A stretch of DNA of 63,369 nt, counting the filler, from Reticulomyxa filosa (taxonomy: Eukaryota > Protista > Foraminifera): the NCBI GenBank assembly GCA_000512085.1. It is 18 parts of 18 records of this genome, joined end to end, with 100 filler letters (N's around TTAATTAATTAA, not from the genome) between each part and the next. Parts side by side here need not be neighbours in the genome. Positions count along the whole stretch, not along the records: positions 1 to 1,000 come from ASPP01048193.1; 17 more parts are not named here. One strand, written 5' to 3'. The number at the start of each line of letters is the position of its first letter. Position 1 is the stretch's first letter. The position numbers and the translations under genes are program-made. The notes below the pieces were generated by a model that did not search any database, was not told the origin of the DNA, and saw only the letters and a list, made by a program, of their open reading frames with translations. Below are positions 1-63,369 of this stretch, in pieces.

Positions 1-40
<40 letters not shown>
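1..40 (+). repeat. (TAA)n microsatellite, probably intronic
   Basis: About 13 TAA units, followed by an AG acceptor and a likely mini-exon at about 53-88. Confidence 0.85.
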
Positions 41-43
<3 letters not shown>

Positions 44-178
44 TAATAATAGGATAAAATTCAAGATTCGGAAAAAAAGGATAGCCAAGTTCGGATTAGA
101 ATTTTTTTATCCACAAAATGATGTGTATTTTCTTATATTGTTTTTTTGTTTGTTTATTTGTTTTTAAAAAAAAAATAG

Positions 179-1000
179 GACAAAAGTAAACAAGAAATGG
201 AAACAAGTGAAGAAAAAGAACAATCGAAATCTGAAGAATTGAAAAAAGAAGACGAAAAAGTAGAAATTGGAGAGATCAGACCTGGGATCAATTTGCAAGG
301 CTATTGCATGAACAAAGATTGCTTAGCGGCAAATGCAAGACTTCCAGTATGGGTGAATGTAGACTTTACAAGCATTACATTGACATCTGCGAATACATCT
401 TATAAATGTCCTGATTGTGAAAAATCTACGGTTGTCTCGGTTATGAAGGTAATGTTTTTTAATTCCGAGCATTCAATTTATGCGAGTGATGGTTCGTCAC
501 ATGAAAAGGATTACAATTATCAGCGCACTTATCCAATTCAATCCGAATTGACATATACACTAAAAGCAAATAGAATTAAACAGCATGCAAATAGTTTGGA
601 AGATTTAATCACTAGAAGTGAGAGTGCAATGACAAGCATTGAGATTTTAAATTTGGTGGCAGAGTTACAAAAATATGGCATTACAGTTGTGAAACCACCA
701 AAGGTCAAAGATACAACAAGATTACATGAAAAGATTAACTGTGATTACGATGGAGATTTTAATCGGGTATTTGATGTAGGGAGATTTACCATTTTATGTG
801 ATAATAAAACTAAAATGCAAACAGCTGTAGAAGTAATGAAGAAGGCAGAAAAATTCAATTTGATTGTATCTGAAGATAAAGACTTTTTTGAAAAGCAATC
901 CAAAACGCATCATCGATTTCACAATATTAAATTATATGTACCAAAGTATGATGTATATGTAGAAATGCAAGCAACATTAAAGAGCTTCACAACATTGGAA
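179..1000 (+). CDS. Zn-binding (4-Cys) domain fused to RelA/SpoT-like nucleotidyltransferase domain; internal exon, 3'-truncated by contig end
   Basis: Acceptor AG at 177-178, in frame with ORF 197. N-terminal PGINLQGYCMNKDC...CPDC. Then RelA/SpoT-type motifs in the expected order: KVKDTTRLHEK, DYDGD...FDVGRFTI, KDFF...THHRFHNIKL, VEMQAT. Confidence 0.75.
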
Positions 1001-1494
1001 NNNNNNNNNNNNNNNNNNNNNNNNNNNNNNNNNNNNNNNNNNNNTTAATTAATTAANNNNNNNNNNNNNNNNNNNNNNNNNNNNNNNNNNNNNNNNNNNN
1101 ATTGATTGGTGGGCTCATCTTCTTTGGGAGTGCACAGTCTTTGACAAGCCTTTTCAATTCTGTGATTTCAATGCCACGACGAGTTTCATTACCCAATGCT
1201 CGACCTCGCTTTTGAGTAGATACAACTTGGACCAATCTGTGTGTTGAATCATTCCTGCTTTCGCGACTATGTCTTTGCCACTTTTGTTCAAGTCGATAAA
1301 TCGCGTCTGGTGTTCCCACAGTTAGGTCGTCGTCAAAACCTTGCACTTTTCTACTTTTCTCATCTCACCGTTTCGCTTTTGTTATTGGTAGTTTTTTTCT
1401 TATCATTGGTCGTTTGCTGTTGACGGAGTTGTAGTTGCCACAGTTGATGGCATCCTTATCATTTTTTGTCCTTGCGACTGTGACTGTGATAAAG

Positions 1495-2196
1495 CTATAA
1501 AAAAGAACAATGATCTATCCCAAAGCAATGTCCAATTTCATGAAAATAATGTACGTAACCAACCATCCGAGCGACTTTTCCAGTTGTAGTGGCGACAGCA
1601 GCCGTCAAATCCACGCCATATTCATTCAATGTAAACAGCGCAACATGAGACCATATCCTTTCCAGTGTTTTTGACGGCAACGTTTCATAAATGGATTCAT
1701 CTACGACACCAATGATGCAATATCTTTTTTATGTAATATAAACATATATACATATATATTTTTAAAAGTTGGAGGTTTCAACATATAAACTTTTTAAAAG
1801 GGTTCCAAAAAAAAAAAAAAAAAAGAAAGAGGCTTACCCAGTATGCGATAAAGGCTTCTTCATGACTGGGTTGGTGACATGTTTGAAAAGATGGAGCAAC
1901 GAGTCCATGATGCCATTGAGTTGCAAAAATTTAGAGTCTTTGCTTTGGACGATGAATTTGGCGTAGTTGTTTCTGTTCCTGTGTTTGAAAGAAGGGAAAG
2001 ATGATGACGACGATTTCAGTGAAGACGACACTTCGATCCAGCTTTTTGATGCATTCCAACAATTTGCAAAGTGGTCGTATATTTGGGGAGCACTTCGACC
2101 TTGAGACAGTAATAACGTTGCAAAAAGTCTCAACCACTTGCAGCAACGATGTCTTTTCGCTGTTCTTGGTCTACCACTGCCATTTTCAACTCATGG
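1495..2196 (-). CDS. Archaemetzincin-like (peptidase M54) zinc metalloprotease, spliced fragment, possibly a pseudogene
   Basis: HEIGHCFGIDHC (HExxHxxGxxHC) in ORF 1495-1680. Upstream exon contains FLQLNGIMDSL. Intron with poly-T/(AT)n at about 1725-1837. The frame breaks right after the Zn motif. Confidence 0.55.
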
Positions 2197-3049
2197 CATT
2201 TCTTTAAACGCACATCGTCTTAACCCTTTTTCATTGTTTTTTTTTTNNNNNNNNNNNNNNNNNNNNNNNNNNNNNNNNNNNNNNNNNNNNTTAATTAATT
2301 AANNNNNNNNNNNNNNNNNNNNNNNNNNNNNNNNNNNNNNNNNNNNCGAGACTACTTACGTCACAATGGAGTCAGTATGACTCCAAATATGCAAAGTTGT
2401 TTTCGTTTTTAATTTAATTTCCAAAAACGCCTTCTTACTTTCTTAAAACGTGTTTCTCCGCTCCGGGTTCTCTACAACTGATAAGACTAAAGTTAAAGAA
2501 GAGTGGAAGATTGTTTTATTGGAGGAAAAGGATTTCTTCGTTCTAATTAGGGCCCTTATCCTACACGAGGTTAAATATTACAAATAATATCTCTTTTTTT
2601 TTATGATAGAAATGATGGATTTGAAAAGAAAAAAAGATGAAACAATAACAGATATTAACAATGTAATAATCCAATTGTTGGGACTGATGATATTACATTA
2701 AAAATAAATATCTGTTTCTTCCAAAAGAGGAAAACAATAACTAGATTTATAATTAATTTATTTATAACTTATTTAATAATGCAAATTCTTATCATTGTAA
2801 ACACTTTTTTGTGATTATTCAAAATGACAAACATGCAATCTGATTATATATATACATAATCTAAGTGAAAATGTAAGAAAAAATATATCTGAAAAAAGCA
2901 AAATAATAACATGAATATTCCACCAATGATATTAATTTTCATCAGCCTGATAACGATGAAGAAAATGATCAAATGTAAATGAGTAAAAAAATTATAATAC
3001 AAAATTATTAATAAAGAATTAAATAAAAAAAAATATGGAAGGGAATACT

Positions 3050-3860
3050 TCTGCAATAAATTATTTCATCAACTTGGAGAACAATATATTTGTATTTTAA
3101 TGTAAAAATATTAGTTTAAAATTTACATGAAATTGCTGTCAAAATTAATCAAATCAATAACAGAAATGGAAATCAGAAAGTAATAATATGTTCAGTTTTT
3201 AACTCAAATTATGCAAAAACTTAAAGGAAAAAAGATTATAAGATATTAAAAATATTAAAAATTCAGATATACATTTTATTGAAAAATGTAGAAATCTAAA
3301 TGTGGAAAAAGTAGAATATTTCAAAGATTTACTAATATTGAAAGTATTATTTGTAAATTCACATAGTGTTAGCAATACAAATTTATTTTAAATTTTCATC
3401 GTGTTTAATAACAATCGTAATAGAAAATATTTTGAATGCATAAGAAAAAAGAAACATAAATATATATTGTATTATGGAAAATATTTCAGTGATTCTATCT
3501 TATGTACAGTTATTCAAAGACATTAATATGAAGTTTTTTTTGCTTTTTTTTTTTTGTGATAAATTGACTCTAAAAAAAAAAAAGGTAAAAAGGAAATATA
3601 ATTGAAAATAAAACAAAATTATAATATAGTAATAACAGTCTTCAATTCCAAAATTTATAAGCATTTTATGTAAAATAAATTCATTATTTGAAAAGGAAGT
3701 AGAAGATCAAAAAAAAATTACAGAATTTATTATTATTGGTGGGAGATTGGAATGCAAATTAATAAACATGATCAGATGAAAAAATAAACAGTATTGGAGA
3801 AGTTGTTGTCCACATTTTACATTACAATACATTTAATCACAATCTAGAGTCTTTTCACTA
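3050..3860 (+). mobile_element. Highly decayed non-LTR retrotransposon relic (ORF1 plus APE endonuclease fragments)
   Basis: 3299-3346 NVEKVEYFKDLLILKV matches NVERLERFKGLPVVKL of the element at 24-30 kb. 3452-3517 KYILYYGKYFSDSILCTVIQ matches YCYILCKGQHASDSIICEVIR. About 3730-3756 IIIG-GDWNA is the APE GDxN motif with a 1-nt shift. Confidence 0.6.
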
Positions 3861-3892
3861 ATACATCTTCTATTTAAATGCATTTGTTAATT

Positions 3893-3923
<31 letters not shown>

Positions 3924-4127
3924 TTGTAAAAGATTGCACTGACTCTTTATGATTTGAGATATTATTGAAATTTTTTGTTCAAATTATATATATATATNNN
4001 NNNNNNNNNNNNNNNNNNNNNNNNNNNNNNNNNNNNNNNNNTTAATTAATTAANNNNNNNNNNNNNNNNNNNNNNNNNNNNNNNNNNNNNNNNNNNNAAA
4101 AAAAAAAAAAAAAAAATTTCTCAAAAG

Positions 4128-5369
4128 TTGGACTCGAACGACGAGTTCGTGCGATACTCCGTGGTTCGTCCCAGAGACACAGAAGGGACGGCGTATGTCG
4201 TGTTTCGTGGCTCTCAGACCACTACCGACTGGCTGTCCAATTTGAACGCCATGCCTCTGAAGGTCAAAGAGTATGGATTTCGGGTCCATAGTGGTATGCA
4301 CGCACAATTGCAACATAAGGCTTTGGAAGAACTAATCGATCTATTTTTGACAGGTTTCTTTTTTTTTTTTTAAGTGTAACAAATTCGACATTTAATAAGC
4401 CCTTTTTTTTTTTTTTATTTATTGTTTGTTTCTCTTTCCTTGTTCTCCTTTCCCCTTTCTCCATCTTTGTCTTCTCCTAGGCAACCAAGAGAAATTGGTG
4501 ATAACAGGACATTCATTAGGAGCAGGGTACGCCGTCTTAGCAGCAGCTGATTTGCTGGGGGCACTTGGAATAAACTATCCCATGGCTGTGTACACATTTG
4601 GTGCACCGCTAGTTATTGAAAAAAACGCTGCGATTATCTCCGCTATTGGTTTGTAGTCTGTTTTTTTTTGTGGAAGAAAAAAAGAGCTTTTGTGAGAGAG
4701 AGAGAGAGAGAGATGCAAGAGAGGGATGCAAAGGGGGGGGGGAAATATTTGTTTTAATCGTTCTGTTACTCATACTTCAATTTCGAATGTTTCTATAGGT
4801 CGAATACTTGAAAAGATAGTGTACAACTTCGTCAATCAATTTGATGTGATTCCACGACTTCAGACAAGTGCGTCGTTCCCTTATTTGTCAAATCTCATCG
4901 GACAAACTGTTGATTTGATATTGAAGGGAAAAGGAGGCATTTTTGCATTGGGAGCCACTTTCCTTGATTTCCGACGACTAGGAGCTACACTCTTCAAAGA
5001 CAATTGCAATCTTGAAGTTTTTCACCTTTTTTTTTTATAGCTTCATATTCCTTACACTCTTTAAACAAAAAATAAACAATTTTTTTTTTTTTTGAAGAAA
5101 CTACACGAGTTATGCCAACAATCCTATGGACCCATCGGCAACTATTATTTGTTGTTTGACAAATATTTACCTTGCAAAGTGTCGAAATCTGAAATCTATG
5201 TGAGAGTTTGGAAGGAAGATGCCTAAAGATGGAAAGTGAAAAGTTATTGTCATTACTTCCAAAGTACAAGGAACTGCACCCTCTGGAACTCCATAGAGAT
5301 CATCGATCCTTCCATTATTATTGTAAAATCGCGTTTTTGGAAATGAATACCGCAAACAATGAAAATTGA
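4128..5369 (+). CDS. Class 3 lipase (alpha/beta hydrolase), 5'-truncated, spliced
   Basis: Exons about 4128-4353, 4481-4648, 4799-5016, 5098-5369. Motifs VVFRGS..DWLSN, VHSG, ITGHSLGAG (GxSxG), YTFGAP, FVNQFDVIPRL, YGPIGNY and C-terminal RDH..HY. One frameshift at an A-run near 5192. Confidence 0.9.
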
Positions 5370-7007
5370 AAAAAAAAAGAGGAAAAATTTCGGGTGAAAA
5401 ACATGAAGTATGTTTACTAGGACCTTAATCAAATCATACGTTCTACTCATTTCAATGTTTGTTTGTTTTGTTTGAGTAAATTGTTAGTTATCAATTAATT
5501 TTTGTTTGAAAATAAGTTATCATTTCATCTTAAATGTTTCTCGTTTTTCAGTGTTCAATCATTATCTCACATTTTCAAAAGAAAAGATACTATAAAAAAT
5601 ACAAACACTTTTGATCTTTTTGTAAATTTTTAATTTTGCTCTTGTACATCAAGGTTTAGAATTTGTTTCGTTGGCCACAGGGCAATATTTCTTTGGTTAT
5701 TTTTGCAATTTGAGAATTTTTTTGTTTTTCTATAGGCTCAACTACGGAGATAAATTAGATTTTTAAAATGCAAATTTAATTACAAACTGTTTTTAAGTTT
5801 TAAAAAAATTCTTGATGTCCCTTTTTGTTATGCCAGAAATATTGATCAAATTTCGTGTAATCTCCTTCAAAAAAAGACAATCAAATAAGATAAGATTATT
5901 GAAGTTGAATTTACCAGAAAACACTAAAATAAAGTTAAAACATTAACACTTGAACTAAGCAAACACTATTACGTCAATACATTACAAAAGTAACTAACAA
6001 ACAACCTATAAGAAAAAGAAAATTGCAAAATGATTATAACATTTACAAATTTACACAAAGCTAAAGATACTATTATTAAATTCATTGGAAAAAGTCATAC
6101 GAATTTCAACTACATGTAGTGACAAAAGTATTTACACACTAAAATAGCGCATTATGAATGTGATCCATTTTCTAAATCAAAAATAGTATTTTTTCAAAAT
6201 CTTTTTTTGAAAAATATATGTGAATCTTCAAGTGTTTTGTAGGGTAAGTCAATATTATACAATCTCAAATACTAATGGAACGTGGGATACCGGTGTGTTA
6301 AAACAATCTTCACAACACTTTTGTGTTTTCTTTTATTGTGTTGAAATTATTTTTGTTAATTTAATTTCCTTTTACTGAAGTTGCTTTTTGGAACTAAGTT
6401 CCTTTAGTATTACATTTAGTCGTCTCAATATTCCTACAGTTTCACAATGCATTTCATTTTTTACAATTTTGTCAATTACAAGCATTTTAATTATTTTCTA
6501 TAACATTAGATTTGCTTATTGATTTTTTTAAAATTTGTTGGTAGTTTATTTTATAAATTTTAATTTTGTATTGTTTTCACAGGTATTTTTTTTCTTTTTT
6601 TGTGTTAGTAATTGTAATTAAAAAAATATTTGAAAAGCAACAAAGATATTGAAAAAATGTTGATTTTTGACACAGAAAATAGGTTATTTTCGTGTGTAAC
6701 ACTTTTATCAGCGCATGTATTTACATCATCTCAGTTTACGAAAAAAAGAAATGAACTTTTATGACTGCACATATTGTCTTTTTTTTGGATTCCCCACGAC
6801 TTACAGATATGATTAAAATAAATGTTGGTTTTCATGAATGAATTGCAAATGTTTGTAGTTGTTTATTTTTGGGAATATCTTTTTTGCGGCCGATTGTAAA
6901 TTTGAAATAATACGTCATCAGTTTGATAAATAGCAGCAAAGAAAAACAATCATTACTCCAAAATTTCATATTTTGTACAAAATACGGCTGATTATTTCGA
7001 TTCTTGA

Positions 7008-9277
7008 TTATTTATAAGTATAATCGAATAAAGTGTGATGAGTGCTGTCATCAAATCGGTGCCACGTTTGCGTCAATTTCTTAATATATTCTTCGTCAAT
7101 ATTGTCAATGTAATGCATTTCAGGTAAAAATTGAAGTATTTCCGAGGCGAGTTCTCCAAAGAAATTTTTGACAAGTTTATTTCGCACGTCTGTGCATTGC
7201 AGGTCAATATAACGACACCTCATTTCATGAACGAATTTGGTTTGGTCCTATTGTCATGTATCAATACAATTTTATAGGGATTAGGTATTTTGGTTGATAA
7301 TTGTTGTATTTATAAATAGTGCAATGCACTTGCGTGCACAAGTGCAAAAAGCAAATAAAAGCGAGAGAACTTGAGAAGAATAGAGGTTTTTCCGCACCGC
7401 AAGCAAGTAGAAAGTAGTGCGCTGAAAGCGAAAAACATGTGGAGTTAAGAGAAGCAAAGAGAGGAAGACAAAAGCATAAATGCAGGTCAAGAGGAGTTGC
7501 AAGTAGTCGATGCGTTGCCACCCATCGAAATAGAAAGTGACAACAAACGCAGTCAAGGGATAAAAGAACGAAGAGAGAAGCAAGAATAAATATGAAGGCA
7601 GCAAAAAGTACAGCGTAAGAACGAAGCAAAGGAGAAATAGAATACTAAAGCATTTTCCACAAATGCTATGAGAATTCAAAGTTGCATTCAATTCCAGCCA
7701 TATATCTTGGGTGTACTTACATGAACAAAAATCACGAAGTAGAGCTGTAGGTGTTTTTTTAATAAAACCGTGAAACAGTCTTGGATGGAAGTCACGCAAG
7801 TGCTGCCAATCAAAAGGATTATCCAAAGGTGGTGGAGGAGTTGTAGTTGCAATATCAGCAGTGGGCAATTTTTGCAACTCCAAATGCCCTGCAATTAACT
7901 CGACCTCTTTTTCATCCGTGTTCTTTTCTTCTTGGCTTACTGTCGTGTCTGCTGTTTTATTTTCTTCATTAATCACACGCACGTATACATTTATTTCGTA
8001 CTCATTTATGTATGTACATATATGAATACGTAAAAAAAAAAAAAAATTAATGATACGTATAACTGTGCACACTTTGGCGATAGGCATTCGGAATTAAAAG
8101 TAAGTTGGCCCATGGTTCATTACTGGAATGCAAAATATGGTTAATAAAATACTGTTGAATGTCGCCGACAGGACGTGGCACGATTCTTTCTTGCGATTCT
8201 TGTGTATATTCGAAATTGACAAATCTGATTTTAGTGTGTTTAAAAAAGCTCCACACAAGCGTGTAGTTCGCAATACCCAAACGCAGCCAATGATCGCGTT
8301 CATTTTTTGCGTCGTAAAATACAAAGTCGAGCAATGGTTTTGCAAAATTCGCCGAGCTACGATGAAAGCCATTGACCATATAAAATAACGCAGGGATGAA
8401 CACAAGCTTGGCTATCTCCACAATGAATAAGAACACACCGCATGCAAACAGCACAACAGATGGCACTATGCACATCACGAAAGCCATACCGATCATACCT
8501 ATCCAAAAAAAAAAAAAAAAAAAATTATACGTGTATATGCATGTTACAGGTAATTTTACAAAGTTATTGACAAAAATAACAATCAATTTTGAAATCCGAA
8601 AAAAAAAAAAAAAGGAAAGGAAAAAGAAAAGAGAGGAAAAGATATTTGCATTTTGATTTGTTTATTTGTTTGCAGGGAAACGTAACAGCAAATAGCAAAG
8701 AAGAAGTAGAACAAGATTGTGAAGCAACACGAAATGCCACACCCTTTTTCTACTGAGATCCACAACGCTGCACAACATGCGTCCAAATTATAGCAGAAGA
8801 TGGAACAAGACTTTCGACATGACCGTCTGTGCACCTTCATTTTTGGTCATGTGTTGCATTATTTTTATTATTATTATTTATTTATTTTTTTGAGGAAGGT
8901 CATAAAGTAACACTATTTTGCATGTTCACGATGAACATGCAAAATAAAGTACTTAATTAATTATATACGTATACACACACACAAGAACGTGCGCGATACG
9001 AAACTGGTTCGATTATGGTCACATTTCCTTGAAAGTCGTGATTGAAAACGGCAACTCTAGCTCCAACTTCTTGAGGAGGAAAACAGCAACAGCAACAATA
9101 GCTGGTGAAACAGCAGGTGCAGCAGCCAATACACTCTCGGCAGCTGCAACAGCGAGTAGTGCATTCTTCATTAATGAAAACAAAAACACTGAGCATCAAA
9201 CCCAATAAAGCAACTACCAACCCTCCAAAAAAACATGCCCAATTGGGCCAGGATTTTGTACACCCATATTTGCCCAC
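7008..9277 (-). CDS. Multi-exon, multi-pass membrane protein of unknown function, 5'-truncated
   Basis: Successive GC-richer, hydrophobic and Cys-rich ORF segments (7008-7250, 7281-7970, 8060-8500, 8680-8840, 8995-9277) separated by poly-A/T introns. No family motif recognised. Confidence 0.55.
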
Positions 9278-9483
9278 TAAGAGTAAAATCCGATATCTCC
9301 GCGAAGCGCGCTTTGTGNNNNNNNNNNNNNNNNNNNNNNNNNNNNNNNNNNNNNNNNNNNNTTAATTAATTAANNNNNNNNNNNNNNNNNNNNNNNNNNN
9401 NNNNNNNNNNNNNNNNNTAAATTGTGAACAATTTAAAATAATACCAAAAAAAAAAAAAAAAAAAAATTCTTCAACAAGAAAAG

Positions 9484-9970
9484 GTGGTGCAACATTTGTC
9501 GCTGTTGCTTCTCTTGCACTCTTGGACGGACTGGAAGAAATCAATCGGGAAGCACTTATGCGTTGGTGCTTATTGAATCAAGGGCATGGGTTTTGTGGAC
9601 GCCCTGGGAAAGTTCCTGACAGCTGCTATGCGTTTTGGATGGGTGGTATACTAAAAGTCTGTCGATGTACAAAAAAGGAGTACATGACAAAGTCGACGCT
9701 TCCACTCAGCAAACAACAAACGTTCCCGATGTGTACGGAATGACTTGCAAGAGATTCAATCGACAATTTGTTTTGTCGTGTCAGTGCGGCTTTGGCGGCT
9801 TTGCCAAACTTCCTCAACATCACGTTGGTGATATTTTACACGCTTACATGGGTCTTGCAGGACTGACACTTATGGGACTGGATAAACAACACTTAACTAA
9901 GGAAGTCAATGCATTGCTTACATGTCCAATCAGTGGACCATGCGATTCAAAAACTTCATCGAACACCTAA
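9484..9970 (+). CDS. PGGT1B: Protein prenyltransferase beta subunit, most like geranylgeranyltransferase type I beta; last exon
   Basis: GGATFVAVASL, GFCGRPGKVPDSCYAFW, GGFAKLP...DILHAYMGLAGL. Frameshift at the A-run near 9671-9677. Confidence 0.8.
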
Positions 9971-10783
9971 TTCACAAAAATCTGTAATCAGATTTATCCT
10001 ACATTAAACAAAAACAAAAAAAATGCAACCTTAGGATGTTTATATCCTTCAACTTTCTTTTTAGTGTGCTCTTTTTTTGACTTTCAAACAGTGAAAAATA
10101 ACTTTATGATTTTATCACTAATTTTCCTTTTTCTTTTCTGCAATGGGAAAATTAGTTCCTAAACAATACAAATGTTGTGCCATGATTAAAAATGTTTTTT
10201 ACATCAAAATAAAATTTAAATCTAAAGCTAAATAAAATATGAAACATTAAGTCAAACATATAATGAAATAATATGTTATGAAGCGGCCGATTATTATATA
10301 CAATCAGATTGATCTACACTTATATAGTATATGATATTATTTACATTTTTGATTTATTATATTCAACAATCAAATGTGCTGATAATATGAAATTACAGTT
10401 TGACTGAGCTTAGTTTGTTATGCTGATACTTCAACAACTTCACGATTACTAAAGTGAATTTATCGATATGGCTACAGTAATTCCATTACTGACGGCAACG
10501 AAAGTTTAAATATAAGCATTAGTTTAACTTCAGCAAAAAAAAAACTATAGCCCCATTAATAATCATTTGAAACTTTTCATAAAAAGTTGTTTTTTGAAAA
10601 AGATTTGTGTTTGAGTTGACCACAGACTTCGACATCTGTTGAGATTTGAAGTTCATTTTGAAAAGTCAATATAAATATACTTTNNNNNNNNNNNNNNNNN
10701 NNNNNNNNNNNNNNNNNNNNNNNNNNNTTAATTAATTAANNNNNNNNNNNNNNNNNNNNNNNNNNNNNNNNNNNNNNNNNNNN

Positions 10784-13700
10784 AGTTTATGCAATCTTTT
10801 GTAGCGAGTTGTGCAACGTTGACTACAAATATACATATATGTGTATATGTGTGTTTATGCTCAGTGAAGACAAACGAGGAATATTGAAAATGCCTTACTT
10901 TTATCAAACCACACAAGAAAGTGACCAAAATGATGAACAAGTGTTTCCCACCATCTTTTTATTATGGCAAATTCCCTACTTTTTGCCCACAATTTTTATC
11001 TTTTCCGACGCTTCTGAGTTTTTGCTAAGGTTTCTTTTGTGTTCAAGTCGAGCCACGATCATACGTATACGTACACTTTTTTTGGATCGACTCAGTAAAA
11101 AAAAAAAAAAAATGAAGCAAAAAAAATTAAACAATTCTTTAAATTTTATTTTTAAAAAATTCACTCAGCAGTAATAATAATAATAATAAATGAACAGAGG
11201 TGCAGATTTGATGCTACCAGGAGTGTCGTGGACGACTCATGAGGAAATGAAACGGGTGTTTGGACAAAAGTCAAAGACGGAGTGGATTGACGAAGAGATT
11301 AAGAGCCAATCGTACGTACAATGGATGCCCGAACTGAATTTGTGCGTGTGTGACTTGGAGCAGATTGAAACGCAAGCACTAGTGTCGATTCAAGTGGTTG
11401 GCAATCCATTGCCCATTGGAATCGGTCAAACCGTGATGGAGCATGTACAAATCGTTGCTGCACAGCAAGAAGCAAAACAGAGTGGGGACGACAAAAGTGC
11501 GCACGGGAAATTGATCCATGTGTTGCACGTATACCGCGATCGCTTATGGAAATTTGCGCAGACATTGGGAAAAAGCCCACCTCAAGGATTTCGATTGAAT
11601 AAAGTGGAGTCTATCGATGTCAATCCTGTTCCTAACATTTTCTCACTTTTGTTGGAGGAACCATCATCTCCTCAAGGGCATCTCCATACCGCTGCTTCTT
11701 CTTCTCATGAAAAGAACGAGGAAGAAGAGAAGGAAAAACAAGCTAATACGACAAAAGATAATGCGATGCGCAAGGTAAAAAAGAGCCAATTGTCCCATCT
11801 TTCCATGACTTGCAATCAGAGTTTTGAGTACTGCTTCTTGGTATTGCTTTTGGAGAAATGGTATAACCAACAGCTGCCTCTACTTGCCAGTGACATGTAT
11901 TATGAATTACAGGTTTACGAAAATCCCAAGTTTGTGTTAATCTTTTTTTTTTAAAAAAAAAAAGAAAAAAGAAAAAACAAAGGCAATAACAATGACAAAA
12001 AAAAAAGTTTTGGAGGCTTTCAGATAAACAAAGATATAAAAAATACGGAGTATTGCAAATTAAGCCGATTTGTAAAGCACTGTGAAGACAGAAGCTGGAT
12101 CAAAACTACCCAGAAATCGTCGCAAATGTTTATTGTCTCTGTGTGTCCAGTTTTGGATGTTTTCTGCTTAAATAAAGAGTTGGAGGGAGTAAACATATTA
12201 CATAAGTTCTGAGCCTGTGCTCTCTTGGCAAACATGTACATATATATTAGCAAGCAGTTGGCAAGTATTTGGTAGGTTTTAAGTATCCAAACTTCACCGT
12301 ACCATTCATTGATGCATTTTTTCAATGGTGCAATTCGAATCGTCTTGATTTGTCCCAAAGCGATTTTACTACAGATAAAATGCCAGGTTTTTTCTTTTTT
12401 TTTTTTTGCAGCTAAGTGCAAGATAACATGGAATTAAACATTCGCAAATAAAAGACATGTTAGAAAAATGGATTCAAAGCAAGATAGGAGTGGAGGAGAT
12501 TTGTGAAAGCGCAAAAACCGATTTTGTGGAGTGGATCGGAGGCTTTGAAACAATCGAAATCTATGGAGCCATAAAAACCTTTGAGTTGGCACTAGTGCAA
12601 GAATTTGATCTTCAATTAGTTACTTATTTGTTTGAGACTCTTTAGACCAAACAAAAAAATATCATATATAAACATATGTATGTGTATATGTATATGTATG
12701 TATATGTTTAAACATAATGAATGAAAAAAAGAAACCAGCAAGCAACAATAATGCAGTATTTATGGAGCAATTTTTAGCGACATTAAAATACGGAGTAACT
12801 CCGAAAATGTTGCCAATACAGGTTTCCGTGTTGTGCTCAAAGCAATATTTCTACACGAAAAAACCGAGCCATGAGATAACGGATACGTCTGTGCTCCAAC
12901 GTTCGCTGGTACACTCCATTTCCGTAACGCGTTGGAAGAAGCTAAGTAAGTTTATTAAAGACTTTAATGCGCATGAAAAATATGGAAAGTTGGTGCAATT
13001 CAAACCACTCCGAAAATGTTTGGCCGATCCCGTTATTATCGATATTAATTTCCAATCACTGTCGGATCAACTCGATGAAACGGATATTGCCCTTCCAGAG
13101 CAATATTGGTCTCCAGCACAGCTGCAAGAAGTTATTCAAAGCTTGCAGAAGCAATCTAAACCAACAGCAAAAAAGCATTCCGGACAAATGATTATTGCTA
13201 CCAAATATCGAGTTTGGAGTGAATCCTTTTTTTTTTGTTGTTATTATTATTATTATTATTATTTTTTGGGATGTTTTGTATTGTTTTAGATTAACCGTCG
13301 CTTGTATCCCATATTTGGAGACAATCTTTTGGAATTACTTCCAAAAGAGGCCATTATGTCCCATTTGACAAATTACGTAGAAAAGCATTCATTAGTGGAT
13401 CCGCAAGACAGATCCAAAGTGAAATTAAGTTTAGAATTGCATAAGATGTTATGTCAATCAAAACAGTTTGAAAAATGGAAATATACACTGTCCAAAGTGG
13501 CTCAAAACATTCAACCAAATCAATGGATTGACTGTAAAGATTTCGCAAAATTGTTAATAGTGCAAGGAAAACGAAACAAAGAAAAAAAAAGAGGGAGGGG
13601 GGACACAAACAGTTTTTATTGCAACTTTTATGTAATATATACAAAAATACAGAGTCGGAATCTATTTGGAGACATATACTGCTGTAAAAACTGATAAGGA

Positions 13701-13977
13701 GGAGCCACTCACATTTCATAGCGGTCGTGTTCCAAAAGTGCAAGTGTTTGTGAACAAACGACATCGGTTTCGAACAAAGATCCAAGGATTAGAGAAATAT
13801 CACGTCTCTTTGGAGGATTTTTCTGGATGTGTCCAAAAAGCTCTTGCAACCTCAGCATCAATCCAGAAAAATCAACAAAACATATCAGTTCAGGGGAATA
13901 TGATTCAACAAATTCCAAATATTTTGATGGAGGAATTTGGATTGGATCCTCGCTTTGTTCAAAAGTCAGCAAGCTAA
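10784..13977 (+). CDS. EIF2D: Eukaryotic translation initiation factor 2D (ligatin): PUA, SWIB-like and SUI1 domains; spliced, 5'-truncated
   Basis: FPTIFLLWQIP..LP, then GADLMLPG (PUA) and VLHVYRDRLW. SWIB-like LTNYVEKHSLVDPQDRSKVKL. C-terminal SUI1 TKIQGLE...QKALATSAS...ISVQGN. Confidence 0.88.
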
Positions 13978-14969
13978 AAAATAAAACTAATAAAATGTGC
14001 ACCAGATTGTTTAAGGACAAGTAGGAAAATGTAATGTAGAAATTAATTGTTTAAAAAAAAAAGAACAATACCTGTCAGCAATTTAATGTTTTTCTCCGTA
14101 AATCAATTTTTTGAACAACACCAAGAGTGTCCTTCCTTTCAAAATGAAAAAAAATCATGTGCATAGAAATTTCAGAAATCAAATGCAATCAGGTATTACA
14201 CTTGCATTCCCTTTATTGTCATGATGAGCAATTTTCCGACTATTAAATAAAACAAGAGCATGACAATTGCCGAGTGCTGACAAGTAAGTTGCGGCTAAGT
14301 CGAAAAATTTCGAAAAAGCGTGCCATTTTAGGTGATTGATAAAAACAAAAAGCATATATATTAAAAAAGAAAGCAAAAACAAGGTGAATGTGTATTTATT
14401 TTACAATTATTTTTTCAATTATTCAGGAAGCGAGAAGTTAGCTCAATTTGCATCATTGGAGCATCGACTCAATGATCATTCAATGTATCAGTTTGTGACC
14501 AAAAGCGACAACAATACAATTGAAAGAACAAAGGCAATTAACATGGTTAGTTTCATAACGATCAAAAACTACACCACTTTTTTTTTTTTTTTTTTGTTTG
14601 GCTTTCTATGCAAAAATAATAAGACCTATTAAAATAAATAAAAATTAGAAATATATTTGCAAAAAGATATACCGTAAAGCTGTTGTTTCTAACATTGGAT
14701 TAATTGAGGCCAATGAGCAAAGGCACAACGCCTATGTTGACACCAGTTTTGCTATGGGTTTGGTAATTGGTGCTGACTCGAAATATATTCACTCTGATAT
14801 TCAATGTAAAAGACTTTGTGGAGGAATGAATAGTATAAAAGTAGTAAAAAAAAATCAAAGAATAAAACCAGAATTAATACAATTGGTGATTTTTTTTTTT
14901 TTTTTTTTTTTTGAGAGACAAAATGATGACTGATTTGTCGGATACAATTCTTATGTTTCAAATTAAAAA

Positions 14970-16154
14970 CAACAGACTAAAGAAGAGATCCAAGTAATTG
15001 TAGGCAATTGGCTTCGGAATGTGTGTATCTATTGGGGATGGATTAATGAATTTAATCATATGATCGCAAAATATGTTTTGCAAAAATGTATTTTTTCTGT
15101 TGATGAAAAGTAATAAACACAATTGGTTAGGTTTTCTCAATAGGCCAGATATTTTGAGCAAATACAGTCATTCCAAATTCATGCATGTTCTGTCAATTGG
15201 GCTGAATTTTCTCCGGACGAGAGCAGTATTCTGGCATGCTATGGTGATGGGGTAATTCGTTTATGGGATATGAAATCAGCCAAAGTGTTGAAAACATTTG
15301 AAAGACATTCAAGTGATGTGTATAGGGCGAAATTTTCGCCAGATGGTGGCATTATTGTTTCATGTTCATCAGATAAAACCATTCGGTTGTGGAATGCATC
15401 ATCAGGGGAATTGATGAACATATTTGAAGGTCATTCAAACTCAGTGACCGATGTTATGTTTTCATTAGATGGCCGCACAATTTTTTCATGTTCTGAAGAT
15501 AAAACCATTCGTGCATGGGATATAGAGTCAGGACAACCAAAGAAAGTATTATATGGACATTCGGATTCAGTAATAGGATTGAAGCTTTCTCCTGATGGCT
15601 CCCACATTTTATCTTTTTCGTATGATCGAACAATTCGAATATGGGATGTAAACACACTTAATGTAGTCAAGAATTTGAGAGGCCATTCCGGATCGGTGGG
15701 CGATGCACAGTATTCGCCAGATGGCCTGACGCTTGTGTCGTGTTCCAGTGACTCCACAATTCGAATTTGGAATGTAAAAACAGGAAAGACAAAAATGGAA
15801 TTGGAGGGACATGAAGATGATGTAAATAGAGTGCAATTTTCGCCAAATGGCCTCACAATTATCTCGTCTTCGAGTGATTCGACACTTCGGTTATGGGATC
15901 TAACATCGGGAAAAGAGCTCCATAAATTTGAAGGGCATTCCGATGGTGTAAACGGGGCTCACTTTTCACCAGACGGCCATTGCGTCATATCATATTCAGA
16001 TGATAATACAATTCGGTTGTGGAATATTTATTCTGGAGAAGAGATTCAAACGTTGGCACAACATCTAAGTTTTGTAAGTCGAGCGATATTCTCAGCAGAT
16101 GGCAGTACCATCATGTCACACTCATTTGATGGAACAATTCGGTTATGGGGATAA
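14970..16154 (+). CDS. WD40-repeat protein (about 7-8 repeats)
   Basis: Repeated GHS..V..A.FSPDG..I.S.S.D.TIR.W units in ORF 15270-16154. Upstream exon EEIQVIVGNWLR...GWINEFNHMIAKY, then an intron at about 15074-15143. Start codon uncertain. Confidence 0.93.
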
Positions 16155-16919
16155 TATGGAAGCAATTGTGCAACATAAAAATAAAAAACAAATCAATCTT
16201 TAAAAAAAAAAGAATATATTTTAGTAATTTTGTGCATAGAAAAAAAATAAATCTAAACCAAACTTTAAAAAAAAAATAGCTACTTTAACAAGGAATATTG
16301 TTTTTGATCAAGTAATTGAAATCTTGATCCAACATTTCTTTTTTTTTTTTTTTTTGAAAATAACCAATATTTTGAGAATAAAAAGGGTGTTGATGTATGG
16401 CAATGCACACTGTCACCAACTTAACAACCAAATTCTTCACTTTTCTTCTGCCCATTATGTTTTCCTTTTTATTTACTAAATTCATTTTTTGTTCTATTCA
16501 AATTGGCTCGACAAGGGTATCTTTCATGCTGCACTTGTATTTTCTGTATCCAGGTCTCTACATTGGTGAATTCATCTTTTATTTTAAAAGTATGTTTGCA
16601 ATATTTTACGCTTTTTGGTTTTTGACACGGCGAAAAATTTTGAAATTCTTTTCCAGCCAAAAGATATGAAAATTGCGACAAGTGCAGGAAAATATTGACT
16701 GATTTTTTTTCAAACGAAAGAAAAGTTGTAATTGAAAAGTTCAAAAAAATTCAACCCCCCCCCCAACTCTTCCTTAATGAGAGCCAGTAACACATCTTGA
16801 TTAGGAAGAGGAAATCAAAAATTCAAGTAGGCCCATAAAAATCTAAGAAACCTACTTTACTGAAAAAACGATCACAAAAATTTTAAAAATAAAAAAAAGA
16901 TGAATGGTTATGATTTTGG

Positions 16920-18566
16920 TTAAGCAGTAGATTGATTACTGGATTCTCCAATAATTTCATCCTTTTCTTTTTTTTGTGCCAACTCAGGAAGCCAGACAAG
17001 GGACATGCTTTTTTTCTTTTTGGGTCGGTTACTGCACCATCCAAATGTTTTGGTATTGTTGATTTCTTCCAGTTGCTTTGACTGTTTCGTCAGTTTGGTT
17101 TTTTCAGTTTTTCTTCTTTCATACGCTCTCCAGATAAGAATCGCATGCGAGAACAGAGCCACAGAGGTGAAAGCTTCGACTGCAATGCTATCAGCTGACG
17201 CTAACGACTTCAAACAAGCTCCAGCAAAGCCACTCCAGATCAGCACAAAAAATAGATACACGAAGCAAAAGTACATGTACTTGTCCTGTTCACCAAATCG
17301 GTCATACAGCCCAAAACAAAGTGTTATGACAGTCGAAAAAGCATTCAATTTGAAAAAAGGATGTACGCTACTTAACCAAAAGAGTAAGATACGGAATTTT
17401 CGGGAGCTTATCAGACAGTAATTGCAAAGCAGCGACGTGAGCCAATAAAAGCGTTACACTGTAGGACAAACGATTTCCCAAATCTAATTATTATTATTTA
17501 TTATTATTGTTATTTTTTTTTTTTTTTTGATACAATAAAACACATACTTACATATACACATATCAAACACATTTTTTTTTCATTTCAAAGTATACGTATA
17601 TAATCCTGTATGTGTTACGTATAGCGTACATAAGAACCTTCTTGTACATTCAAGCTAAATGCGCAAAAGCATAAAAGGAAAAAGCAAAGGGTGATGACGA
17701 ATGACAAGATATGGCTTTTCCAATCTATATATGCATATATGTATATAATTTTTTTTTTGTTTCTTTGCATTATGAGCATATATCAAATAAAAATTAACGA
17801 AATTGAAACGTAATGCAAACTTAATAAAAAAAAAAAAAAAAAAAAATGAAAAAAACTTCGTGAAGCTTTAAGATGAATTTCCAGGTTGGCATGAGTAGTG
17901 CGCCTCTTGGAGGTCTCTGTGTCAGAGAAACCAAATTCAGCTATTATTCCTTCCAAATTCCATTCGGACAGCACAGAAAATTTGGGGTCCAACAGCAAAT
18001 ATTCACCCACTCCTACACATCGACACAAGTGTCGTATAATGTGTGTATGGATGATGATACCGGCAAAGAAAAAAAAGGGGGAGTAGGAGGGAGGGGGAGG
18101 AGGGAAAATGGCTCCAGAGTGAACACATGGGGAACGGGGGGGAAAAAAAAAAGAGAAAATGTAAAGACCAAAAAGAGCAAAGCAAACAAACTTGGAAAAG
18201 GGACTAAATCACAAACACTAAATGAATCTTCGGCAATCTTCAAATGCAATGTCAAGTCTTGGCACTGTGTTGGTTTGAACGTGTTTCGATGTCATGTGTT
18301 ATGAAAAGAAAGAGAGATTTGTATAAACAAAAGATGCAAAAGGGAGTGGACAAATAAAAAATGGAACAATACGTCAAAAGGAAAGGACTCCAATTCAAAT
18401 TCTTCGGCAAAAGTAATATCCGCATCGTACTTGACACGAATCCAATGGCCTTTCAGAGGGTCAAAGCCAATGTGGTCTATGTCCACGTCCCAGGAGTAAT
18501 CGGGATTATATCCATTTGACCTGTGGGTACTTCCATTATCCGGAGCCAAAAAACTTGGATGATCAC
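16920..18566 (-). CDS. Cys-less (Pro-loop) pentameric ligand-gated ion channel subunit, 5'-truncated
   Basis: GT-AG exons 18566-18373, 18264-18192, 18012-17857, 17724-17638, 17483-17377 and 17285-16920 join in frame. They give FELESFPFD|CQDL (Pro-loop), LSEWNL, pre-M1 LKASRNW, M1, M2 RLSYSVTLLLAHVA, LPKIPYLTLL|DKY (M2-M3), M3 and M4. Confidence 0.88.
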
Positions 18567-18939
18567 CTCGTTTAAATTTGAAAATGGCTTTGAATTATAT
18601 ATATATGATGTATATGTACATATACATATATATATATATATACATTTATGTGTATATATAAATACTTGCAAATTNNNNNNNNNNNNNNNNNNNNNNNNNN
18701 NNNNNNNNNNNNNNNNNNTTAATTAATTAANNNNNNNNNNNNNNNNNNNNNNNNNNNNNNNNNNNNNNNNNNNNTATCCTTGTTTTAAATCTTATCCTTT
18801 TTCTTTTTCATTACCATAAATATATAATGACTTGTAATTTACATAGCACAAAAAAACATAATAAATATCTTATGAATTGTGGTAAATAAATAATAATTTG
18901 ATATTTTTATGGAGACCACATTACACAGTGGCAGAAGAG

Positions 18940-19560
18940 TTTTTTTAAGTGTTACAGATACTGTCGAATTATGTGTCTAGTAACATTCATAATCAAATAT
19001 TTACATATATTATTCAAGACAAGACTGTTAGATCAAATTTTAATTTTAATTTTTGGAAAGCACTGTTTTATGTTTTCGGCTATGTATAAAAAACGGTCGT
19101 TCGGATATGGGATATTGAAACAACTAAACAATTTAATATTCAAAGGACATAAACATTGATTATAAGTGTAAAATATGGATCAAATGAATTATTGAATACA
19201 ATATTATCTGGATCTGCAGATAAAAGTGTTCGTTGTGGGATATTCAATCTGGTCACAAGTCCAAGTGTTCAATAGACATACAAGTATTGTATGATCTGTT
19301 GAATATTTACCTTTATAATAAAGTATAGCATTTGTAATTCAAGTGTGATATGCTCTGGATCATTTGATAATACAATTCGTTTTTTGGGATATTCGATCAA
19401 ATAAGAATTAATTGTATATATTAAAGGAGATGATGGTGAAGTCTTTACAATTAAAAAAGAATGAAAAGAATAGAAAAATCAATGGTGATATTGGTTATAG
19501 TATTAATTTGTGTTACGGTCCACATGATGGTTTTATCCGTATCTGGGATAGTGAAGACAT
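18940..19560 (+). pseudogene. Degenerate WD40-repeat gene
   Basis: Fragments TVRIWDIETTKQ, ELLNTILSGSADKSVR..WDIQSG, ICSGSFDNTIRFWDIRSNK and DGFIRIWD, interrupted by stops and frameshifts. Confidence 0.8.
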
Positions 19561-21000
19561 CTTGTTGGATGATCAGTATTTTCATTTACACTCTTAATCA
19601 CCGTGTTGACTCTTCACTTTCAAAATTGACTTTGATAATAAAATGTGTTGAGACAAAGATCATACAGCTGTGGTGTGTTATTCAAATTCAAATACTTAAG
19701 CTTAAACAAACAAAATATATCAGTGTCAAAATAAAATCGAACCCATTTCTTATCAATTTCTTTGAAATCTTTAATAAATTTTGGAAATTTGGACTTACAA
19801 AATCGATAAAAATGGACTTGTTCTATTGAATTAAGATATAATTGAAAATATGTTTGATTAGTGGATGCATCACGACGATGAAATGCTCATGCTTGAATAG
19901 TGTATATATTTGCTTTTGTAATAAGTGCTTGTTCAAATGCTATTCAATTTATACATCTTCATATGGAACTTTCAATTGTTTCGAAAGTAGATTCATCAAT
20001 TCTGAGTGACTGGGAATATGCAATGATTATTCTTTCTTTGCATTTGATTTACTATCACCATTTACTTTGTTTGTACTTCCACACATTGTATATTTGTTTG
20101 AATTGGATGACATGGTCAATGCTTTACAATCAGTAACAAATTTCTCTCACAAAAATAAAGACATGATTTATTGTTATCATTGCAATACTTACTTGCAATC
20201 AATATCTCTAATTTAGTTACAGTTTAAACATATCCTTTTAACCTTCTTCATTTTGATCAATATTTAAAATATTTCATTAAAAACATGCAACTAAACATAA
20301 GTGCATCAAATCACTTTCATTCATTGGATAAAGTGTATTCAATGGAACCATTTTATCCATCAATTGTTCACTTTTAACAAAACAGATTCTGATGTTTTAT
20401 AAAAACTTAAACGAATACAAGGAGCTTTATGACCAACCACAAGTTCAACAAATTTAAAATCCAAAAATCACGAACAAATAAAANNNNNNNNNNNNNNNNN
20501 NNNNNNNNNNNNNNNNNNNNNNNNNNNTTAATTAATTAANNNNNNNNNNNNNNNNNNNNNNNNNNNNNNNNNNNNNNNNNNNNGACAAATCCCTCTATTT
20601 TACAATCCCACCCCTTTTTTTTTTCTTTGGTGGAGAGACACACTAGCCCTTTACCCTTTGTAGCCTCCGCTCGTCGGATTTATCAACGCTATCACTGGCA
20701 AGTCGGAAATAGGCTCTTCATCTTCTGGTTGTTGAGCTATGCACCCGCCGATTATCATTTATTTTTATGAAGAATAGTCAACGATTCGTAACTTTGACAA
20801 ACTTTTCTCCTTGTCCTAGCTTTTTTACTGTTGTGTCCCCTTCTTTTGGTGTAAAGAGTTTCAAAGAACTTTTAAAAAAAATGGGCACTATTTAAATTCC
20901 AATTAAACCTTAAAAACAGAAAATATTTTTAAAAAAGTCGACCAAGACGTTTTTTTTGTTACATCTTTTAGATTCCATTTTTTTCTCGGGGGGCTAAAAA

Positions 21001-21627
21001 ATGGGTTGTAAATTAGGCTGTCCATCTTGTTTCCAAAAATTCAAGTTTTGGGAAAGTACTGATAAAATAGTTTTGCTTTCAAATGATTCAAGAGAAGATC
21101 ATCCCGATTTTTCACCTTTGAACCCAAACGGCAACAGTGATGACAGCTATTCGATGCATCCCTATTTGGACAACAAACCGCGAGCAACGCAAACGCGTAC
21201 ACTGACACCATTAAATAATGAAGTGTTACGAGTGCCATTGTATGGAGGGAAGTATTTGGCGTGTGGATATATGCGGCAATCGTTTGCCGATTTGTTGCAC
21301 AGTGACGCCAAAACGGAGGAGGAAAAAGCTAATGAAATTCCAGATAACATTGCGATATGTGTGACAAATTACATTGGTGGTGTTCACTTGTTAGGTATAG
21401 GCGATTATTGCATATTGCAAAACTTGGTTGACTTGCCAGAATATAACCATCTTTTGGTGCAATTGGTGGCTTTCAAAGAAGCCAAAAAACGTTGGCGAGT
21501 TAAGATTATCGAGTTTGACAAAAACCGCTTTCAAAAACGCTTTTTAGGGGTTAAACAAGAAAATTTGAGTCCCTTGATGAATCCTAAAGCATGGCCTGCC
21601 ATCAGCCATCCGCGTAATGTCATTTGA
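21001..21627 (+). CDS. Hypothetical protein with an N-terminal myristoylation/palmitoylation-like motif and a C-terminal SH3-like beta module
   Basis: Starts MGCKLGC. LQNLVDLPEYNH...RWRVKI...LGVKQENL resembles the protist/algal 'GL...PELNG...R..V...LKP.NL' module. Confidence 0.65.
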   Translation: MGCKLGCPSCFQKFKFWESTDKIVLLSNDSREDHPDFSPLNPNGNSDDSYSMHPYLDNKPRATQTRTLTPLNNEVLRVPLYGGKYLACGYMRQSFADLLHSDAKTEEEKANEIPDNIAICVTNYIGGVHLLGIGDYCILQNLVDLPEYNHLLVQLVAFKEAKKRWRVKIIEFDKNRFQKRFLGVKQENLSPLMNPKAWPAISHPRNVI

Positions 21628-22400
21628 CCGTCACTTTTTTTTTTTTAATATTCGCTACTAATAATAATTAATAATTATAAACCAAACAACAATAAAATAA
21701 TACTTAAATGATTTTTTGTGTCAAAGTCCCAAAAACCATTGGTTGCCATTTGGTTTTGGATTTGGAGGTGTGGAACAACCATAACGTTAATAGTAGACAC
21801 ACAAATACAAAAGGGGCAAGAGAGGGGGGGGGAAAAAAAAAAGGGTACACTCTCATCAAAAGTTATTTTCTACAAAAAAAAATTTTTTGCAAAGGTTATA
21901 CCAGGGTTTTGCAAAAGAATTTTATTTGTTTTGTTCAAATTGACTTTTTGGGTTTATCAAGTCACAACAAACTTTTATTTTGTTGTTTTACATTAAAAAA
22001 ATATGCGACATGGAAAAGAAATTCGCTTTTCATATTACTTAGATTTATCAACCCCAAATTGACCGTGTAGCATATCATTTTTTTTTTCACTTTTGAAGAC
22101 TTTCATAACAGCAAAAATTAAAAACACAAGGAATCAACCAACTAACTCGATTAATGTGCAAACTAAAAGAAAAAAAGGGTCCAAACTCGAAATATATTTG
22201 GCAAGTACTTTGCAAACGAATAATTGAAAATGAATGAGAATAAATGCTGTGATGACGAAAAGACAAAAAAATGTGTAGAAAATACTTCCGATTCAACCGA
22301 AAATTTGAAGAAAGACGAAGCGAAAAAGGGACTGAGCTGCTTGTTTGAGTTAGGACAAAAGGAGATCATTTTGATGAGGGAGGGATTGAGATAAGAGCAT

Positions 22401-23291
22401 GTGATCGAACATATCGCAACGTACAACAAAAAAAGGCCTATTTCAATGCGTTCAATGCAAAAACAGAAAAGTAATGCAGCGCATGTCTCGCAAAGCTCGC
22501 AAAAAGAGTTATCGTCGTCACAACGACAGCTGTGGTTAATTCGGCACGGAGAACGAGCAGACGAATCGGACGAATTTGACAGTTGGGCGCGGACAGTACA
22601 TTCAGAGAGATGGTTCGATCCGCCATTGACGAAGACAGGGGCGTTGCAAGCACAGGGTCGTGGCGAGTTATTGAGCGAACACTTGAAAGGTCATGAAAAA
22701 TTGCACAACCAATTTTGGTCACGGGTTGTATACGTAAGCCCTTGTGAACGAACTTTACATACGGCATTTGAAATTGCCAAGGAATTGGTTCGATCCAACG
22801 AAGAAGAGGGATTTGGCGTCACTTTGGCAGTGCGTCCTGGGTTGGGGGAGTGTGCATCAGCCGTTCGTAAAACAGGCCTTTGTTCAACATTAGACGAAGA
22901 GTTGTGTCTTAAACCTGTTTTTTTCGACAACAAATGGTTTCCGAGTCGTTTTTTGAAAAAAAAAGAAATTTTAGAAAGATTTAATGTTTCTCCTTTCAAT
23001 GGCAAAACATGTAAAATTCGATGGCAATTTACTTATGATCACACAAGTGTCAGAGAAAATTTTTCACAGTGCGTCGATAACATAATGAAGGAAAACTACA
23101 AGTACAAGATTGCAATTTGTGTCACTCACAGAGAAGGAATTCGATGTTTGGATGATCGCTTATTTCGTGCTCGAGTTCCTTATTGTGCTTTGGTAAAGTA
23201 TTTGCATCATCCCCAACAAAGTTCACATCAAAGTCACTATTCAAATGCTCATGTTGCTCGAAAACAAGCTTTTGAATTTTTAACGGAGTGA
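22401..23291 (+). CDS. Histidine phosphatase / phosphoglycerate mutase family protein
   Basis: LWLIRHGERAD (RHG motif), DPPLTKTG..QA, VSPCERTLHTA, GLGE, ICVTHREGI. Intronless 296-aa ORF; start may be the ATG at 22446. Confidence 0.9.
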   Translation: MIEHIATYNKKRPISMRSMQKQKSNAAHVSQSSQKELSSSQRQLWLIRHGERADESDEFDSWARTVHSERWFDPPLTKTGALQAQGRGELLSEHLKGHEKLHNQFWSRVVYVSPCERTLHTAFEIAKELVRSNEEEGFGVTLAVRPGLGECASAVRKTGLCSTLDEELCLKPVFFDNKWFPSRFLKKKEILERFNVSPFNGKTCKIRWQFTYDHTSVRENFSQCVDNIMKENYKYKIAICVTHREGIRCLDDRLFRARVPYCALVKYLHHPQQSSHQSHYSNAHVARKQAFEFLTE

Positions 23292-24063
23292 AGTTTTTGA
23301 TTGATATGATTGTTGGGCTGTTTTGATCAAGGAACTGTTTTTGAAAGATGTGTTTCGAATTTTAGCCACATTGGTTTTTTGGTGTCTTGTCAAAGCAATA
23401 TCTGTACTTTGTAAAAAATATACAAATCTGTGATGTGTCACATGTATCGGCTGTTGAATTGACTGTGCAAATTCATGCTTTCATTTGTTGGATAATCAAA
23501 ACAAACCACTTCAAATTCTACACTTTTTTCTGCAATCTTAGTTTTTTTCTTGCCAAAAACAGAAAAATGCAATATGTACAAATACATTTTTCGATATACG
23601 TATGCAAAAAATCGTGTTATGAAAGTGCAAATGTACTATTATCAACAATAATGTTTTATTAATTTATATTATTTATGCACAAGTTGTAAATTAGTTTGTG
23701 ATAATTCAATTTTAATAAAAATTAAAAATAATTATGCAGTGAAAATATAAAGCGAAAGTATGAAAAATGTTTATAAAGTCACTTACAAAAGCTATTGCAT
23801 TAACATGAACTATGATTAGACGTGTTTGTTTCGATTTATTTGCTATTAATTATTATTTTTAATTAAATAATATTGGTTACTCAGTTGGTGCACAAGCACG
23901 ACACTTTATTTTTGTAAATGATGAAAAAGTTTATATAAAGTCTTAAACTTTGTAATCTAAATGCAGTATACAATTGAAAAATTTTAAAAGCTGGAAATCC
24001 AAGCACTCTTTTTGTTTTCATTCGTGTGTACTCAGTAACTGTGGCAGTTTAGGAAGTACTGTG

Positions 24064-24074
24064 AACTTTATTCT
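24064..24074 (+). repeat. Left target-site duplication (AACTTTATTCT)
   Basis: Identical 11-mer recurs at 30118-30128, overlapping the last two A's of the poly-A tail. Confidence 0.75.
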
Positions 24075-24455
24075 AAAAAAAAAAAAAACTAGCTCCATTC
24101 ATCTTTATTTCAACTTGCTAAAAAAGTTGTTTTTGGAAGGGAATTTGAGTACAAACCAACTAAATACTTCAACATCTTTGAAGATTTGAAGTTTTTTTGG
24201 TTTTATTTATCGACATTTTCGATTGGATTTTTGTTGGAGAACTCCAACTAAAAATTTTTATTAATATTATTGGTGAAAAAAAGTATTTTATTGGATATTT
24301 TATATTGAGAAAAATTATTGGAGAGCAGTTCAAGGATTTTGGTACTCAAGGCATCATTGGAATTTGTGGAGATATTAAAATTTTGATTGGATCTTCGAAT
24401 AGCGCCAGCACCTTGCAAAATTTTTTGATCCATTATCATTGATATTTTTGTTAAT

Positions 24456-26100
24456 ATGATGAATATGGATTTAAATGTATCGCATGACAACAGCAGAAAC
24501 CAAATGGAAAGCAAAAACAATCAAATAACACTATCTCCATATGTGATTGCTCGTAGGAAAAAGAGAAAATTATCTGATACTGTGGAAGAAGCATCTGGTT
24601 CTGATGTGCAAACACAAATGCACAAGAAGGTGCGAATTTCAAATCAGATTTTTTCGGGTAGCAGATCACGTGAAAGTGAAGATGAAAATGAAAATAAAAA
24701 TGAAAATGAAAAATCAAATGTAAATTTTGAAGATAAAAAGAAAAATGAAGAAATAAATTTGATAAATATAGAAAAGATGGATAGAAAAGAGAAACGGAAT
24801 ATTATTGTACAAATTTCCCAACATTGGTGATTACACCAGTAAATGGAAGAATATTATTGACTGGACCGGATCTTCTTAAATTCATTGGAGGAAATAAAAG
24901 TCAACTTTCCAAAATAATAAAATCACAAACATTTTCTATGAATTGGAGCACTGTATTCGTTCATTTTTCAGCTGAAATGAAAAAACAAGATTTGGAAGAA
25001 ATTATGAATCATTTCAACAAAAATATTCCAAAAGGTGATGATGAGATTGTCACAAAATGCACAATCTATCAGAAGAATTATGTGGAACAAGTGAAACATA
25101 AACGACAACAAGATGTTACAAATACAAATACCAATCGAAGAGTATTGATGAAAAATGTAGACGTAAATGAAACAACAACAAACATTCAGCAACTGCTTAA
25201 CAATTATGGTTACAATGTCGAAAGATTGGAACGTTTCAAAGGATTACCTGTAGTGAAATTAACAATGGGTAATAGTGAAGATGTGAATAAAATTCTTAAA
25301 GATGAAAATTTGTTCATTTGTTACAGAAAGACAAAGTGTGAATTATTTGATCCTTTCCGCAGTCGACCTCGTAGACATTTTAAACAATGTAAAAAATGTT
25401 ATCGCATCAATCATAACGCAGAAGAATGCATGAAAAAGAAAGAAACATGCAAATATTGTGGATTTAGCAATCATGATTCAAAGAATTGCAAACATAAAAA
25501 CAATCCAAGGAAATACTGTTACATATTATGTAAAGGACAACATGCAAGTGATTCCATAATTGTGAAGTGATTCGCACAACTCGTGAAAAACTTGGGATCA
25601 AAGTTACGCGTAAAGAAACAACAATATTTGAAAGAAATAAAAGCAAAATGCAAAACAATAAAATTGAAATCAAGATAGCACATTCCAACAACAATTACAA
25701 TAATAAAAATGAGAAAGTAATTCTCTCTAGAGATAAACAACATAAAGATACAGAAGTAAAATCATGGAATGATAGAGTTGCTGTACAAATGGAACAACCA
25801 AAAGATACACAAAACAATTTACAACAAACAAAAAACTTCCAGAAAAATCGTAGAAGTAGACAACGTTCTAATAAACAAAAACAAAATGAAAGTCAAAATG
25901 AGATTCAATATATCAAATCTGAATTGGCAGAATTACGATCGATGTTCAATGAATTCATGAAAGTATTCATTAACAACCAATCACAATCACAATCACAATC
26001 AAGATCACAATCTACTGTGGCAAATGTAAATGCAAATGCCATGTCCAACTCACAACAAATAGATGTAGTTAAAATGATTAATAATCTATTAATATTTTAG
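24456..26100 (+). pseudogene. LINE ORF1 (gag-like, zinc knuckles), frameshifted
   Basis: Split across ORFs 24456, 24824 and 25567. CKKCYRINHNAEEC, CKYCGFSNHDSKNC and (Y)ILCKGQHASDSII(C); Q/N-rich coiled-coil tail. Confidence 0.85.
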
Positions 26101-29100
26101 AACAACATCAACGGATTTTACTCCAAACAACACAAACTCGAACAAAATTTCAAGTACAAACAACATCATATTTGTTTGTTTCAAGAAGAATTTCGTTTTA
26201 ATAAGAAGGACATCGATTATCAGTTTCAATACCTTTACACCCATCATTGGAGTGAAACAGTGAGAACAGGAATCTTATGTAGAATAGACCTTCATTCTAT
26301 TCAACGAACATTTTCAAATACTCCAAATCAATTTGAAGAACTTGGTTTCGAATCTTGTTGGGTAGAAATATCATGTCCAGGACAAAAGAAACCAATCATT
26401 TTTTGTAGTTTCTATAGAAATATTCAAAGACATTCGGTTATGAGATGTTGTATTGGAATTCATTTTATCCAACAATTTGCATATTCTCAATTCACTTCCA
26501 TTTGATATTACATTTTTAAGAAATGGTAGTTCTTCAAGTATCGACATTACACTATGTTTGAATTCACTTCTACAATTATGTAGTAATTGGAGAACCGATG
26601 ATTACGAATTAGATGTTCTCCCAATAACATTCAATATTCAAGCACCTTGGTCGCAATCGAAGATTGAAAGACAGAAAATAGAGACATGGAATTTGTCAAG
26701 TAACAATTGTGAAATATTTCGAAGCCATTTGGAAACAAATCTCAAAATTTGGAAAGAAAACACACAACCAATCAATCCAAATGATCTAAAGACTCTAGAT
26801 GACACCGTAGAATCTTGGACAAAGTGCATTGTTGAGACTGGAAAATCTACTCTTGGAATGCGCACAGTTTGGAAAGGAAGCAAGTCATGGTGGAGTAACA
26901 AATTACACCAACAAAGAATTAAAATTAAAAAGAAAATTTCGCAAACATCGAACATCAATCAATTTTGCAAATTACAAACAGGCATCATGTCAGCTTCGTC
27001 GAAACTTGAGACAAGAAAAACATGAACACATGGTGAAAAGTATTAATTCAATGCACGAAGGAAATACGAAAATGATATTCTCCAAATTTCGTTCTCTTAA
27101 TTCCAACAAAATTTCAATTATTCCAGTATTGATAGATGAACAAACGAATAAAATTGCACATGCTGATATTGACAAAGTGAAATTGCTGGTTGATTCTTTT
27201 TCTCAACCTCCCCAACCACCAAATAATGCAATAAATTATACTGGATATTATCAATCTATTGAAAATGAAATTGCATCTGTATTTGCAATATTCAGAGATG
27301 AAGAAATGAAAAATAGAAGTGTGAATTTATGTGATAAACACCAATCAGAAATCACAGAAAGTGAAGTGATTGAAGCACTCAGACATATTTCATGTTATAA
27401 AGCACAAGGTCCAGATAATATTCATAACTTAATGCTAAAAAATGGTGGTGACTCAATACTTCAATCACTTGTATTCCTGCTTGGATGGAGTTTTCGAATG
27501 GGATACATGCCAAAATCATGGAAAATGGCAAATATTGTTCCAATTCCAAAACCAGATCGTGATCACAGTTTGACCAAAAATTACAGACCAATTGCCTTAC
27601 TTTCTAGAGTTGGAAAATTGATGGAGCGAATTATTCTACGAAGATTAATGTATTATTTGCACCAAAATAATCTATTAACCCCCAATCAAGCAGGTTTCCA
27701 GTCGAGGCAAAACACAGATGAATTCCTTCTCAGAATTACAGAAACAATTCACAAGTCATTCGACAAGAATGGTGTCACTTATGCAGTTTTATTGGATATC
27801 TCAGCTGCATATGATAGTGTTTGGAGAAATGGACTCAGATCAAAATTAAGTGAAGAATTTTATTTAAAAGGTAGATTATATTGGTGGATTGATAGTTTTC
27901 TTTCTGACAGAGTCGGAAGAGTGGTTATCAATGGTGCACATTCAGAATGGAAGAAATTCCACACTGGTGTTCCACAAGGATTAGCTTTATATCCACTATT
28001 ATTTCTTTTATATATTAATGACATTGCCACAACAGTTCCTGATCAAATTCAATGTGGAATATTTGCAGATGATGTTGCAATATGGAGTTCAATATTCACA
28101 AGCGATACCAATGAAATGCAAAATCAAATGAACAAAATGCAACGTTGTTTGGATAATATTTGTGAATGGGCAAATACATGGAAAATGGTTCTTGCTCCAG
28201 AAAAAACACAATGCATTACCTTCAGAAAAAAGAACAAGAAAAAGTATCCACCACTCCAACTTAATCTACAAGGCACACCAATTACTGAAACGGATAATGT
28301 TAGATATTTGGGACTTATCATGGATTCTCAATTAAATTATAATCGACATTTGAACTATGTATATGGAAAGGCATCACGCAACGTAGGATATCTGACATTC
28401 CTTTGTTCATACAAAGGAATTAGACCATCATTATCGGTGTATACATTACTCTTCAAAACGATTATTCGTCATTCTCTTGAATACGCATGTGCATTCTGGA
28501 ATGGTGCTGCAGAAATTCATAAAAAGAAGTTAGAGCTAATTCAAAGAATATCAATGTGTAGAATATTAGGTGTAATTCATGCAACTGCCTAAGATACAGT
28601 TAATGTCATTACACAAATTCCACTACTTGAATTAAGACGACAACAAGAAGAAGTTAAATTATACCAACGTTGCATTAAATGGTCTGGTAAATTTCACAAT
28701 CACAATCTAGTTCAAGCCTATCGAATGTGGGAAAAACACAAAATGACAACAAGTTCCAATTACATCTCATGGACAGGCAAACTATCGACATTATCTCGAG
28801 GCTGTATCCACGCAACTGAATTCAATGTTCCTGAAGTAAAACCTGATTTACAAATACATTACGCTACACCACCAATGCAATTATTAACTTTGCCGCATTC
28901 GGATAAATCACCATTGTAAAAACAAGAGAACCAACAACTGATCAAATATTGTTATCTCTAACCAATGATTGTGTTGTAATTTATTGTGATGGAAGTGCAT
29001 TTCCTAATCCTGGTTTTGGAGGTGCAGGATTAGTCGTCCAAGATCCATCACAACCACAATGGAAAGAACTTGAATTTCCGATAAATGGAATAACCGCAAA

Positions 29101-29917
29101 TTATAAATGCGAAATTGAAGCAATGAAGCAAGCACTTATTTATATACATACCAATTACACTCAAGCCGAAAATCGTGTTATTATTCTATGTGATTGCAAA
29201 TTTGTCATTAATACACTAATGAATAAATGGAATCCTGAAGACTATAAATATGAAATTGAAGAATGCCAACGAATACTCAAGACATTCAACAACAAAAATG
29301 TTACTGAAATTTATTGGATCAAAGGTCATTCTGAAATACCAGGAAATCACATAGCAGATATTGTTGCAAAAAGAGCAAGAATAAATGCAGAATTGAAACA
29401 ACCAGAATTGCATCAAGATATTGGGAAAACAACTTTTATAAATTGCCATGGATTAAACACTTCATTTATGACAGAGTGGAATCGTCATTGGATAAATGAA
29501 GGTAATGAAACCGCTATTCACAGAATTCCAAAAACATTTCTACCTGATCTCAAAGAAGCTCAAGCATTTGAAAGAACAGTTCTCCATCGACTTTCAGTAT
29601 CAGAACGGAGAGTTATTTGCAGAATGATCACTGGAAAAGTTGGATTAAATAAATATTTATACAAAATTCAAAAGATCGAAACACCATTTTGTGAATGGTG
29701 CGAAAACGAACCAGAAACCATTGAACATTTCTTGAAGAATTGTCCCAATTACACACAATTGCGTGAGAGATGGTGGACAAATGTCCAGAGATTGATACCA
29801 GATCATGCAGTTTCGTCCCTGAGTCTAAAAGACTTAGTGATTGGAAATAGAAGTTGGAAACCAGAAACTAGAGTGGCAGTGGTCAAAGAAAACAGCATCA
29901 TTTATTATCAAAACTAA
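26085..29917 (+). pseudogene. LINE ORF2: APE endonuclease, reverse transcriptase, RNase H and C-terminal CCHC; disrupted
   Basis: APE: NNING, LFQE, SFYR, SSIDITL. RT: KAQGPD, NYRPIALL, QAGF, LDISAAYD, GVPQG, FADD, YLG. RNase H: YCDGS, E, CDC, YWIKGH..PGNHIAD. C-terminal CEWC...ETIEHFLKNCP. In-frame stops at 28590 and 28917, frameshifts, and no APE GDxN segment. Confidence 0.92.
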
Positions 29918-30117
29918 TATAAAATTTGAAATAAACCTTTTTTAATTCAAAATAAAATCAATCTAAACCCTTTTATTTTTGGATATTAAATACTAAATAC
30001 AGTGTGGTTTTTGTCGTTTCCTTGTTTGTTTTTTCGTTTTGTGAGTGCTAATGTTCTATTTTTGGACGAGGTACTTTTGTTTCAACTTGGAGACACGTGG
30101 TTAAAAAAAAAAAAAAA

Positions 30118-30128
30118 AACTTTATTCT
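30118..30128 (+). repeat. Right target-site duplication (AACTTTATTCT)
   Basis: Identical to 24064-24074; its first two A's overlap the poly-A tail. Confidence 0.75.
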
Positions 30129-30489
30129 TAAAACTTATACTTTTTCATTTCCACCAAAATTTTTCTTCTTTTCTTGTCTTTTGCTGTGAGGACTATTGTC
30201 TTATTTAATTTGTCCTGCTGAAAATTTATTGTCATAATAAAATTCTTTCGTATTACACTTCAGTCGCAACCACTCTTTTTCGCACTGTTTAACCAGTGAA
30301 GTGTTTTTGCATTAGTTGGAACAAGAAACAAGCCATAGATGAAAATTGCAGATCAATTGACATAACATGTGATCACAAATAAGTGACAGTGTACTTTTTG
30401 GGTAGTTTCATGAGACAACAAAAGAATTTCAAAGGATCAAACTATTTTTTTTTAAGACCGTTTTGAGCTAGAAGATCTCTAAGAAAAAA

Positions 30490-30906
30490 ATGACCGATAC
30501 AACTCCGAACCTTCAGATTGCTTACGGTAAATACTGTTCTGACTGGTGCAATTTTTTGTGTTTTAGCGTCAAAATTTCCAAAGAAACCACTATATTCGAA
30601 CAAAACCACTAACAGGATCAGAGATAACGACTAAGGATCTCTTTGAGAAATGGAAAAAAGGCAAGCTAAACTTGTCCTACACCCCAGGGATGCAAACAGA
30701 CCGAGTGACCGAATGTATCAAAGGTGCAGTGCCTTATGGACGTAACACCCCTCAACAGTTAATTGGATTCGCACACAAATACTATCGTAAATGATCACAC
30801 AAAAAATTGTAAAAAAAATAAATTTGGACAGAGTGGCGTATGGACTGTACGCAGAACAGTTGTCAGGCACATCATTTACGACCCCACGAGTACGAAACAT
30901 GAGAAC
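30490..30906 (+). CDS. Probable spliced gene fragment of unknown function
   Basis: GT-AG introns at about 30527-30566 and 30788-30830. Open exon RQNFQRNHYIRTKPL...GFAHKYY. Phases do not join cleanly. Confidence 0.35.
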
Positions 30907-32272
30907 GTTAAGTTGATTTATTTTTCAATGTTTTAGGACCAAACAAATAAAGGGGAGGAGAAATGTATATACGATATGAACGCGCTATGTACTTATATAC
31001 ATGTATAAGCAAATGAATAAAAAATTTATGTCACACATATAAAAATAAATGTTTTATGTAATGTGCCCGTGTTGTGATGANNNNNNNNNNNNNNNNNNNN
31101 NNNNNNNNNNNNNNNNNNNNNNNNTTAATTAATTAANNNNNNNNNNNNNNNNNNNNNNNNNNNNNNNNNNNNNNNNNNNNTAAGATTAACGATCACACCG
31201 ACAATCTCTTCAATGATGACGCACGTGGATTAAGTCCTTTCGACACTGCAACCACCATGTGAATATCTATCCGGCCAAATTCCACGCAAGCTCATGCAAT
31301 TGATGCCACTAATGTAGTGATTGATCCTTCGAAACCTATTCTCAAAGATTCGCATGTGCAGTAGACGTCATGACAGCATTTCAAAAATAATAAAAAACTG
31401 CTACATTAACAGTATCATTGTTTTAATTAAATTTTTTTGTTGAGATTATACAATGTTTTTTTTTCCAATAAACATTTTTTGCTTCTTTTTTTTTTGGTCT
31501 TTTTTGAGTTCGTTTTCAAATATTTTTCTTTATTATTTAAGTTTCAATCTATCAGTTTTTGAGTTGATGAACAAGTTTTGACAATGTTTAATGCTCATAC
31601 AGAAGTTAAACTCTCAGTTCTTCACTTCCAGTCCTCCACATATTCCTGCAAAAAAGAAAACTGATAATGATGTATTGTACATCATATAGCTGACTCTTTC
31701 ACCGGAGTTGTAGCAAATAATTGTATGATTATTAAAGAATAATATTTATGTAAATGTCTATCAACTGATAGTAAAACATATTCTAAATGAATCAATTCAT
31801 TTATAAATATATTGCACTAGAAATACATTTTTTAAAATAACATAAACTTCGAAAATTAAAATTGTTTTTGTATGAACAAAGAATATGTGACAACAAAAAT
31901 TGATATATTTTTTTTAATAAAATATATTATTCTATTTCTTTAAGTTTTTACTTATATAAAATTATTCTTAAAACAAAAAAGACTTTCTCTTTTGATCGAA
32001 AATCGTACACAAGCAGTTTAATTTTTTAAATCCAGCCATTTTGCAGAGGACTTGTAAGTGTAATACAGAAGAAAGAAGTGATAGAAGCGAAAATAAAAAA
32101 GAAATCGATTTACCATGAAAAAGAAGGAACCACTTTATATAACATAAGACAGAGTGGAAAAAAATGTTTGTTACTACTAAAGTTGCCCCCGCAACTTTCG
32201 TTTTTTGTAATGTAAACAAAAAAAGAAAAAGGGGTTAAATTTGGCGGAAGGGGAGTAAGTAAGATATGGAAA

Positions 32273-34560
32273 TTAGTGTGTAATGGAGAAAGTTTGCAAG
32301 TGTTTAATGAATCGAAAGAAATGATCGCGATGAATATAACGTCCATATTTGAAAGGAACGTTTGAGTTGTTCAAGTCTTTGATATTTTCATATGCGCTGA
32401 CCAAATCAGTGGCGAAGCGTTTGATGTCATCTTTGAGATGACGAATGTCTTCGCCATATCCCAAGCCGAAACGGCAATAATGTCGAATGGTCTGACACAA
32501 GATAGGTTTCAAGTACTTTTGTTGGAATCCTTGATACGAAGGACGAGACGATGTCGAAAGACTAGAGAGATCGGTGGTGGTATCGTCGCGATGATATTTA
32601 ACCTTGAAGCTGTGATTGTTCTGGATGTCGCAAGTGTCAAAGCACGTACGAATGGGCGAGACAGGTGCGCTGGCGGTACGACTGGCCAGTCGATGGCCAT
32701 ATATATCCACCTCGACAAATTCGATTTGCAATTGAGTCAGTGTTTTTATTACCACTTTGCCCCAAATCACATCTTTGCACGACAGCACAAAGTGTCCAAA
32801 ATCTTTGATATTTAAATCCAAACGGCATAAGGAGTCGTCCATTTCATCATCCATTTCCATGTCTTCAATCTATAATTGCATATATATATAAATATATATA
32901 TATATGTATATATGTGTATATGTATATATTTATATATGTATATGTACATATATAAATATAGACATATATAAACGAAACATCTCGCAGCCACAACCCGAGT
33001 TTGCAAAAGTCTTGAAAAGTGAAGCGTAAGGAAGATGTATTGAAGCGATGATCTTGAGAGTGTATGTGATGGGCTTCGTAAAAGTAGGGAGTGACGTGAA
33101 AGATGATCTGTTCGACGGCACGCTCGACGTCGACCGCGACCATGTCTGCGGCGTCGACACTGTGTTCCGACTCCATGTAGCTGTACAGACAGCGCTCGAT
33201 CAACGCCTTCACCTGATGCAGCGTTAGTGCATTCGATTGTTTGACGTCGACGAGGTTCCATTGCTTCCTGGCTTCGCCGCACTGATTGGACACGTCCGTG
33301 AACCAGCGCTCTTGCAGCCATTGCCCTAACTCCACCAAGTCGATTACATTCGATTGTACTTTTTTATTCAATTCAATACTCCCTATACTTTTTATATACA
33401 TGTATATATATATATATGTACATATATGTATATATATAAAAAGAATGGTCTATTTCAATAATATTGCTATATCATATCACAGACAAACAAAAAAACGAAA
33501 CGTGATACAGCGATGAAGCAGAATGGTGGTGTGGACGTCGTTGTGACAAGACTCGGACGCAGACGCATTAGCGGCGGTCATGGACGCAGACAAGAAGCTC
33601 GCGTTTGCGAAAAGGGACGCTTTGCAAAGCGTCGAATCGGTACACGCGATCGGTTTGTGAGGTTGGTTCGACGTGTCGTGGCCCGATGTGTTTAGTGTTG
33701 GCGTATCTATCGCCATCGTCACTGTCGTTGTCGTCACGGCCGTCATGGCCATCACTGTCTTTTTGTCTTCGTCTTCTTCTTCTTCTCCTTCTTTTTTCTT
33801 CTCCAAGTTTCGCAAGCCAATGGTCTGGAGACATGGTAGTACCCGTGTTTGATCCAACAGCTTGGACTTGACTTGCATGAACATCTTTTGGCCCCTGGAG
33901 TGATGTTCATTCTGCTTGCTATTGTTGTTAAAAAAAAAATTGTTATTGTTGTTATTGTTGTTATCGTTGTTATTGTTGTTATTGTTGTTATTGTTGTTAT
34001 TGTTGTTGTTGAGCTTCTGCTTCGTTGTCACCGCCAAAGCAATGCTCGAGTTGTCGCTCTCGCTTGTCATTGTCACACTGTCTTCATTCAAGCTTGCCAA
34101 GACCGGTCGTTCTCCATCCTGTTTGTCGTTGTGTTTACTATCACTGTTATCAATGTTGTTGTTGTTGTTATTATTATCTTTGCTATTGTCCTCGCCGTCT
34201 GCATGATGCGACACGAGCAAAGCGTTATTGTACAAGCCGTCGATCGCACGCACCTCCAGGTCGACCCTCTCAAACACGCTGTCTTCATCGCAGTGGTGAA
34301 GAAACGGAAGTATACTGACCGAAAGGGTTTCCGTTGGCATCGCATATGTCCGCAGTACTGAGGTCGATTCTCCACCGGGGCCAAAGGCCAAGGTGGAGCC
34401 AGATCCAGATCCAGAGCCAGAGCCAGAGGAGCGCGGCATCGAGAGTGCAGACGATGAAGAGTCCACCTTCGACTCGTTCGATTTGTCATCCACACATTGA
34501 GAAGAGGAGGGAGGCAGTGTCTGAGCCATATCGAAAAGGGGGGTTTCGTCATCATCCACG
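32273..34560 (-). CDS. Large spliced hypothetical protein with poly-Asn, poly-Glu and SG low-complexity regions
   Basis: GC-rich exons (about 34560-33500, 33390-32975, 32870-32340) separated by (AT)n introns. No confident domain. Confidence 0.65.
33941..34009 (-). repeat. (AAC/AAT)n trinucleotide repeat encoding poly-Asn
   Basis: ttgttattgttg... on + strand; NNNN run in ORF 33477-34559. Confidence 0.9.
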
Positions 34561-34841
34561 TGGGGGTCTGTTTACATTCAAACATTTGTTTGCGAGTACT
34601 ACTATACACATACATACATACATACATATGTATATAAGTATATAGGTGTGTATATACCACCACCACCCNNNNNNNNNNNNNNNNNNNNNNNNNNNNNNNN
34701 NNNNNNNNNNNNTTAATTAATTAANNNNNNNNNNNNNNNNNNNNNNNNNNNNNNNNNNNNNNNNNNNNGGCCATTCTAATTCCTTTCTTCTCCTTAACTT
34801 GACGCGTATGGTGCAAATAACCGTCTATGATTATTCTACTT

Positions 34842-35908
34842 GGCTTTGTTGCATGAATCAAGGTACAGACGTAGAACTGCCTTTCGTCAGAAAGTAGGCG
34901 AATTTTTTAGAGCAAGGCATACCGAGTCCTACCATTTTATTTAGAATATTTACTGCAATTTTACTTTCTGTTTTTTGACTTGAGAATGATCTCGACCTTA
35001 ATTTATTCCCTATAATTGTTTTGTACCTATACATTCCGTTTTCCGCTCTTGCACGTCTGCCGTAATCAGCATGCTTTTGCCATCGCTGCCTGCTTTTTTC
35101 AAAAACTCTAATGTTATCGACCCTTAACTTAGAATCCGTAGGCATTTCTGGCCTAAACCCGAGATTCGGAGGTATAGCGGCCTTTATTTCAAGACCATTG
35201 CCATACTTCTCTTGGTGCGCAATCATCGCATCATATACAGATGGTTGGTCATACGCGCCATCTCCTAACACTGTATCTATCGGACTACTAATTTGGTTGA
35301 GTAGGTTAGGTGCCGTTGCAGAGTCGCTTATATCGTGAAATGTCAATTCCGATCCCAATATTATGCCATGGTCATCTACCGCAATATACAGCTTTCTCCA
35401 GGATTTTCTGGTCTTAGTGAGTTTATATTTTTCTTTTTGCCACTCTTGCTCTCCATATATTTTCAAGCCGGTACTATCAATAAAAACTACTATCCCTTCA
35501 TCTCTACGTATCGCTGGCGCAGTAACGTTTATACTTTTGGATCTTCTTGAAATAGTAGTGAAATCTGGAACTTCTAACTCCAGCCCTAATAACTTAACAA
35601 TAGATTCTACCAATCTTTCTGTTTGACGAAGTCTCTGCCTAAATACAAAGCTCAAGGTTATGCATGTTTCGATAGAAAAATCGGAGTATAAGAGCTGCCC
35701 GCCACGCTTCCTTATTTTAAAAAAATCTACTTTCCATTTACTTATCACGTCGCTGGAAACCCAGATTGTTAGGCTGCCTCGATTTTTCAAACCTTCGTCA
35801 TATAGCCTTGAATTGCTTGGCTTATATAATGGCTTTTTGAATTTATCACGATAAGGCTCTTTAAGCTTGTATGGCATGATGTTCCACATTAATGATTGCT
35901 CTCAAAAA
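34842..35908 (-). mobile_element. Bacterial IS5-family, IS903-group insertion sequence (left end truncated)
   Basis: Intronless transposase. Terminal sequence GGCTTTGTTGCATGAATC at 34842-34859 matches the IS903 inverted repeat GGCTTTGTTGAATAAATC at 16 of 18 positions. Confidence 0.9.
34858..35877 (-). CDS. IS5/IS903-type DDE transposase
   Basis: MPYK...LKNRGSLTIW, RGGQLLYSD.SIE, LRQTE, VPDFTTISRR, IDSTGLK.YGE.EW, SWRKL, GDGAYD, YGRRARAE..MYRYK. Confidence 0.93.
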   Translation of the reverse strand: MPYKLKEPYRDKFKKPLYKPSNSRLYDEGLKNRGSLTIWVSSDVISKWKVDFFKIRKRGGQLLYSDFSIETCITLSFVFRQRLRQTERLVESIVKLLGLELEVPDFTTISRRSKSINVTAPAIRRDEGIVVFIDSTGLKIYGEQEWQKEKYKLTKTRKSWRKLYIAVDDHGIILGSELTFHDISDSATAPNLLNQISSPIDTVLGDGAYDQPSVYDAMIAHQEKYGNGLEIKAAIPPNLGFRPEMPTDSKLRVDNIRVFEKSRQRWQKHADYGRRARAENGMYRYKTIIGNKLRSRSFSSQKTESKIAVNILNKMVGLGMPCSKKFAYFLTKGSSTSVP

Positions 35909-36037
35909 NNNNNNNNNNNNNNNNNNNNNNNNNNNNNNNNNNNNNNNNNNNNTTAATTAATTAANNNNNNNNNNNNNNNNNNNNNNNNNNNNNNNNNNNN
36001 NNNNNNNNGTTGGTAACCCACACGACATGGAATTTTC

Positions 36038-36111
36038 AGTCATGCACCCCTTTCTCCGTTATGCCCCTTTCTCAGTCATGCGCCCCTTTCTCGGTCATGT
36101 GCCCCTTTCTC
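36038..36111 (+). repeat. Minisatellite, 4 copies of about 17-20 bp (gtcatgcgcccctttctc)
   Basis: agtcatgcacccctttctc / cgttatgcccctttctc / agtcatgcgcccctttctc / ggtcatgtgcccctttctc. Confidence 0.8.
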
Positions 36112-37779
36112 CATTGATCAACTACAAAATGATCATGTCCATAAATCCAATGAACTTGACATCACTACATTTTGCAACGAATCATTTTCACTTTATTGAC
36201 GACCTGGAAACGGTACTGGACTACGTCGCACTGGCCCAAGCACAAGCAGCAAAACTCGCCCAAAGCGTCGGATCGGTCTTGGCAATGTGAATAGCCATCA
36301 ATTCTTTAAATGGTCTGCACTCAATGGCAATGGCAATTTGATATTTGGAACCAACTTTTCCTAGGAAACAAATTGTTCCAATTGAGCAGCCTCTTGTTCG
36401 AACATGGTCTACTATTGAAAGCATCCGGGTCACTTGTCGTTGGAAGAATCAGATGGTATTTTTCAGTAAACAATATGGTTACACTTTCTTCATTCACTAT
36501 CAAGCGTTTCTTTTTGTTGTATAGCTCCAAGTCCATCGTTGTTTTCCTTGCAAGTATTCGATCGCTTTACCAATCGTCATTGAAATCCGTCATCTTTGCA
36601 AGTTTTCAATTACGTATACCTGCTTTTCTATTTGGATCACTGCATTTAATATTGTATTTCTTGTACAAAATGCAAGTGGGCATATGATAAATCAAACACC
36701 ACTGTTTCGCATATATTACAATCTTTGCGTTTACAGCCAACAAATCTATTATTGATCACAAAAACAAATTATTATAAATATAATAATAAGTATACATATA
36801 AACATATACATATTTATTATTGCAAACAGATAACACAAAACAAATGCCAATAATTTCGTCTTGCCAGTTGCATCGGTGGTCAAATGGTCAATCAGCAAAT
36901 CAATCATTTGATCTAAACACGCGCCAGACCTCGACTTGAATGATATTTTTTTTGGAGCTACATTCTTTTTAGCTTCGACTTCGTGCTCCTCCATCTTTTA
37001 TTTGCTTTGTCGACCGGACAAAAAAAAAAAAATATAAAATTACTAATGTCGTCTCATTATCGAGAACGACAAAATATTCTCTTTGAACACTGCGCAAATG
37101 CGCATCTCAACATTTTTTCTTTTTTTTTTATTTTTTTTTTCTCTTATTTTCTTTTTTTTTTCTATCTTTTTTTTATCTATCTTTTTTTTATCTTTTATTT
37201 TTTTTCTTTTTACCATTGTCATTTTTTTTTTTTTCTTTTTCCAACATTTTTTCTCATTTTTTTTTTTTCATTTTCTTCCACCCCTCCTTTTTTCTAATCA
37301 TTTTCACACTTTTTTTTTCCCTCCCTTTTTCTTTTCTCACCCTTTTTATTTTCCCAAATTTTCCATCCCTCTCAAATAGAAAAATAAAATAAAAAATAAA
37401 AATAAAACNNNNNNNNNNNNNNNNNNNNNNNNNNNNNNNNNNNNNNNNNNNNTTAATTAATTAANNNNNNNNNNNNNNNNNNNNNNNNNNNNNNNNNNNN
37501 NNNNNNNNTGTTAACATTTCCAAATTAAAGTTTTCAATTTATTTATTTAAGTGTCTTTTTTGGATTATGTTCATCAATAGTGGAATCCAGTCAATGTTTC
37601 AATGGCTTCATTGTCTTCGTTATCGGCAGCCAAACGAATCAATTCTGTTTATTTATTTTGTATATTTGTTGAATCGATTGAATTTAGACATTGGCCATCA
37701 ACGACGTTGACAACAACAAATAAAAGATTTTATAACAGTTTGTTTAATGAGCATGTATATTTATTGACATTAGTATCTC

Positions 37780-38220
37780 TGTAAATTTCGACCACAACTT
37801 TTTTGTTGATCCAAATCTTATCTCAAAAGACGTATTCCCAAAGCTTTGGCACTGAATAAGAACAGTTTGGCATTTTCTTCGACTTGATGAGACTCCAATA
37901 GAATGTGATCTTCCAAGTTTGGCAAGTGACGTCCAAAAATTTGAGCTGTGTCTCCGAGCAAATAACATAACATTGCGCCATTGTACACGGTCGCCAAAAT
38001 ATGTTAGTTGTCCAACTTGCAATCTTCGTTCAATTTTATCTGGATATACAAGTGTTGTATTAGATTTTCTTCTGGGCTGCAAAACACGCGATCAATGTAC
38101 GTCGCATTACCTTCATGTCGTCCGACTCATTCACAATTCGGATCTATGCGACTGTTCCAAATTCGGATGCTTACGACTTGCGCGTTTCTTTCCAATTGCC
38201 ACTTATCACGATTCTCAGGA
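37780..38220 (-). pseudogene. Degenerate calponin-homology (fimbrin/plastin-like) fragment
   Basis: Minus-strand frame reads VYNGAMLCYLL...HQVEENAKLFLFSAKALGI, resembling a CH-domain core, with flanking in-frame stops. Confidence 0.4.
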
Positions 38221-38659
38221 CTATTGTATTTACATCCAACAATTTTCCATCTTAAGTTTTTTTTTTTTTTAAGGAAGAAGAAGAAAAAAAGTGTTTACGT
38301 AATCATTCCAAAAGAAGTACGTATACTATACACACATAAAAAAAAACACCAACACGAAGTAAACACAAAACACACTATACATACACATACAACGCTACGC
38401 TCAACATGTGTTAAAATATTAGACATTCGCTCATATCTTTGTTGGGCATTCGCCACAAGCACTTGTTGTTTTGCAGTGGTAGTGTCTCATGCATTTACAC
38501 TGTCAGCAGCATTTGGTTGACCTTGATGCTGGCAAGTGCCTCCAAATCAGTCACACACANNNNNNNNNNNNNNNNNNNNNNNNNNNNNNNNNNNNNNNNN
38601 NNNTTAATTAATTAANNNNNNNNNNNNNNNNNNNNNNNNNNNNNNNNNNNNNNNNNNNN

Positions 38660-38940
38660 GCCTTTTCCACAATAAATTTCGAGTTGTGATCGGCCATGAC
38701 AATAATCAGTTCGGCCAAGTGAGTGAGTTCCTCTTTGAAAAGGTACTTCAACTGGCCATAGGTCGACAGACCCGAGACGTCCATCGGGCATGATCAAGAT
38801 GTTGTCGGGATGAGTGTCCCTGTTGAACCCCGAGTTTTTAAAGATTTGATATCCTTGCACCAACAGCAGTGTCTTCAGAAAAAGTGCCAGATTGGGCACC
38901 ACGGGCGCATTATACGAGAGATAAGGAACTGACATCGACA
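38660..38940 (-). pseudogene. ABC1/UbiB atypical kinase fragment, degenerate
   Basis: QIFKNSGFNRDTHPDNILIMPDGRLGSVD-(frameshift)-YGQLK versus consensus GFFHADPHPGNI...DGRL..IDFG. Confidence 0.65.
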
Positions 38941-41812
38941 AACTGTCAGGCCACGTCAACAGGCTGAACAGCAGGATAAGCATGCAATTGAGTAAAATGT
39001 TAGTGCAAATCTCTCAACTTCTTTAATGTGTATAATAGAAGAGAAACTATCATGCACAAAGCATGAAGGGGGAGAAGGAAGAAAAAAGTTCGTCAAAATA
39101 ACAATTGCGTGTATGTATGGAAACATAAATTAGTAATATATGAGCAAATAAATAAAAAGTCTATCAATTTTGGGAAATAAAAAATGAAAAGCCATTTTAT
39201 TTATTTTTTAAGATGACGCTAATGAGTTAAACAAACACAGCAGAGCGGGTCCTGAGAATAAAAAGTTTTTTTTGATGTTGTAATCAATGATCTTTTAAAG
39301 TGAGGAAAAGAAAATGATGAAAAAAAGTGAGTCATTGTGGTGGGTGCCATGTTTTAGCACTTTGGTTGTGTGGCTGGTACTGGTAACGACTAACGTCATG
39401 GACGCATGTCCGTCGAATGCATTGGGTGCAACCGAGTGCAAAACTGTTCGACAGAAGACTGTGTGTATGTGACGATACCAACAAATGGACATAACATGGA
39501 CGCACACAACAAGGAGTTGTTAATGGAGAACGAACTGAAAGGGGTGATGAATGTGACCACACTCAAATATCACGTAGTGTTCCACAACAACACATTAGCT
39601 TATTCTTGCAACATTGACATATGGCACGCTCGAACACGAACAAGTCGTTTGAATTTTCGCAAGGATTTATCCCGATCACGCATTTTCGGATGGCGTCAGT
39701 ACTTCCATCAACCCACAAGGATACGTAGCTCAAAAGTGATATGATCATCATCTACGGACACGTCGTGGAAAGTTTGGACAATGACCTTCATGACCTTTGT
39801 CAAGACACAGATGTAGCGCATTTTCGAGATCGCTCAGAATAAGTTCACCTCTTCAATTGTCTCAAATATTTTACAAATTTCATCAATTGAAACTATATTG
39901 AAGAAACAAACACGATACGAAGATTTCCATATATCATACAAGAAAACCCGTTGCAAATAATATTCAATTGAAATTTTCAAATGTTTAAAGAGTATTTGAT
40001 CATATGCAATGTTTAACATTTCATAAAATGCATTGATGTAACTTATTGATATTATTCAAGCATTTTTTATTTAGAAAAAAAGGGAACAAACAGATCTCAA
40101 ATTGAACAAAAGAAAAAATTTTGCATCAACTAGAGGAAGGATCCTAGCAAACAAAACTGTCTTGATACAGTTCAGCTTTTTCTTTCTTTCAAAGGAGAGT
40201 ATTTTATTCGTAATTTAAAAAAAAANNNNNNNNNNNNNNNNNNNNNNNNNNNNNNNNNNNNNNNNNNNNTTAATTAATTAANNNNNNNNNNNNNNNNNNN
40301 NNNNNNNNNNNNNNNNNNNNNNNNNTTTTTTGTAATAAATATGCTCAAAGAAATTTTAACCTTTTAATGTCTTCGATACAATAAATTGGCTTTAATTTGA
40401 AAAACGCATCAAAATAAATTTGTCTACATTCGTTCCATGTTTTTATAACTGTTGAATTATCGATATATTCGTTACATTTTTCCACTAATTTCATTAAATC
40501 TTTTTGCTGTTGGTTAGATATTCTGTAATTTTTTAAAATAAATCTATAATTCATAATGCATATTTTATGATCTTAGTTAACTTATTCTTGTCAATGTCTT
40601 TATTGCAGTACTTCCACGCAGTGGAAACAATTTTCTTTTTAATATTGGTAAAAGACTGTTGGGGTCGTTTCATCTGTTTTGTCATTGTTAATGTCTTTTT
40701 CTATATATATTCCTGCTCAAAAAATGGCATTACTTTGTTTTAACTTTCTTGTTGACTCTGATCTCAATCCCTTGGTTTTTAACGCGTAAATTTAAAAATA
40801 GATCTAGACCCTTATTTCCTTTTAGTGTTAAATAAAAAATGTATTTCGTAAAATTTGCAAGAAATAATGGAAAAAAAGCAAATAACTATTTTCTGAAATA
40901 GATATAAAATTTTCAATACAATTTTTGGTCAAATTTTAAGAAATATTATTTATATTATTTTGAATAAATAATTTACAAATCACATTTAAGTTTACTATTA
41001 TTATTCTTTTAATTAAATTAGTAGATGAAAAAGATTTGAATAACATATATAAAAATGATTTTTGTTTACCCCTTGGATAAAAAAAGTTTCTAAAACATAT
41101 CAATAGATGAGGTAAGTTTGATCTAATCTTTAGTTTTGTCTCTCTCTCTCTATCTATATAATCTAATATCTATTACAAAATGAATATCTCTAATGAAATT
41201 TAGGTGAGCAACATTAAAACAAAGAATTTGTGCGTTTTTATTAGTTAAATGGAAGGTGAAGACAAAAACATTTCAACATTTAATGAAGTTGAATTGAATG
41301 ATAATCTTGGGAAAAGCAAAGGTGTGTGTGTATTTGTTTGTTTGTTTGAAAAATTTTTTTATAATAAAAAGAAAAAGATAAAAATAAAACATTAGTATTA
41401 TCAATTGGAAATCATGTGGCAATATCATCAAAAAAAACTCAAGTGATTATACATTACATTAATGATTCATCCTTTGATGAAGTTAGTTTATTAATAAAAA
41501 AAATAAAATATTTTCTCAGTTTTTTTTTTATAAACATTGGTTTGTTTTTTGGATATTATATATATACAGATTGGAATATAGAACCAGATGAAGCTAATGA
41601 TTTTATTCGAAATATCGCATGTTAAAATTATTAATTTTTTTTTTTTAACGTATAAATTTTTATTTTTGATTATTTAAAAAATTTTTTTAGAAGAAAGTAA
41701 TGGAGATAGAGATACAAAGAAAGGAATTATGTATTCAGTGACCAGTGCATAAAATGAAAATACAAAGAGTATTTGTTCATCGAGAAAAATTAAAAAAAGG
41801 ATTTGTGTACCG

Positions 41813-42418
41813 ATGGATAATTCAAATGTAAATTCAAATGAATGCATAAAAAGTATGTTTGCAGCAATGGGGAATGCAACTGGTACAGAAAATCAAAATG
41901 AAAGTACAGCAATGGAAAATGCAACTGGTCCAGAAAATCAAAATGAAAGTACGAATACAAAAAGTATTTATACAGAGATGGAAAATGCAACTAGTCCAAA
42001 TAGTCCAAATAGTCCAGAAAATCAAAATGAAAGTACGAATACAAAAAGTATTCCAAATAAAAGCACAAAAAGTATTTGTGCGGAAATATCAAGTGTAAAC
42101 AGTCACTCAACTGAAAACACAAACACAAAAAGTATTTATACAGCGATGGAAAATACAAATAGTACAGAAAATCAAAATGAAAGTACGAATACAAAAAGTA
42201 TTCTTGCATCAATGGAAAATTCAACCGATCAATCTAACACAAAAAGTATTTATACAGCGATGGAAAATGCAACAACAACAACAACAACTGGTCCAGAAAA
42301 TCAAAATGAAATCACAAATACAAAAAGTATTTGTGCAACTATGTCAAATACAAACAGTATTTACACAGCCGTCCAGCAAATACAAATCAACGTACAACTA
42401 AAGAAAGTATATCATTGA
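41813..42418 (+). CDS. Low-complexity repeat protein exon (ENQNESTNTKSIYTAMENAT repeats)
   Basis: About 6-8 imperfect copies of gaaaatcaaaatgaaagtacgaatacaaaaagtatt. Small upstream exons at about 41250-41620. May be pseudogenised. Confidence 0.55.
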   Translation: MDNSNVNSNECIKSMFAAMGNATGTENQNESTAMENATGPENQNESTNTKSIYTEMENATSPNSPNSPENQNESTNTKSIPNKSTKSICAEISSVNSHSTENTNTKSIYTAMENTNSTENQNESTNTKSILASMENSTDQSNTKSIYTAMENATTTTTTGPENQNEITNTKSICATMSNTNSIYTAVQQIQINVQLKKVYH

Positions 42419-42460
42419 TGTTAGCTCAATGGTATGTACTTATTTAAAAAAAAAAAATGT

Positions 42461-42568
42461 GGAGTTGCCTCTGGCACTAGAGTTGCGTCAGACACTAGAG
42501 TTGCGTCTGGCACTAAGAGTTGCGTCTGGCACTAAGAGTTGCGTCTGGCACTGGAATTGCTTCTGGCG
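42461..42568 (+). repeat. Minisatellite, about 6 copies of 18-19 bp (gagttgcgtctggcacta)
   Basis: Directly visible tandem units; the 18-mer would encode GVASGT/RVASGT. Confidence 0.85.
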
Positions 42569-43301
42569 TTTAGATTTTATCTTTACGTCGCTNNNNNNNN
42601 NNNNNNNNNNNNNNNNNNNNNNNNNNNNNNNNNNNNTTAATTAATTAANNNNNNNNNNNNNNNNNNNNNNNNNNNNNNNNNNNNNNNNNNNNGTAGAAAC
42701 ATATTTAAATAAGTTTTTGGATGTATGAAATGAAAACAATGATTTGTAAAAAAACTTCACAAATAATAATTTCATTTTGTTATGGATATACATTGACAAT
42801 TATGAAAAGAAAATTCTGAAGGAGTTAACGTAATAGTAAAAGAAGATGGAATTGATGATTTTGTAATTGATACTTGTTATCCAATGATCAATTTTTTTTT
42901 CTTTACCTGAAAATGAAATAAAATAATAACATGTACTTAGTTCTTATTTTATTTTATTCTTTTGAATCTCTAAACAAAAATATAAGTCATTCAGTTAAAT
43001 TTAGTCGCTTTGGCCATGTAGTTATAACTGCGATTTGATTTAGATTTAATTTTATTCAACCTAATTCAATTCAAAGCCAATCACTTTCTTAAACTCAAAA
43101 AGAAAAAAAAATTAGAATAACGAAAGTTTAAAATATTATTTGCACACTACTTAAAAATTCAAAACAATTTATTTATTTTGATGATCTCAGAAGAAGCAAA
43201 GCCGCATGAATTACTGATGTTTTTTTTGTTTGAAGAAAAAAGTGAACGGGAATAAAAGAAGCTAAATTTCCTTTTTGGTCTGCATTAACATTTACGGAAG
43301 C

Positions 43302-44380
43302 ATGGGCGGCCTGATGTCGTGGTTACGCAGGTTCTCACATGTTTTTTCTCTTGCGTTATGGTCAAGAAAGTAAAAAATGCGGAATAATACTGCTACTACG
43401 CGAAAACAGCTTTTGGCAGCAAGAGATGGAAATCTCAATCGTTGGCTTGCAAGGTGCGGAAAAAGTACATTTATTCAAGTGTTGCAGGTGACAGAGCTTG
43501 CATAATGTCCTACTTCACAAGCTGTCTCGAAGGGGGGCCCAGGGGGGGGGGAGGGGAGATAAGAGAAGAAAAGGAAGATTATGAGTTCAAAAAAGAAAAA
43601 TATTACAAAAAATTGAAAATTGCTAACGTATGCCACAAAAAAAAAATGAATTTGTGGCAGAAAGGGGAGTTTGTACCCAATATGATTCCAACTGTTGGCT
43701 TCAACATGCACAAAGTTGAAAAGGGGAAAGTTCAAATTAAAGTATGGGACCTAGGTATGAACTTTGTGAATAAAAATTGACTCTTATAAAAAAAAAAAGG
43801 CATCCCCCCCCCAAAAAAAAAAACAGGAGGACAAAAGAAATTTCGGTCAATGTGGGAGCGATATTGTCGAAAAAATGACGCGATTGTGTAAGCAAATATA
43901 ACAATATACTCTTTCTATTCGATGATACATAAACTTTTACTGCGATGCATAAACAAAGCTTTTTTTGTGTATGTGTTTATATACATGTGATGCCAAAGAT
44001 TCATGGTGGATGCAGCCGATCCCAAAAAATTTCAACAAGCCAGCAAAGAGTTGAAACAATTGTTGGCTCTACCGAGCTTAGAAAAAATCCCATTGTTGTT
44101 GCTGTTCAACAAAAAAGACTTACCCGAAGCCAGAAGTGCTGATGAAATCGTCGAAACTCTGTTTTGTCAGGGAGGGGGAGGGGAGAAAGCAATTTTTTGT
44201 CTCTTTTTGGATGAAAAGATATTAAGATCAAATAATAAGTTTATAAATATATCAAATATAAACTAACTTAGGGACTTGAAAAGCTTGGGCGAGAGAGAAA
44301 TTGGCTACTATGAAATTTCGTGTAAAGAAGTAGTCAATATTGACAACACGTTAGATTGGCTCATTAAGCATAGCAAATAA
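43302..44380 (+). CDS. ARL8: ARF-like small GTPase ARL8 (6 exons)
   Basis: Exons 43302-43330, 43410-43487, 43661-43754, 43827-43887, 43999-44160, 44272-44380. [20 protein letters not shown](G)[51 protein letters not shown]. One G is missing in the P-loop run. Confidence 0.95.
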
Positions 44381-45225
44381 ATACTAACTTGTATCAACGC
44401 TATTATTACTTTTTTTTTGCTTGTCTTTTGTTTTTTTCTGTCATTTTTCTTTTCTTTGCTTTTTTTCTCTTCCTTTTCCTTCCAATACAAATAGTTGATT
44501 TTTTTAAAGGCTGCTGGTTTTTGCAAGCTCGATTGTGCTTCTTTTCTTTCGTTCGGCACAATAGCAAAGAGAATCGTAGCATGCTTTTCATCAGATAAGA
44601 GCATATCGACAACAATTAACACTTTTTTTGTTAGAAAATGTGATCAATGCAAAGCAAATGTGTTATCCTGTTTTTCCTTGAAGTGACTTACACAGCTGGT
44701 TGTTGCAACCGTTAAATCCTAAATTTTTAACTGTGCTTAAATATATCCTAATTATGTTTTATTTCTTCAATTTAATCACTTTACTAATTAGCCCATGATA
44801 GAACGCTATATTTTTTACTTCATGTGATGTACAAGAATTTTTTTTATTTGAACAAATTAAACAGAAGCGATTTCTAGCTCTGATGGCTATAGCTAAGCTT
44901 ATAGTTGTAGAAGATAAATCAATATAAGCCTTTAACTTAATCATATTGCTTGTCAATTCAAATAAAACTATTGAATTTATACTTTATTGTTAGTGTTAAA
45001 ATTTCATTTTTGGGATATTCTTTGATAAATTTGTAAATATATGAACAAGAGGTTTGTTTTCTATGCAAAGAGAATGCACTCAACAGTTTTTTATTAAACA
45101 AATGGCCAAATATATTTCGATAAATTGTCATTTTGATGTTTACTCCAGTTTTTTCTTCCTCCCGTAATTTTTTTAATAATGTTGTAGTTATAAAACTTGA
45201 GAGATTGTCGTTTGCCTTTGCAATA

Positions 45226-45849
45226 ATGTCAAAATCTTTTTTTTGAACTGGATCGGCCAAAAGGTGCCAGACGAGGAGTTGGAAGTGATTGATTATCCTC
45301 AGGCAGAACTGCAGTATCATATATGTATGAAAGGTATTCAAGCAGGAGCAATTGGGGGGTATTTTTTCGGTATGTTTAAGTTTCCGGTGCGAAGTCTCTT
45401 AGGGAAGAGTATAGACTTATCTCGCAAAGACAGGCTAATTCAAATCTTAAGAATAAGTAGAACCTCGATGGTCACAGGGTTTGCTTTATCTTTTCCTCTG
45501 GCCTTTGTCTACGCTCGCAAGAAACAATTTACTGATGGTATGAACTCCACAACTTTTTATAAAAGTGTTCAAATGTGGTTATGTCGGAGTAACACTTTTT
45601 TTTGAAAATATAGATAGTTATTACGACCGAGCTTATCGCTTGCGATATAATACTAGCCAATTGAACGTAGACCGTGCATCTTTGGCTGGAGCATTATTTT
45701 ATGGCGTTGCTTACAGAGCACTCAATCAAATACCATTTTGGTTGACCTTTCCGAAAGGAATCGTTTGGGGTACTATTTTAATGGCTGCTTACAATAATTA
45801 CAACGCTCAAAAACTTGACAAGGATACCAGCACTCCGTCCACAAAGTGA
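45226..45849 (+). CDS. DUF1757-family small membrane protein (2 exons)
   Basis: IDYPQAELQYHICMKGIQAG and YYDRAYRLRYNTSQLNVDR. Intron about 45538-45613. 1-nt discrepancy in the T-run after the ATG. Confidence 0.7.
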
Positions 45850-46290
45850 TTCAACAAAAAAAACATTTTTTAGTGGTAAAAGAAGTTTTTTTACTTTATG
45901 ATTGACTAAAAATACGCAGGAAACTGAGATAAATTTCGCATCTTTTTCAGTCTTTGGGAACATAACAAAACAAGACTTAGTTTTTTAAATTTCACCAGGT
46001 TTAACTGTTCAAAAATTTCCAGGAAAATTAGAAAAAAGAATAATAGACCACTTGTGAAAAAGAAAACGCCATCGTTTGATTCCGAGTAGTAAAATTAACA
46101 AATATTTTCTTTTTTGTTTGGAATTCTCATTGCCAGAAGTTTTATATGTGACCATTGCCTTTGTCTGAAGCGAAAAAGGTTGCTGGCTTGAAGGGCAACC
46201 TTTTTTGAATTGAATGATCGACCAAGTTTAACGCAGACCATCGAACTTGACCACAAAAAATTTAAAAAAAGAAAAAAGTCTTTGAATACT

Positions 46291-46860
46291 TCACAAGTAA
46301 ACCTTTTTCCAAGGTTTATCTGGCCCCCCAAGGCGAATTTTTGTACGTGATTTTTTGACACAACAAGCTTACTTTCGCATGTTGTTTGACCCACCTATTT
46401 AAAAAAAGTCAAAAAAAAATGTTTCATAAAAAGCTATGAACAAATGAAAAATGTTTATCCAAAAAAAAAAAAAAAGAAAAAAAGGGGAAGGGAAATGTAC
46501 ACATTAACAAACAAATACCAGAAAATGCCAGCGGCAGTGAGACTCCAAACGACACCGACAGCGCCAATTTGTTTTTGTGCGTCTAAGTCTCTGTGAAGGG
46601 TCCAATTGAAGAATTCGGCGACATCTTTGGCCATTTGGGAGACAGTGGCAGGAGTGCCATCAGGGTAGTTGACCATTCCGTCTCTCAAAGGAGGAGGCAT
46701 GCTGATGACCCCACCTTCAAAAAATGCATTGAAAGCTTGGCCCTGGCCAAGTACAACCCCAGGAGGGATTTCATCTCCATATCCTGTCAACAAAGAAAAC
46801 ACATAATTCACTCCTCCTTCACGAGCACCGGCGATTAATGATAAATCAGGGGGTACCGCA

Positions 46861-46861
<1 letters not shown>
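46291..46861 (-). CDS. CYC1: Mitochondrial cytochrome c1, C-terminal exons
   Basis: GAVPPDLSLI..AREGG.NYVFSLLTGY, FNAFFEGGVISMPPPL (Met ligand), YPDGTPATVSQMAKDVAEF and TM anchor. Exons 46861-46519 and 46394-46291. Confidence 0.95.
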
Positions 46862-46899
<38 letters not shown>

Positions 46900-47899
46900 N
46901 NNNNNNNNNNNNNNNNNNNNNNNNNNNNNNNNNNNNNNNNNNNTTAATTAATTAANNNNNNNNNNNNNNNNNNNNNNNNNNNNNNNNNNNNNNNNNNNNT
47001 TGTGACCAAGACATGATGGACCCTGATGGATTCACAATGATTATGCCGAGTATGTGTTGGGAAGTCGGACGTTACTCCTGACAGTGTCAATATTTTGAGT
47101 TTGCTTTGAAAGGACATGCAACTTTGGACCGGGTTATACGGATTGCATGGCAAAGATTCACGAGTGTGAATGATACAATATTGGTCCCCGATTTTGCGAG
47201 GACATGCGTCCTCATCATTTGTCATCGTCGTCCTCGTCATCAGATTCATCGCGCGATAATTCCGAATGCGACAACGTGAACCTTTGTATTTGGAGAGCAT
47301 GTGCGAAGATATTGGACTTAGTTGACCCCTGAACGGTCGATTGAATATATCGTCGTTGTATATGCTATTTATGACAATACTATTGTCGGCGAGTAACACA
47401 AGCAGCAATTTGACTAACCGGCAGTGCAAATATGACAATTCACATGTTCCATTGTGAACGATACTGCCATTGGCTGGATTCGCAATCACATCATAGACTA
47501 AACACATACCTGCTGTCAAGTACTCAAGATACAATACCTATGTTGTTGTGCATTCCAATTACTGGCATTTTGAAAATTTGAACGTTAGCCTGGTGAGTCT
47601 AAACTCTGACATGTGTTGAAAAATTAAATAACGGTGGAAAAAAACAGTTGATGCAACATTGGGCGTATGTTCAGATGCATCAACTTTGGCAACACAAGTC
47701 GTTGTTACTATTCCTAATCCTTGCATTGACAGTTATCTTTGGAGAATGGGCCCTTGCCAACTTGTGGCAGCGCTTGCGACCGTATGTTGGAGTGCGTATA
47801 TCATTTTTGTACTCAGTGTCGTTGCGGCAGCAAAATGAAGTTCATCATGTCAGCATTATATGAAGAAGCAAGAAATACTCGACTTGCAAAGAGATGACA

Positions 47900-48810
47900 T
47901 TTTTTATGACAACTGATAAAGTCCTGAAAATTGTCATCGCATTTTGACCTTTGGTGTTCAAAAAGCAAAGACGTGTTGTCCTGTGAAAAACCAGCACTTG
48001 CCGTTTCCAGGATCGTGTAGTGAGATCTGCAACAGCCATTGCAATGTACCGTCATACTGTATAGTCTTTGTCACAGTGGGGCCTTGCCGGTCGTGTGGAT
48101 TTACCATCAGATATGCTTGTACTGTACTGTGGCAATCTCGCATTCAAGACCCAATCCTTTGTTACAAATATTTTTGCACTGATGCATTGTCACGGTTCCA
48201 CAAAGTATTGGAATGTTGCAATCGATGCAGTGAATATTGTCACTTTGGTATGTTTGAATTTTTTTTTTATAATTTTTGATAAATTTTTAAAAAAAAAGCA
48301 TTGAATATGTGGTAAGGGGAAGGAAGTTGGTAAGGGTGAATGGGGGGAAGTGGAAGGGGTGGAAGGGTGAAGGGTGGAAGGGGGAGGTAAATAAGGTACT
48401 TGCAACAGATGTATTGATCCCTTTAAAACGCCAACATATTATTACACAATATCCCTGTTGGACGAAAGCATTAATACGTCCGACAATTGCTGCCTTGCAA
48501 TGTCACCGTGCCAACGCTCATCCACTCGGACAACTGGCCAACGACTTGGATGCATACACAATGGCCAGTGGATGCTGTAGTAGCAAATGTAGCCTGCCTC
48601 TGCCTTGCGGCCACAAATGCCATCAGACAAAGCCATGCAATGCTTCCTTGTGGCAAGAGCATATTCGTATCATTACGTGTGCAGGAGCGCGAAGACACAC
48701 AGTTCTGTGGCGGATGCAGGCCGATATTCGCACTATTGCCTGCGGAAATGTTGAATGGAATCATTTTGTTCCGCAATTTTGCACAAGGCCAATCCTAAGC
48801 GAGCTGAAGA
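47900..48810 (+). pseudogene. Degenerate NF-X1-type zinc-finger region
   Basis: Cys-rich fragments CSEICNSHC, CNRCSEYCHFG, CSSKCSLPLPCGHKC and LPCGK in shifting frames. Confidence 0.45.

Positions 48811-63369: not shown

Follow-up and report, generated by a model that had tools for sequence, protein, structure and literature searches.

Several described systems bear on the gene reported here. Tas1 (Apk1; structure 6OX6), Apk2 and the Apk1-like enzymes are bacterial (p)ppApp toxins and, more widely, exported alarmone synthetases (PMC10083569, PMC12691689). A domain from the foraminifer Reticulomyxa filosa, a giant freshwater amoeba, shares with them the RelA/SpoT-type synthetase (SYNTH) fold, the K-x3-R-x3-K, YxGD and DxxR motifs, an Asn at the Syn3 His position and an ExQ motif without the Arg; it also lies on their side of a phylogenetic tree, although the AU test does not reject the alternative (p=0.066). 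Whereas the bacterial enzymes form the C-terminal tip of a toxin, the foraminiferan domain belongs to a spliced eukaryotic gene family in which the enzyme lies N-terminal to a STAND ATPase. It also differs in its HHRF acceptor loop and in having no eCIS/WXG delivery domain; its short contig shows no Tis1 or hydrolase gene beside it, and a Pfam scan of the protein studied here (P0001) and seven paralogues gave no PAAR or MuF domain.

Among eukaryotes, fungal NLR-like proteins with RelA_SpoT domains, mentioned in the initial annotation of this DNA, are indeed listed, as a rare RelA_SpoT-NACHT-WD40 class with putative ppGpp synthesis (PMC4986451, PMC12258605, PMC9815663). The order of effector, NACHT and WD40 is the same as in R. 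filosa (PMC4986451; PMC12258605), but the foraminiferan proteins add a 4-Cys module and pentapeptide repeats, and whereas the fungal form makes up <1% of annotated N-termini, with 14 T-NACHT cases in Sordariales, R. filosa has >100 records. The HET-E/HET-D/NWD proteins of Podospora (PMC1805685) are alike in their NACHT, in about 14 highly similar WD40 repeats, in forming a multigene family with broken members, and in hypervariable surface positions, two pairs of which are 18 residues apart; their effector, however, is a HET (TIR-like) or amyloid domain backed by genetics, whereas the foraminiferan effector is an alarmone synthetase known from sequence. Bacterial NACHT/Avs antiphage receptors (bioRxiv 10.1101/2022.07.19.500537) have the same layout of enzymatic N-terminal effector, NACHT and repeats, and differ from the foraminiferan family in that the latter is eukaryotic and a lineage-specific expansion. 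The same preprint argues for NACHT transfer from intracellular bacteria, and its available text does not mention Reticulomyxa, Rhizaria or foraminifer; a PADLOC search with P0001 gave no meaningful match. The known eukaryotic RSHs, namely the plant plastid long RSH, Mesh1 and the divRel SAS of Dictyostelium, fungi and diatoms (PMC3153485), likewise place an RSH-superfamily domain in a eukaryote, probably through horizontal transfer, but the foraminiferan proteins differ in their NACHT-WD40 fusion, their Apk-type signatures and the lack of an HD hydrolase (7/79 rescanned). Eukaryotes are not mentioned in the available text of PMC12691689. Literature searches returned nothing on Reticulomyxa with NACHT, or with RelA and NACHT, and nothing joining RelA SpoT polymorphic toxins, eukaryotes and NACHT, although the sequence lists of the genome, Tas1 and Apk2 (Bartoli et al.) papers may include such proteins. 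A Tas1/Apk-type effector on an enzyme-armed NLR-like receptor, here with a large foraminiferan expansion, is apparently unreported.

The window, that is, the whole stretch of DNA analysed (63,369 nucleotides), is made up of 18 contigs of 1-10 kb with N-TTAATTAATTAA-N linkers between them. As the contigs are joined artificially, the DNA past position 1000 is no true neighbourhood of the gene. Contig 1 (positions 1-1000, 30% GC) is filled by the candidate gene, the features of which are listed below with residues counted from nt 179; the initial annotation started at the ATG at nt 197, an offset of 6, so that its D193 and E256 are D199 and E262 here.

53..88, plus strand: probable upstream mini-exon of 12 codons (36 nt), preceded by AG at 51-52
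89..178, plus strand: probable intron of 90 nt, phase 0, GT..AG, its 3' end T-rich and then A-rich
179..1000, plus strand: coding exon of P0001, 274 codons, a single open frame ended by the contig end
281..580, plus strand: all-beta module, likely Zn-binding, with Cys C43, C48, C77 and C80 (conserved Cys and model)
281..307, plus strand: PGINLQGYC in the translated exon
407..418, plus strand: CPDC in the translated exon
587..1000, plus strand: SYNTH core (RelA/SpoT-type synthetase), apparently of the Tas1/Apk type, covering aa 137-274 and lacking the C-terminal helices
701..757, plus strand: Syn1, whose K177, R181 and K185 are assigned to the phosphates of the ATP donor, and the YxGD motif characteristic of the Apk clade
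701..733, plus strand: KVKDTTRLHEK in the translated exon
743..757, plus strand: DYDGD in the translated exon
770..793, plus strand: Syn2, with the predicted catalytic, Mg-binding D199 and with R202, aligning with RelSeq D264 and Tas1 KDLAR
770..793, plus strand: FDVGRFTI in the translated exon
878..889, plus strand: KDFF in the translated exon
905..934, plus strand: Syn3/acceptor loop, reading HHRFHN; N249 coincides with the Asn of Tas1, and H244-H245..F247 are foraminiferan-specific
905..934, plus strand: THHRFHNIKL in the translated exon
959..976, plus strand: Syn4, with predicted catalytic E262 (77/77 paralogues) and Q264, and no Arg following
959..976, plus strand: VEMQAT in the translated exon
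1001..1100, no strand: artificial N-linker between joined contigs

The exon had been placed behind a eukaryotic intron, and the sequence agrees: the frame 179-1000 is open, an AG acceptor stands at 177-178 and a GT at 89, from which we infer that 89-178 is spliced out behind the mini-exon. The mini-exon peptide is similar to the N-terminus of a relative (P0119), read-through from it meets a stop at 119-121, and the database gene model of the same contig (P0146) likewise begins at nt 179. Every motif named in the initial annotation was located where it had been put, in one open frame, and the C-terminus is lost as described, with contig 1 ending at aa 274.

Other contigs of the window hold unrelated features. 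An intronless bacterial-type IS5 transposase (DDE_Tnp_1_5) at 34858-35901 (minus strand) fills a 1.1-kb contig (34769-35908), is about 42% identical to an alphaproteobacterial plasmid IS5 and possibly derives from a co-assembled symbiont or contaminant. A broken non-LTR retrotransposon lies at 24785-29917 (plus strand), with a gag-like Cys/His ORF, reverse transcriptase and RNase H in separate frames. At 15144-16154 (plus strand) there is a single-exon WD40 protein whose 8 HET-E-like repeats share 44-48% identity with those of the family described below; tblastn found no NACHT near it. Ordinary-looking genes occupy 4098-5040, 22395-23291, 46455-46943 and 60724-61335 and comprise lipase-like pieces and histidine phosphatase, cytochrome c1-like and HPRT-like ORFs, of which the lipase-like, cytochrome c1-like and HPRT-like identities were assigned by eye.

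An AlphaFold2 model of P0001 from 78 sequences reaches a pLDDT of 89.6 and a pTM of 0.80. When it was compared with 48,161 chains, the top 10 matches were RSH synthetases only, all over residues 137-274 (Z 10.0-14.3, rmsd 2.3-4.6, 122-134 residues aligned), and the next row, a non-RSH protein, scored 8.4. These matches include B. subtilis RelP (14.3) and Rel (13.5), S. aureus RelP (12.6), RelQ (12.5), Tas1 (12.0), CapRel (7ZTB; 11.8) and SaEAS (10.8); that to Tas1 (rmsd 2.4, 126 aligned) has the highest identity of the ten, 20%. Foldseek likewise puts RSH synthetases first. The model of a longer paralogue (P0006) can be aligned with Tas1 over 172 residues, among them those of the helices that are missing from the window.

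The active site was compared across the family, for which 106 records were examined; 77 of them span Syn1-4 without gaps at the key sites. K177, R181, K185, D199, R202, R246, N249, E262 and Q264 are all present in P0001 and in 72/77 paralogues, D199 being retained in 76/77 and E262 in 77/77. D199 and E262 align with D264 and E323 of RelSeq, which we take to be its catalytic residues, an assignment that fits D121 of SaEAS. The spacing of D199 and R202 is also comparable to that of D121 and R124 in SaEAS (PMC12691689). The initial annotation had named two findings that would have spoken against it, a search without a RelA fold and a lack of conservation of the Asp and Glu; neither occurred. Sequence and model together confirm a Syn1-4 synthetase fold with an intact active site, for which pyrophosphokinase activity is predicted. 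Pfam RelA_SpoT (PF04607) matches P0001 with E=1.4e-4 and 22.5 bits, the curated cut-off being 27; this cut-off is reached by P0002 (30.2, two copies) and P0083 (27.0), and bacterial Apk-like toxins score 21-31. NCBIfam gave no match for P0001, and in the ESM Atlas the scores for the synthetase region are all <0.9. As the initial annotation had observed for this fragment, a hydrolase is missing, with no HD domain in P0001 or in seven rescanned paralogues (of 79), and a plastid-type long RSH was rejected for want of an HD hydrolase beside SYNTH in these eight proteins.

Several lines of evidence bear on the lineage of the synthetase. The sole PDB sequence match of P0001 is Tas1 (E=0.0056), and a mixed profile, which itself contains Apk-like rows, finds Tas1 at 4e-20 and the next match at 3e-7. 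HMMs made from bacterial loci only score the domain at 54.6 bits for the Apk-like group (20 loci), 34.7 for the Tas1-like (6) and 17.8 for the canonical (12); the best of 1000 shuffles reaches 9.3 bits with the Apk-like HMM, and no shuffle exceeds 9.7 bits. In a tree of 55 domains and 133 columns, which has several long branches and Apk-like rows gathered by likeness to the query, the Apk side is split from 12 canonical RSH/SAS by a 100/99 branch; the 11 foraminiferan rows cluster with 100/99 support and join P0117 and P0121, again at 100/99, on the Apk side. A clade of foraminiferan and canonical RSH/SAS domains is nevertheless compatible with the AU test (p=0.066). The tree was built without fungal, FaRel, SaEAS, RelV and Apk2 sequences; it also leaves aside the (near-)duplicates P0118, P0128, P0126, P0053, P0073, L008-L010, L017, L018, L021 and L022, the partial P0129 and P0166, and the unextracted L001, L025, L028, L029 and L031. 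P0117 and P0121 are the closest non-foraminiferan sisters in it, and P0117, with its signal-peptide-like start and TPR repeats, resembles a secreted effector of an intracellular bacterium.

A residue table places R181, YxGD, R202 (in DxxR) and the lack of an Arg at 266 among features common to the Apk clade, and N249 among those common to Tas1 orthologues. Of the residues that the initial annotation had considered odd, the R for S in Syn1 and the QAT in Syn4 are therefore normal for the Tas1/Apk clade, and only HHRF in place of GYRD/GYSG proved peculiar to the foraminiferan proteins. That the Syn1 Arg and the loss of Arg after EMQ are clade-typical points the product towards (p)ppApp and not tRNA; that H244, H245 and F247 are foraminiferan-specific (Tyr takes the H245 position in 12/77 paralogues) and line the acceptor loop suggests that specificity may have shifted.

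A HMMER search with aa 126-274 against 1.84 billion representatives gave 62 hits. Those beyond the foraminiferan type are 26-43% identical tip domains (31/62 rescanned) on proteins with eCIS_core, Phage_Mu_F (MuF), DUF4781, TPR and NUDIX domains, the same delivery classes as are given for Apk1-like exported synthetases (PMC12691689). A fungal-type NACHT protein was found neither among these 62 nor among 61 long-protein hits, which hints at a separate origin, the tree being without fungal domains. A first scan of genome contigs returned 0/69 relatives and tblastn of the domain against phage records no match; a profile scan with the bacterial alignment A4 found 22 bacterial loci of the Apk-like group. 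Among the loci, L015 encodes PAAR-Tas1, Tis1 and HD, and L004, L007 and the phage locus L038 each combine the toxin with an ORF of about 80 aa and an HD hydrolase, a layout described for Apk2 (PMC10083569). Taken together, and given the AU result and the biased sampling, the domain is apparently of the Tas1/Apk secreted-toxin type as judged from these comparisons, not of the RelA/RelP/RelQ type, and was probably acquired from a bacterial secreted toxin. Apk-like domains also occur in four eukaryotic-looking proteins (P0124, P0125, P0129, P0166) with TPR_10 arrays or EF-hand-like or multi-TM regions, which suggests further eukaryotic captures.

The module that precedes the synthetase has a confident beta fold in the AlphaFold2 model of P0001, and each of its four Cys residues is retained in 70-71/77 paralogues; Zn binding is likely. 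A Pfam scan of the module alone gave no match and a PDB sequence search weak C2H2 matches at most; in the structure search with the P0001 model it drew a single beta-sandwich match (Z 5.7). Look-alikes are found in rotifer hypothetical proteins (score 0.91-0.94) and probably also in ubiquitin-fused giant-virus proteins.

The initial annotation had supposed that the fragment is the N-terminal effector of an NLR/STAND-like receptor, and full-length paralogues do carry NACHT and WD40 domains. All 79 longer homologues, from 1,501 candidates, are labelled R. filosa, with identities of 47-92% in the part that matches. Walker A occurs in 66/79, Walker B in 65/79 and >=5 WD motifs in 42/79, many of the homologues without NACHT or WD motifs being partial records. 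PF05729 (NACHT) exceeds its cut-off in P0002, P0034 and P0052, and the WHD motif FxH[KR]S occurs in 32/33 full-length members. The closest full-length paralogue (P0003, 82%) comprises the 4-Cys module, synthetase, a helical region, NACHT, a pentapeptide-like stretch and 14 WD40 repeats; P0003 and P0008 have 13-14 such repeats. Variations on this plan exist: RFI_08856 (P0002), which also has a precomputed PF27609 match, carries two tandem 4-Cys and synthetase units, the first seemingly part-degenerate, before one NACHT, and P0072 (vcbs repeat-containing) has the two domains at the C-terminal end, behind a signal-peptide-like start, a repeat ectodomain and a hydrophobic segment and without NACHT, possibly a surface-receptor version. 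Profile searches found at least 115 R. filosa records among the best 120 of 147 matches; these counts are of records, not loci, with fragments and alleles among them. Three matches (P0142, P0147, P0151) were dropped as WD40-only, because profile A1 spanned whole proteins.

Conservation is graded along the protein. Mean pairwise identity among the 33 full-length members is 0.77 for the synthetase, 0.67 for NACHT, 0.62 for the 4-Cys module and 0.52 for WD40. Over 362 repeats, the three most variable of the 42 repeat positions reach 4.06, 3.91 and 3.50 bits; two of them flank the conserved V/I after GH, and one precedes the invariant Asp. WD40 proteins in general vary at top-face positions. In the Podospora HET-E family (NWD), four codons of the repeat, namely 7, 9, 25 and 27, are under diversifying selection (PMC1805685). 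Mapped by spacing and flanking conserved sites, the top three sites correspond to Podospora codons 7, 9 and 25, and the site equivalent to codon 27 is of moderate variability (2.39 bits). Judged by sequence variation, the WD40 surface has the pattern of a recognition receptor family. Three environmental sequences (P0083, P0086, P0092), 41-56% identical to P0001, belong to the same clade and have their motifs intact, and a metagenome scan yielded 1 relative (L001) among 504 pattern matches; its gene (L001:209-964, P0101) is probably spliced, has lost Syn1 and the Syn2 Asp and Arg, and stops after Syn4. The family thus reaches beyond one strain.

On these grounds we lean, by a slim margin, towards a family of the order 4-Cys, Tas1/Apk-type synthetase, helical linker, NACHT, pentapeptide repeats and about 14 WD40 that is likely to serve as an NLR-like immune or non-self receptor, with the synthetase as predicted killing effector making (p)ppApp. 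The observations beneath this reading are the paralogue architecture, the fold, the intact active site, the signals of Apk kinship, the variable WD40 surface and the conservation gradient. By analogy with known systems, a foreign ligand would bind the WD40 double propeller and lift the auto-inhibition of NACHT, which would swap ADP for ATP and oligomerise. The synthetase, freed from auto-inhibition, would then pyrophosphorylate a purine nucleotide (most likely ATP, ADP or AMP) at its 3'-OH, with ATP as the donor, to give (p)ppApp. ATP would be drained as with Tas1, and the affected part of the multinucleate cell or network would be arrested, killed or isolated. To our knowledge, cell death through cytosolic (p)ppApp synthesis and ATP collapse is not yet shown in any eukaryote. 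Tas1 serves as the model for (p)ppApp build-up with a fall in ATP (PMC11782079, PMC7229694).

The weakest step of this mechanism is the identity of the product, which kinship does not fix: among the Apk1-like enzymes, VpEAS and AaEAS synthesise (p)ppGpp exclusively, and SaEAS produces both alarmones (PMC12691689). The same gated receptor could instead make (p)ppGpp or a mixed alarmone, used as a diffusible messenger or to attack bacteria that have been ingested or live as endosymbionts, in place of an ATP-draining suicide; this we consider unlikely, despite structural scores for RelP, Rel and RelQ that match or top that of Tas1 (Z 14.3, 13.5 and 12.5 vs 12.0) and an acceptor loop that differs from every bacterial row of the residue table, since two residues present in 5/5 canonical rows shown, the Syn3 His and the Arg that follows ExQ, are missing from the domain, and the genes beside its nearest bacterial relatives are reminiscent of the (p)ppApp operon of Apk2. 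An RNA 3' end (tRNA CCA) or another non-nucleotide acceptor, with the 4-Cys module aiding binding, is distinctly less probable. FaRel2, PhRel and CapRel pyrophosphorylate tRNA CCA, and the match to CapRel (7ZTB, Z 11.8), the unusual His-rich acceptor loop and the additional N-terminal module would suit such a role. However, Phrann gp29 (L032), presumably a tRNA-type enzyme and the only one in the tree, groups with the canonical sequences and at a great distance from the foraminiferan ones. Nor does the available text of PMC12691689 mention a tRNA-targeting Apk1-like member. A catalytically dead domain with a nucleotide-binding or scaffold role, for example as an alarmone decoy or sensor, is very improbable and was rejected as the main reading: His replaces the acceptor-stacking Tyr in 65/77 paralogues and the Pfam score is under the cut-off, but the Mg- and ATP-binding residues are near-invariant and the synthetase is the most conserved region.

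A separate alternative, independent of the product, concerns this copy. Contig 1 ends at aa 274. RFI_02452 (P0138), possibly an allele or a recently duplicated copy, is 181/183 identical to the window protein; it is found on a contig of 5,404 bases and is annotated as complete at 355 aa without NACHT. The NLR architecture is accordingly a demonstrated feature of the family but not of this copy. The annotated end of RFI_02452 corresponds to residue 478 of P0003, whose Walker A follows some 45 residues later (524), and could reflect a genuine stop codon, a frameshift or a faulty gene model, the model also being without the N-terminal 91 residues. At least eight other complete-annotated models have no NACHT (P0037, P0050, P0059, P0072, P0074, P0134, P0139, P0087), several models besides that of RFI_02452 terminate at residues 473-502, and the environmental P0101 is degenerate. 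The gene in the window might thus be effector-only, truncated or decaying, either a remnant of birth-and-death evolution or a module that stands alone and is switched on in trans. We regard this as rather unlikely, though the strongest of the alternatives, given the fragmented assembly with its rough gene models, the intact 274-codon frame with all nine key residues, and the presence of NACHT in most longer members. Bacterial contamination with an ordinary polymorphic toxin, by comparison, is effectively refuted: the nearest non-foraminiferan relatives are bacterial toxins and a bacterial-type IS5 contig lies elsewhere in the window, but the upstream DNA is AT-rich and intron-like, the contig has 30% GC, and >100 R. 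filosa records are 47-99% identical.

Returning to the reading of an NLR-like receptor family armed with a Tas1/Apk-type synthetase, its fullest form, in which about 100 foraminiferan receptors share a domesticated bacterial (p)ppApp toxin, perhaps from an intracellular symbiont, and couple WD40 sensing to (p)ppApp synthesis and ATP collapse, is put forward tentatively. Cytosolic alarmone synthesis in plastid-free eukaryotes is a long-standing question, and RelA_SpoT-NLR fusions have so far existed as annotation only, in fungi; here the active site of the effector is intact, its bacterial toxin lineage can be identified, and the expansion within one genome is large. If the reading is true, R. 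filosa would be a eukaryote in which (p)ppApp serves as a signal in immunity or death, and the family would show clearly how a toxin used between bacteria has been domesticated as the effector of an NLR, besides offering the first molecular handle on foraminiferan immunity or non-self recognition.
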